Notes under the pieces: model-generated
What the model was told of the DNA's origin: nothing
The model's database searches: none
Seen by the model: only the letters and a program-made list of their open reading frames with translations
Made by a program: the position numbers and the translations under genes
Part shown: positions 1 to 64,000 of the stretch, piece after piece
How the letters are laid out: each line of letters starts with the position of its first letter
How positions within the stretch are numbered: position 1 is the stretch's first letter
Origin: Oikopleura dioica
Taxonomy: Eukaryota > Animalia > Chordata
DNA: 64,000 bases
Reading direction: 5' to 3'
Assembly (NCBI GenBank): GCA_907165135.1
Contig: OU015569.1
Coordinates: 10,974,001-11,038,000, forward strand

Positions 1-848
1 TTGTTTTCTTTCAGCCAGGTGAAGACGTCGAGTTGGAGCGGTTGTTGGGCCGGTCTAAAGCTCAGCATCTCACCCTCTTCCTCCTCTTCTTTTCGCAGCA
101 GTTTCGTGCTCGAGCAAGTTCCGTTTCGAATTTGCTTGCAGAACTGCATGATTCTCTGCGAATCCGCCTTGACTTTCCGCACGTCGTCGAGCTCCACAGA
201 GCTGTTGCTTGAGACGATTCGATTGTACGGATTCTGGTTAAGATTGACGATCTTCTCGGCCATCTTGCGATGCGATTCGTCAAGAAGAGCTACAGTTAGA
301 TTCACACGTGATCCGACCAAGACATCCTCCAGATGCTGCAGCTGCTCTTCGCTCAACACGGGTTCTTCCATTTCCGGGCCGAGGAGGACGACGATCTTTT
401 CCAAGAGCGAATCCTGCAGAGCCGATTTGAAGCTTTCAAAGATATTCGCTGGCCACTCACCATTCTTCATAAAATCGTCGATTTTTCCACGAACAAGCGC
501 TGCTTGCCCTTGAGTAAAAGGCTGGTAACCGTCAAGCACCGGCTCGTTTCCGACCAGAAACTGGACTTGCTGCTGTGTCGTCTGAAGGTGCTGGAGGAGG
601 GAGAAGACCCGTTCGTCCATGACTTGGAGAATGACGGAGAGCTTGACATTCTTAGGAATGACGCCAAAGGTAGCAGCCGGCTCTGATTGTAGAAAGTTAA
701 GTCGTTCTTCGCAAGCTGCTAGCGTGGAACTTGTATGTCGCTCAATAGCAACAAGCTGGGAGGGTTCTAGAAGCGGCAAGTGCATGTAGTACTCGACATC
801 CCTCTGAGGACGATTTTGCTCCAGCCAGACAGGCCCTGGCAGGTCCAT
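1..848 (-). CDS. Orphan protein; long single exon running off the window edge (absent from the ORF track)
   Basis: Open minus frame from ATG at 848 (MDLPGPVWLEQNRPQRDVEYYMHLPLLEPSQ...) to position 1 with no stop; preceded by acceptor-like ttatttgactcag one base before the ATG. Confidence 0.7.
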   Translation of the reverse strand, partial: MDLPGPVWLEQNRPQRDVEYYMHLPLLEPSQLVAIERHTSSTLAACEERLNFLQSEPAATFGVIPKNVKLSVILQVMDERVFSLLQHLQTTQQQVQFLVGNEPVLDGYQPFTQGQAALVRGKIDDFMKNGEWPANIFESFKSALQDSLLEKIVVLLGPEMEEPVLSEEQLQHLEDVLVGSRVNLTVALLDESHRKMAEKIVNLNQNPYNRIVSSNSSVELDDVRKVKADSQRIMQFCKQIRNGTCSSTKLLRKEEEEEGEMLSFRPAQQPLQLDVFTWLKEN

Positions 849-1131
849 TCTGAGTCAAATAAGAGCGTTTACTTGTGAATTTGAATGTAAGATTCAGAAC
901 TTTATTTTTAGTCTTTTGGTATAAAATACAGAATTTTATCCTGAATCAAGTTTTTAATAGCAGGGAATTTAAATAGCAATTTTTATTATTTAAAATTGAG
1001 TCTTTTTAGTCTCTTTAGTCAAACATGGTGAGAAGGCATTTGAAGAACAATGAAGTAGTAAAAAGAAAGTCTGGAGAAGTCCAGTGTTGAAGAAATTGAA
1101 ATTTTGGAAATATTTGGAGAGTTTTGAAATA

Positions 1132-3457
1132 TCAAGTCATCTTGCTCGGATGGGGCACTGCTGAATCGGGTAGGCTCGTTTTGGGCTGGATAGAAGAAAG
1201 CTCTTTCTCGAGCGAGAGAATCGCCGAATCGAGGATCTCTAGCTCAGAAATGCTAGAACGGGACAAGGCGTCGTGTTTCAATTTTATCGACCTAAACATT
1301 TGTTTTGACATCTCTCCATATTTGATCGTTTTTAGAGCTTCGAAAACTTACTTGACGGTGGAATTTTTAAGTGCATGAAGTTCGCGTTCCAAGCTTTTGA
1401 TCCTATTCGTGTATCTACAGTCATTCTGCGAAATCGTCCTCAGCAAGTTGTCCGACTTCTCTTGCAGCAACTCGTTGCTTCTCTAAAATGAGCTGTTCAA
1501 CTGTAATTGAGCTTTGTTGCTACCTTGAGAACTTTGCGGCGAAACTCCAGTATTTTACGCTCGGCCGAGATCTCTCGCAAGAGATCATCTTTTGTCTCCA
1601 CGTGCGGTGAACTTGATACTTTCTTTGTTTCAGAAAAGGGCTCTCTGCTCAGCTGACCAACTTCTTCTTCCAGTTCGCCACTACGAAAAACAAATTATGT
1701 TTAATCGACTCTGCATCATATTCATATTCGACGGTAGAAATATCGAATCAGGATGTTCTGCCAAATTAAACATGATGAGACCCTTATTTTATCCCACCAA
1801 AAGAAGATTCATGGTCTCTTGTAAGCAGGTTGCCAAGCCCAGACCGAGCTCTATACTTACAACGTCGCATTGAGCAGAATCCCTATCGAACAGAGCTCTT
1901 CCAGCGGTTTCGGATAGCCGACAGTAACAGAATGCGACAAGTTCATCTGCCGAAGACACGACTGTTTGATCAAAGCAGCGCTCTTTTCCGCTCGCTCCGT
2001 CGCCCCGTTTAGATTCTCCCTCCTCGATTTGACGTGCACCAGCTGCGCGGAAAGGAGTTTTTCTTCTTTCGCCAAGTCGGAGAGGCGTTTTTCTTGAGCT
2101 TCTTTCTTTTTCGCGAGTTTCTCGAGCTCTTCAAGGCGTTTTTCTGCGGCTTCGATCGACTCTTCGAGATTCTCTAGTTTCGAACTTTTCACGAGGCCGA
2201 ATTCGCAATCGCTGCTTATTGCTGAATTTTAATACATTAGCGTTATTCTGAAACTGCTTTACTTACAATCGAGCGATTCAGATTTTGGAAACTTGGGAGA
2301 TGAAGCTTTCGACTTTTCTTTCACAATTTGCTTCTTGACACTTTTTGTTCTTTTTTGAAAATACGGAAAATCGGAAGAATGATGTCCTTTTTCTTAAAAA
2401 GCTTTCCTGAGCTGCGTCTTTTGGTTTTCAGTGAGCACGTGATCTGCCAGCTGGCGGTCTCTGAAAAAGAAAGTGAATAGGAAATTCGATTTTCATTTGG
2501 TATTTAATGCTCTGGGGTGGGCAATATGTGAAGAAAACCAGAGTCAGGAACCTGAAGCGATTCGAATGGCTACACGACGTTTAGACTAAACCGATGTTCT
2601 CGCTAACCGACGTTTTCGCTAAACCGACGTTCTCAGCAAAAGTCAAAACGTCGGTTTAGTCAAAACGTCGGTTTAGTCAAAACGTCGCTTTTCTTTAAAA
2701 ATGCGGGGGCAATCAGAGCGAATGAGAATAGGCTCTTCCTGGATTAAAAATTCTGTCTAAAGCCCGCCGTCTTACTCAAACCGAAATTTTTAACTTGGAA
2801 AAACAAAATATATATTTTATAATTTTAAAATTATTATTTGAATAACAAAATCAATAATTTTAAAAAATATTAAGTCTGCATAATTTACTGATCTTTTTAC
2901 ATTTTATCGGTCTTGAGATCATTTTTAAAAGATTTTTTTATTTATATTAGTTAATTTAAAGAAGATATTCATTATTCTTATACATTTACTCTCCAAAAAG
3001 ATCTTTCGAAAGGTAATGAAAACGTCGGTTTGACGAAAACGTCGGTTTCCAAACTGAGTCTTAACCAAATTCGAGGCGCCCACGCATTTTTAAGGAAAAC
3101 CGACGTTTTGACTAAACCGACGTTTTGACTAACCCGACGTTTTGACTTTTGGTGAGAACGTCGGTTTAGCGAAAACGTCGGTTAGCGAGAACGTCGGTTT
3201 AGTCAAAACGTCGTGTAGCCGATTCGAATGGAGAAGGTAGTCTTTGGTCAAGACTCAGTTCTTTTCTCAAGCCCTCTCTCAAAACCCTGATTCAGGTTGC
3301 CGAGCCTGGTCAAAAACCTGTTTGCCAGGAGCTGGAATTGGATGAATTTTTCGTTTTCTTCTTTCCAGGATTGCTCAAGCGTTTCGAATTCATTCTTCAG
3401 TTCTTTGAGAAGTTCCAATTCTTCTTCCGATTTCTGAATGACCGACGATTCGCTCAT
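1132..3457 (-). CDS. Multi-exon coiled-coil protein of unknown family
   Basis: Exons MSESSVIQKSEEELELLKELK..., RDRQLADHVLTENQK, KSSKLENLEESIEAAEKRLEELEK..., DDLLREISAERKILEFRRK, ...AVPHPSKMT* joined by short introns; heptad-rich. Confidence 0.7.
2568..3220. mobile_element. Non-autonomous foldback/Mutator-like element, 653 bp
   Basis: About 140-bp TIRs (GGCTACACGACG...CGTCGTGTAGCC) built of ~15-bp AAAACGTCGGTTTAG units; perfect 9-bp TSD GATTCGAAT at 2559-2567 and 3221-3229; no ORF; intronic. Confidence 0.9.
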
Positions 3458-3634
3458 CTCATCCTAAATCATTCCATCTGATGTCGCTGTTTTGTAAATT
3501 CAGTTATGAAAGACAGTGATAATTGAAGCATTTGATAGTGAGATAAGTTCTCTTGACCAGTGGTCAAAGATTCTTGTAATTTCGCTCGAAAAATCGCGAA
3601 AATCGAGAAATCTTTCTTTTCCAAGATGCGCGAG

Positions 3635-3653
3635 CAGCCAATCAGCGCGCGCC
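3635..3653. promoter_or_regulatory. CCAAT/GC-rich motif in a probable bidirectional promoter
   Basis: CAGCCAATCAGCGCGCGCC between divergent gene clusters; CGCCATTTT (YY1-like) near 3856 and a spliced apparently non-coding exon near 3860-3921. Confidence 0.5.
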
Positions 3654-4627
3654 AATTTCGAATAATCCTCGTCAGAAGCTTTTGAAGGGTTTTCTCGTCA
3701 ATAATCATGTCTAAGATCATCTCTAAAGCTTAATTACAGTAATTCCGACTTATTCAACTATGTTTTCAAAATTTCCTGCTCGCGGGATAAAAGCGCGAAG
3801 GTGAAAACTTAGCGCTCTGGTTCTCTAGAACAGGGGCGGAGCAGCGCCTGTTTTCGCCATTTTGTCATTCATCACTTTCACACCCCGAGTGATTGAAGGT
3901 CCGAAAGCGGCAATTTTACTGGTAAGTGCTTACTTTTTTTATTTTATTTTTGAAATTAACACTTTTTTTCAGAGCTCAAGTTTGAGAAAACTTCCAAAAG
4001 GAAGAGCCAGCGGCTAGAAGAGAAGGGAAGACTCTTACTCTCCTCCTTACACCCTGGACCAACAATAACCCTGAAGATGCAGGCAAAAGCCTGGCATCTA
4101 CCGGCAAAGATCACGCAAAAATCGTGCTACGCTCTGTACATTTCCTGAATAAAATCAATTTCTTCTCCCTGCAAATAAATGCTTTCATAACTTTAACAAT
4201 CTTTCTCGATTTTGGGATGATAAAAATACAGAATCATTCCAAAATCTTTCGTCTTTTCGATTATCTTAGCAGAGTTTACAGCATTTTCAAGTACTGTAAC
4301 TTGTAATTGTACTTAAAATTGATACCAAAGAGGAGTCAGCCTTAGAATTCAAGATCTGAAAAATATAGAAATTCCTATTCATTTCAGGATCAAACTTTGA
4401 AGCTCAAAGCGTAAGATAAGGGTTCAAAATGGTCACTGATTCATGATATTGCTGATTCATCGGGATTGAATTGTTGGTTTGTTCCTGCTTTCGATAAGGA
4501 CATTCGGAAAGTCGCCATTTGATAGGTTGCATAGATTCCTTCATTTTCCCTTTTTAGCCCTTTTGAGGAGAAGCTAAAAAATTTCATAAAAACTTTTGAA
4601 GCGAGAAAGAATTCAGGCCCTTTGGAA

Positions 4628-4956
4628 ATGAGCTACGCCCAGTCGAAATTCGAGGTAGCAGAGAAGAACTTCACTGAAGCAAGAAAGAAGAAAGAACATC
4701 TGGCGAAAACGCTCGAAGGCCTGAAAGACGCCTATGCGGCCGCGGAAAAAGAACTCGAAGAAGCTAGACGAGCAAGATATTGCCTGAAGGCTCTCAAAGG
4801 TAAGATTCACGAACAAGAGCGGAAATCGATTATGCATTAGACGAGAAGGAGAAGGAAGAGCCCTTCTTCTGCCTCAAGTGCATCACCAACGCTCCTCGCT
4901 ACTGCTCTGGCTGCGGCAAGCCCTTGGCTGACGACAAGATCCTCAAGCTCTTCTGA
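4628..4956 (+). CDS. Small (~95 aa) coiled-coil plus CxxC-x7-CxxC protein
   Basis: Two exons, GT-AG intron 4800-4840; ends ...FFCLKCITNAPRYCSGCGKPLADDKILKLF*. Confidence 0.75.
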
Positions 4957-5145
4957 AGAAGAAGAAGAGTCTTCTGTCTTACATATCTCAGATTGTTAGA
5001 AATCATCGAGAATAAATAGAAACAAGACATTTTCGTTTACTGCTTGTTTTCTTTACTCATTTGCTCTTCCTTGATTTCAAATTCTCTGCTCACTTTTTTA
5101 ATAACCATCATTTTTAGAGCAAGTAATCGTAAGCGGAAATCAAAA

Positions 5146-6490
5146 ATGTCGAATGGGAAGTCGAAGCGAACAGTTTGGGTGGGGAATTTGGAACCGAGAG
5201 TTACGGAAGAAATCCTTTTCGAACTTTTTCTTCAAAGTTAGAAACATGTTAAATCTGACCGTTTAACCGACGTTTTAGTTGCTCCATTGGAGGATGTTAC
5301 AAAGCCAAAAAACAAGAACTTTGCCTTCATTCTCTTCACGCACAAAGAAAGCCCAGACTACGCCGTAAGAACCCTCAACAAAATTTCCCTTTTTGGGCAA
5401 AAGATTCATGTTAAACTTCATGAGAAGAAGCGGAAAAGAAAATCGAGAGGTAAACGATTCAATGACTTCTTTTGTTTTTTCATCGAGTTTTTTCAAGAGA
5501 TGGTGGATCGACGAGTAGAAGATTGCAGCCAAAGTCGTGGTCGGAAGAAAAACAGTCGACGAAGCTCTCCAAGCGGCTTTGATGATCGCGTCAACAACTC
5601 GTCTTCTCGCAAAGATGAAAACGAAAACGACACTGGAGTCACTTGCACTGGTCCAGCCTCTGAGAGTGTCAACTTCATCCATGATTTCAATAAAACAGGG
5701 TTCAATCGCAGTCTCCGCAAAACTCTAAAGAAATTGAATATTCAAACTCCGACTCCTGTCCAAAGCGCTTCTATCCCGGTAAGAAAACATTCAATTTTCG
5801 TCAATTTATTTAACTTTCGTCAATTTTATTCAATTTCAGGCGATCATGTTGAAGCGTGATATCATAGCGTGCGCTCATACCGGTTCAGGCAAGACTGCTG
5901 CCTATCTCTTGCCCATTGTTGACGATTTGATGAAGCAGAACATCAAAGCCGAGTCCGCTGAGCGCCAATTTCCCCAAGCTCTAATCGTCTCTCCGGATCG
6001 TACCGAATGCCGCATGATCTACGAGCAGTGCTGCATGTTCGCAAAGGGCACAGGAATCATGGCCCAGTGTCTCCATAAAGGAATGGATATTAAATTCGCT
6101 CGCAAGGTAAGCTTTCCATTGTTGTCAAACAGAGCTAACTTTTAACTCCAAGAAAATACAAGAAAACGGGTGCAACATTCTGATTGGAACGGCACAACGA
6201 GTAAATGATGTCTTGGAGAAATTAGATTTTCTTGAACTCGGCAAGCTTCAATACTTCGTCATTGATGAAGCCGAACTCACGCTTGACGTGCGTTTTGGAC
6301 CGATTAAGAAGCTTCTTGTAACGGGTCGTGTAAGATTTAATTGAAATTATGAGCTTTCTATGGATTCGGTATTAAGGAAACGCCTGGTAAACGCCAAACA
6401 CTCATGTTTTCCGCCACCTTCTCCCCAATTCTCCAACGATTCGCCACCGAATATCTGGACTCGGAAACCTTGTTCATTAAAGTGGATTAA
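5146..6490 (+). CDS. RBM7/RBM11-like RRM fused to an N-terminal RecA (DEAD) domain only, Vasa/DDX3-like
   Basis: RTVWVGNLEPRVTEEILFELF...NFAFILF (RRM); PTPVQ Q-motif; [20 protein letters not shown]; IDEAE; RQTLMFSATF; stop after LFIKVD at 6488-6490. Confidence 0.85.
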
Positions 6491-6782
6491 AATTTTCAGC
6501 TGCTTTCGATATCTGCCTTCAAAACTGCATCCAATGCAGACACAATTATTGAGCTCGTTTTTAAAGAATAAAACGGAATCGGTAAAAAATGGACTTTTCC
6601 TTCGCAAATTGCAAGGCATCATTTTCGAAAAAAGGATGACGTCCAAGACTCATATTTTTTATAAACAAGCGTGAATGTACAAAAGCGTTTAATCGAATAC
6701 AAATTAAAAAGTATTAACAAATAAATAATGAATTTACAAATTGAAAATGGGTTTCTTCCGTTCTGAGCAGGTGGATTTTCAG

Positions 6783-9700
6783 TTAATGATTCTTCATGCC
6801 GACCATTTCGGAAATGTTGTTCGCAAGGCGTTCCAGCTTCTTCTTTTTATCGTACTTGGATCGGTCGGACTTGGCCAGTCGAAGCACAGCATCACGAGTA
6901 CAGTCAGCTGTTTCCGCCTCGATTCTGTAGCTTGGGTTTCGTGCTTTCAATTTTTCCATGTACTGAAAAAATTTTCATTCGAGCTACAATCGTAAACATT
7001 ACCTTTTCTAAATCGCTTTTCTGGAAGACTTCTTCGACTTCGACCTCTTCCGTCAGTCGGTAGGCCTTGTTTATCCTTCGCACAAAATTCTCAACTCGCA
7101 GTCGGTGTTCGTCAGATTTCTTAATTGTTGTTCATGGAGACTAGTGTGAAGGAATTTTAAAAACCTGGATGCAGAAAGGATCTCCTCTGTCTGCCTTGAT
7201 CGGTCTATCGAGTTCAAACTCGCTGGCGAGACGAGAGGCGAGTCGCTCTTGAACTTCTGCGTTTTCAAGCTAGGAACAAGTAATTAAGTTTAGTGCTTTC
7301 TCGAATGAAAAATATCCTACCGCTTTCTCGGCAGTCTCAGCGGCCAAAATTTTTCTGTCATTGTCGGCGCTCTTTCGCTTGTCCCACTCGCGGTACATTT
7401 TCTCAATTTCGACCGAATAGTCGTGCATCAAGTAGTTTTTGACAGAAGGTTTTGTTCCTTTCCAGCCAGATTTCTTAACAGATTTAAGAGAAATTCCCTC
7501 TAGAACCGAAGTACCTGGGCGGATTTGAGCTTTAGCTGCTGAGGCCGCTTGTCTGTCTTGAAAAGCTTGTCAATCTGAAAAAAGAGATTTAATAAATAAA
7601 CATCGGTGCTTGACTCACTGTAGCATGCGATTCTTTTTCGTTGAATTGAGCAGTAGCGACTAGCTTTTTCTTCTTTACTGGAGCAAGGTTTTTCTTTGCT
7701 TTTGTTGGGACAACGACTCGCAGTTTGACGGAAATCTGCTCACCGTCTTCCGTTTGACAGGTGAACGTTGCTGAATCGTTCCATTCAGCTCCTAATTAAA
7801 ATTTCAAGAAAGATACAATCAAGATTTGCTTTACCCATGATAACAAGGACTCGTTTGAGGCCAACGGCGATGATTTCATAATGCTTGCCAACCTGACATC
7901 TACCTCGGCCTCTCAGCCACGTGACTTCCTTGGGATGAGAGAGATCAACTTCGAAGCGAACGATGGACCCTTCCCGGACAGTCTGATGCTCAAGCTCGTT
8001 CAAAAACTTGAAGGGCGCATCTGGTGGCGCCATTCCGTAAACAAGGCTCTCATTGATTGGCGCTGGAGGAGTGAAGAAAAGTTGTTCTTTTCTCGCTAGC
8101 TGGCTTAATCGCTCTTGGACGAAGAGAACGTCTTCGTCGAGGGTCTTGGTGATGTCATCTCCTCGTTCGAGCCTTTGTTCCCACTGAATTACTTGCGATA
8201 CACCTGAGAATTGCGTAAAAAGTTTTAATAAAAAAGAGAAAAATTGCCTTCGATGAAAGTATTGACGAGCATGATTTCGGACTTTCCAAGTCTGTCGGCG
8301 TTCGAGATATCCCAAATGCCTCCGACAGAATCAGAGTCGACTCCAGCACCACCTCGGGCCTGGAGACCAAGTCTCGCGAGGATTTCTTTGAAATCGTCTC
8401 GATCGGAGAAGAATGGAATCTGGACCATCGCTCCAGCACGGAGACCAGTTCCGAGATTGCTTGGACATGTCAGAATCCAGCCGAGATGATCGCTGTGCAT
8501 AAAATCGTAGCCTTGGGATTTCAAGCATTCTTGAATCGCCTTGGTAGCAACAGCAAATCGCTCGATGATTTTTCGAACATTGTCGCCCTTTTCCATTGAA
8601 ACGATTCGCAAGTGATCTTCTTCATTGACCCAGACGAAGAGGTTCTTGTCGTTGTTGTGGTAAATACCTCGAGCGTCAGGCCAGTGTCGACCGCAACCAG
8701 ATGCAAGCAACAAAGTACTATCAGGTTCCTAGAAGAAAATAAACAAAAGTCGTTTTGTAAAATGCTTGCCTGGAATAGGTTTCCATTGGATCTAAGTTCT
8801 TCTTCCTTCTCAACACTCATGCCAGTGGGTTTTTGTTCAAAACTGCGGGAGCCATGGAGTGGAAAGTAATCTCCTTGAAGGTCTCCTTCGAGCGCCAGGA
8901 GAGACTTTGTTACTGCTGCTTCGAGTTCTCGTCTTTCCTCAAAACTGATGCAGGGTGGGAGCTTGAAACCGCGCACAGATCTGCCAGTTCTACAACGCGT
9001 TGTCAGAACGAAGCGGCCAGAAACATCAATTGGTGTTTGCGAGAGCTGTGAGACATCCAAGTTGGTGATGTGTTTGGCGTCGGCTGCGTAGCCATTGTGG
9101 CGTGCTGAAATGACTGGATCGAAAAGATCCTCGAAGGTTTTTAGAAATTTTGAAAACTAGAGTCTTGGTACCTTGAAAACAGTGTACGAATCTTCATCGC
9201 CCGCGACCATACCAACAGTTTTGATATGAGGATGACCTGGATTGTCGATTCCGGTTTTGATGCAATGTCCAAGGTTGACTCCGGAAGCAGTGGTTTTCGA
9301 TTTAAGGGAGTCGTACAATCCTGGGTTGGCCTTCATCGCTTCGGAAAAAAAGGAATTGTGGGCGGCCAAACTTGGCAACTTGGCGGGCATTTTTTCGGCT
9401 GAAAATGTCGCACCCTTTTCGTCAGAGTAGTATTCCGCATCGCCGCAGCCAGCTTGAATCCACTCTGGCAGCTTTCGAACAGACTTGGCGAGGCCAGTTG
9501 GGGGATAACAATCCTCGTCATCATCTTCTTCCTCGTCCCATTCCCCTTCTTCGATCTTTCGAAGTTTTTCAAGCTTCTTCTGCACCTTTTGAATATCTTT
9601 GTCCAAAGTAAGATCGATCTCCTGCTCTTGCTCAAGTCGTTTCTCCCATCGAATGATTTGCGCAACGCCTTCAATAAAAATATTGACCAAAGAAATTTCT

Positions 9701-12700
9701 GATTTTCCAAGTCTGTCGGCATTTGAGATGTCCCAAATACCGCCGACGGAATCTGAATCAACACCTCCGCCGCCTCGAGCCTGGAGACCCAACTTTCTCA
9801 AGATGATTTTGAAATCGTCTCTGTCCGAAAACAGTGGCACTTTGACCATGGCGCCAGCTCGCAAGCCCGTTCCAAGATTGCTGGGACAAGTCAAAATCCA
9901 GCCGAGATGATTGTTGTGCATGAAATCAAAGCCTTGCTCTTTCAAGCAGCTCTGGATAGCCTTTGTAGCGAGGGCGAATCGCTCGATGATGGTTCTGACG
10001 TTGTCTCCTTTTTCCATTGACACGATTCGCATGTGATCTTCTTCGTTGACCCAGACGAAGAGGTTTTTATTATTGTTGTGGTAGATACCTCGAGCATCGG
10101 GCCAGTGTCGGCCGCATCCGGAAGAGAGAAGCAGAGTACTATCTGGTTCTTGGAATAAATTTCCGTTTGATCGGAGCTCTTCCTCTTTCTCGAGAGTCAT
10201 TCCAGTCGGTTTCTCCTCATAACTTCTTGAGCCATGAAGTGGAAAGTAATCACCTTCCAAATCGCCAGACAGAGTTTTCAAGCTCTTAACAATTGCAGCC
10301 TCGAGTTTTCGTCGCTCATCAAAACCCAGACATGGTGGCAATCGGAATCCACGGACAGAGCGACCAGTTCGGCAGCGAGATGTCAGGACATATTTGCCGT
10401 CGGGATCGATCGTCGTGGTGGAAAGGTAGTCAACGTCGAGGTTGGTTGGATGAAGAGCATCTGCTTCATAGCCGTTGTGGCGTGCGGAAATGACCGGATC
10501 AAAGAGTTCCCGGAAAGTCGAGTAAGATTCTTCATCACCAGCGACCATTCCGACAGTTTTAATATGCGGGTGTCCAGGGTTATCGATTCCAGTTTTGATG
10601 CAGTGGCCAAGAGTGACACCGAGCTTCGTTTTCTTATCCTTCAGCTTCGCATAAAGCTCTGGCTGGGCTTTCAATGCCTCTGAGAAGTATGAATTGTGTT
10701 TTGACAAGTCGGGACATTCTTCTGGAGCAGCTGCTCCAAGGAACGTAGCGTTTTTCTCTTCGCAAAAGTACTCATTGTCACCACAGCCAGCTTGAATCCA
10801 CTCTGGTAGTTTTCGAACAGATCTTGAAAGACCTGTTGGTGGGTACTGGTCGTTTTCAACTTCATAGAGATCTTCAAGCGCTAGAAGCACTTTCTCAATG
10901 TCTTCTTTGAGCGTTTCGTCGATCTTTTCTCCATCTTCGAGCCTCTGTTCCCAACGAATAACTTGCGCAATGCCCTCGATAAAGGTATTGACAAGCATGA
11001 TTTCCGATTTTCCAAGTCTATCAGCATTAGAAATGTCCCAGATACCACCAACAGAGTCAGAATCGACTCCACCTCCACCTCGAGCTTGGAGACCAAGCTG
11101 CTTCAGAATGTCCTTGAAATCGGGCCGGGCCGAGAAAAGCGGGACTTTGACCATAGCTCCCGCTCGAAGACCAGTTCCAAGGTTGCTAGGACAAGTTAAA
11201 ATCCATCCCAAATGCTCGCTGTGCATAAAGTCAAATCCTTGCTCTTGAAGGCAATTTTGAATCGCTTGAGTGGCATCGGCAAAAGTCTGGATGATTTTCC
11301 GGACATTGTCGCCTTTTTCCATTGATACGATTCGCATGTGATCTTCTTCGTTAACCCAGACAAAGAGATTTCTAGCACCGTTGTGGTAAATGCCACGAGC
11401 ATCGGGCCAGTGTCGGCCGCAGCCAGAAGAAAGAAGGAGGGTACTGTCTGGTTCTTGGAAGAGATTTCCATTCGATCGGAGCTCTTCTTCCTTGGCAAGC
11501 GACATTCCCGTCGGTTTTTCCGTGAAACTTCTCGATCCATGCAGAGGGAAATAATCACCTTCGAGACTACCCTTCAACGTCTTCAGACTTTTGACAATAA
11601 CGCCTTCAAGCTTTCGTCTCTCTTCGAAATCGAGACAGGGAGGAAGTCGGAATCCGCGCACCGAGCGGCCAGTTCGACATCGGGTCGTGAGCACGTATTT
11701 TCCCGTCGGATCAATGGGCGTTTGCGAAAGCTGATCAACGTTCAAATTTGTTGGGTGCTTGGCATCGTAGGCATAGCCATTGTGTCTTGCAGAAATGACT
11801 GGGTCAAAGAGCTCCTTGAAGGTTTCATAAGATTCTTCATCACCAGCTACCATTCCAACGGTCTAATGTAGGGATAGTTATCTGTCTTTCTAATACTACA
11901 GAATCAGGAATTGAAATGTCTACAAATGGTATGACAAAAAAAGCAAAGGCGATGTCTGATCCCAATCCTTAATGTGTGGGTGTCCAGGGTTGTCAATACC
12001 AGTTTTGATACAATGACCTAAAGTAACTCCAGCTGCTGTTTTCTTAGACTTCAAGCGATCATAAAGTCCAGGATCAGCATTCATTGCTTCGGAGAAAAAT
12101 GAATTGTGCTTGCTCAAATCGGGAAGAGTATCTGGCATCTGAGCTCCGAGGAAAGTCGCGTTTTTCTGAGCACAGTTGTATTCCGCATCCCCGCAGCCTA
12201 GTTGAATCCATTCAGGCAGCTGTCGAACTGATTTGGAAAGTCCAGTTGGTGGATACTGATCGTTTTCTTCTTCCAGCAAATCTGCAAGCCGCTTTTGCAC
12301 TTTCTCAATGTCTCGATTGAGGTTCTCATCGATGCTTTCTCCGGTCTCCAACTTGCGCTCCCAGGCGATCACTTTGGAGATACCCTCGATGAAAGTGTTG
12401 ACGAGAGAGATCTCTGACTTGCCGAGTCTATCCGCGTTTGAAATATCCCAGATTCCACCGACGGAATCAGAATCAACACCACCTCCGCCTCGCGCTTGAA
12501 GACCGAGTTGTTTCAAAATATCCTTGAAATCGGGCCGGGCGGAGAAGAGAGGGACCTTGACCATGGAACCAGCTCGAAGTCCAGTTCCCAAGTTGCTAGG
12601 ACACGTTAAAATCCACCCCAAATGATCGCTGTGCATGAAGTCGAAGCCTTGCTCTTGCAAACAATTTTGAATGGCCTTGGTCGCATCGGCAAAGGTCTGG

Positions 12701-14942
12701 ATGATTTTTCGAACGTTGTCGCCTTTTTCCATCGACACGATTCTCATGTGATCTTCCTCGTTTACCCAGACGAAGAGGTTGCGATTGTTGTTGTGATAAA
12801 TGCCACGAGCGTCTGGCCAGTGTCGTCCGCAGCCAGAAGAAAGAAGGAGAGTGCTGTCTGGTTCTTGGAAGAGGTTTCCATTCGATCGAAGCTCTTCTTC
12901 TTTCTCAAGACTCATTCCACTTGGCTTTTCGGAATAGCTTCTCGATCCGTGAAGCGGGAAATAGTCGCCTTCTAAGCTTCCTTTCAGAGTTTTCAGACTT
13001 TTGACGATGGCGCTTTCCAGTTTTCTTCGCTCTTCAAAGCCAAGACAAGGAGGCAGTCGGAAGCCTCGAACGGAGCGCCCAGTGCGGCAGCGAGTCGTCA
13101 AGACGTACTGGCCAGTCGGATCAATGGGCGTTTTTGAAAGCTTCTCGACGTTCAAATTCGTTGGATGAGTGGCATCAGCTGCATAGCCGTTGTGTCTAGC
13201 TATCAGATGGGATGAGCATAACTACCTCTTTGCTTCTTGCATATTTTATGATTTTTTTAATCATATTTTTCATCCTGTCCTGAAATGACTGGATCAAAGA
13301 GATCTTTGAAGAGAGTGTACGATTCTTCGTCTCCAGCAACCATTCCGACGGTTTTAATATGTGGATGGCCGGGGTTATCGATGCCAGTCTTGATGCAATG
13401 ACCCAAGGTGACCCCTGATGAGGTCTTCTTGTCTTTTAGTGACGCATAAAGCGCGGGATTAGCTTTAATCGCTTCGGAGAAGAATGAATTGTGAGCCTCT
13501 AAGTCAGGTAGCTCCGCTGGAACGTTAGCACCCAAAAACGTAGCGTTTTTCTCTTCGCAATAATATTCGTTGTTTCCGCAGCCAAGTTGGATCCATTCTG
13601 GCAGCTGGCGGACGGAATCAGACAATCCGTAAGGTGGATAATCCAGTGGAGGTACAGTCAGACAGCAGCCAGTGTAAACGCCAGTCTTGGAGTCTCGGAG
13701 CTGGATTTGAAAAGAGAGATTGACGAAGTTTCTTCCCTTCAAGCCGAGTTGCAAAATTTTAAATTTGTTAAGAGCTAGTTAAGCTGAATCCAAAGTCAAT
13801 CAATCGAAATAAATTATAAATGTGCAACTTTTCCTTCAACAATTTCAGGCTCCTTTCTCCAGTCGTTTTGTCTTCCTTGATTTCAACATCGTCACTAGCT
13901 TCAAATGGCGATTTTCCAAAGAACCACGTGGTCGCACGAGTAGGGGGAGAAATAACAGCCTCCAGAAAAGCTTCGCCCTCGGGTGTGATTGTTTGGTCCT
14001 CGAGAATCTTCGTGAAGGAAATCTCTGGAAACGTAACGATCGCGGACGAACGGACGGAGTCAGCGACGATGCTGACTTTGAAGGCAAGGCTGACGAAGTT
14101 TGCACCATTTTTCAGAAGAAGTTTTCTTTCTCCAGTTTCGTTGTTGCTCTCAAAGACGACATTTTCCCTGGCTGCCAACTCAGAGCCACTATTGATATTC
14201 TTAGTTCGCGAAAATTCTAAGAAATGAATATTTATTTTCCAATTACCCAAAAAGCCATTGAGTCTGCGCATCACAAGGAGAAACAGTAGCGGAGAATTGG
14301 GCGCTGCCATCTTCCCCAACAACAGCGTTTTCCAGAGGACTCGAAAATGAAGCCTCCGCAGGTGGAAAAGTCAATGAAGCGGAGGTGGAAACACCGGCAG
14401 TTCTATCAGCCTGGAGGAGGATATTGAAAGAAAGTCCAACAAAGTTCTTGGCATTTTTCAGCTTGAGAGTTCGCTCGCCACTTTCTGCGTTTGAAATTAT
14501 TTCTACGTCTTCTCCTGCATCAGAAATTGCGCTTTGTCTGAACACCGTTTTCTCATCGCTTTATCTGTTGAGTGACAACGCTAAGACCTGCTTGGTCATA
14601 AAAAACACTTATCATCAAATTGAAAGCCAATTTATAACATAAAACGAGGTGAAAGCACTTAGTCTCAAGATTTTCAAACAATAAGAATAGCTGCACTAAA
14701 ATTATTTTACGAATTTTAGCGTAAATTCATTTAGAAATTTATGGGTAAAAGAAGTTGACTTGGACTTTTTGGAGTTAGTTGAGTTCGTTGATGAAATTTT
14801 TATTTATGAAAATATAGAAAATTTATTGAATTACCCAAAGAACCAGGTCGCTGGCCAGTCAGCTGGAGAAATGACCGCGGTGAGGATGGCTGAGCCATCG
14901 TCATTGATGCACCCGTCGGCCAGGGGCTTGGTAAACTCCACC
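6783..14942 (-). CDS. Giant Ig-fused four-domain creatine-kinase-type phosphagen kinase (Ig x3, kinase x4, Ig, tail); 5' end unresolved
   Basis: Four repeats each with [46 protein letters not shown] and ISNADRLG; Ig-like repeats 13690-14942; I-set Ig 7720-7970; in-frame splicing traced through to ...GMKNH*. Confidence 0.95.
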
Positions 14943-17031
14943 TATAGACACGAGTTACACCAAGTTCGCTAATCCTCTCTATCTGAGTCAAACCTGCACT
15001 TCGGAGGCCATTCTCGAGTTAGATTGGACCTTACAGCCATTTTCACAGCCTGGATCAAAATTGATCAAAGGGGGATTAGCGCTAAATTCATCCCCCGGCC
15101 TGACCATGCCTTAGTAACTTACTACCTTTTATACTTTTTATATCGAAGTTCAACGAATCATCTTTACAATAAATTGATTATTTTTTACTGAGCGCAAGAC
15201 AATAAAGCCTTTATTTTTGATATCCAATAAATTCATTCTTTGTAAAAAAAAATCCTTGATGCTTAGATTCTAGCTCCCAGAGTGGGAATCTGATTGCGCT
15301 AAATCTGATGAAATGGTTTATTGACAAAATGGAACGGACGGCATTTTTTCTTTGACTGTTTGGACGGATTCCGTTCAACTGCCTGTGCAACTGTATTAGA
15401 ACTTATGCGAGTATTTGAAAAGAAAAGAGTGTTTTCCAATTATCTCTGCCAATTAGGCCGACCCTTGTCAAATTAAACCTAAAGTCAGCGCGGAGGACAA
15501 AAAGTTATATTGATCTCAGTTTAACTAATAGTAATACAGTACAATCTGAATGCAAACTAGAACACTGTATTTTCTGAAGAAAGAACTAGAATCCTTGTTT
15601 ATATTGTCAATTAGATATGATATCTAAGATATCGAAATCGTGGGCCATTATTTCTAGTTGAAGTTCGACCCCAGATATCAGTGATAATTTACTGATAATT
15701 TGAAAAAAATGGAATGACTCTGGAATTATTTTTTACGCGACTTTCCAAAATTATTTGGAGGGGATTTTCTAATTGAATTTTTTGAAATAAAGAGTTGTTT
15801 GAAGAGGCGAGTTAAGTTTGGTCTGCTGCGGCGAGTGAGCAAATTAACTGGATATTTTTTTCTGGTTGAGTAGGGTGCGGTCGGGTGGGGGTTAGGAGAG
15901 TGCTCCCCTGGGGCAGCGCCTTCGAAATCCTCTTTTTCTCCCAATCATCTTCAATCGATCTTTCGCCAAAGCGAGAGCATCTCTACTCCCCAAGAAATAA
16001 GCACGCCCTGTACGAGTAGTGTGTTCAACACTTTCTCACTCCGCTTATTCTCCAAGAGAGATATAGAAACGAAGAAATCAAGGAAGACAACGAAAACGAC
16101 GGGAGTGCGAGTTAACGCGCAAACAGAGCGACTTTCTGTTCATGACCCACCGATGGAGAGAAGTTTATGAAGTGGTTCGGTTGGTGCTTCCTTCCTTTAG
16201 GCGCGGCTCGGAAAAACATGCAGTTAGAAAGGGACTGTAATGATGTGAACCCATTTCGAAAATAATTTTTCAAGATAAAGTAACGTTCGTAGCGGAATAA
16301 ACAGACTAGAAAAACAATAATATCGGCACCCCACCTCCTTGGTTCTTGATTATTTACAGGACTTTTGATAACGAAAGACCATGCTCATATAATAAGAGAT
16401 ACAGTTAGCTTTCGGAACTGAAGATGAACTGGGAGATGAATAAATAATACGTACCCGTTCCTGTACTCGTGTCCTTAATACGTGTCCCGTACTGTATATT
16501 TAACCATAAGCCTAAGAATTCCTCGAGATATTCATTTTTATTTGTGAAAGTAGTGTTTTGATTATCGATTACTCTGATTACTCTTGAGGTCAACTGAGTT
16601 ACTGGAGTTTGATTAAAAGTTATTTTTTATTTCAAAAATTCTTTTTCGAGCCCCAAATAAGCTCTTTTACAGAAGTCAGTCGATTTTGAGAGCGCGTGGG
16701 ACGCAGAAACTGCACTACTCAATGACATTTTCGCTGTATATAACAAAGTAAGTATACTTTGCCAATACTGTATTGCCTGCTTCTAAAAATGACGGCTCAT
16801 TTTGTAAATTAACAAGGAGCAGGCGGCGGATCAATTATCTATCACTGGCGAAGGGACACTTTTGTTAAAATTATAACAAATTATCCGCGATTCAACGCGC
16901 TTGGATGTATATTTCAAAGATCTATTGACTTTCTGTCACATTTGGCGGCGCATGCGCATGAGTTAATTCGTTCAATTGTGTCGACGTGCCAATCGCTTCC
17001 TGGAGCAACACCCGCCCTCATCAATTTTTCA

Positions 17032-19470
17032 GCTGATACGACCGGTCAACAGCTTCACAGAGCCGGTGGTGGTGACGCTATCGCTAGAAATTACGCAGAT
17101 ACTCGATGTCGACGAAAAGAACCAAGTCATCGCGGTCGAGTGCTGGCTCAGGCAGCAATGGAGAGATGTACATTTGCAGGAAACAGACTCACAAATCTCA
17201 AATTCATTTTCAATAATTAATATTCATTATGCAACGGCAGATTTGTGAGTGGCAAAAAGTGGAACCCGGAACAATACAAAAAGATCGAACAACTTCACAT
17301 TCCAGAAGATCTAATTTGGAAGGTAAAATAATCCATGTCTCGTTCGAACTGGAACATTTCATTTCGAATTTATGTAAAGTGGACATTGCAAAGTTCACAA
17401 AAAAAAACATTTGATAAGATAAATCCCAGAGGAGCCTTAGTTTGAGAAATTAAGAAATAATGAAGATTTAATCATCTACGCTCTCGATCTCCTATTGTTT
17501 TAAGCTTCATAGGAGTTACTATGTTCTCGGTAACACTCAAAGATTCCCCAATTCTAGCGCCGCGGGCTTAGAGTAATAACTAAGGTTCTAATTGAAAGCT
17601 CTTTGGAAAACCTTTGATGAAGAAATTGTTCGATTTCTATTTTTATGTAGAATCTTCAAGAAATATTTTTCTGTCGATAAAATGTCGCTGCTGTCAGAAA
17701 GCGCCATTTCAGTGCTACAGTCGAGCGTGTAACAGTTGTTTCGTTTAGCCGGACATCGTCATGTTTCAAAACGCAGATGGCAACTTCACGGGACAGTTCG
17801 AAACGAAGGCGATCTTGTCGGCGAACGGGCAAGTGAACTGGGAAGTGCCCATGATATTCAGATCCTCGTGCAAAATCGATGTCACCTACTTTCCGTACGA
17901 CACGCAGAACTGCTCGCTCACGTTCGGCTCGTGGACTTATGACAAAGAAGGCAACGGAGAATCCGCTCTTTTTGAATCAATGAACTTTCCGTCCCAACGT
18001 CAGACTAAATTATTTGCTCAAAATTAAATTTTTATCAACACAACTTTTAGAGTATAAATTAGACTCTATCTGATAGACTTTCATCAAGAATTCCGACTTT
18101 AGAACAAACTTTTCTCCTAGACATAATGTTGCACTCAACTATAAATGCGTATCTCCTCAAAAAGAAGTGGATCTGATGATGGGCGATGTCCAGGCAGAGT
18201 CAGTCCTCGCCAAGTTTGTAAAAAACGGCGAGTGGGACTTCCACCACGTCGAGGCTGTTCGACACAACTCGCTCTTTGCCCTGCACGACAACGAAAACGA
18301 CACTCGCAAAGCAGGTACAATCGAAACAAACGCGTTCGCTTATAATTTCTTTTGATAGTGAATAAGTTTCGTTATATTTTATTTTTTCGTTGCATAAATT
18401 GATGAGTGTGTTCAGGGCACAACCATGAACTGACGCAATTCGACGTGTTCGATCATCCAGACATTCAATTTCGGCTGGTGATGCGGCGCTACCCGCTCTT
18501 TTACAACGTCTTCCTCATCACGCCATGTCTTCTCATTTCATTCCTCACCGCGCTGGTTTACTATCTCCCGTGTTCTTCGCATCAGAAAATCACCTTTTGC
18601 ACCTCAGTTCTGCTAGGTATCTTTATATATCCTTGTCTTAACCTCGTACCTATCCTTTTTTCTAGCGCACACTTTCTACCTTATGGTGATAGCAGAAATC
18701 ATCCCCTCTACTGGCGACACGATACCTCTGATTGCCGAGTACTTGCTCCTCAACATGATTTTCATCACGCTTTCCATCGTGATCACTACTCTAGTTTTGC
18801 CAAGGGTTTTCGATTCTTCAGTTTTTTTTTGGGAACTTGACAACACGGGCGCGCCTGCAATTTTGGATTTCCTACTGCACGGGCTATCAATTAAACTTTG
18901 CTTTTTATTCATAAAAGAATCAAGATTAAACCCTGAGTAGAATATACATTACCGCTCGCCTTCCTCTCATCCACCACTGCCGGTGTGGATGCGCCACTTC
19001 TTCCTCCGCTTGCTACCGAGAGTGCTTTGCGTGTCGCCGCCAAATGACGAGCTTGGGATGCTCCTCGCCAAACACGAATGTCAGCTTACACTACATCTAC
19101 TTATAAATGGTCTTCCAGAGAGGTAACAAGAGAAGAAGGTCTCATAATTATCATCTGCTTCAGTGAAAACATCATCCGCGACCAGGCGAGGCGGCTCGCC
19201 CGGGCCGACCACATTCCCGAGGAGTTTGTCCAGACCGCGTCCGACATCGACGACATTTCGCAAAAGTACAAAGACGAGATTCGAAACCAAACTGTAGGAT
19301 CCTTTTCCTTGCTCAAAATAACTCTTTTCTAGGAAATCTCCGAGTGGCGTTTTGTGGCAATTTTGATGGACAGAATCTTTCTCTATCTTTTCCTGCTCGT
19401 GTCGTTGTTTGGGATCGTGGTGCTCTTCCTGCCTGCTTGGGTCGACTACTCTTCCAAAGCCAACAAATAG
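17032..19470 (+). CDS. Nicotinic acetylcholine receptor subunit, non-alpha type; 5' exon not resolved
   Basis: LIRPV...VDEKNQ; [11 protein letters not shown]; Cys-loop [17 protein letters not shown]; GSWTYD; TM1-TM3 ([36 protein letters not shown]); TM4 [14 protein letters not shown]; no vicinal CC in loop C. Confidence 0.93.
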
Positions 19471-20325
19471 ATTAACATATTATTTTTGCACAAACAACTT
19501 TTCAAATAGCCATAGCAACATAATATTGGTGAGACCTTTTCAACTTCTTCTGACCCTGAAATGCAAAGCCTAATAAAATTCAATTAAATATTCTTTAGCC
19601 GTCTTTTTATTTATAATTTCAAGTTGAACTAGGGAGACATCAACGTCAAAAAGTTATTTCGGGAGAAAATTAAAAAGGTGAGTAAAAAAAAAGAGAAAAA
19701 TAAAAGAATCATAAATTGGAGTCATCAGCTTTGCTCATCTCCTCGTCGATGTATTTGATCTCCGAATTAGTAACAAGCACTTATGATATAAAAGTGAATT
19801 TCAAAATCTGATTATTTTTAAATATTTTAGACAAAGTCAACTAAAAATATTTCCATCAGATAACGGTCAAGAGGCCCTCTACAGGGTAGTTTGGTTCAAC
19901 CCCCCGCTGAGGAAGCAGATTCTGTGGCGCCCTCTTTCGGTTGATTTTGCAATAAAACTGAGAGCTACAGGCTACATGCACATCAAAATATAAAATGGAA
20001 AAACTTTTTCTAGCGCAGTAGGAAGAATTTGCTGAAATCGTGCAAGCACTACTTCGATAAACAATAAATAACTTGCGAAAAAACCTGCCAGTCTTATAAA
20101 AAGAATGAAAAAGAATCGTGAATAAAAAGAAGGACTTTTGAAAATGATTATCTTTATTTTGTCTGAATAATAGAAATGTAGAAGTAAGAAGGCACATCAA
20201 AAATGAAAATCGGAAGGAAATGAAAAGCTCTATATTTAAGAGCTGAACTTGTTTGTTTTTAGCTCGTAATTCCTGATGTTTTTTTTTTCACAGAAATCAT
20301 GGAAGAGAACACTTTTGGGTAGGCT

Positions 20326-23300
20326 TCAATTTGAAAAGATTGAAATGCGGCCGGCGTCGTCGCCAGTTGCGATGAATAAAGTTGAGGAATGTAAAGGAAG
20401 CGTAGAAGGAACTGATACGGTGTTTATGCTTGAAGTGTGCATCTGAAATGACTGTAAGTTGCGTTCACGATTCGAGACCTTTCTTACCTTGAATCGTTGC
20501 CATTTCGAAGCGCTCTCGTGTCGATCACTAGAAATGCGCCAGCAATAGGTGGCCCCATCCTCGGAGCCGCAAAAGATCAACTTCTGGACTGGAGAATATA
20601 CAGCCGAAATTATCAGATGCTCTTTTATTTGGACGCCTTTGTATCTTGACGTCATTTGAAAACTGTCGAGCGAGAAGACGCGAATTCTAGAGTCGCCAGA
20701 AGTCACGAGAACTGATGATTTTTCGTCAACAGTTGAAATTCCTAAAAAAAAAAACATAAAAAATCATCCCTCTTCACTTTTTTACCTGTAACTGGTTTTT
20801 CCGAAACCACAATTTCGGTATAATAATTGAGCTTCTCCAGCTCTCGTTCAAAAATAATAACTCGCCCGTCGAAGGTGCCAACAAGAAGCCACTCTCCAAA
20901 TTTGACAAATTCAACGCAGTTGATCATCTCTCCATTTTTCAATCGAGGTTGCAGATGAGCATAGGCCATGACTTTCTCGGACATGATGTCCCAAAATCGA
21001 ACAATTCCGTCGACACTTCCAGAGGCGAAGAATGTTGGGTGTTCTGGGTGGAAACAGACGCACTAAAGTAGTTTTAAGAAAAAAAATTCAATTCTTGATT
21101 TCACTATGAACACTAATTTAGAGGTCAATTGAAGCCATGTGATTTCAATAAGCTCAAAAAGATCACTGGAGGAGTTTATCAGCGTCTGGCCTATCTGTAA
21201 GTATCGAAACGAGAGGATAGTCGAATAAGACCATTACCTTGACAGGTTCAGGATGTTTCAGTGTCAAAATCGCCTCCATCTTGCTCATGTGCCACAAGCA
21301 AACCGAACAGTCACTGCTGGCACTCAACAGCCAATCATCCCCAGACTTCTTGCTCCAAGCTAAGTCGAGTATATCGCCGCTATGGCCAAAATACTGGCGG
21401 AAGGGCACGTCGCAAAATAAATCGTCCGAGTTTGAGCTTTTACTCGTCATCTTGTATTTTTCGCTGTTCGAGGCAGCGTTGAGGATGAACACGGTGATTT
21501 GCGATTCCTTTCCTCCAGCAGCAAGGAGGGTTGAATCGGCGTTGAGCTTCAAAATGTAGATCGGAGACGATTTGCTTTGGTGGCTCAGCTCCTGGACAAA
21601 GCTCAAATCAGACAGTGGCAAATTGTTCGAGCTTGCCCTCAGCAGCTTTTTTGAAGATTTGAGCTTGAGGCTGCCGCTAGAATCGCTCTTCTTACTCATC
21701 GCGCAATCCAGATCAATGTCCGATTCTGGAGGGTCAACGGAGAGTTGGGAGGATTGAGAGTTTTGCTTCAGCGGGTTTTGTCGAGTTCGAAATTTGAGAA
21801 AACGAGACTTGAAAGTTTGGTGAATTCCTTTCACTTTTCGCGCCATGGCGGAGGCGGAAGAGGCAATTGAAGACATTTCAGATGAAAGGGATGAAATTGA
21901 ATCGCATTTTTCTGCAATATTTTTTTTAAAGGAAGCAATTGTAAACCAATAGGTTTTTACCTAAATTTGGAGGCGATTGGGGAGCAATGAAGTTATCAAC
22001 TTCGCAGACTCGTTGAGTTTCGGCGCTAGTTGGAACTTCCGATGAATCAACTTCATTCAAATCGTTTTCTCTGTAAGAATCGCGGCGCAGACTCAAGTTC
22101 GTTCTTGCCGCCATTCGAGAGTGAGTCGATCTCAAAGAGCTTCGGATCGAATCGTCCCTAGGTTTAACTTACCTCAAACGAATTAATGAATTGCTCTTTA
22201 CCGTTTTAATTTTGCATCTCCGTTCAATTCCTCGACAAGTTCGGCACAAGAAAAGTATCGGGAGTTCATTTTTTCACTGTCAAGGCTGGATCTCTTAGAG
22301 TCGTCTTTTCAAGGATATTTTTGGCAAAAGCTAGATTGTCTATTTGCTAATGCTAACTTCGTGTTTATCAAAAATCTCTGGTGAATTAACTCTGTTTCCC
22401 TCGGGTATAAATTAATAGGGGGTAGGGGGTCGTAAACTTGATTTCTTACTAGCGTTTTTGATCAGAGTACACATAGCTCGAAAATCTGTGTAATTTACAG
22501 ACCTTTAAGACCTGAGAGAAGATCTTGAAAGAGGCCTTTAAAAAGCGACTTCGGCAGAAAAGAATAAAGATGGTAATTTCGGTGAAGGTGAATTTTGTTT
22601 ACGCGGCTTTTATAAAGTCTCTTTCAGGATCCTTGAAATCAAAAATATATCCTCTCCTTCAAATTTCTTTCTTCTCCGATCCAACGAGGATGTCTTTGAC
22701 TTATACGCGTTTTCAAAAACGGATTCAACAGAGCTTGTGCCAGAGTAATCTTCTTCCAAATTCTTCGGAGCAAACAGCCTCTTTTTTCAGCGTTTTGAAA
22801 AAGAAGAAAAACCGACGCCGCTACTAGCGCGATGGACAGAGACACGGGAAAATATTAAATTTGATCCGAAGGCTGCGATCGATCGATGAAACCAGATCAT
22901 CCTTTCGGAGTAAGAATAAATTACAATTTAAAACGCGAATGTTTCCTTTGTGAATTCGGCTGTGATCGAGTCGACGGTCGAGTTGGGAGTCAGAAGAGCA
23001 TCGTCTTGTCCTAGTTGGTTACTTTCATTTGATAACTGTTCTTGTTGATAGATTTCAAAACACCCGAAAGGAAAAGTCTTACTTGATGCAGAGTCTTTAC
23101 TTTTGAAGTTGAAGCCTGAACCTAAACGGAAATTCACAGGAAGCGTGTTTGGACGAGGCGCGGATTTCGAGAGGCCGAATTTTGGTGGAGGAGGTCGAGG
23201 CGGTTTTTCTTTTGAAGGAGTTGCTAGAGAGAGAGGATATTATTCAAGGGTTAGATGTTCTTAGGCCCGACAAGATTGTGACCTCGATTTCTACTAAGCT

Positions 23301-23494
23301 GTAGCCTACAGCCTGTAGGTCTAACAAAACTCGCAGTCACCTGATTCCTTCGAAAGCCTCGGCTTCGGCAAAACTTGGCCATTGTCTCCATCACTAGCTA
23401 CAGGAATGAAACAACCGTTTGCTTCTACGGTTGGAGTCTCGAGATCTTCGACTGTATCACTTTCGGCATCATAGAACTCGTCGCTCGAGCTCAT
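20326..23494 (-). CDS. WDR44: WD repeat protein 44 (Rab11 effector)
   Basis: N-terminus MSSSDEFYDAES; WD repeats GHSGDILDLAWS, CFHPEHPTFFASGSVDG, VLVTSGDSRIRVF...RYKG. Confidence 0.85.
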
Positions 23495-23634
23495 AAACAA
23501 CCTGAATTGAAATTTGATTGAGCAACGCTTTTTTTAAATAGAAAAATATTGGCATTTAAATATATAAAAATAATTTGCATAGATGAAGATGGTTTTGAGC
23601 GAAAAAAAGGGGAGACGACTGTGTCTCCCAAAAT

Positions 23635-23967
23635 TCAAGAAGAACGGAAAAGAACAGTTGAACTCGGCTTGGAAATGATATCTTCCAAAATGATCTCGGG
23701 AGCAACGAGACTCTTTTGCGTCAGAAGATTCTTCGTCGTTTTCTTTCTCAGTCCTCCCGTACGAACGTCCCTGACAATCTGCTGACCCAGCTCTCTGTAG
23801 ACCTTAGCAGCCATCCCTGCTATCTTCTTTTTTTCTTTGCAGATTTCGATTTCGCGGAGCATTTGGGCCTTTTCATCCTTTAGTTGCTGGAAGAATTTTG
23901 GACCTTCGCATTCTTCAAGTTCTTGGAGTTCTTTTCGGACAGCCTTTGAATCGTCGTTTTCTTTCAT
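23635..23967 (-). CDS. Small orphan coiled-coil protein (110 aa), upstream of WDR44
   Basis: ATG-initiated single-exon ORF with charged helical composition, ending 140 nt before the WDR44 ATG. Confidence 0.6.
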   Translation of the reverse strand: MKENDDSKAVRKELQELEECEGPKFFQQLKDEKAQMLREIEICKEKKKIAGMAAKVYRELGQQIVRDVRTGGLRKKTTKNLLTQKSLVAPEIILEDIISKPSSTVLFRSS

Positions 23968-24107
23968 TCTTTTTATCGGTTATTAAAAAGGGATGCATCT
24001 AGATTTGAGAAATCGGTTGAGAAAATCAGTTTATCAATAATCAGATTTCAGTCATACCTACAGCGTCACTTTCGAAAAAGACCGTTTTTGAGAGACTACC
24101 GGGAAGA

Positions 24108-24840
24108 ATGAAGGACTACTACAGAACTCTTGATGTTACGCCAGAAGCATCGACGGCTGAAATTAAAAAAGCCTACCACAAGATGGCGAGAAAGTTTCAC
24201 CCGGACAAGAATAAAGGTTTGCTTTTATCATGACTTGAAAAGCTTCTAAATAATAAATAGATCAAATTATATAGTATAGTCAAGACGGTAAAAATGACAG
24301 TTTATTTAGCGAAGGACGCGCACGAAATGTTCATCCGGATAAAGGAAGCGTACGAGGTGCTCTCTGACCCGGTGAAACGAAAGCAGTTCGAAGCTGCACG
24401 AGCTGGACCTCGTAACTCTCGACGACATCGCTCGACAAAAGCACGTCGACCACATCCATACAAGCGTCCAGCGCAAGAAAAGGTTTGTCAAAAGCACTTC
24501 ACAGTTTATCTATTTAAACTTTTCTTTAGGAGCCAGAAAAGCGAAAGGGAACTTGGATTGAGCTGACCCTTTATTGGGTCAATTACCCTGGTGGTGAAAA
24601 AGTGAACATTCATAAGCTTCGAAAGGCGCTGAAGATGTGGTGGATCAAAAAAGAAGGCGACTATGTAAAAATAAACTATAGGTAAGTAGATTTCATACTA
24701 TTTTACACAATGACACTGTCAACACTATCAATGATTATTTCAGTAAGCATTCGAAAGCCGAGAGAGATGCTGCAGTTCTACGAGACCAGTTTCCTAAAAT
24801 CGTCGTCCGCTGGATCGATAAGTCGGACTTGATAAACTGA
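24108..24840 (+). CDS. DnaJ-domain protein with a possible degenerate RRM-like C-terminus (DNAJC17-like layout)
   Basis: [10 protein letters not shown]...[18 protein letters not shown]...AYEVLSDP; four exons with GT-AG introns. Confidence 0.85.
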
Positions 24841-24940
24841 GGCTTTTAATAAAACTTACTAAAAACTAAAAAGTCTCATTATTTCAAATTTATGAGTAAA
24901 AATAATGAAATCCAGCAGGGCAGAAACTTTATATGGCAAT

Positions 24941-26901
24941 TTAATAATCCGATTTCCTATCAAGCTCATCCTCAACTTCTCGATACGAAATGACAAGATT
25001 CTGCATGATTTTCGCCTTTTCCGAGTTTTCCTTTCTCAGCGCCATGATTGTCCCATCGACAACGTCGCCAGTTTCGTTGTGATCTTCAAACGTCTTCATC
25101 TCCATTTTCGCGTTCTGAAAGGTCTTCCTCTGCTTTTTAAAGTCTTCAATCGCATTGCTCGCTAACTGGTCCGAAATGGCAAGATGCCTGGCAAGAGACT
25201 GGTTCTTCTTGGTCGCGTCATCGTTGAGAATGGCGATTTGCTCGATCGACAGCTCCTCGAATTCCTTGTGCAGATCTTTTACCCGGTTGATCATCTCGAA
25301 TTTGTTCGCCTGGCGTTTTTGAATCGCTTCCTTTTCTGAAAAAATCTTGATGAATAGGGGAATTCTCTTCTATGATTTCAAAACCCCAAAAGCCGCAGAT
25401 AGTTTTAGTCTGAATTACTACGGAATCACGGTGATGGATATTGCCAAATTCATTTAATTGCTTCAAAGGAGTAATGATTCGGAAAATAACCGTGAATATG
25501 AAAAGGGAGTTAATATAACGACTGTTATTTTTCAAAACAAGAGTCATTCAAAAATCGGGTCCAGCAAGTGCTAGGGCTCGTCAGGTTGCTTTTTCTATCC
25601 TTTTTAATCCTCTCTGACATTTTGATTATTCTCTTTAGGAAGAAGTTATTCACCTTGTTTAGAAAGCTAGTAAATAGAAGAAAAAATATTTAGAGAAAAT
25701 CGAAAACTAAAAATGTCGACTGAAACTACGGCTAATCCAGCGGCGACAACAACGACGGCTAATCCAGCGGCGACAACAACGACGGCTTTGTCTAATCTAT
25801 GCAAGACGTCCAAATTACTGCTGGATGTTTATAACTCGAGTAAACTTTCAAATATAATATCTATTTTCTATTCTATTATTTTTTAGAGTGCGATTCATTC
25901 AGCTATGATGACCAACTTATTTACAACGAACAAATTGCACTTTTTGGACCAGGGACGGACGACAACTGTGATCTCGTAAGTAAAATGATAAGCATGCCAG
26001 AGAAAAGAATAGTCATTATTCTAAGGGTATTAAATATAAGGGTCTCGCACGGGTAACAATCCTCAAGACAGACCTCTTTGATAGAAGCTCTATCACCTAA
26101 TTATATGCTCATTAATAAATTTAGCCGGAGCAAGTTTGCGAGCAGGTAACTACCACAAAATCAACAACAACCACAACAGCTGAGCCAACAACCACAACGA
26201 CCACAACAACTACAACTATCCCGGAAGAATGCATCGAAGTGCTCGATTTCTTTGCCGCTTATGAAGACAAGCTCGGCCATTCAAAACAAGAATGCGAGGC
26301 AAATCGACTCATTCTTCAATCCCATTACTCTAACTGCAACTTTGATGGCAAATGCGACCATCTTGAAAACCCCCAATTCAGCGGAACTCAAAACGCTTTT
26401 CCTAACTTCTTTTTGACCCTTGCCTTTTTCACGAGCTTCTTTTTTAAATTTTGAACTGCAAAAATCAATAGAAATCATACTCTCTTCCTCGATATCAAAA
26501 TTTCCGACTCAATATCCTCAATTCTAATCAATAAAATACCTAAGTCGTATAATTTCTCGGCGAATGACTTCTTGTCTGCTTGAAGTTGCGCTTCATGATC
26601 GGCAATCTTCTTCTCCAAAACCCTCTTGTCGTATGAAATTTCGCTCATTTCGCGAAGCACGCCCTGTTTTTTCAACTTTTCAAAGTCCAAATCGGCCAAT
26701 TCTGACTTCTGCTTCATCTCTTCTCGGGACAGCTGATCGTTTAGTTCATTTATCCGAGCTTCGTCGAACACAGACTTCAATTAATGTTGGTTAAAATGAA
26801 CGGGAAGAAAAGTATAGCGCTCACGTTTTTCTCCTCTGTCATGATGTCAACTTCTATGTCTTTGTCGCGGATCATATGTTGCAGATATGATGCGATGTCA
26901 T
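24941..26901 (-). CDS. Coiled-coil protein; 5' end unresolved; host of a nested gene
   Basis: Exons spliced in phase across intron 25336-26539 (YDL|EKEAIQKRQANKFEMINRV). Confidence 0.7.
25713..26454 (+). CDS. Nested Thr-rich mucin-like protein with Cys-containing segments and a hydrophobic C-terminus
   Basis: Three exons with GT-AG introns; two copies of a 24-nt repeat (TANPAATT); poly-Thr tract; ends NFFLTLAFFTSFFFKF*. Confidence 0.7.
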
Positions 26902-27083
26902 CTAAGGGTTAACAGGTTTGTTAGTAGAAGTTAAAAAATACGAAACTGAGAAGGTAAAATCACTTCTCAAGCTCAAAAAAGTGGTTAAGATTATGTAGAA
27001 CTGGATCTGTTCGAAGCCGTTTTTATCAACGTTAATCTTGTGACACCCGTATCAATATTATATCTCTCCGAGAAAAGTCTTAA

Positions 27084-27832
27084 GGGACCCCGCCGACCGA
27101 GCTCCGCGCGCGCTTCTCGCTCTTTTTCACTCTCACTCTTCAGCTGGTTTAATTCTTTCAATTATCGTGATTTTTTGTACACGAACTAATCTTTTGATGC
27201 TCTTTCATCTCCATTTCTTAAAATTTTCATAGCTTATTGCAACGCTGAGTTAGGGCGAAAACATTGGCGCTCGATTTCAAGTGTACATAAGTACTCGAAT
27301 TATTCGGATTGACACTTCGAGACTGCCCTCATTGAAAAGCCCGTGCCTTCTTGCATAAGGCCTACTTATTGGGATTTCCCGGAAGAGTTTACTTATCCGA
27401 TTATCGTGGGATTAATGCGGGTCACCTGGAGCGCTCGGCGTGAAACACGGGCATTTTATACTGTTGGCGCGGGATTCCGCTGCGCTGGTCAGAATAACCT
27501 TTATTTACCGCTCGATTACGAAAGCTGGATAAATTATAATTTAATCTCAATAAGTAGGCCTTATGCAAGAAGGCACGGGCTTTTCAATGAGGGCAGTCTC
27601 GAAGTGTCAATCCGAATAATTCGAGTACTTATGTACACTTGAAATCGAGCGCCAATGTTTTCGCCCTAACTCAACGTTGCAATAAGCTATGAAAATTTTA
27701 AGAAATGGAGATGAAAGAGCATCAAAAGATTAGTTCGTGTACAAAAATCACGATAATTGAAAGAATTAAACCAGCTGAAGAGTGAGAGTGAAAAAGAGCG
27801 AGAAGCGCGCGGAGCTCGATCGGCGGGGTCCC
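27084..27832. mobile_element. TTAA-flanked foldback MITE A (749 bp, Kolobok-like termini)
   Basis: TTAA at 27080-27083 and 27833-27836; termini GGGACCCCGCCGA/TCGGCGGGGTCCC; about 300-bp near-perfect arms. Confidence 0.9.
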
Positions 27833-28229
27833 TTAAGCAGATCAAGTTCTACAAATCTTCCCACCGTCAAAAAACTTACTTGAGAGATTCTTTTCTTGCT
27901 TAAACTTCGCCTCGATTTCCTGCACCAGAAAGGTCTCACTGTCGCGTTTATTTTCCAGCTCTCTGAGATGATTCTCGAGCTCTTCAATTTGGTTCAGATA
28001 ATACGACCGCCTGAATCCATGATTTCAAAGCAGAGTTAGTTAACATAGCGACCTACGGAAACGAGGGTTTCTCATCCTTTGCCTTCTTCTTGCCCTTTTT
28101 GCCTTTTCCTTTCGGCATTCTTCAAAGAAAAAATGATCAAAGAAAAGTGCCTTTGAATATCTTTTATATTTTATTGAAAGACAGAGAGAGAGAGACAGTA
28201 TAAACAGCGATAAAAACACGATTCCGATA

Positions 28230-31200
28230 CTATCTTCTTCCCCTTCCTCCTCCTCCTCGTCCACCTCTTCCTCCACGACCGCCTCTTCCACCTCGACCTC
28301 TTCCGGACTGTCTGGCCATTTCGCGATCTCGTTCTTTTCGTTCTTTCAAAATCTGCTCCGGTCGTTTTAGCGCGCCCTGTTCTCGCGCTTGTGCCTTCTT
28401 TCCGCCTCCACGCGTTCTTCTGTTGATCAAATTCGTCAAGTTCTGACGATTTTGTCGACTCTGGCTTTGATGATTCCTAAACGAACTTTTACTCCGAGAT
28501 TAGCAGAATGAAAACGAACCTATTAGCATCTTCGTCGCCAGAGTCCTGGTCAAGCAAGCCGGCTTTGCTTTTTTCGAGGTATTCTGTGTATTTTCCGGTT
28601 TTGAAGCTTTGCTTGATCCAATTTCCTGATTCCGTTTTGATCTTCTTTTCTTGCTCGATTTGATTCGTTACAAACTTCTTTTTCTTTCGATCCCATACTC
28701 GCCCGACTTTTGGCTGAAAGCGTTTTTTAGGAAGTGGACTTCGACTTTTTCTCGGTAAATAAATGAAGAAACACCCTTATTTTCCATTCGAAATTCGAAT
28801 ACTACCTTTTGGCCAGGTTCTAGTTGTTTATTGAGCATAACTTCAGCAGCTTCTGACTGGAAGGCGTTAATTCCCAAATGCTGATCTGCTGCGTCACTTT
28901 CCCTCACATACGGAATGTAATCGTCTGACTTCTCAGCCGCCGTCAGTGTGTTTAAAATCTTTTTCTGTTTGATGCTTTTGAATTTTTCGATCTGTTCTGC
29001 GTTCTTTTCGCGAAGAGTTCGCATCACATTCGCGGCATAGGCTGTTTCAGAGACATTTCCTTTGCATTTCTTGTCCCTAAAAGAAATCTTAGTATGTGGA
29101 AGGCGCCATCTCTTTTGCGCACTGGAACCCTTTTTTAAACCCTTTCTTTTTCAGTGTTATTCAATTCACTGTTGTTCAAATTATATTGAGAACATTGTTT
29201 AGTGCTTGATAACGTAAAAAAAGCTTACTAACTTAGAAATGACGGAGTGGTTCGGACCTCTACGTCCCGCTGAGGGATAACTACCGTAGCGTCCTTTACG
29301 ACAACGATTCTTCATAAAAGAGCTTTTGCCTGCGTGGAAACGTCATCTGTAAAATGAATCGAAATTTTCCATAAAGTTTTCTATTTCTTCATCATAAGTT
29401 AATAAATTAAAAATAAAATAAAAGGGATAAGAGATGAAATTAAAAAACTTCACTTGAGGCAAATTTTCATTAAAAATTTTTTCGTGCTCAGAAGAAAGAG
29501 CAGAGAATTCTGAGCCGAATAGGCTGGATTTAACCCGAAAAGTTTGACTTTATGGCCCCGAAAATTGCGTAACAAAGTCCAGATTAGGGCATTTTTGTTA
29601 TCTTTTGGGGAACTTTTAAGGGGTTTCTGTTGGACTTATTCGACGTTCTATAGCTCAAAAGAATCGCCGTCGAAAATTGAGGGGGTTTTAAGGGTTTTGA
29701 AAAATCTCAAGAAAAATTTTGAGCATTTTTAATTTCATCAGAAAGATTCACAGTCGTAACCATGGATTTGCTCCCAATCTACGAGTCGCCCCCAATTTGA
29801 CGACTCTGCGAGGCAATTTCCCATATTCAGGCATGAGGGGTGCCTAGGTCTGGGACTCGAACCTCGGACCTTTGTTTCCCCTCTGCCTGCCATCGTGATC
29901 TCCATCACCGCTGGGCCAGAACCAGCTGAAGGGAGCCCCAAAAATAGATAATTTATTCGATAAAATTGGTCGCGCGCGCGTTTTTATAAAAAAACCTGAG
30001 TGATTTTTTCGAAAACACGTCATATAATAAATTCAAAAATAAACTATCACTTGATAACTCTTTATGGCTCTTCGCAGTTGATCCTCAAAAGCTACATACC
30101 TGTATTCAAAAATAGTCTGTTTAGGTTTTAGCGTCGCAATCTTGTCCAAAATCGACTGTCTTTCTGCCGCGCCAGAGCCAAAGATCGGATGAACTGCGCA
30201 AGTCATCATGTCGATTTCTTTGAATTTATTGCAGCTCTCCGAGCTTGGCTTTTCTTTGTGCCTTCTGAAGCCTCTGTAGCCATTTTCCGCCGATTTCATT
30301 TGGCTTTGAATATCTGCCGATTCTTTGACCGCTGTGGAGATTAAATCCGCTTCTTCGTCGATTGCTACTTGAGGATAGCGGCCAATTTTTCCGTCCCAAG
30401 TCGTGTCACCGTCCTTACAAAATCCAAGGCTTCGGCCGAGGAAGACGTGCAAGTCGAGAAGATAGGGCATTTCTTCGTTTGAAACGATGCTGTACGCGTG
30501 TCCAGGTCGACCAGCACGCGCGACACGGCCAACTCTGTGGATGAATGTCTTCGCTTTCGCAGTGAAATGAAAGTTGACAACTGCGTCCAAAAGAGGAATG
30601 TCGATTCCTCGAGCGGCAATGTCGGTTGTGATTAAAATGTTTGTCGTTTTCTCTGGATCTTCGTCTTCGTGACGGAACCTAGATATAAGATAGTTAATTT
30701 CAAGCAGTATTATCATCAATTTCTGGCTAAAAAATGACCAAAATATCACTCTTTTGTATAAATAAATAGCAAAAATCGAGGAATAATGACTGAATAAGTG
30801 GATAAGTGGGGAAAACACAACTTATTTTAAATAAAAGCATAAGTAATCATCGAAAACAGCGAAGAATTCTTAAACTCTAGGTCAATTATCATCAGAAAAA
30901 TGACAGAAATTATCTAAGATTGACCGAAAAGAAGCTCTATTTCGAAAGAAAGCGGTTTCTTAGCCATATTTTTACCTTGAAATCATCATCTTTCTAGCAA
31001 AGGGATCCATTGAGCTGTAAATATAACACGGCTGATAATTGTATCGCTCCAAGAACAACTTGACAAGCTCGACATGATGTTTGGTGGCGACGAAAATGAC
31101 GATTTTCTGATCCGCTTTTATGACGTTTCCCATCAGATGCAAGAGCGCTGCCATTTTGTCTTCATGTCGCGCGTGGAAGAACGTAAGTTGCAGGTTTTCC

Positions 31201-32159
31201 GGGAGGCGGCGTTCTACATCGAGACGGATTAGCTCCGGGTCGCGAAGGCCTGCTTTCGCGAATTCGAGGATTTTGTTTGGAAGCGTCGCGGAAAATAGAA
31301 GTGTCTGAAAAGGGCGATTTTAGTTAGTAGGTGCTGCTTTGGGAAAGAAACATAAAGGAGACAGGACAGTACCTGTTTGCTTTCAGGCAGTCGTCCTAGA
31401 ATTTCATTGAGTTGTTCAGCAAAGCCGAGTTCGAACAATTGATCCGCTTCGTCAAAAACCACCATTTTCACAAAATTCAGTCTTCGGTCCATTTCTACGA
31501 GCAAATGCAGCAATCGCCCGGGAGTGGCAATAACGATGTCCGGGTTTTGATCCAGTTGAGAGAACTAGAATCATTAAAAAGTCAATAAAGATGGCTGAGG
31601 ATTACCTGATTGTCCAAACTGTCTCCTCCGAGAATGACCGCAACGGATAAGTTGCAAAACTTGGACAAATCGTTGGTAAACTTCGCTGTCTGAATCGCCA
31701 ATTCACGAGTTGGTGAAAGAATGACGACTCGTGGGCCTCGCTGTTCTCGTTTCTTCAATCTTTCAAGGATGGGAATCAGAAAAGCAGCGGTCTTTCCAGA
31801 ACCTGTTCGGGCCATTGCGACGACGTCTTTTCCGTCAAGAATTCTAGTTTTAAATGTAAAACACACCTCTAGGTCAGAGTGGCTGCTTTCACGCAATTAG
31901 ATAAAAAAGACTTAAATTGCCAATCTTCGGGGTGGAACTTACTTAGGAATGCATTTTCTTTGAATAGGAGTGGGTATTTTGTACCCTCTTCTGAAGATAC
32001 CCTTGAAAACGCCGTGGCTGAGCCCCATCGATTGAAATCCTCCTGACTTTTTGCCCTTTCTATTTTGCTGCTGGACAAGTTTTCGACTCTCCTCTTCGTC
32101 AATGTCCGGCTCTGAGTCTGAGCCTTTTCTGAGACCGACATTCTTTCGTCGTCCGACAT
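28230..32159 (-). CDS. DDX54: DEAD-box RNA helicase DDX54/DBP10
   Basis: [11 protein letters not shown]; [16 protein letters not shown]; PTRELA; [11 protein letters not shown]; [12 protein letters not shown]; [10 protein letters not shown]; RGG tail. One apparent 1-nt deletion near 32126. Confidence 0.92.
29800..29938 (-). mobile_element. tRNA-derived SINE-like or Pol III element in a DDX54 intron
   Basis: A-box-like TGGCCCAGCGGT (29907-29918) and B-box GGTTCGAGTCC (29853-29863); does not fold as a full cloverleaf. Confidence 0.5.
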
Positions 32160-32283
32160 TTTTACGCTTTCTTGAAAATGTTCCTTCTTTCGATAGCCTT
32201 TTTATTTTGCTGATTTTTAAATTGTGAACAGAAATTCTGAACGCGATACTGAATTCTTGAAAAATAAATAAAATAAAGAAAGA

Positions 32284-33017
32284 TTAATTTTCTTCTTCCT
32301 CTTCTACGGTCTTCGAAATAGGCTGAGCGCCGGCTGCGGGGACTTTCTGGTATCGGAGACCGCAATACGGGCATTCGTGCACTTGCCCGTCGTCAAGGTT
32401 GATCCAAACTCGAGGGTGACCCTTAATTTCCTGTTAGGAGTGGCTCTATGAGAGCTAGGTTCTCGGCTCTGCAACCCCTGTGAGAACCTCAGTCTATTTA
32501 AAAATAGATTAAAAACGGTACTTCGTGATCTGGGCTGTCTAAAAACCTTAGTCAGGTCCTGCTTCTAGTTATAGGGACACTATTCTGAGTTCCTGACTAA
32601 AATCGATATAAATTTGCCCAGACCCTTACGCAGGCTTTCTACAGAGAGAGCTCAGCCAACTCTAGAGTGACGATTTAGTATTACTTACGACAGCTTGATT
32701 AAGACCTCCATAAGTTCCATCGCACATGTGTCGTCGGTTAGTAGTCATGATAACTGGCTCTTCTGCGATCATATCAATCGCCCATCGAGCAGAAAGTGCC
32801 TTTTTCTAAAACAGAGGTGAAGTTCCAAGTTTCTTTCTTTTTCTTTGCTTTTTACCTTTCCGCCGAGATATCTGTTCATTCTGAAGTCTCCTTCAGGGAA
32901 GGCCTGGCCAGTGTGCGTCACTTGGTTATCGACGGTGGAAACTTTCTGAACAGCTGGAGCTTTTTCCGAGCTCAATCGGACAACGCTTCGGGAGATGCTC
33001 AATCCTCGACGAAGCAT
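32284..33017 (-). CDS. NDUFS6: NADH dehydrogenase Fe-S protein 6 (zf-CHCC)
   Basis: Transit-like MLRRGLSISRS; VTHTGQ; AIDMIAEEPV; CDG; GHPRVWINLDDGQVHECPYCG. Confidence 0.92.
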
Positions 33018-33219
33018 CCTGAGCAATTTCTGAAAAAGAGAAAAGAATTATAATCATTATAAAAAATAATAGAATGAATTAACAATTAATTGAAGTTAAT
33101 AATTGGAAAAATTTCTTCTTGGGGCCAAAAATTCTAGAGACGTTGACTTTTCTCTTGTTTCTATTTTTTCTCAAGACTTCCCCTTTTCGGTTTCTTCGGA
33201 TGCAGAGCTTTCCTCAGCG

Positions 33220-33238
33220 GGCGCGCGCTGATTGGCTG
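33220..33238 (-). promoter_or_regulatory. CCAAT/GC-rich promoter motif upstream of NDUFS6-DDX54
   Basis: Reverse complement is identical to the 19-mer at 3635-3653. Confidence 0.55.
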
Positions 33239-33413
33239 GGCGGCGCAAGGGCTTCTCCTTCGAAGGAAAACAAAGCGTTGCTGGAAGATAAATGGTTTTC
33301 TACACTCGGCAACTGTGTACAAATACTTACTCGGGTGAGAAAGATAAGGAAATAGATAATAGGAACTAGAAATAGATCTCTTTTTCATGGACCCTGACTC
33401 AGGTCCACTTTAA

Positions 33414-34155
33414 GGGTAGAACATGAAATCGGCGCGCGGCGCCTCGCTCGCCCAGCGCCCCGCCGTGCCCTACTTTTCAGAATGCCCTGAAATCGGAACG
33501 GATAAATCTTTTCCAAAATTTCTTCGGATTTCTGATCATCAAAGCCTTACCTTTTCACAATTCAAAAATGAGCAGAATCGTCAAAGAATAAGTCGGAGAG
33601 AATGACATAAGTCGGTTAAACTCTATCTTCTCTCGCAATTCTTATCCGATTTTTCAAATTTAGATAGGTCAAAAGTGCTCCGTTAGACCTAAAATTTCGT
33701 AGTCTCAGAATTAATTTTGAAGCTTTATGCAATTTTTTATGAGCTTTTGAAGTGAGAGCTGCACCGTCGTGAGGCGCGCAGCGTGAGAGAAAAGCGGCGC
33801 GGCGTGAAAGCACTTGTTTTGAGAAGCCGTGTGGAACTTTAGGAAGCTTTAAAATTAATTCTGAGACTACGAAAATTTAGGTCTAACGGAGCACTTTTGA
33901 CCTATCTAAATTTGAAAAAATCGGATAAGAATTGCGAGAGAAGATAAAGTTTAACCAACTTATGTCATTTTCTCCGATTTATTCTTTGACGATTCTGCTC
34001 ATTTTTGATCTGTGAAAAGGTAAGGCTTTGATGATCAGAAATCCGAAGAAATTTTGGAAAAGCTTTATCCGTTCCGATTTAAGGGCATTCTGAAAAGTAG
34101 GGCACGGAGGGCGCTGGGCGAGCGAGGCGCCGCGCGCCGATTTCATGTTCTACCC
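33414..34155. mobile_element. TTAA-flanked foldback MITE B (742 bp)
   Basis: TTAA at 33410-33413 and 34156-34159; termini GGGTAGAACATGAAATCGGCGC/GCGCCGATTTCATGTTCTACCC; about 310-bp arms. Confidence 0.9.
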
Positions 34156-34460
34156 TTAAGACACAAAAACAAAGAAAATGCATTATTTGGAAATTCATTG
34201 AAAGAAGATGGCATTCATATTAAATTATAATATGAGGGTGAAGTAGCCACCGGCTTGTCCATTAGTTCTTGTTTTGGTGACCAAATTTTTAGTTACTTTT
34301 ATTCTTTGTTAATTAAATATATCATTTGTTAAGTACTCTCTTGAACTGCTCTCCGTTATTCTCAGCTTATCGAAGAAAATGACATGTTATTTACGCTGGA
34401 CCAACATGGAAGCTGTTTATAAGAAGCTGTGACTATCTGGGCGTGTGTTCTTTCGGAATA

Positions 34461-37363
34461 ATGAGACAACTTTTATTTCCCCTTCTTTTAGGGACTTCAT
34501 TTGCGAGGGATGAACTTTTCACTAGAGAATCGAGCTTTGAAGATTTATTTTTGAAGATCAGCTTGGACAGGAACCTTTTCAAAAATAAACAGTTTTTTTC
34601 TAGCTTTGAGCTAGCTAAGCTATATCATCTGGGATCGGCAATCTGTGTCCACGACCTGAGTCAGGGGTCTGAATGAGCTTTGCGCGGCTTTATTTTTATA
34701 CAAAGCCGCTTTGCGGCTTCTTAATAAATAAGACCACTACGCGGCTTTTATCAAAGGTATGTCACGACCCTGACTCAGGTCTAAAACACAGCTCAGGAAA
34801 TTATTTCATTATAAGATATTCGAAGCTTGAGCACCACCCTAATAGCATTTTTGAATTTGAAGAAGAGATAATTTTGTCTTTTAAACAAAGTCGAGGTGGA
34901 ACTAGAGGAAGGGACCCTTATCGGTTACCAGACAACGGGAAAACATTTTGAAGTATTCAAACAAGTACCTTATGCGAAATCTCCTGAAGGAAAAGAGTTT
35001 GAACTGAAGTACTTTCCTGTTTGCTTTTCATAAGTAAACAGGTCACTCCTGTAATGACAGTAGTGCCAACTTTTTCAAGGCAATCTTCGATTTCGTAAGC
35101 CGGAGCCGATCGGGACCTTTGCTGGCGGAATTCATGATTCTGTCGCTGTAGGCATGGCTCTAGAAATCATTAAAAGTCACTAGGTCTCATCTAGGTGCTG
35201 AATTGTAAATCATTAGAATTTTCTAGAGCTGTTTGAAAGGCGACAATCTCAAAGCTTGCATCGGAACAGGCGTTGGCTCGAATGACCTACAAGATGCGCT
35301 AGACATGGGATTTATTTCCGAAGACTGCCTCACAATGGATATTTACCGACCAGTGAAAAACTACCACACGCGTCTCCCGATTTTCGTCTGGATTCACGGC
35401 GGTGGATTGACTAGTGGAACATCAGCTTATTACCACTTTTCCAGACTGGCAAGGGAGGATATTATTGTTGCTGTGGTTCAATATCGCCTTGGAGTGCACG
35501 GCTTCTTGAGCTCCTACAGTGCTGAGGGACTGACCGAAACTCCAGGCAATTTTGGTCTGCTAGATCAACAAGCAGCAATTGAGTTTGTTCATCGAAACGC
35601 GCGTAATCTCGGCGGCGATCCAGAAAAATCACCATCGGCGGCGAGTCAGCGGGCGGCTGGTCTGTTGGCTGGCACATGTTGAGTACCAAGTCAACAAACA
35701 TGATCCGCACGGCGATTTCACAATCTGGCATGGCTTCTTTTGACATGTCGCCGCAAGACTCTGAGCACGGAAACTTGGCGATCAAGCATCTTTGCGAAAA
35801 GACCAAGGCGAAAATCAACTCGACCTTGGCTTGCTCCGGAAGCAGCGAAGACATCCTCAACCGTTTCAGAACATTGACGAAGAACGAAATTATTCAGTTG
35901 GAAATTGCCGATCGGGAGAGCAGAAAAGAATTCGAGAATTATCCAGAATGGGCTCCAGTCCATTACGATGGCGAGTTTTTCAAGATGAATGCCAAGGAGG
36001 AGTTTGAAGGAGGACATATTGTTGATGACGTTACTTATGTGATTGGGTCGAATTCGTTCGAAGGAAGCTTGATTTGGAAGTGGCTCTTGAGAGATGTCAA
36101 AACTTATGACAAGGCATTCGAAAACAGTTTGAATAAGACAAAATTCTAAATGAAGTTGGTGGTCGGCAATCTGTGCAGAAAACCTGAATCAGGGTCCTCT
36201 AAGAGCTTTCAGGACCCTGACTCAGGTTTTCTACGCAGATTGCCTACACAGAAGTTCGCTAGGAAGTTGACTTCGAGTTGAAAGTTTGAAAGTTCTTTTT
36301 TCGAATGCTGGGAAAGACGACCGAATGAAAGTTTTCCAAAGTCTTGAAGGCGCGCTGGTTAGAACATCTCCCCTTAGCTTATTAACATTCTCGCCCGCAC
36401 TTTCACGGAATTTTAAAGAAATTTGAGAAAAGCCAAGGTCAAATTCCAAACTCAACATTTTCACGTCATTCTAGCATCGCTTAATTTTTCTAACCAAAGA
36501 AAAAAAGGTTACGGAGAAGGAACGAAAACCAATGGAAAGAGGCTGCGATATGTTCCTGAAAAAGATCGAGAGGAAATTTTCGAAAATTATTTCAGGTGGA
36601 ATTTTATTCAATTTTTTCTTTTGCAATCTTGCTTTTTAGAATTTTAAGCGACGAGCCGTGGCTAAACTGCACTGATATCAAACACTGCACTGCTCTAGAA
36701 TACCAGCTGCTCGCTGAAAAGATCTGGGCGGACATGGCTTTCGTTTTACCAGCTTTTGAACACGCTCTTCTTTATTCGGATAAATCTGCCTTTGTCGCTG
36801 TTTATTACTTGAATGTTGATATGAAGTTTGATCTTCTAAGGGAAGTTTTCATTTTCTAAGTTGGGATAAGATAAAATGATTTCTGAAAACAAGAAAAAGC
36901 CAGATTGAATATCCAATTCCCGGAGCTGGCCACGCCGAGGACATAATGTTCATGCTCGATGTTCCCAGCATGGAGCTCAAACTCAACGGAAAATCAACGT
37001 CGCTTTGGGAGATTCTTCATAGTCCACCTTCAAACCCTTACAGGCCAGAAGAATACATGTACCACATGGTGGATATTTTTGTCAATCACTGGGCCTCCAT
37101 CATCAAGGTAAAAAGCAAAAATAACGATAATAAAAACGATGGAAATTAAGCATGGTCATCCGGCCTCGCCTTGGCCTCAGTTTGAACGAGAATACAAGCA
37201 TTTCGTCGAATGGACGAATAACGCCACCCATGCGATCGAAAAAGTTCATTCTAAACTCCCGCCAACGATCGAATTCATGATCGATACTTATGGAAGCCTG
37301 GGAAGCTCGGCAACGGTGATTTCTTCTTCTCTTTTTGCACTTTTCTTCGCGCTGCTTTTCTAG
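34461..37363 (+). CDS. Type-B carboxylesterase/cholinesterase-like, secreted, hydrophobic (GPI-like) tail; apparent 1-nt frameshift near 35625
   Basis: Signal MRQLLFPLLLGTSFA; SEDCLTMDIYRP; WIHGGG; GNFGLLDQ; GGESAGG; GSNSFEG; GAGHAED; catalytic S, E and H all present. Confidence 0.9.
34629..34791. repeat. Palindromic CTGAGTCAG micro-MITE copy
   Basis: Arms resemble CTGGGCTCGGCAACCTGTG...CCTGAGTCAGGG and its reverse complement. Confidence 0.75.
36161..36244. repeat. Palindromic CTGAGTCAG micro-MITE copy (shortest)
   Basis: GGCAATCTGTGCAGAAAACCTGAATCAGGGTCC...GGACCCTGACTCAGGTTTTCTACGCAGATTGCC. Confidence 0.85.
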
Positions 37364-39570
37364 CTATTTTTTCATTAAATTGTAGCATTGAACTGTTCTG
37401 AGTTTTATTTGAAGTGGGGAGCCATTAGAGCGCTCGTCCAAAATCGTCTCAAATTAAGACCGGTACTTATAGAGCCCGTTCCTTCTCAGCAAAAGAGAAA
37501 GAGAGAGAGAAGGAACCGCGCCGTTGCGAGCATAATCATAACTCCCGTCGTAACGTACCATCACTTCTAATGACTTCGAAACAGTTAGAAAATGTCTCGA
37601 GAAAACCCCAGTTCAAGTGACACGTGATCGAGCGTGATCTCGCATTCGAATAACGAGCAAAAAAGAATGATGACCTGAACTTTTGAACTATTTTTGTATC
37701 AACTAAGTTCGACTTTTCCAGCTAAAGTGAGCGGCTCAAACAGCTCGAAAACCAGCTCGAATTCCGCTCAATTTGAGCTGAGCCAGCTCAACATTCAGCT
37801 CAAGAAACCGCAATTGAAAATGATGAGCTCATTATTGAGCTCTACGAAATTTTACAACATCGGGCAATTTTCAATCCTCTTGACCTTTTTTCATCGACTT
37901 TTTCCCAAGAGCACGTCATAATCTGTCCTCGCCGAACTCTGCTCGCTTGTCGTACTTCATCAATGTTTCTTTGTCGCGAACGAACAGGGGTTACCTTTAG
38001 CCGGCGAGAAGAACGTTGGGTTATTTCGACCATTGAAGGAGCTTTACTTCGTGTTCGTTTTCTAACTTTCTGCTGCTTGAGTTGAGCGAGCGAATTACAC
38101 TTGAGCGCCAACTGCGAGAGTCGTTAGAGATCGTTCGTAACTCGCGAGTTAGACTCTGGTTTTGACCGCCTATTCCGGACGCTACATTTTACTAAACTCA
38201 AAATAAATATTACAAAAAAGGAAGAGGGAGAAGAGTCTTCTTGAGCTTGTTCAATTCCGAAGCCAGAAAATAAGAGAAAATCAACGAAGAAACAAAAACG
38301 GAAAAATCAACTTCATAAGCAGTATTTTCTGACTGATTCAAGAAAAAAAATATCGAAATGAAAAAAATGAGGAGTTTAATCCTCGTCGCCCAAATTGCAG
38401 AATCCTGCAGAAGAAGCGGATTTTCGAGAAAAAGAAGACAATCAGGAAAGCGTTGAAAATTAATTTCATGAAAATTTTCCAAAAGCTGGTTTTTTTCTGC
38501 AAAAAAAGTCGGTCATAAACGATAGTCATAAACGGCGGTTGTTGGTTTCTTAGTCAGAAATAGACGGAAAATAGATGCTAGCTACAGTTATTCCCTGAAG
38601 ATTATTTGGTGATTTTGATAGCCAAAAGTACTGTTCGTAGCACGAATAATTTGTTGGCTATAAGTTACTGCCTTTAAAATAAAAACCTTAAGACCTGTCT
38701 TTTGATATGTCAATATCATATTGTCAATATGGACAAGCTTCATATCGTATAGGTATTTACTCAGACCCCCTTAAAGTCCAAGGGGCCCATAATAGACAAG
38801 ACATAAGAAATAGTTGTGAATCAATAAGGGGAGATGGCTCGGAATGTTTTCGTGGTGTGATGCTAATCCGGCCTTATTTTGCGGTCTTTGTTCTAAAAAA
38901 AGATCAAAACTGGCAATTCTGATCGGAGATGTAAAATCATAAATTCAAATAAAATGTGACAGCTCGCAGAGCACCACATGATGATATATTGCGTCAACCC
39001 GATCAGCAGTGACAGTTTGGACAGCTTCACCTTGTTAAGCTTATCTATTTTTATTTTCGGTTTCGGACTTTCACGTGACTTATTCACCCAAGAATTCGTT
39101 GTTTCAATTACCAAGGGTATCTTATTCAATAATTATAAATTCCTACAATGCATTCTCTCGATAACAACTGTCGCCATCATGCTCCTGATTGGCTGATCTC
39201 AGACTATATGGAGCTCAACCAATCAAGTGTTTGATGGCGATGAAAAAGGCTGGAAAATGCTCTTTTGAAACGCTTGAAAAAGGAACTCCAGTTGAACTGG
39301 TCGAAAATGCCATCATCCCTTTTGCCTACTGTTTACAGGAAAAGGTCGAAAAACGAAGCAATGATTAGGATAAATAATAAACTCGCCTGTCAGAGAGAGA
39401 GAGCGATGACTTCACTCAACATTTCTTTTTTATCGCCAACGGATACTAAGACATCTATATTTTACTCGTTAGGCTTTATTAAATGCTCGTTAAAACATCC
39501 TCTCTCTCTTTTCTTTGTCTTTAGTTTTTAATCATCGAAAATGAAAAATTACTTTTCGACCGAAATTTAG

Positions 39571-42500
39571 AAAGATCCAGTTGTGCTAGAAGAAGTCATC
39601 TTGGCTGGACCAAACAGTGATCCTTCAAACACAGATCCGTATTGTTACGATGAATGTGGACCCGATGGTCTTGGAGAATATGATGTTGATGAGTGTGTAG
39701 CATGTTATAAAGTAAGCATGAAAAAGTACAAAATTTAAAATGGTATTCGTTGACAAAGAATCGTTGGCATTTCAATTTTGATTAATTTTAATTAGTGACA
39801 CCCTTAACGGTTAGGGTTAGATTTAGGGATTGGATTGACCAATGATGATCAATTTAAAATTTCTGAAGATTGATATTACAACGATTACTGTCTTATTGTT
39901 TAGAGGTTATCATGTTTTAGGGTTACCCGCTACTAAAGTTTGTCTTGAGAATGGCCTGCTACTCACAATAATTCTTTTTCAGGATGAAGACAGAATCGAA
40001 GACATAACAGAAAAATACATCGCGAGAGGAGGCTTCAGCCGAATGACTCCAAGTATACAGCAAGTTCAAGACTGTATCGACTTCTATCTACCGACAATTT
40101 TAACCTCCGAAGAACCAGAGCTATTCATCGAGAATACGAACAACCGCCAACTCGCTGGTCGAATCGAAGGAAGGAAGATAAACTTGAATTTGATTCTTTT
40201 TGTCGAAACGTCAGACAGTTCTTGAGGGCGCAAAGGATTTCCGGCGCATCTGGAGCGACGCGCAATTATTTTTAGAAAGCGGAAGCAATAACCCGTCACC
40301 CGGACATTAGTACTCGTATATTTATTTCAAACATTCGACCGCATTTTTATGATGATTCCGGGCAAGAATAGAAATGACATCACTCACCGCGCGATAAGTG
40401 TAAGGGGTAACCTTGTTCTCCGCTCGGCAACCTGAGTAGGAAACCTGAGTCAGGCTTTGAAATAGTCGCTGAATGGTCAAGTTAACAGAGCTGTCATGTG
40501 GCTTCGTTTTTGTGAAAGCCGCGAGGCGGCTTTTTATTTAAACTATTTGAAATCCTGACTCAGGTTTTCTACACAGTTTGTCGAGCCCAGTCGTTGTTTA
40601 TCCATTTTTCCCAATTTTATTGGTCAAGACCTAGATCAAGATGGCCTTTTGTGGTCCACTATTGGAGAAATAAGGTTTTGGAGAATCCTTAAAAAGTATA
40701 AAACTAATAACGGGGATTAGGTTATTCTGAGCTGTTTAACTGCCGTGCTTTATGCACGTCATGATTCAACAAAATGCACGAAAATGGCCATTAACCTTCT
40801 CGCGACGGGCTACCCGGAGCGGGCTGGAGGGACAAAAAAGGTCACGGCCGGAAGTTATCGGAAGTGAGGGTTAACCAGCCTGGCTCGCTTTATATCCGGC
40901 CATTTTCACGCGATACATAAGTTCATTCGCCAATTAGACACTCGTAACTACTCGAAGTCACCATTTTTACGACCCTGAATTCCAGAACAATATTACGTGT
41001 CTTAGGAATAAAAAATGCTCATTTTTAAGATTGAAAACATTTTCTACCCGTGATGCCTATTTTAAAGTTACTTTGGCTTGAAATATAATCAGACTGGCCA
41101 AAGTAAGCGTCAGAATCAGGGTTCCTGACTCAGGCACAGGTTCGAGAAATGGTTAGGGTTAGGGTTTGGTCAATGGTAGCTCTGTGCAAGGTGACTTTAA
41201 AATGAACGTCAGGAGTAAAAAATTTCTTAACAAAATTATCTTCTTCGAAGTGCCGGATATCATAAAATACGAATACGATTGTGATACATCTGATCCTTCA
41301 AGCTGCGATGCTGGAAGCAACTTTTGGGAAGGCATCATTCGCGTTCCTGAAGATTCTTCCGAAAATAGTCGAAAAAGAAGAGACGGAGAAAGCTGTTTCT
41401 TCGAAGAATTTAGGTTTGAAACGAAGCTGATGTTAATAACAAGGTTTCATTTGATGATTTAAGTTTTGAAAACGCAGCAGTGCTCGGACAAGCAGATGAC
41501 AACGGTATCCGGTTGACATATCTGAGAGAGGCGCGCGCCGACATAAACTTCAATGTTACTCTCTCAGAGCAATGCGAGAATAACCATCTAGTTCCAGGGA
41601 TTTTTCATCATCGTCCGAGACGGTCTCTTATTCCTGATCGATCCTCCTTGATTTCGTTTTTCAATCATTAATTCTGCTGTTTCCTTCTCAGGCTTTTATA
41701 CAGATATTTTGAGAAAATAAACCTTTTGAAAATCCCTCCCAAGAATTCATCTTCAAACAGAGAGTACCAGCTGCCGTTCTTCCGCGATTCTACTCCGTCG
41801 ATCGACTTACTTCCAAAAACTACGAGATCGAATTCGGCTGGGACTCGATCGGATACCTCTACGCATACGGCGATTTGGAGAACGTAAGTGTTCCGCAAAC
41901 GATTCTAGCGACGCCGCAAGCTTTTAATCTTACTGGCACTACTTTCATCAGCTACAAGAATGGTAAAGCATAAGGGTATTCTGTAATTAAGTCTTCTTTA
42001 GATATTTTGGTGGATAAGCAGAGTCCATCTTCTTACGCAATTTCATTCTCTCCAAACGGTCGATCCTACGATCCCGGCGTTGAAGTCGCAACTTTAAACA
42101 TGGAGACGCTGGCTGCTGATCCCATTTCTCCTTTCCAATTCCAGCTCAAGTCGGTCTTGACACCCGGCTTCCGCGAAGTAGAAAGCGCTTCCACCGAAGC
42201 GCCAACGAACAACTACGTTCCCTGTATCCCGAATCTCGTTGATCCACCAAAATGCAAAACGATCACCAATATGCCAGTGAATGTAACACTCTCCGAAAAT
42301 CGATCCAACTCAATGACGGTAAGAAAAAGGACGCTGAAGACAACGAAGACCGCTTAAATTTTACTAAAACAGGAATAACTCATTTTAAGAAATTTAAGGT
42401 GAAGAAAAAGGTTAAGTCTTGATCAGTTCATACAGTGATACTCATGAATTAACAGCAAAACATACAGGGAATATCTTGTAATCTCGGACTCATGTAGATC

Positions 42501-43997
42501 TTCATTTCAATTCATTAATTCCGTCTTAGAACAGAGGCTTTCCATTGTCGACCAGCATAGATCTTGTCGACAATTTAGATGAGGCACTCTGATGAAACTG
42601 ATTTGACAGTCATGAAATTCAACTAAAGTCATTAAAGTCGCATTTGATGACTGTAAATAAACCCTCAGTTTCAAGATAAAGTGCTAAAAATCATTTTAGA
42701 TAACGAAGATGATCCTCAATCAAGCAAACAAGTTGATCAAGCAAGAGAACAAGAACCAACTCGTTTGCGAAGATTATTCAGTTTGTCAAATCAAAATCAA
42801 GTACTTGGACTTTCCAGAAGGACGAGCCTGCGATGAAGGCCTCTGTCACGATGCGCTGATTTCAACTGGCTGTGTTGGATGGAAGGAGGGAAATGCCTGC
42901 CAAGCTTATATTGATAATTCCTCAGATGCGATCTTCTATTCCAACAAAAGTAAGTAACAGAAACTTCTTACTGACACAGGGCCTGTCTCCTGAGTTTATA
43001 AGGCTTCTACCAGAGTTCAAAAACCCCGCGATTTGCCCGGGCACAGGCGGGCGCGGGCTCGGAATGGAAAAATGGTCGGGGGCTCAGGCGGGCACGGGCA
43101 CAAAATTGATGAAGCTCGGGGGCTCAGGTGGGCACGGGCCCGAAACTGAAGGTGCCCGCGGGCTTACGCGGGCGCGGGCAAAAAATTGAAGGTGCCCGCG
43201 GGCTCACGCGGGCGCGGGCCCTTGCCCTCCTGCTCGCGCCCGGCCGCGCCCGCGAGCACAGAGGGACCTACTTTCAATCGGTATTTTCAGCTTCAATTCG
43301 ATGACTTGAATAAGTTTGCCGTCAAAAAATAAGCGAAAATGGTAAAAAAAAGTACGGAAATTCGCGAGAATCTTGATTTTAGACCAAATTTTGAGCCAAT
43401 TTTTGGAGTCTTTTTCGAAGAAAACTCTTTTACGGGTTACCGAAAAAAGTCTTAATTTTTATTTAAATTTTCAAAGTTTTCGGCGAAAATTTCTTCTTCT
43501 TTTACGAAAACTGGCCGCGGCCCTGACGGGCTCGGGCGCCTGAGGCCGCGAGGCCCGGGGGCTCAGGCGGGCACGGTGTAATCATAAAAACTGGCCGCGG
43601 CCCTAACGGGCTCGGGCGCTTGAGGCCGCGAGGCCCGGGGGCGCAGGCGGGCAGCGTGCCCGCGCCCGGCCGGCCGCCGCTCCCCTGCCCGGGAGCCGAA
43701 AATTTTTGAACTCTGGCTTCTACACAGGTTGCTGAACCTAGCGCTGCGTATAATTAAAAACCTCAGCAATAAGATAAAATTTTTCAGAGGGCGAATTTTT
43801 CTATCACTGGGAATCGTCGGAAAACCAACTTTACGGCACCGCATCGAAAAACAAAAAGCCACTAAAACTCGACGGCAAGAAGGACATCGTCTCGATGCTT
43901 CAGGGTAGAGTGTAGCTAAACATGTTCCATAAGCTCCTTGTCTAATTATTACTATGCTTGTATGATAGATTATCTGAAAAAAGACCCCATCCATTAA
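39571..43997 (+). CDS. Orphan multi-exon Cys-containing protein, probably extracellular; 5' end unresolved
   Basis: At least 10 exons traced in frame (YCYDECGPDG..., YDCDTSDPSSCDAG...RKRR, VPCIPNLVDPPKC, ACDEGLCHDALISTGC); N-glycosylation sequons. Confidence 0.65.
40422..40590. repeat. Palindromic CTGAGTCAG micro-MITE copy
   Basis: GCTCGGCAACCTGAGTAGGAAACCTGAGTCAGG...CCTGACTCAGGTTTTCTACACAGTTTGTCGAGCCCAG. Confidence 0.8.
43011..43715. mobile_element. Non-autonomous hAT-like element (705 bp)
   Basis: 13-bp TIR CAGAGTTCAAAAA; 8-bp TSD GCTTCTAC at 43003-43010 and 43716-43723; GC-rich subterminal GCGGGCRCGGG repeats. Confidence 0.9.
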
Positions 43998-44310
43998 TAG
44001 TTTATTTCTCTGCCCAGTTCAACCCTTTGCAACTCTCTTTACTTGTTTCTTCGGAAAAGTGAAAATTTTCAACTCGCAAAATTTGCAGGTTTCAAAAAAC
44101 AAAATGGAATTGAAAAAGTTAAATTTTCACTATCCCAAATAAACAGTATTTGCTCTTGAAAACGTTTTATTTATGTCTCTGCTGTTTATATTCCCAATTT
44201 AATAAATTCACTATTGAAAATTGTCGCTCCGAATAAATTTAAAAGAAAAATTATAAATCGAATTCATCACTAAATATGAATTTTATCAAATTAAAGGGAG
44301 GAAGAATTAA

Positions 44311-45064
44311 GGATATAGCCGTTCTCAAGGCACTTTCGTAGCGCCGAAATGGGGCGATAAAATTTTTTCATTTTAAGACAGGTCCTACCTAAAATTATGT
44401 CTAGAATTCGATTCTGATGTTATTGAAAATTTTTTTCAAAGAAAATTTATCTCTGGAGCGATTTGAAATCTTACGATCACTTTTTCTCGAAATTTTTCAA
44501 TTAAATCGCTAAAACTAAACCGTGTTATATTATAAATAACTACGTATCTATCTTCTTAGGGCCTCAAAATTTCAAAACCCGAGCAAATTTTCATTCTAGC
44601 GTCTTCTTCTTTTTGGCTTTTCTTTTTCTTAAATGCTGCGTTCAGGGCGCTCGACCAATCAGCGAGCACTTTCACATACGCGCCTCACCGCGCGATGGAG
44701 GAGGGCGCCCAGCGCAGCAAACCAGAGCGCTGTCTGACGCTTCGGCTTACTCAAGTAAGCCTCATAAAAATGGCTCTAGAATCATAAATAATTGGAATCT
44801 ATTAAACTTTAGACCCTAGGAATGTAGAGAAAGGTCCAAATTTTTAATTTATCAAAAAAACTCGACCAATTTAATTGAAAATTCTCGAGAAAAAGTGATC
44901 GTAAGATTTTAAATTGCTCTAGAGAGAAATTTTTCCATTAAAAAAGTAGAAAGAACACTAGAATCGGGTTTCTTAGGCAATTTTAGGTAGGGTTCCTTTT
45001 GAAATGAAAAAAATTTATCGTCCCCTTTTGGCGCTACGAAAGTGCCTTGAGAACGGCTATATCC
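44311..45064. mobile_element. TTAA-flanked foldback MITE C (754 bp)
   Basis: TTAA at 44307-44310 and 45065-45068; about 33-bp perfect terminal IR GGATATAGCCGTTCTCAAGGCAC; degenerate long arms. Confidence 0.88.
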
Positions 45065-45264
45065 TTAAGGGAAAGTGTTCAATTATTGATCTTGCAGGCA
45101 AAATTTTGTGATCATTTTTATCGAAAGTTGAAAGCTTTCTCGAAGCGCTGTCGAAAATGAAGGACTTTTTTTCCAGAAGTTGGCTCGGCGCGGAAACGCG
45201 GCGAAGAACGCCGGCATTTCAACGCAGTCGAAAATTTTTGAGAGTTTTGAGGAGCAGCTAGAGA

Positions 45265-46835
45265 ATGAGCTTCGCCGATCTAGACTATTTAGTAAAGTTA
45301 AAGATCTGGCGCTTTTTGGACGATAAGAAGGACTCCAATCAAAAGATTTACCTAGGTAACTCTATATTGATCGAATCATAAAAGTCGATGGCCGGAAAAA
45401 ATATAAATTTTTCGCCTTCGAACAGCCATAACTCACGTGATACTTAATGAAACCAAGCGATAAAGATATCAATCGAAAGCTTAGATTGTGAGGATTTGGG
45501 CAACGTAAAAATTATTTTGTAAAATCGACTTTTTTCTGATTGGCCGAAAATTTGAAATAATTATTTTTGCCAGTGAAACTAATTTTTTTTCAAATTTCTC
45601 TTTCTTGCCCCATTCCTCAGAAGGTGAGCTTTCCAAAAATGTTCTTATCATGTGATTTCATCAATTGTGGCGTGAGATATCCGCGTTCGTAGGAATTTCA
45701 AAGAAATGTTCCTGAAATCGCCTCAGGCTATGATAAGAGGTTTTTTTCAGATGATTTCGGAAGCTCGATAAGCCATGAAAACAATCCTATAAATGGTTTC
45801 TGTCGAAGACGAAATTTTCGTCAAAATCGAAAATTTATATTTTTCCGGCCAATTTAATCCGTTAATTAATATTATTTAAGGGTTGCTCCTTGTCGAACAC
45901 GATTATGTAAACGAGGTCGAAAAATGGATTGTTGGTAAATTGGAGGGCTTTTTGTGGTCCCCTTGTGTTCTTTCGCCATTTCGAAAACTTTCTCCGGAAT
46001 TGGCATTGATGCTCTTCAGGTACTTTTTTTAGCACATTCTAGGGGAGGTGGTCGATGACTTTTTGAGCGCTTTTCAAATTTTCGATATTATTATTTGTGA
46101 TTTTGATATCATCCACAGGAATGGAATAAAAATAAAGAGATAGAATAAATTAGTCCACATAATACCTTAGTACTGTATTTTCTTGCAGATACAAATAGAA
46201 ATAGAAAAATTCGATCCCGGCCACCTGAACCTTAAACATAGGTTTAAAACTGCGGAGGAAGATGAGGAGCTTTGGAACGTTCATCGGAAAGAGTATGGTT
46301 TGGACTTTCCTCCAAGGATTCTTCGTATTATCTGGCGTTGCCCTGATCTCCGGTATTTCATGGCTTATCGCATACAAGATTGGGCCATTTCCTTCCGCGA
46401 CTCTTCAAATCTGCATTGTGAGCTCGTAAAATTGGTTAAAGCATGGACAGAATACGACAAGGAGGACAAGATGTTGAATGCTTTCGCAAAGAGATTTGGT
46501 AAACACTACGTATTGGATGCAGTTGTTCCAGTCATTCGATGTCTTTTCTCCCCACTACCGACTATTCCAACTAACATGGTACTCAGCTTTTTTAAGTTTT
46601 TAGCCTAGTGAAGATTTAATCACATCTAAAATTTGACATTTACCTTAAAAATTTTATACAAATGGTAAATTTGGTTATTTACTTTAACTTCGAGGGGATC
46701 ATTTGCGTCGTCTAACCCCTGTCATTTTAGCCCGGATCCGCACATCGAAAGGAAGTCAAAGAAATGATGAAATCAAAAGACTTTCCTCCTCTCCGAAAAT
46801 CTGCGAAAAATCGGCGGCGAACTCTTTCTTTGTAA
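45265..46835 (+). CDS. Orphan protein with an F-box-like N-terminus
   Basis: MSFADLDYLVKLKIWRFLD resembles the F-box consensus; exons spliced across introns from 45356; ends ...RRTLSL*. Confidence 0.55.
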
Positions 46836-47074
46836 TCTGAACATAACCAGCCATTGATCTCGAGGAATAAAGTACCGAAAAATCTACTTGCTTTTCTTCA
46901 TTTTTCTTCCTTGATGTCCAACTTCCAACTAATGAATGAGTCATTCTAAATGTCTTACTTCTCGGATGATCCAATCGGGAAGCCAGCTGCGACTTTTGCT
47001 AAAAGTTCTCTAGACTTCGCGAAAACATAAATTCTTTTTTCACTTTTGTTTTTCCAAAATAAAAATCACCGAAA

Positions 47075-48040
47075 ATGGAGCCTCGGATTCTAATTAAACG
47101 AGAGATCAAAGAAGAGAAGATTAAAAAAGAATTTGAGCCTCCAGAAAAAAGTTTCTTTAAAAAAAGGTTGAAAAAGAATTTCGCCCCGTTCTTCTGACAC
47201 TTTTTAGGGGGGAGGAGATTAATGACGTACTTATGATGAAGACAAACGAGTATCTGATAAATGCTTCAAAATGTCTACAGAACAGGTTGGCTTTAAAATA
47301 ATGGAAACAGAGTCTCTACAACTTTTTGTAGAGAATATTTCTTTGCTCGAAATTTTTGCGACTCAGCACGCTGCAGGAAGATGCACCAAATAATCAGGCA
47401 TACTCGAGAGTGTCAGGTCGGGCTCGGCAATAGTAGCTTTTCCTGAGTCAAAACCTGAGTCGATACACATTCCGGTGTACCGGCCTCGGGAACCTGTGGA
47501 CTAAACCTAAGTCGCGGCGTAGCGTCTATTCAAGACCCTGACTCAGGTTTTGCACACAGACAGTACTCTGATTGCCGAGCCCACATATGAGCTGGAAGCA
47601 AACAATTGTGACGAGTGCACGGGCTACTTCGCCATGGTGGCTTACCACACGAAATATCTCTGCGAAGACGGTGACAACTGCCCCGTGCCAGAGTGCAAGC
47701 GCTGCCGGCAGATTCAGAAACAGTGCAAGAATATGATCAAGCCGCAGCGGATCAAAAACAGTTTCGTAATCCCCCAACCTAGCGCCATTCTTGAGTTCCA
47801 GGATAGCGAGGAGGAGAGCGAAGACGACGAGGTGGAGACGGAACCGGGAACGGGCTCCTTCATTCCTTTTATAATTCATTTTTGATGAAAGAGAAAATAG
47901 CCGTTTTGAAAGGCAGCCAGGATGTGGCTGTTCAATGTTCAGGCGAGGACTTCTTCGATGGTAATAATAATTCACAATCCCAAGATGGCCCAGAATCCCA
48001 AATGGACGGCGAAGAAATGGGTCAAAAAGAAACACATTAG
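47075..48040 (+). CDS. Stand-alone TAZ2-like zinc-finger protein with an acidic tail
   Basis: YLINASKC...FCDSARCRKMHQIIRHTRECQ|LEANNCDECTGYFAMVAYHTKYLCEDGDNCPVPEC aligns by eye to the CBP/p300 TAZ2 domain. Confidence 0.75.
47420..47582. repeat. Composite CTGAGTCAG palindrome filling intron 47417-47591
   Basis: GGGCTCGGCAAT...ATTGCCGAGCCC outer IR with an inner partial copy. Confidence 0.8.
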
Positions 48041-48065
48041 AAAACAATTTGCTGTTTTACTAGGG

Positions 48066-48260
48066 CAGGGCTCGGCAACCTGTGTCCAAAATCTTAGTTA
48101 GGGTTTCAGATAACTTCAATGAAAATGCACTTTTTGCGGCTATTTTGAAAACGAAGCCGCCAAGCAACTTCACCAAAAGTTCCATCTTGATTTATTGCGG
48201 CTTTTCATTTAAGTTTTCTAAGCCCTGACTCAGGTTTTGGACACAGGTTGACGAGTCCAG
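48066..48260. repeat. Palindromic CTGAGTCAG micro-MITE copy
   Basis: GGGCTCGGCAACCTGTGTCCAAAA...CCCTGACTCAGGTTTTGGACACAGGTTGACGAGTCCAG. Confidence 0.85.
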
Positions 48261-48676
48261 TACTTAGGCAAACTAGAACTGCGAAAATAAAATCTTTCAT
48301 TTTGAAAAATCCATTTTGATCAATTATGCTTTATTAATTCAATCAATACTTATTTATCAAACACATGATGTCAGCATTATCACGTCATTTCTAGTAAAGG
48401 AAATCCTAATTATTCTCATCAAAGCGAAATAATTAATGAAAAAAGAGTTTTAATTCGGCCGAATAATCCAGCTCGATAATACGACATTGCAAAAGCTAAA
48501 GCCTTTGATAGCCAATTGCCTCCAAATGTAATCTGTTTTTTTCGTCTTGATCAGCAGAGCTTCATCCATCAACCACGAGCTAAATTGAACCATCTAACTG
48601 AAAATCGCGCTGCAGAAGAAACCGCTCAAAGAGAGGATTGGTTTAGTTCGAAAGAGCTGCACTTGAGTCAGACTGA

Positions 48677-48798
48677 CTGGGTTCCGCAACATGTGTAAAA
48701 AACCTGAGTCAGGGTTTGAAAATGCCAAATAAATCGGAGCTTAATATTTAGCATTTTCAAATCCTGACTCAGGATTTTACACAGGATACCGAGCCCAG
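48677..48798. repeat. Palindromic CTGAGTCAG micro-MITE copy
   Basis: CTGGGTTCCGCAACATGTGTAAAAAACCTGAGTCAGGG...CCTGACTCAGGATTTTACACAGGATACCGAGCCCAG. Confidence 0.85.
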
Positions 48799-49199
48799 AG
48801 TCCCGTTGATCCAAAAATAGAGCAACTTTTTAAGGGGGTACAGATCGAAAAATCAGTTTTTCCAGTAGACACGTATTTAGTGACTGACCCTCATTTGAGC
48901 CCCAAAATATATGAATAGACAGTAAAACAGAAGTTAAATTTAATTTCACTTATTGTTCAACGCGTGAATAAATAATCACTCCCGTCAGATATGGCAGATG
49001 AAATTATCGTTTATATCAAATTTCGATAATCAAAGCTGGGCTCATTTATATTCGATAAGTTCTGCCTTTACTCTTCGAGAAATTTGTCTCTATTTTGACA
49101 TCGATGAAAAAAGGGGAAAGTACTGTTTAAGATTTTTTGCTAAATGGGTCAATTACGTGTGTCTGTATAAATTATGAATTAATCGTCGACAAACCAAAA

Positions 49200-51373
49200 A
49201 CAGAGAGAACCCCGCGCCACAGCAATCAACAACGAAAACGGATAAAGAGAAACTCGAAGAGAATGATGCGAAAATACAAGAACTGCGTGATTTTCCTTGT
49301 CTACTCGATCGGAATGCTTTACACATCGCTAGGAAATCCAGTCAAAAATATGATTCTAGGAAAATATGATTTCATCCGTTGATTTTTCTGGCAAAGATAA
49401 GTTATCTTAGATAACACAGTGAGACCCTTAGTTTATCACATCATATTCGTTTCTAAAGCCTTTATAAAGGGTCTAACTTCATTTTGAGGTTTCTATTTTT
49501 TCAATATTTTGACAAGGTCGTAATAGCAATTGTGCACAACGTGACAGATTTCATGAAATACCATTCATCCTTCAAATCCGATTTCGTGAGCAGTGGCCAT
49601 CACCGACCCGTGGTCACTGTTTGTTCGGATAGTATGCATTCAAAAATGCTGAAGAACAAGCTCTATCCAAATCTGACCGATCTTGAGCTGCGGCATTTTT
49701 ATGGGCACAAGTACGCCGGCCACGGTACTACACAGTACGCGTACCCGGATTTGAAGCTCAAGGAGTTTTTCCGTTCCACAATGCCGTTTCTCAAAGTTGT
49801 CTACTGCACATACGGGAATATCAAATGCAAGAACAACTGGAAACGAGTCGCTACGTTCGAGGTACGTCAAATTATTGGAGAATCAAGAAATCGAAATTGT
49901 TGTTTTTTTGGGGGAGCTTATTCTGCTCTCGAACTAATTTAAAATAGATACGGGTTCACTAGCTAAACGGTTAAAAATTAATATCATGTAAAAAGGTCTA
50001 CTTTGTGACATAGTCGATGTCTATTCTTTTCTTGGCTCGGCAACCTGTGTAGAAAACCTGAGTTAAGGTCCTGAAAAAAATATGCCTTTGCGACACCCTT
50101 TCAAGACCCTGACTCAGGTTTTAACACAGGTTGCTGATCCCAGACTCCTATATTTCTTGATTTCTAGGGTGTGTGCTTGCAATTGAATATGCACGAACTG
50201 GACGTTTCGGAAAATGAAGGCGGTTTCGCTTCAGAAATGACCGTCTCTTTCGCCTTCAACGTTTCCGACAACACTTACGGCTGGAACGGGATGCAGAAAA
50301 ATCTCCGTCTGCGGAACACAGTTGCTCAGGAAAAACTCCAAGTACGAAAGCCACGCCGACTTGTTCTAACACGGCTTACTAGGTGACGGATCTGCATTTG
50401 CTGCGCGACGATATTCCATTATCGAGCACGCTGAAGCCGATCGTCATGCTCAGCGTCGAGCAAATCGTCTTCCTCGGCCACCCGTTCACCAACTGCAAGA
50501 AAATGGAGAAAGGAGATAGCTGTAAGTCCTTTTCGGTCCTTGTCGATGAGCTTGAAAAAGTGAAAATCAATCAAATTAAAGCGGAGACAGGAACGGTCGA
50601 TAGAACTTGCCCCAGTTTGCATTTCACCCCGGTACCGGCACGCATCGAATTTCCTCGTCAGTCATCATCACGCATGAACCTGAGAGCTTTTTAGACTACT
50701 CGAAAATGTGGTGCGAGGCAAAAGCAAAACTGGAAGACATCATTTACAAGTGCCGCTGCTTGCCAGACTACGTCGACGAGTTCAAGGCATTCAACATTAG
50801 TAAGGAAAATTTAAATGATAAAGAAGCACTCAGATTCTTCTCTAAGGCGCGCCAAACATCACCAACTCGTGTACATTCAAAGACCATGCTGAATGCATAA
50901 CGAACTTGTTCACCAGAGCCGAGTGGCACACAAGCTGCGAAGACGCATGCGAAAGTACAAAGCAAAGAAATGCTAATATCAGAGTATGCCCTGCCTTTCT
51001 CTTTGGATAATTCTATTTTATTTTCAGTATCAACAAGTTGAGCCGATTCTGGACATTATCATTCGAAAAAAGCTGCACTACTCATCGGACATAATTTTGA
51101 ATCACGTGACTTTGATGCTAGCGCCGCCGATTTTCGAGCGAAAGATCGAAGTTGCCGACTATCCGATTTCAGCGCTGATGGCGGATATTGGCGGCGATTT
51201 CGGTCTTTTCTTGGGACTCAGGTAAATTGAAAAGGAGCTTTTGAGACAAAATCTAACACTATTTGATAAGTACAATCAAGCTGCTGAAATTAATCGGCTA
51301 CTTTCTGATGCAAGTGGAAAAGAAACTGTCAAAAGCCTTCACGCGTTGTTCTTCTTTCGGTTACAAGATTTAA
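49200..51373 (+). CDS. DEG/ENaC (ASIC/ENaC superfamily) channel subunit; 5' end uncertain
   Basis: TM1 VIFLVYSIGMLYTSL...; post-TM1 RPVVTVCS; thumb cysteines (MWCEAKAK...CRCLP); YPISALMADIGGDFGLFLGLS; AATAAA just after the stop. Confidence 0.85.
50034..50143. repeat. Palindromic CTGAGTCAG micro-MITE copy (intronic)
   Basis: GGCTCGGCAACCTGTGTAGAAAACCTGAGTTAAGG...CCCTGACTCAGGTTTTAACACAGGTTGCTGATCCCAG. Confidence 0.85.
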
Positions 51374-51456
51374 TTGCAAATAAAAATCCACAGTACTAGA
51401 AACGAGGTTGACCAGCAGCCTGATTTTCGTTGTTATTTTTTGGCAGAGCTCAACAG

Positions 51457-52046
51457 TCAAGGCAGCGTCGAATCGTAGAAATGCTCCTCTTTTGACTCCA
51501 GCAGCGGCGCTTGATCCTCTGGCTTTGCTTTTGCAGGTAGCTGCTTGAAAATAAAATACACAGCTTTTGATCGGCTTTAGTTGAATTTTAAAAAGAGAGA
51601 TTTTACTTCCCCCCTTTTGGGTTAAATATTAAAGCCTTGACAACAACGCCGACAAGTAGACAAATGAACAGGACTCCTTGTTTCTTTGATGCGTCTGAAA
51701 AAAATTATTGAGCTTAAAAATAATAACGGCTTCTTAGTAAAACAAATATATTCATCAGGTTCCTTACAATCGATTCCTATTATAGCGAATGATTTCATCA
51801 AGAGCTTTGATTGGTCGATGAAAAATACAAGGATTTTTAGAAACCAGTGCTGCTAATTATCTTTATTTTTCTATCGATAAAACTCAATCCAATGTTTAGT
51901 TAGCCCGTTATCATTAAAAAAAAAATTCCCAACCACAAAAATCAGAAAGTATGTGATCTCTTACCGACGTAGTGCGGGGTCTGATCGGGCCCGTAGATGA
52001 CTCCTATATTGCTCTTATCGTGGTAGTATTCCTCTGTCTTTCCCAT
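51457..52046 (-). CDS. Small orphan protein with one hydrophobic segment
   Basis: Exons MGKTEEYYHDKSNIGVIYGPDQTPHYV|, ASKKQGVLFICLLVGVVVK|, QLPAKAKPEDQAPLLESKEEHFYDSTLP*. Confidence 0.5.
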
Positions 52047-52301
52047 CGGGTTTATATTTTGGACTTGCGCGTGAAAAAAGAACGAGGTGCCGTGTGAATA
52101 AATGTCTTTTTGATTGATTAGCCTAAAATATTATATTCTTACGCGTCAACAGCGACACCGTCTGATTCAAATTTAGCTTCGCTCCTCTTTTTCCAACTCT
52201 TGAAAAAAAGATTGTCCAGCGTTAATTAGTAATATGCACCTTTAAAATTAACAAACGTTTATTTCAGAAGCCCTGAAAATAGCTGTTTACTGCTTATTTA
52301 G

Positions 52302-52971
52302 GGGTACTATCTTCGATTTCCAGAAGGTGACCTTTCGAAAGATTTATAAGAATCGGTTATTAGAGATGGATTCTTCATAAAATTTTATGATTATACCTTA
52401 TTGACAACTATTCAAAATTATCAATATATCTTGAGATATGGCCACTATAAGTTTTTTCGAAAAAAAATTTTTAACTTCGATTTTCTTGATCAACGGCTTG
52501 TTCGAAAGCTCAGAGCAAGAGCAGTATGTTGGTAGCTGTATCGATCGCTACATCAAGATATTTTCGATTCTAGAGTCAAAAATGTGTCGCAAAATTTTAA
52601 AAATATGCTCAATTTTCGCAAAATCTGCGAGACACAATTTTCAAAAAATTATTTTTGGTATTTTTAGTTTTTCAATGAAAAATTCCTTCTGTAATTTTAA
52701 AGATTAAGGTTCAAATTACATATAAAAAATATAATAAGGCCAAGTTTTCAGACTTGTTTTTGAGTTATTCAACCGTTTATATAGGCCATTTTGGCGAAGA
52801 TGACCACTTCAAGCCAAAATTTAGCCGCTTTTGGGTCAAGCAATTAATAAACCCCTCTGTAATAGTTAAGATCTAGGACAGGTCTATTTAATGAGACCAT
52901 ATTGACTCAGCAATCATTTACAAGTTCCGAGTTATTCAAGGCTCAAGTTGGGGAAATCGAAGATAGTACCC
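52302..52971. mobile_element. TTAA-type MITE D with short TIRs (670 bp)
   Basis: GGGTACTATCTTCGATTTCC / GGAAATCGAAGATAGTACCC; flanks TTAG and TTAA. Confidence 0.7.
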
Positions 52972-55161
52972 TTAAAGCTTTGAACGTCTACCCTAGCCTC
53001 CTTAGAACTTGTTTTGTTACTGTTGTATCACTGTAAAATCTAGTAGAACTACTGTTGCTAGTACTTTTCTAAGACTCTGTATAAACCCCTTCCTTTGGCA
53101 AATACGGCATCATTGGCGGTTTTCTCTCACATTCGTCACTTTCTTTATCAGAGACTGAAATTTTAACTCGCGTAGAAGACTCTAAGTTGCTCTGAAGATA
53201 AAGCATTCGCAGCAAATTGCCTCTTTTAAAATTCAATTTACGACAAACGAAACAACTCAGGCCAAGAACAGACATTCTTTTGAAGTTCAAAATTTGAACC
53301 CTTTTTTTTGCCCACCCTTCTAATTGTTTCCCAACTATCCAAACTTGAGAAGGTACTTTTCTGATGTCAAAATAAACTTATCTTGGCAAATTATCTTTTT
53401 AGAGAAATATAATTTGATAAGCAGGTCTTTAACTCTTTTCTTTTAATAGAACGAATCGAGGAGGGCCTTTTAACATTCGTATGATTTCAAAAAATTCAAA
53501 ATTTGGGCAAAAATTGCAACTTTACGGGAAATTTTAAGGGTGTTACTTTGAAGTCAGAAGAAAGCTTTTAATGTCATTTCTGTTCAATATGACCTAAGGT
53601 AACAGAATCTGAAGAAAAACTCTAAATATTCTGTCTCAGGCAAGACCTAGGTCTACCCCCTTAAGGACCCTTCCTTAATTTGCCATTCTTTTGATTTAGA
53701 CAACATTAATTGCTTCCCGAAGCTTTTTCCCCAAATTATCTCAAAATTGGAAAGGTCCTAATCTCCTGTCCAAATTAACTAATTATCCCAAATTATCTTC
53801 TTCTAGAGCAATTTCAGCCTCTCTGCCTCAATTGTAATCACCCAGCCGTTCGCAGCAAATTAAGCCAGCACCCTTTTTCTTTCTCAACTCTTGGTTCAGT
53901 CTCTTTGTATCTTTTTCGACTCAGAAGAAAAAAAATCCGAATTAAGGATTCCTTTCTTGAATTAGAAATGAGTTGATATCATCCCAGCATTCTCGCACTC
54001 GTCCTACTGGACTCTCCGTTTTTCCACATACCGGAGTTGATGAATAAATTACACTTTTCACTAAATGAAAGCGGCAACTAATAATCGATACACAATATTA
54101 TCTACTATCGATACAAGCGTTGACCTCCAGAGCTGCAATTTACGCATCCTGGCAATTAGCTAAATTTGAAGCCATAATTCAATTTTAAAGGCCCCTTCAC
54201 TAATTAGAATATAGACAATGATATAGTAGTAATAGCTTTTTAAGGGGGTTATTGTCGAGAAACCGATTTCCCTTTAGAATAAGTATACTGATGCCCTTAT
54301 TTTCTACTATCAAAAGAAGCGCGTTTATTTGGTAGCTTCTCTTGAAGAAAGAAAAAATTGAAATAAGGGCGTCTATACCCTTAATTCATTATATAAAGAG
54401 GGGGTTGATAAAGGTGTAATAGTTCACTCTTGAAATAAGGGTGTTGCCATGTTAGGTCAGATTTCAAAAAATCTTTGTTGAAAATGTCAATTTGATTAAG
54501 TTCTCGTTCACATTCAACTCTCGAACTTTGAGTCATTTGAACGCCCGTTCGTCTAGAATTTTTTAGAACAAAGTGGCTACTTATTGATAAGGAGGTTAGT
54601 TCACTCAAAGTGGGCGAAAATGCAACCGCGAGATTAACCACACCGCGGCTCGGCCGATATTGGATCCGCATTCACAGTAACTAAGGATCCACATCAATTT
54701 AATATGATACAGTATCGTTTTCCGTATATTTTTCCAATAAATACAGAAAGCGGGATTGGCGTTATGGTCAATTTGAGTTATTTTATCGGAAAAATTATTT
54801 CTTTCTTTGGATTTAAAAATTTGGCTATTAGAAGGAAGCATTGAAAGTTTTTTAGAAAAATAATGAATTATTCAAAGTGATTTTTGTTGTGTATTAATTA
54901 TTGTCCTGGGATGTGTTTGCGGTGGGGGCACCCGTCACGTGTCTTTCAGGGATGCAATGTGTGGTACGGTACTCCACTCGACGTAAACGAGGTAATGATG
55001 ACGTAAACACGCATTCTAGCGGCGCGGCGCTAGAGAGACTAATCAAGACAACTCACTAATCAAACGCGAAAGAACAAAACAGAGAAATAAATGCGCTAAG
55101 AGCTTAATTTACAATTTTACAGAGAGAGTGCGCTAATTCAACGAAAAAAAAAATCAACACG

Positions 55162-56700
55162 ATGCAATTAATACCACTCAAGTTTGTGTTATTGCCTTTG
55201 CTTGCGAACGGGCAGCCACAAGTTGGAGCTGCTGGGGTTGATTCTTGCACAGGTATTGTTACTTATTTATTACAGTTGATACAGTAATACATTAATGATT
55301 ACAATTATTACAGCACTTTCTTACTAAAGCAACAAAAAGTAGTTATTTTTAACCGAATTATAAAGCTGAGATTTCTGCATGAATTAAGATAGTGACCCCC
55401 TTATTTAGTCAAATCAAAAGTTCATTAAAATCTTCGTCTTACTTTTCCAAAAATATTTTTTCGAAGGCACCAATTTATGATATTTTTCAATCTAAGTATT
55501 TGTTGATTATGAGTCGTTTTACCTGTAATAGTTGATCATGCTTGTAATTCATGATTTAGGCACCGGTTTATTTTATAATAATTGATCAATTTTATTGGAC
55601 CATTTAATATTTTGGTAAATGATCTATTTGTGGGCTAAATGCGGTAGAATCAGTAGAAAATTGCCAATTATTTTTTCGTAAGTGTAAAAGTATGACTAGG
55701 AGGGGACATGGTCGATTGGAGCAGACGAACGCTTTTCGGTCATTTCTGGAGCGCGGACTGTCCAAGCCAAGCGAAGATGCTCACTGTTTTCATGGGTCAG
55801 CGAAAGTGCAAGAAGAGCTACACAAACTGGCACAAGCTGCGAGGAAGCACCTGGTGTGAATATGTAAGAATGACTTACAATCAATAGTTCGCAAAAACAG
55901 GCTTTCTTTTTTGTCTATTGCTTGCTTCTAGTTTTGGCATTAGAAAAAAGGGTTTCTTTGGCGTTATCCACCTTGTGTTTAGGGCGATGATGGAGAATTG
56001 GACTACCGCGGGCTCGGAAAATCAAACTGCGCGTTCGAACTCAAGCGACGTGGAATCGAGACCCTCAGCGATGCCGAGCTACTGGTCTTCTGTCAGTCCT
56101 ACCTGAAACTCAAGTGCGCCAAGATGCTGCATTAAGACCCTCTCCTGTAAAATTGCTCTACTGTACTAGAAACTGTGTCAATTGTTTATTTAGAACCTTT
56201 CTTTAAAAATGGGCGTTCAGATTTTACTTTCAAAATCGGATGTGGATAATTCAAAAGCTAACGCTTCTAGCAGCCTTTGCAAAGTCACAAATGGCTGAGC
56301 CGGATTACTCAAAGACACTTTTTCCAGAAGTGCTCCTCGACGACTGTGATCACCAAGAAGCTGTTCTCAAAGCTCTCTTGAGGTACGAATCCAACGCCCG
56401 CAACTCTTTCTAACTCTATTCTTCTAGCACAAACAAGGATTGCGACAATGACATCCGGTGGAAGAACTTCCGCCGGCTGCGTCGCATCCCCTGTCCTGAG
56501 AATCAGGCCGAGGTAGACCTCGCCAGTTTGAACTGTGTTGCCGAACTGCAAAAACAGGTTTCAGATGACACTATCGCTACTAGAAACGTCAGTACTAAAC
56601 TTAACCACTTCACAAGAATTATTCGTTGGTGCCCGCCAGAATTGGATTGTTCATATCAGATTCAATTCTGGAAATATAAATGGTGTTTCATTCTGGTGTT
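55162..56700 (+). CDS. Probable orphan gene or genes; exon chain unresolved
   Basis: Signal-peptide-like exon MQLIPLKFVLLPLLANG (55162-55253); coding-like spliced segments at 55691-55850, 55983-56135 and 56290-56600. Confidence 0.35.
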
Positions 56701-56757
56701 ATTTTATTGGATTAGACGTCAAAAAGACAGCTCTTTGAGCAGGCTTTTTTATATGAA

Positions 56758-56841
56758 TTAACATATTGATACCCTTATTTTATTTGGGACCAAAAACACT
56801 AGAGTTCTTGGTTTGATAAAATAAGGGTATCAATATGCTAA
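56758..56841. repeat. Short hairpin element of the AAAATAAGGG family
   Basis: About 26-bp arms ACATATTGATACCCTTATTTTA / TAAAATAAGGGTATCAATATGC. Confidence 0.75.
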
Positions 56842-57938
56842 CTCTACGGGAAAAATCATGTTGGAAGTTGCACTTTTGGACGTCTACCCCTTTATCAGTG
56901 ATTCTAAGGATTCACCTGTTTCGTTTTCTACGCAGCTTGACTGATATGCAAAAAGGACTTCCTTTTTTGGTGTGTTCAAGTTTTTACGGAAAAATGTAAT
57001 CGTTTAGAAACAGGGCGTTTTAACATCAACTGTGACAGTCGAAGACATGACGATTTACTGCAATCTCTATCTCAAATTAAAATGCGAAAAGGCCCTTCCC
57101 TGATTTAACCTTTCCCGAATCTCTGTACAAAATATACAATAAAGGAATAAAGAAGAATCGTTTATTGTTTTTGAAAAAGAAGTACAAAAGTAGTAGAAAC
57201 GTACAAAAACGGTCGGCAGCGCACAGTAACTTTGTTTTGTCTTTTTTAAACATTTTGAAGGAAGAAGAGAAGAGAGGGTCGGAAGAATTATCGACGGCTG
57301 TCGCGAGATCTGCTCTTCCCGCGCGCGCCTAGGTTAAAAAGGTTAGGGGTTAGGGTTAGCGTTTAGAGCTCATTATTAAAATAAGAGTTAATAGAGTGAT
57401 TCCCTTATTTAATAATCTGCAGATTATATTTATAATTCCTTTAGGAAGAACAAGATAAGCGTTGATGCTTTCTTTTGACTCGAAAAATAAGGGTGTCACC
57501 AAGTAATTACCAGGAGAAGAACAGCTTGAAATAAGACTTACCAGTTTGGACAGGAATCGGAAGCTTGGCATTTGGATTTCCTGTTTCTTTTTCTTTCCAA
57601 ATTGCAGCTCTTTGTCTGACCAAAGAAGACTAAAAAGGGGATTAGAAAAAAAGTTTAAGAAAAAAAAAATGCACACTGCAAGAAGCGATAAATTCGTAAT
57701 GTTTTTGGATGAAAATGATAAGTCAGTGATATTGCGATGAATATTCAGAAAGGGATGAGACTCAAAAACGGACTCAAAATAAGGACTAACTTCGCGATTT
57801 CGTGATAGGGAGCGGCATTCCCGGCTGCGCGAGCGAGACTCTCTAGTGCGACCTCGAGCCTAAAATCATATTCGGATCATCTTCATTTTCTTATGATAAG
57901 ATTCTAAGAATTAATTGTAAAGATATGACCGAAATTGA

Positions 57939-59743
57939 TCAGTTTTTTTTTGCATGCGGTAATAACAAAGTTTTTGACCGAAAATTTTTTAAAAGAAAAA
58001 ATGTATTTTTGAGCAATTCGTGTGCATTGGACCAGAGGCCTTCCCCGAGATTTCTGTTCGTTAGGGTCCTAGAGAGTCGATTTTGAAAGCTAAGGGAGGG
58101 CCTCCGGAAGAAGGGATTAGTAAAGCGCACCTCTGTGTTTGAGGAAATCTCGTCGAGGTTAATGACGGCTTCCTGACCGACTGGCACAACTTGATGCGGC
58201 GTCACAGGCTTGAGCCCAGTGTCGAGCAAGATCACGTGAGTTCTCTTCAACTAAACAACGAAACACTAGACTCCTCGAACTCTCCCGGGCGGGCAGTCGC
58301 ATTAAGAACACTTTCAATGCTAGTTTTTCCTATGTGAAAGTCAGAAAGGGTTCTAAATGCAACCTGGTCCAGCCCAAAATTCAAATTAAAAAAAGAAATT
58401 GATCCGTAAAAATAATTATTTCTTGGGATGCAATGAAGAATAATGAAAGAGCGACTATTTTTGATGCTTTCCAACTTCAAAAGTTTCAACTGCCGAATCA
58501 AGTTTTTTCTTTCAGTTTGTGCAACTTGGTTAGAGTTTTGTGGAAAAACAGTTGATTTTTGCGGTGAAAATCAGTAAAAAGATTCATGCATTTCTTTTCA
58601 CTCAAGCGAATAATAAGCGAGCGAAAATATCAAAAACGCGAAAGCGGGAAAAATAGTGGACTTACTCTTGAGGAAGAATCGGAGGAGACAGAGGCTTCTG
58701 AGCTGATCGAATCTTCTGAAAAACGACGTCGAAGTTCACCAGGAGGGGGAATATCGTCAACTGGCACGTCTACCGGAATATTTTCTTCTTTGTTCTTAGT
58801 TGAACTCTTGACTTTTGATATCTGAATCAATAAATTGTGCAAAGAAAAAGCCTAGTTGATTACCTTTGATTCTGAAGATGCTTTCTTCACTTTTGATTTG
58901 GTCGTAATTGTATGACCGAGGAAACCTTTATCGGTGGAGTTGACGCTTGTGCTGGTTTCTAGCGTTTCGACGATGTTTTCAATCTTTTCGATTTTCTCGA
59001 CTTTGGACGGCATCGCCTTTTGCTCTTTTCGTGGGACTTTTTAAAGGGTCAGTTTTTCCGCATTGAAGGGTAAATTAAATTAAATTACCCTTCAGTATTA
59101 TATTGCTTGATCAGGCTTTTTGGAGTTTTCCTGCAGTCAAAATCTATAAATAACAAACCAATTTTATAGTATCTTTTCTGGGCTGATATCAGACCTGAAT
59201 ATCTTGAAGAAACATTTTATCGTCGTAACTAAAACTCTACTGAACAATTTTTTTCGGGGGAAAACTCTTTTATGGTGCCTTCTTAGACTTGGCATAATGT
59301 TAAAATTTGAAATCTTTTCGGACCCATGCCTACAGAAGGAAAAGACTTGGAGATTGATTTGATCTGGGACTTTTTCGTTTTTTGAGAGTTTTCCAATTGG
59401 AGCTTTTGCGGTTCGGCAATTACTGTGTCCAGTGCGCTCGAGTTTTTGGAGGGCTGTGTTTGTGGCTTGCTGTCTTCCTGTTTCGGCGGTTGGGGCTGTT
59501 CGTTCAACGTTTTCGCCGCGGCGGTCTAAAACAAGCCATTCGGCGGTTGCGGAATACAGGAGCTACCTACGTTGCCTTTCTTGAAGGAGAGCGCCGGAGC
59601 GGTACTACTCGCCTTTTCGAACATGGAGCGCTTCTTGCGCACCCGCTCCACTTTGGTATCTAAATCAGCCGACTCACAATCAATTGACTCACTGTCCTCG
59701 GCTTCGTCAGAATTGCCACTCGGGATAAGTTCATACACAAACA
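57939..59743 (-). CDS. Ser/Glu/Lys-rich exon cluster, probably the 3' part of the FILIP1-like gene
   Basis: Several minus-strand exons with splice sites; the first (59743) starts at an internal phase-1 acceptor without its own ATG. Confidence 0.5.
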
Positions 59744-60399
59744 CTAAACAATCCATGCAAAAATACTGTCAATAAGCTTGATCATAAGTAGCGAGAAATC
59801 AGAATCACAAAAGTGCCCAAGCCGAATTTCTAGCGTTTCTTTTTTTTTGTGCGAGCGAGCGAGCAGTTTTGTGACTTACAAGGTTTTTTAGGACTCTTTT
59901 CAACAACATCCGATGTTCCGTCTGAAATCGATGTCGCGTTTGTTCAAGAAAATTTTTGAAATGCGCAAAAATTTAAATTTATAAAATGAGAAAAGGAATA
60001 AGAAAGAAAAAAAAGCGTTGTAAAGAGGGATGAGAAAAGAAAAGCTACTTTCTCAAATGAAATATTATACCGGATTTTTGGCGCTGTTGCTCTTTTCCTT
60101 TCTCCTCTGGCTTTTCTTCTGGTTCAGCTTTGAGGGACGTACTTGATTTGGACTAAAATAGAGGGTTAACGGGGTAGAAATCGTTAATTGGATTGCCAAG
60201 GAGCCTTTTCTATCAGAAATTTTACAAAGACATCCCCTTATTCTCTCGTTTGATTTTGTAAAATAAGGGTGTGACCGTGTTAACATATTAGCTTGAAAAT
60301 GCGTTTAAGGTTCTCTACCCCCTAAAATAGAATACCAATGGAAGCATGCGTTGTTAGTGATTTTCAAACCTCTCTAAGGGTGGGGCTAATAACTGACTC

Positions 60400-63300
60400 T
60401 TGCTTATCTCGAGCGAGCAAAAACTGAGATAAGGCTCGAACTACTGTTAATAACGCGTAACCTACTTTGGAGCGGAAAGAACGGTTTAGAATGGCGGCAA
60501 TTATCCCCACCCCGCGTTTAGTAGAAGCCTGATTGGAAAAAATAGCGCCTGCTGCTTGATTTTCCTTACCTCGGAGTTGCTTACTTTGACGGTGGAGTTC
60601 TCGGACGAGGATGAAGTTATGAACGGTGCGCCGGTTTCTTTGTCTATCAGAAAAGATTGAATTCAAACGATTTAGGGGCTACTGAGACAACAACGATTTC
60701 TACCTTTTGAGATCTTGAAGACTGTCTTGGCAGTGGCGGATTGTCCGTGCTCGGCGATAAAGCTCATCTGGACCTTCTCATTGCTCGCTGGAAGCTTGAT
60801 TCGATTCTGATTCTTGATCGAACTTGGCCGCACCAAGGACTCCTGGCTCATTCCTGCCGCAAAGTTGCATCCCTAAATCCGCTAGAAAAACTATACAAAA
60901 TCTTGAACGAACCTTGAAGCCGCCTGGAATGATCCTGTGCGAAGCTGGACCGTCGAAAATGTGCACAGCGGGTGACATAGCGCCCAATCTACTCGACGGC
61001 CGCGAATGAAATGCGAAATCATCATCTGTCTGGACCTGGACGGAGGAAGATTTACCAGATTTCTCCAACTGCTTCAGATTTCGCGTCGCTTCCTCAAGGG
61101 CCTTCTCGAAGCTACGTTTTTCGCGAACTTCATCTTCCAGCAGGGTCTTGATGTCTGCAATCTGTCTGATTTTCTGGTTGAAAACATGGAAGAGTATTTT
61201 GAAAATAATCAGTAAAAAATATCTCCTAAATCGCTAATGAGCATTTGCGGTTGAAAACAAGGGAAAAAGCATTTTCAATGTCAAAAAAAGTCTGAGTCTT
61301 GAGTCGACCTTGACGAATATAAACAGTTGTCAACCTTTTCCTATGATAGCTTTGAGCCTCAGTTTGCGCCTCATTTTTCTTCTTGAGGGCTCTCTTGAGC
61401 TCTTCCTCGACGTTTTTGTATTTCTCCTCGCGTTCCTCGAGCTTGAACATTCTGTCCTTCATCATCTGCACCTGCAGCGCCTGTTTCTGGGTCTTTTGCT
61501 CTTCCTGTTTCAGAGCAACCTTGACGTTTTCGAGGTCTTCTTCCGTCGCGAGCAGTTTGATTTCCGAGTCGGAAATTTCATCCGAGTTTTTGGACGATTT
61601 CGAACCCTTCTTTGGAACTGGCGTGCATCGTTTCAGCGCATTGATTTCATCCTCCAAAGCCGCTACGATCGACTTCATCTCCAAGTTCTCGTTCTTGAGA
61701 TTCTCAACTGTCTCGGAATCGAACTCGATTCGGGAACTAGAACGCATGATGTCACGGGATTTCTCGATTGCCTCTTCTTCGAGTTTCTTGCGTCGAATAG
61801 ATTCGTCTTCAAGCTTCGTTTTCAGCTCGTCTCGCTCGGCAATAATCGTGGCCATCAACGATGTCTTGTCAGAAGAGTCTCCTGATTTCCGCTAAAAAAT
61901 AATTTTATGAAAAAGATAAAAAGACTTTTAGAGAAAGTTGCCATAAAATTTTGAAAAAGGAATTAACCTTTAGTTCTTCCTCAAGAATTCTGTAGTCCTT
62001 TCTCAGCTCTTCTTCGACAATAATGATGTTCGCAGAAGTCGAGTCAAGTTCGCTAAAGCCCCGTTTTATTTCGGCCATAGAAACTTCCATCTCCGACGTT
62101 TTCTTTTCCTCAATCTCGAATCGCCCGCCAAGTTCCTCGAGTTTGAACATCGAGTCTTCCACGAATCGCTCCAGTTGCTTGTGGATCAAGGCCGTTTTTC
62201 GCAATCGATCGAGTTCATTTTCAAGATCCTCCATCGCCTTGAGCTCGTTGGCGACCTGTCTTCTCATATCCGCCTCATCAGAAATTCCTTGCGCCGATTC
62301 TTGATTCTCGAATTCGGCCACTTTTGCCCTGAGCTGCGTGATTTCCTCTTCCAGATCTGCCCTGCCGCCATCTTTCTCCAACTTCTCCTGGAGTTCGAGC
62401 AACTGGTCGTCGGTCTTCTGCAGGTTGCGATGCAGACCCTTGAGTTTCTTCACCTGTGCAATTTTGCTCTCGAGTGTGTCTTCCAACTCAGCGACTTTTT
62501 TCCTCTCCGCCTCGAGTTCCGCCATCGCATCTTCCAATTCTTGTTGGTGCTTGTCGCAGAGCTCGTCTAAACCACGCTCCAGCTGGGCGGAATGCTCCTG
62601 CTCATTTTCCAACTTTTTGAGCAAAGTTTCGAGCGTCTCTTCAAGCTCGACGATTTCCGACTCTGCCGTCTTCAGCCGGGAAAGGTAGCGCTCATCCTTC
62701 TTGTTTTGCGCTTGTTTTTCCTCGACCAACAACATGGAGAACTTCTTGAGCTTCTCGATCTCTTCCGAAGAGTCTTTCTTCAATTTCTCGTAGTTCCTCG
62801 AAATCCCGTCGTATCGAGTTTTTTCTTCTTCCAGAAGAAGCTTCATTTTTTGCCGGTCAGCCTCTAACAATCATTTTTTTTGTCAAAAAAGCAAATTTTC
62901 TATTTTACCTAAAAGATTTACAAACTCATCAGATTTGTCCATGTATTCTTGATGTTTTCGTTTTTCTTTTCCGAACTCTTCCATCAGCTAAAAATTCGTA
63001 TGAACATCTTTTTTGCCTGAAGAAAAACGGAGTCTCACTTGGTGATGTTTTTGCTCGGTGGAGCACATTTCCCTCTTCAATTTTCGCATCGACTCCTTTT
63101 GGTGCTCAATGATGCTCTTGAGTTGACCAACTGTGTTCCCCGTTTTTTCGTCATCTGAACCAGTTTTACCTTCAACAATCTTTTTCTAGCATTCCGAAGC
63201 AGCGTCAGTGGGAGGGCGATGATTTAGCTTACCTGATGCGTTGATAAATTCATCCCTTTTTAAAGCTTCGCGTGCTGTATTCACTTGGCGCAGCTGTTGC

Positions 63301-63513
63301 TTCAGAATTGTTATTGCTTGGTCCCTTAATAAAATCGACTTGGACAGTGTTCTTCTCAAGAAAAACTCAAGAATAAAACAAGGATGAGTACCTAGCTTGT
63401 AGTTCTCCTTCGAAGACGGAGCATAGTCTTAAAAGCTCATCGTGTGTAAGTTTTCTCTGTTTCCCCTTTTGCTTCTTTTCTGACTTGACTGGATCAACAC
63501 TTGACTCGGACAT
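60400..63513 (-). CDS. FILIP1/FILIP1L-like coiled-coil protein (CortBP2 domain)
   Basis: LTHDELLRLCSVFEGELQARDQAITILK; EKRKHQEYMDKSDEFVNLLEADRQKMK...EEIEKLKKFSMLLVEE; long coiled coil; VQVQTD. Confidence 0.85.
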
Positions 63514-64000
63514 TTCTTCCCCCCTAAATTTTCCAAGTTTCTTCGCTCTTCTCTGTGATTTTTATGAGTTAATTAGCTGCTGGAATTATCAATTCAATTT
63601 TTCATTTGTGAATTTTTTTTTTGGGAATGTGAAATTTTGAATTTTTGTCAAGAGCTGCGCCCGTGTCAGCTGCGCGCTGCAGGTAGTTTCTGCCATTTTG
63701 CCATAAGAGAAGAGTTACTCATCCTGCGCTACCTCCCCCACCTCAACCAAGGAGCTCGCGCTCTGTTCAGAGTTCAGCCCTTTTTTCAACTAATCTGCAT
63801 TTTGAATTGAATAGAAATGTTACTTACTAATTGAATAATGATCGAAGGATACTTTTAAGCAGGTAAAATAAGGGGGTGACTCTGTTAACTAATGTTGAAG
63901 TTACAACCCGAAAATTGGGTTCAAATTGTCTGACCCCAATATTAATGAAATGATTTTTTCTTTGTTGATGAAGCTCGAATAATTTTTGTTAAAAACGCTG

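Follow-up and report, generated by a model that had tools for sequence, protein, structure and literature searches.

The 64,000-nucleotide window analysed here, from the appendicularian tunicate Oikopleura dioica, contains a minus-strand gene (15011–6783) whose 16 exons join without an internal stop to encode a 2,389-amino-acid product of ~266 kDa, in which four creatine kinase (CK) units are fused to immunoglobulin (Ig) modules of the kind found in sarcomeric proteins. The order of parts is three degenerate I-set-like repeats, four CK units, a linker, an I-set Ig, a Lys-rich patch and a 204-amino-acid charged tail. Comparison with related lineages marks this as one real gene under selection, and the protein probably serves to regenerate ATP at a fixed site in the cell.

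Gene model and part order

The exons of the model are as follows.

Exon 1, 15011–14994, minus strand, 18 nt, inferred ATG at 15011, encodes MASEVQ
Exon 2, 14941–14835, minus strand
Exon 3, 14558–14247, minus strand
Exon 4, 14188–13834, minus strand
Exon 5, 13736–13280, minus strand
Exon 6, 13199–11968, minus strand
Exon 7, 11862–9172, minus strand, 2,691 nt
Exon 8, 9129–8770, minus strand
Exon 9, 8728–8248, minus strand
Exon 10, 8203–7835, minus strand
Exon 11, 7791–7619, minus strand
Exon 12, 7574–7515, minus strand
Exon 13, 7473–7321, minus strand
Exon 14, 7269–7165, minus strand
Exon 15, 7119–7003, minus strand
Exon 16, 6962–6783, minus strand, stop codon 6785–6783

Reading phases are consistent across all 15 introns (40–276 nt; 10 GT-AG, 3 GA-AG and 2 GC-AG, that is, 5 of 15 non-canonical). 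Exon 1 is followed by a 52-nt GT-AG intron, and its putative start codon is the sole in-frame ATG that permits translation of the N-terminal repeats. The limits originally predicted for the gene (6783–14942) were correct at the stop codon and at the exon 2 acceptor, but overlooked this putative 18-nt first exon. RNA data yielded 44–82 partial reads per run, mostly from paralogues and none at least 99% alike. The locus would give rise to a single full-length mRNA. The predicted protein has neither a signal peptide nor a hydrophobic segment (maximum KD19 = 1.3), and its features are those of a cytosolic protein. Its parts, with the evidence for each, are given below.

Repeat 1, aa 7–105, 14941–14369, minus strand, split by the 276-nt intron 14834–14559 (repeat alignment and HMM)
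Repeat 2, aa 106–200, 14368–14026, minus strand, split by intron 14246–14189 (repeat alignment and HMM)
Repeat 3, aa 201–294, 14025–13647, minus strand, split by GA-AG intron 13833–13737 (Pfam, PDB profile, ORF continuity in 13736–13280)
CK unit 1, aa 297–710, 13640–12319, minus strand, split by GA-AG intron 13279–13200 (Pfam, residue table)
CK unit 2, aa 732–1145, 12255–10909, minus strand, split by GA-AG intron 11967–11863 (Pfam, residue table)
CK unit 3, aa 1167–1580, 10845–9604, minus strand, entirely within exon 11862–9172 (Pfam, 3b6r alignment, residue table)
CK unit 4, aa 1613–2026, 9507–8139, minus strand, with introns 9171–9130 (GT-AG), 8769–8729 (GC-AG) and 8247–8204 (GC-AG) (Pfam, residue table)
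Linker, 40 aa, 8138–8019, minus strand, sharing an exon with CK unit 4 and the Ig
C-terminal I-set Ig, aa 2067–2156, 8018–7706, minus strand, split by intron 7834–7792 after strand E (Pfam, PDB profile)
Lys-rich patch, aa 2157–2185, 7705–7619, minus strand, 8 K/R of 29 aa, pI 10.2
Charged tail, aa 2186–2389, 7574–6783, minus strand, five exons and stop (splice logic)

Exon 13736–13280 holds both the last strands of repeat 3 and the first part of CK unit 1, and exon 8203–7835 holds the last part of CK unit 4, the linker and Ig strands A–E. Because both Ig–kinase junctions sit within single exons, the kinase array is covalently joined to Ig of the titin/obscurin/MyBP-C type. CK units 1 and 2 are joined inside exon 13199–11968, and units 2, 3 and 4 are likewise joined within exons; no stop, start context or intercistronic spacer occurs at any Ig–kinase or unit–unit junction. 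The original prediction of Ig and four kinase units in one spliced frame, with the kinase covalently joined to titin/obscurin-like Ig, is thus borne out by the stop-free 16-exon model and its in-exon junctions.

Creatine kinase units and their ancestry

Pfam identified four N-terminal and four C-terminal ATP:guanido phosphotransferase domains (PF02807 and PF00217) above curated cut-offs, with scores of up to 355.8 and 175.1 bits for the 901-amino-acid exon alone. The closest solved single-domain relatives were creatine kinases B, M and mitochondrial (E ~1e-117; CK unit 3 versus human CK-B 3b6r, E 4e-118). Each unit comprises 414 amino acids, with zero indels among the four, and the units are 78–87% identical to one another in protein and 70–77% in DNA (pN 0.09–0.16; pS 0.70–0.82, saturated). 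An assembly-duplicated kinase array, which the original prediction had named as a possible refutation, is excluded because the units are so dissimilar in DNA and saturated at synonymous sites. Residues were mapped through alignment to the 3b6r numbering, and all four units retain NEED with Glu232, Cys283 in CPSNLGT, the arginines R96/R130/R132/R135/R236/R292/R320/R341, His66 and Ile69 (GHPHI), and Val325 and Asp326 (GGGVD), matching what had been claimed for the NEED motif, the reactive cysteine, the arginine cluster and the creatine-type Ile and Val. Established structural work on CK assigns Ile69 and Val325 roles in creatine specificity. In place of the vertebrate CK residues His191 and His296, all four units have Gly and Met; single-domain Oikopleura CKs carry the same replacements, and His296 is also replaced in Perkinsus. 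The residue table points to four complete CK units that are probably catalytically competent and would use creatine as substrate.

Phylogenetically, the units are monophyletic (100/100) and nested in an Oikopleura CK clade, and metazoan CKs, including flagellar ones, form a separate clade (100/100), which rules out the units as orthologues of the metazoan three-domain flagellar CK. The nearest named relatives are single-domain O. dioica CKs (P0309, P0312, P0335 and P0367), which fall in the same clade (100/99) and are 72–74% identical along the full unit, N-terminal extension included, but consist of one unit (426–450 aa) without Ig or tail. Alveolate CKs (Perkinsus marinus P0225, Amoebophrya A120 P0165, Hematodinium P0163 (TSA GEMP01); 52–60% identical) are closer to the units than any non-appendicularian animal CK, and have in common with them a 10-aa insertion, the His296 replacement and [10 protein letters not shown]; the Hematodinium type alone also shares the N-terminal extension YPPxGL..EWIxxGCGDxEY.C and GNLFQ. 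These alveolate enzymes are protist proteins without Ig, those of Perkinsus being described as creatine kinases by Fraga, Ellington and Suzuki (2022), as cited in PMC9678886, which speaks for such activity in the wider clade. The Hematodinium CK is multi-domain like the protein here, but has three units and begins with the acylation signal MGCGSS. Because its units group in a clade of their own, the two tandem arrays originated separately or were each homogenised. Tree and shared motifs together make the units part of a CK clade that is specific to Oikopleura and bears alveolate (Hematodinium/Perkinsus-type) signatures.

Several complete CK units per polypeptide also occur in flagellar CKs (sea urchin sperm; Ciona P0184, Lytechinus P0192, Chaetopterus P0207 and Nematostella P0222), but these have three units rather than four, are 42–45% identical to the units here, contain no Ig domains (Pfam) and bear an N-terminal acylation signal, whereas the protein here is predicted to start with MASEVQ and lacks a Met-Gly myristoylation signal. 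Other multi-domain kinases are 33–43% identical and likewise have no Ig: tandem arrays with RIIa in dinoflagellates (four to five domains; P0002, P0013 and Polykrikos P0006/P0007), ankyrin with three domains and Dpy-30 in Macrobrachium (P0024), and four-domain CKs in sponges (P0166 and P0170; Geodia barretti), which are tandem arrays with no docking module. Pfam found no RIIa or Dpy-30 domain in the protein here. Titin, obscurin, twitchin and SPEG are large muscle proteins in which intracellular I-set Ig and a catalytic domain are combined, as here, but the enzyme in question is a protein kinase instead of a phosphagen kinase, and Ig/Fn3 modules number from tens to hundreds; the present protein has four Ig or Ig-like modules, the Ig pieces of which match titin/obscurin/twitchin-type families. 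No Ig–CK fusion was found among the 150 best representatives and length-restricted lists, nor in the searchable literature, in keeping with the earlier claim that this architecture had not been described. That interpretation holds for the architecture, which is conserved in two related lineages, but not for four-domain CKs as such, which are already known from sponges and dinoflagellates without Ig; the locus broadens what is known of contiguous phosphagen kinases, and the joining to Ig would add a new type of targeting module.

Ig modules, tail and conservation

Profile searches identify the C-terminal Ig as a real domain of sarcomeric I-set type, as originally proposed. Its best PDB matches were to titin (E 2.4e-8), cardiac MyBP-C (E 4.2e-6) and obscurin (E 1.7e-4), and these three proteins accounted for 13 of the top 13 matches (range to 2e-3). 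The Pfam I-set match (PF07679) spans the first two thirds only (16.9 bits, E 0.0068, profile positions 2–60; gathering score 23.7 bits), and the same Ig half in two relatives scored 15.9 bits (E 0.013) and 17.2 bits (E 0.0054); such scores cover part-domains because introns split each Ig. The core signature, VTWLRG (strand C Trp) and DSATFTC (strand F), is kept in relatives L003 and L005, and the strand-B Cys is absent.

The three N-terminal repeats, predicted to be degenerate Ig-like repeats, are clearly homologous to one another (internal alignment, HMM), but did not reach a significant Ig match; weak but concordant signals suggest their Ig nature. The second half of repeat 1 has a homologue in relative L001 (QADRTAGV in common), where the domain matches Pfam I-set (E 0.002). 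For repeat 2, every cluster returned by an ESM-feature search with exon 4 was of I-set, titin I27, obscurin or twitchin type (175 shared features, score 0.93), and sister-lineage RNA reads code for NFVNLAFKI at this site. The first half of repeat 3 matched Pfam I-set at E 0.091 (profile positions 2–58). A first-half repeat profile found titin Ig in the PDB below significance (E 0.06–0.5), a second-half profile had no PDB match, and hhalign detected no link between the N-terminal repeats and the C-terminal Ig. Structure models of the Ig exon pieces were of low confidence (pLDDT 40–46), including a mostly stranded AlphaFold model of exon 4 (pLDDT 40.5). At the other end, the Lys-rich patch and tail amount to 233 aa (~42% charged), in agreement with the ~230-aa charged tail originally described; the tail had no Pfam or Atlas match.

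Relatives L001–L005 are metagenome contigs, of which L002–L004 represent a sister lineage and L001 and L005 a more distant one. Relative to L002–L004, synonymous sites are saturated (pS ~0.75), the CK units are 91–94% identical (pN/pS 0.06–0.075) and the C-terminal Ig, the most constrained part, is 96–98% identical (pN/pS 0.012–0.029); the linker is the least conserved part between lineages (71–73% identity, pN/pS 0.21–0.24). L003 keeps all five tail exons and the stop position, and the CK unit 4 intron after ...FK is also present in L002/P0213. Taken together, L001 and L005 (73–75% identical) contain one Ig-like domain and three CK units followed by the Ig, a stretch rich in Lys and a tail exon, with exon 13 being 56% identical in L005; a Lys-rich stretch lies 3' of the Ig in both L003 and L005. 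The architecture search proposed earlier recovers the same layout in two related lineages, one with three units, and the order of parts recurs there together with intron positions. These comparisons indicate purifying selection on every part of the protein.

Proposed function and alternatives

Work on the energetics of muscle and sperm has long asked whether CK must adjoin the ATPases it serves or merely buffers ATP in bulk, and MM-CK at the M-band is the best-known example of CK placement. Vertebrate MM-CK involves the same pairing of CK with sarcomeric Ig-type modules (myomesin and M-protein Ig/Fn), but non-covalently, between separate gene products and with a dimeric canonical CK, whereas here there is one polypeptide with four units from another CK lineage. 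The localisation of CK to the M-band and to sperm tails has been reviewed, with references therein that implicate lysine-rich surfaces in MM-CK docking (PMC3080659). Because the CK units here are fused to muscle-type Ig, the enzyme that recharges ATP seems to bring its own anchor with it, and we consider it reasonably probable that the protein forms a self-anchoring ATP-regenerating array on a fixed partner in the cytoskeleton, a scaffold of the kind that the original prediction suggested for fast tail muscle or cilia. Docking on this partner, most likely the tail muscle myofibril, would fall to the strongly conserved C-terminal Ig, probably with help from the Lys-rich patch next to it, from the basic tail and from the three degenerate Ig-like repeats at the N-terminus. 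With its four active sites, each molecule would then remake ATP from phosphocreatine right beside an ATPase, and a covalent bond would replace the non-covalent docking of vertebrate MM-CK on myomesin and M-protein at the M-band. The fusion is kept across synonymous-saturated lineages and the Ig is held tighter than the enzyme, which is strong comparative evidence that CK placement matters.

A sarcomeric site has to be weighed against a flagellar one. Known contiguous CKs, such as the sea urchin sperm-tail CK trimer, are flagellar, and flagellar CK is presumed to hold ATP regeneration in place where ATPase activity is high (PMC3080659). The present protein could be a functional analogue that serves a phosphocreatine shuttle in sperm flagella or cilia, with the Ig and basic tail anchoring it to the axoneme or flagellar membrane instead of the sarcomere; outside Oikopleura, its nearest relatives are three-domain CKs that start with acylation signals (such as Hematodinium P0163, MGCGSS), and protist multi-domain kinases bear the ciliary docking domains RIIa and Dpy-30. 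We regard this as rather unlikely, given a predicted MASEVQ start with no N-myristoylation glycine, units that are not orthologous to metazoan flagellar CK, the lack of RIIa and Dpy-30 matches, and an Ig profile that fits titin, MyBP-C and obscurin, not axonemal proteins.

The giant size, the Ig domains at both ends and the long charged tail would also suit a mainly structural, titin-like filament protein, in which the CK units are rigid spacers, nucleotide/creatine sensors or binding modules and catalysis is secondary or lost. Replacement of His191 and His296 in all units and the tighter constraint on the Ig than on the kinase units agree with such a role, but the single-domain Oikopleura CKs share both replacements and Perkinsus CKs that of His296. 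The four units, although very old duplicates, all retain each catalytic, phosphate-binding and specificity residue that was checked, and low pN persists at saturated synonymous sites between units, as does low pN/pS towards the sister lineage, making a primarily structural role improbable. Appendicularians use operons and trans-splicing, the splice junctions are predicted from the sequence and a third of the introns are non-canonical, so the full-length protein might be a gene-model artefact, with separate Ig-only and kinase-only products generated by internal promoters, spliced-leader trans-splicing or alternative polyadenylation and read-through rare or absent. This is likewise improbable in view of the uninterrupted in-exon junctions, the phases that fit across all introns, and the recurrence of part order and intron positions in two other synonymous-saturated lineages.

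As to the origin of the fusion, one tentative scenario is a chimera of two sources, in which a syndinian/perkinsid-type CK reached the appendicularian lineage horizontally, was amplified there into a tandem array of three to four copies and became fused to the animal's own sarcomeric I-set Ig. If so, this would be the first natural protein with a phosphocreatine circuit built covalently into the myofibril, and a 'Rosetta stone' fusion that provides an independent argument that CK and sarcomeric Ig proteins are coupled in function, a coupling that vertebrates bring about by docking. The locus also ties in with a probable alveolate-to-tunicate transfer of the whole CK family in this animal.

Gene model and kinase array

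We modelled the gene from stop-free stretches in three frames and from junction sequences, which gave 16 exons on the minus strand that begin with an ATG at 15011 and end with a TAA at 6785–6783, and a predicted product of 2,389 residues (~266 kDa) in which a sequence scan found neither a signal peptide nor a hydrophobic segment. The gene and its parts as originally predicted (three N-terminal repeats, four kinase units, an I-set Ig domain and a tail) were confirmed by the gene model, Pfam, residue mapping and I-set profile matches. The predicted limits, 6783–14942, hold in part: 6783 is the last base of the stop codon and 14942 the acceptor of exon 2, but the first exon, which we infer from the sole usable ATG, falls outside them. 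The 15 introns (40–276 nt) comprise ten GT–AG, three GA–AG and two GC–AG introns; the non-canonical donors (5/15) were placed by continuity of the frame and with paralogues rather than by reads. At 276 nt, the intron that splits repeat 1 is several-fold longer than the others of the gene (40–105 nt). A convergent neighbour gene with RRM and DEAD-box-like pieces (5146–6700, plus strand) ends within a few hundred bases of the stop codon.

Features of the gene (window coordinates, all minus strand)
15011: ATG of the putative 18-nt first exon
14559–14834: intron inside repeat 1
13833–13737: GA–AG intron, placed by frame and paralogue continuity
13736–13280: exon with the last strands of repeat 3 and the start of unit 1
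13279–13200: GA–AG intron, placed likewise
13199–11968: exon joining units 1 and 2
11967–11863: GA–AG intron, placed likewise
11862–9172: exon joining units 2, 3 and 4
8769–8729: GC–AG intron, placed likewise
8247–8204: GC–AG intron, placed likewise
8203–7835: exon in which unit 4 ends, followed by a 40-residue linker and Ig strands A–E
8018–7706: C-terminal Ig domain
7574–7515: exon 12, part of the tail model together with a 41-nt GT–AG intron
6785–6783: TAA stop codon

Pfam assigns ATP:guanido phosphotransferase domains to the product, four of the N-terminal and four of the C-terminal type. The best solved single-domain relatives are the B, M and mitochondrial creatine kinases (CKs; E ~1e-117), and the scores of arginine, glycocyamine and lombricine kinase structures lie far below theirs. 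Each of the four CK units, measured from its YPP motif through the C-terminal helix, spans 414 residues, with zero indels among them, and an HMM scan of all ORFs of the window found no further CK unit or Ig-like repeat. Pairwise, the units are 78–87% identical in protein and 70–77% in DNA. Because synonymous sites are saturated (pS 0.70–0.82) while pN is 0.09–0.16, the four repeats are old and under selection, and an assembly-duplicated array, which would have undermined the original prediction, is excluded. The joins between units fall within exons, so the array is a single reading frame rather than a row of cistrons.

Alignment to human CK-B showed that all four units keep His66, Ile69, Arg96, Arg130, Arg132, Arg135, Trp228, Asn230, Glu231, Glu232, Asp233, Arg236, Cys283, Ser285, Arg292, Arg320, Val325, Asp326 and Arg341, and thus the NEED motif, reactive Cys, Arg cluster and creatine-type Ile and Val that had been read from the sequence. 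All four carry Gly for His191 and Met for His296, as do the single-domain Oikopleura CKs; His296 is replaced in the Perkinsus enzymes too.

Ig modules, tail and conserved layout

The canonical I-set domain predicted after the kinase units is well supported. Its strands A–E share an exon with the end of unit 4, and a 43-nt intron separates them from strands F–G, which contain DSATFTC. The A–E part, an intron-split partial domain, matches only I-set in Pfam, at the corresponding profile positions (E 0.0068; 0.013 and 0.0054 for the same part in two relatives). A three-sequence profile of this stretch matched solved structures of titin (E 2.4e-8), cardiac MyBP-C (4.2e-6) and obscurin (1.7e-4), and all of its top 13 structure matches are Ig domains of these three proteins. 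The Ig domain is followed by a Lys-rich patch and then by a basic tail of 204 residues (~42% charged) with no Pfam or Atlas match.

The three N-terminal repeats (~95 residues each) are homologous to one another by internal alignment and HMM, and in each a W-F/L-F-G motif precedes the intron that interrupts it. They are likely, but not proven, to be Ig-like domains. Pfam I-set matches repeat 3 at E 0.091 and matches the homologous domain of L001, a metagenome contig of a related lineage, at E 0.002; titin is the most frequent weak PDB match of the repeats in profile searches (E 0.06–0.5); and in a search by protein-language-model features, exon 4 fell uniformly with clusters of I-set, titin I27, obscurin and twitchin (score 0.93; 175 features shared). 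A PDB profile search with the second halves of the repeats gave zero Ig matches, hhalign gave no link between the repeats and the C-terminal Ig (probability 0.9%), and AlphaFold models of exon pieces were unusable (pLDDT 40.5 and 46.1).

Protein and pattern searches recovered five metagenome contigs (L001–L005). L002, L003 and L004 represent one sister lineage with saturated synonymous divergence from the window (pS ~0.75), CK units 91–94% identical, an Ig domain 96–98% identical, the same intron places, and the five tail exons and stop position kept; exon 12 is conserved in L003. L001 and L005 belong to a more distant lineage (73–75% identical) with an N-terminal Ig-like domain whose strand F is more canonical than in the window, three CK units and a C-terminal Ig split by the same intron; the Lys-rich stretch and the first long tail exon are present as well. 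Since both lineages show the same layout, the Ig–CK fusion is conserved, with a unit number that varies from three to four. Against L003 and L004, pN/pS is 0.012–0.029 for the C-terminal Ig, 0.058–0.075 for the enzyme units and 0.21–0.24 for the linker before the Ig; by this measure constraint on the protein is strongest in the Ig and weakest in the linker just before it. The units cluster by lineage (L001 and L005 versus the window), not position by position, which points to independent duplications or else to old concerted evolution in the array.

Origin of the kinase and known contiguous kinases

The closest named proteins are single-domain O. dioica CKs, 72–74% identical across the whole unit including its N-terminal extension. 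An alveolate genome, which Perkinsus and Amoebophrya had suggested as the best named matches of one search, was rejected on account of these closer CKs, the sarcomeric Ig domains and the intron style. In single-domain trees the four units group together (100/100) within an Oikopleura-type clade (100/99), and canonical metazoan CKs (ascidian, echinoderm, annelid, cnidarian and sponge) form a separate clade (100/100). As these clades are separate, the window protein and the three-domain flagellar CK are not orthologous. We compared the units (8139–13640) with Oikopleura CKs (P0309, P0312, P0335 and P0367) and alveolate CKs (P0163, P0225 and P0165). A 10-residue insertion, the replacement of His296 and [10 protein letters not shown] are common to Oikopleura-type, Perkinsus, Amoebophrya and Hematodinium CKs; the insertion, the change of His296 to Met and the same motif are absent from every canonical metazoan CK checked. 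The N-terminal extension (YPPxGL..EWIxxGCGDxEY.C) and GNLFQ are shared by Oikopleura-type CKs only with a three-domain group that includes Hematodinium P0163, whose TSA prefix (GEMP01) was traced to this genus through PMC6642578. A tree uniting Oikopleura-type and metazoan CKs had a lnL lower by 42 and was not quite rejected by the AU test (p 0.069); because the test falls short of rejecting this vertical tree, we regard horizontal transfer of the CK from alveolates to appendicularians as probable only.

Contiguous phosphagen kinases are known, the classic example being the sea urchin sperm-tail CK trimer (PMC3080659). Sponges, like the window, have CKs of four units (1,464–1,492 residues; P0166 and P0170, with P0371 and P0372 from Geodia barretti), dinoflagellate or dinoflagellate-like kinases combine four to five domains with an N-terminal RIIa (P0001, P0002, P0013, P0006 and P0007), and in a Macrobrachium prawn protein (P0024) three kinase domains are fused to ankyrin repeats and Dpy-30; these proteins are apparently undiscussed in the papers searched. 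Among the best 150 representatives and in length-restricted lists we found neither an Ig domain in any relative nor a long protein near-identical to that of the window; long single-CK proteins scanned with Pfam had IQ motifs and DUFs and no Ig; and an exact database look-up of the 898-residue ORF returned no record. A full-text search covering part of the phosphagen-kinase literature found no paper on an Ig–CK fusion, a four-domain CK or an Oikopleura multi-domain CK. Within this range, the earlier statement that no protein of this architecture is known to have been described stands. The accompanying interpretation is partly supported, for the architecture and the fusion. Four units as such are not unique, given the sponge and dinoflagellate proteins. 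The window protein falls among the contiguous phosphagen kinases that carry a targeting module, with Ig domains as a new type of such module.

Proposed function and RNA reads

Inside cells, I-set Ig domains occur chiefly in sarcomeric and cytoskeletal proteins, and it is exactly proteins of this type that the window Ig matches. On the reading with most support, the Ig modules, basic patch and tail would anchor the four-site CK to the myofibril of the tail, which beats continuously, and ATP would be regenerated at its place of consumption. MM-CK docks on myomesin and M-protein; the window protein would be its covalent counterpart, and it should interest those who study cellular energetics and the evolution of muscle. 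One remaining rival is a role of the array in flagella or cilia, with the precedent of the sperm-tail trimer for it and the sarcomeric Ig matches against it; another is a mainly structural role of the protein, with the strong constraint on the C-terminal Ig for it and the retained catalytic residues against it. Separate transcripts from the locus also remain a rival to a single anchored product; single exons span the repeat 3–unit 1 and unit 4–Ig boundaries, and no splice joint was confirmed by reads (9100–15099; RNA runs X1 and X5–X7).

Searches of RNA runs found no organism-labelled run with the gene; 10% of sampled words of 7600–8400 were present in X1, a plankton metatranscriptome. Read alignment over 9100–15099 (X5–X7 and X1; likeness 88) gave 44–82 partial reads per run, zero of them 99% or more alike, and nearly all fragments of paralogous CKs. 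One group of a few reads (X6 and X7; 14102–14299) represents the orthologous N-terminal repeat of another lineage, matching and then diverging by mostly synonymous differences and encoding NFVNLAFKI versus NFVSLAFKV in the window, which hints that the repeat is transcribed in that lineage. Given this mostly synonymous divergence, runs with the same species label seem to derive from a cryptic lineage distinct from that of the assembly.
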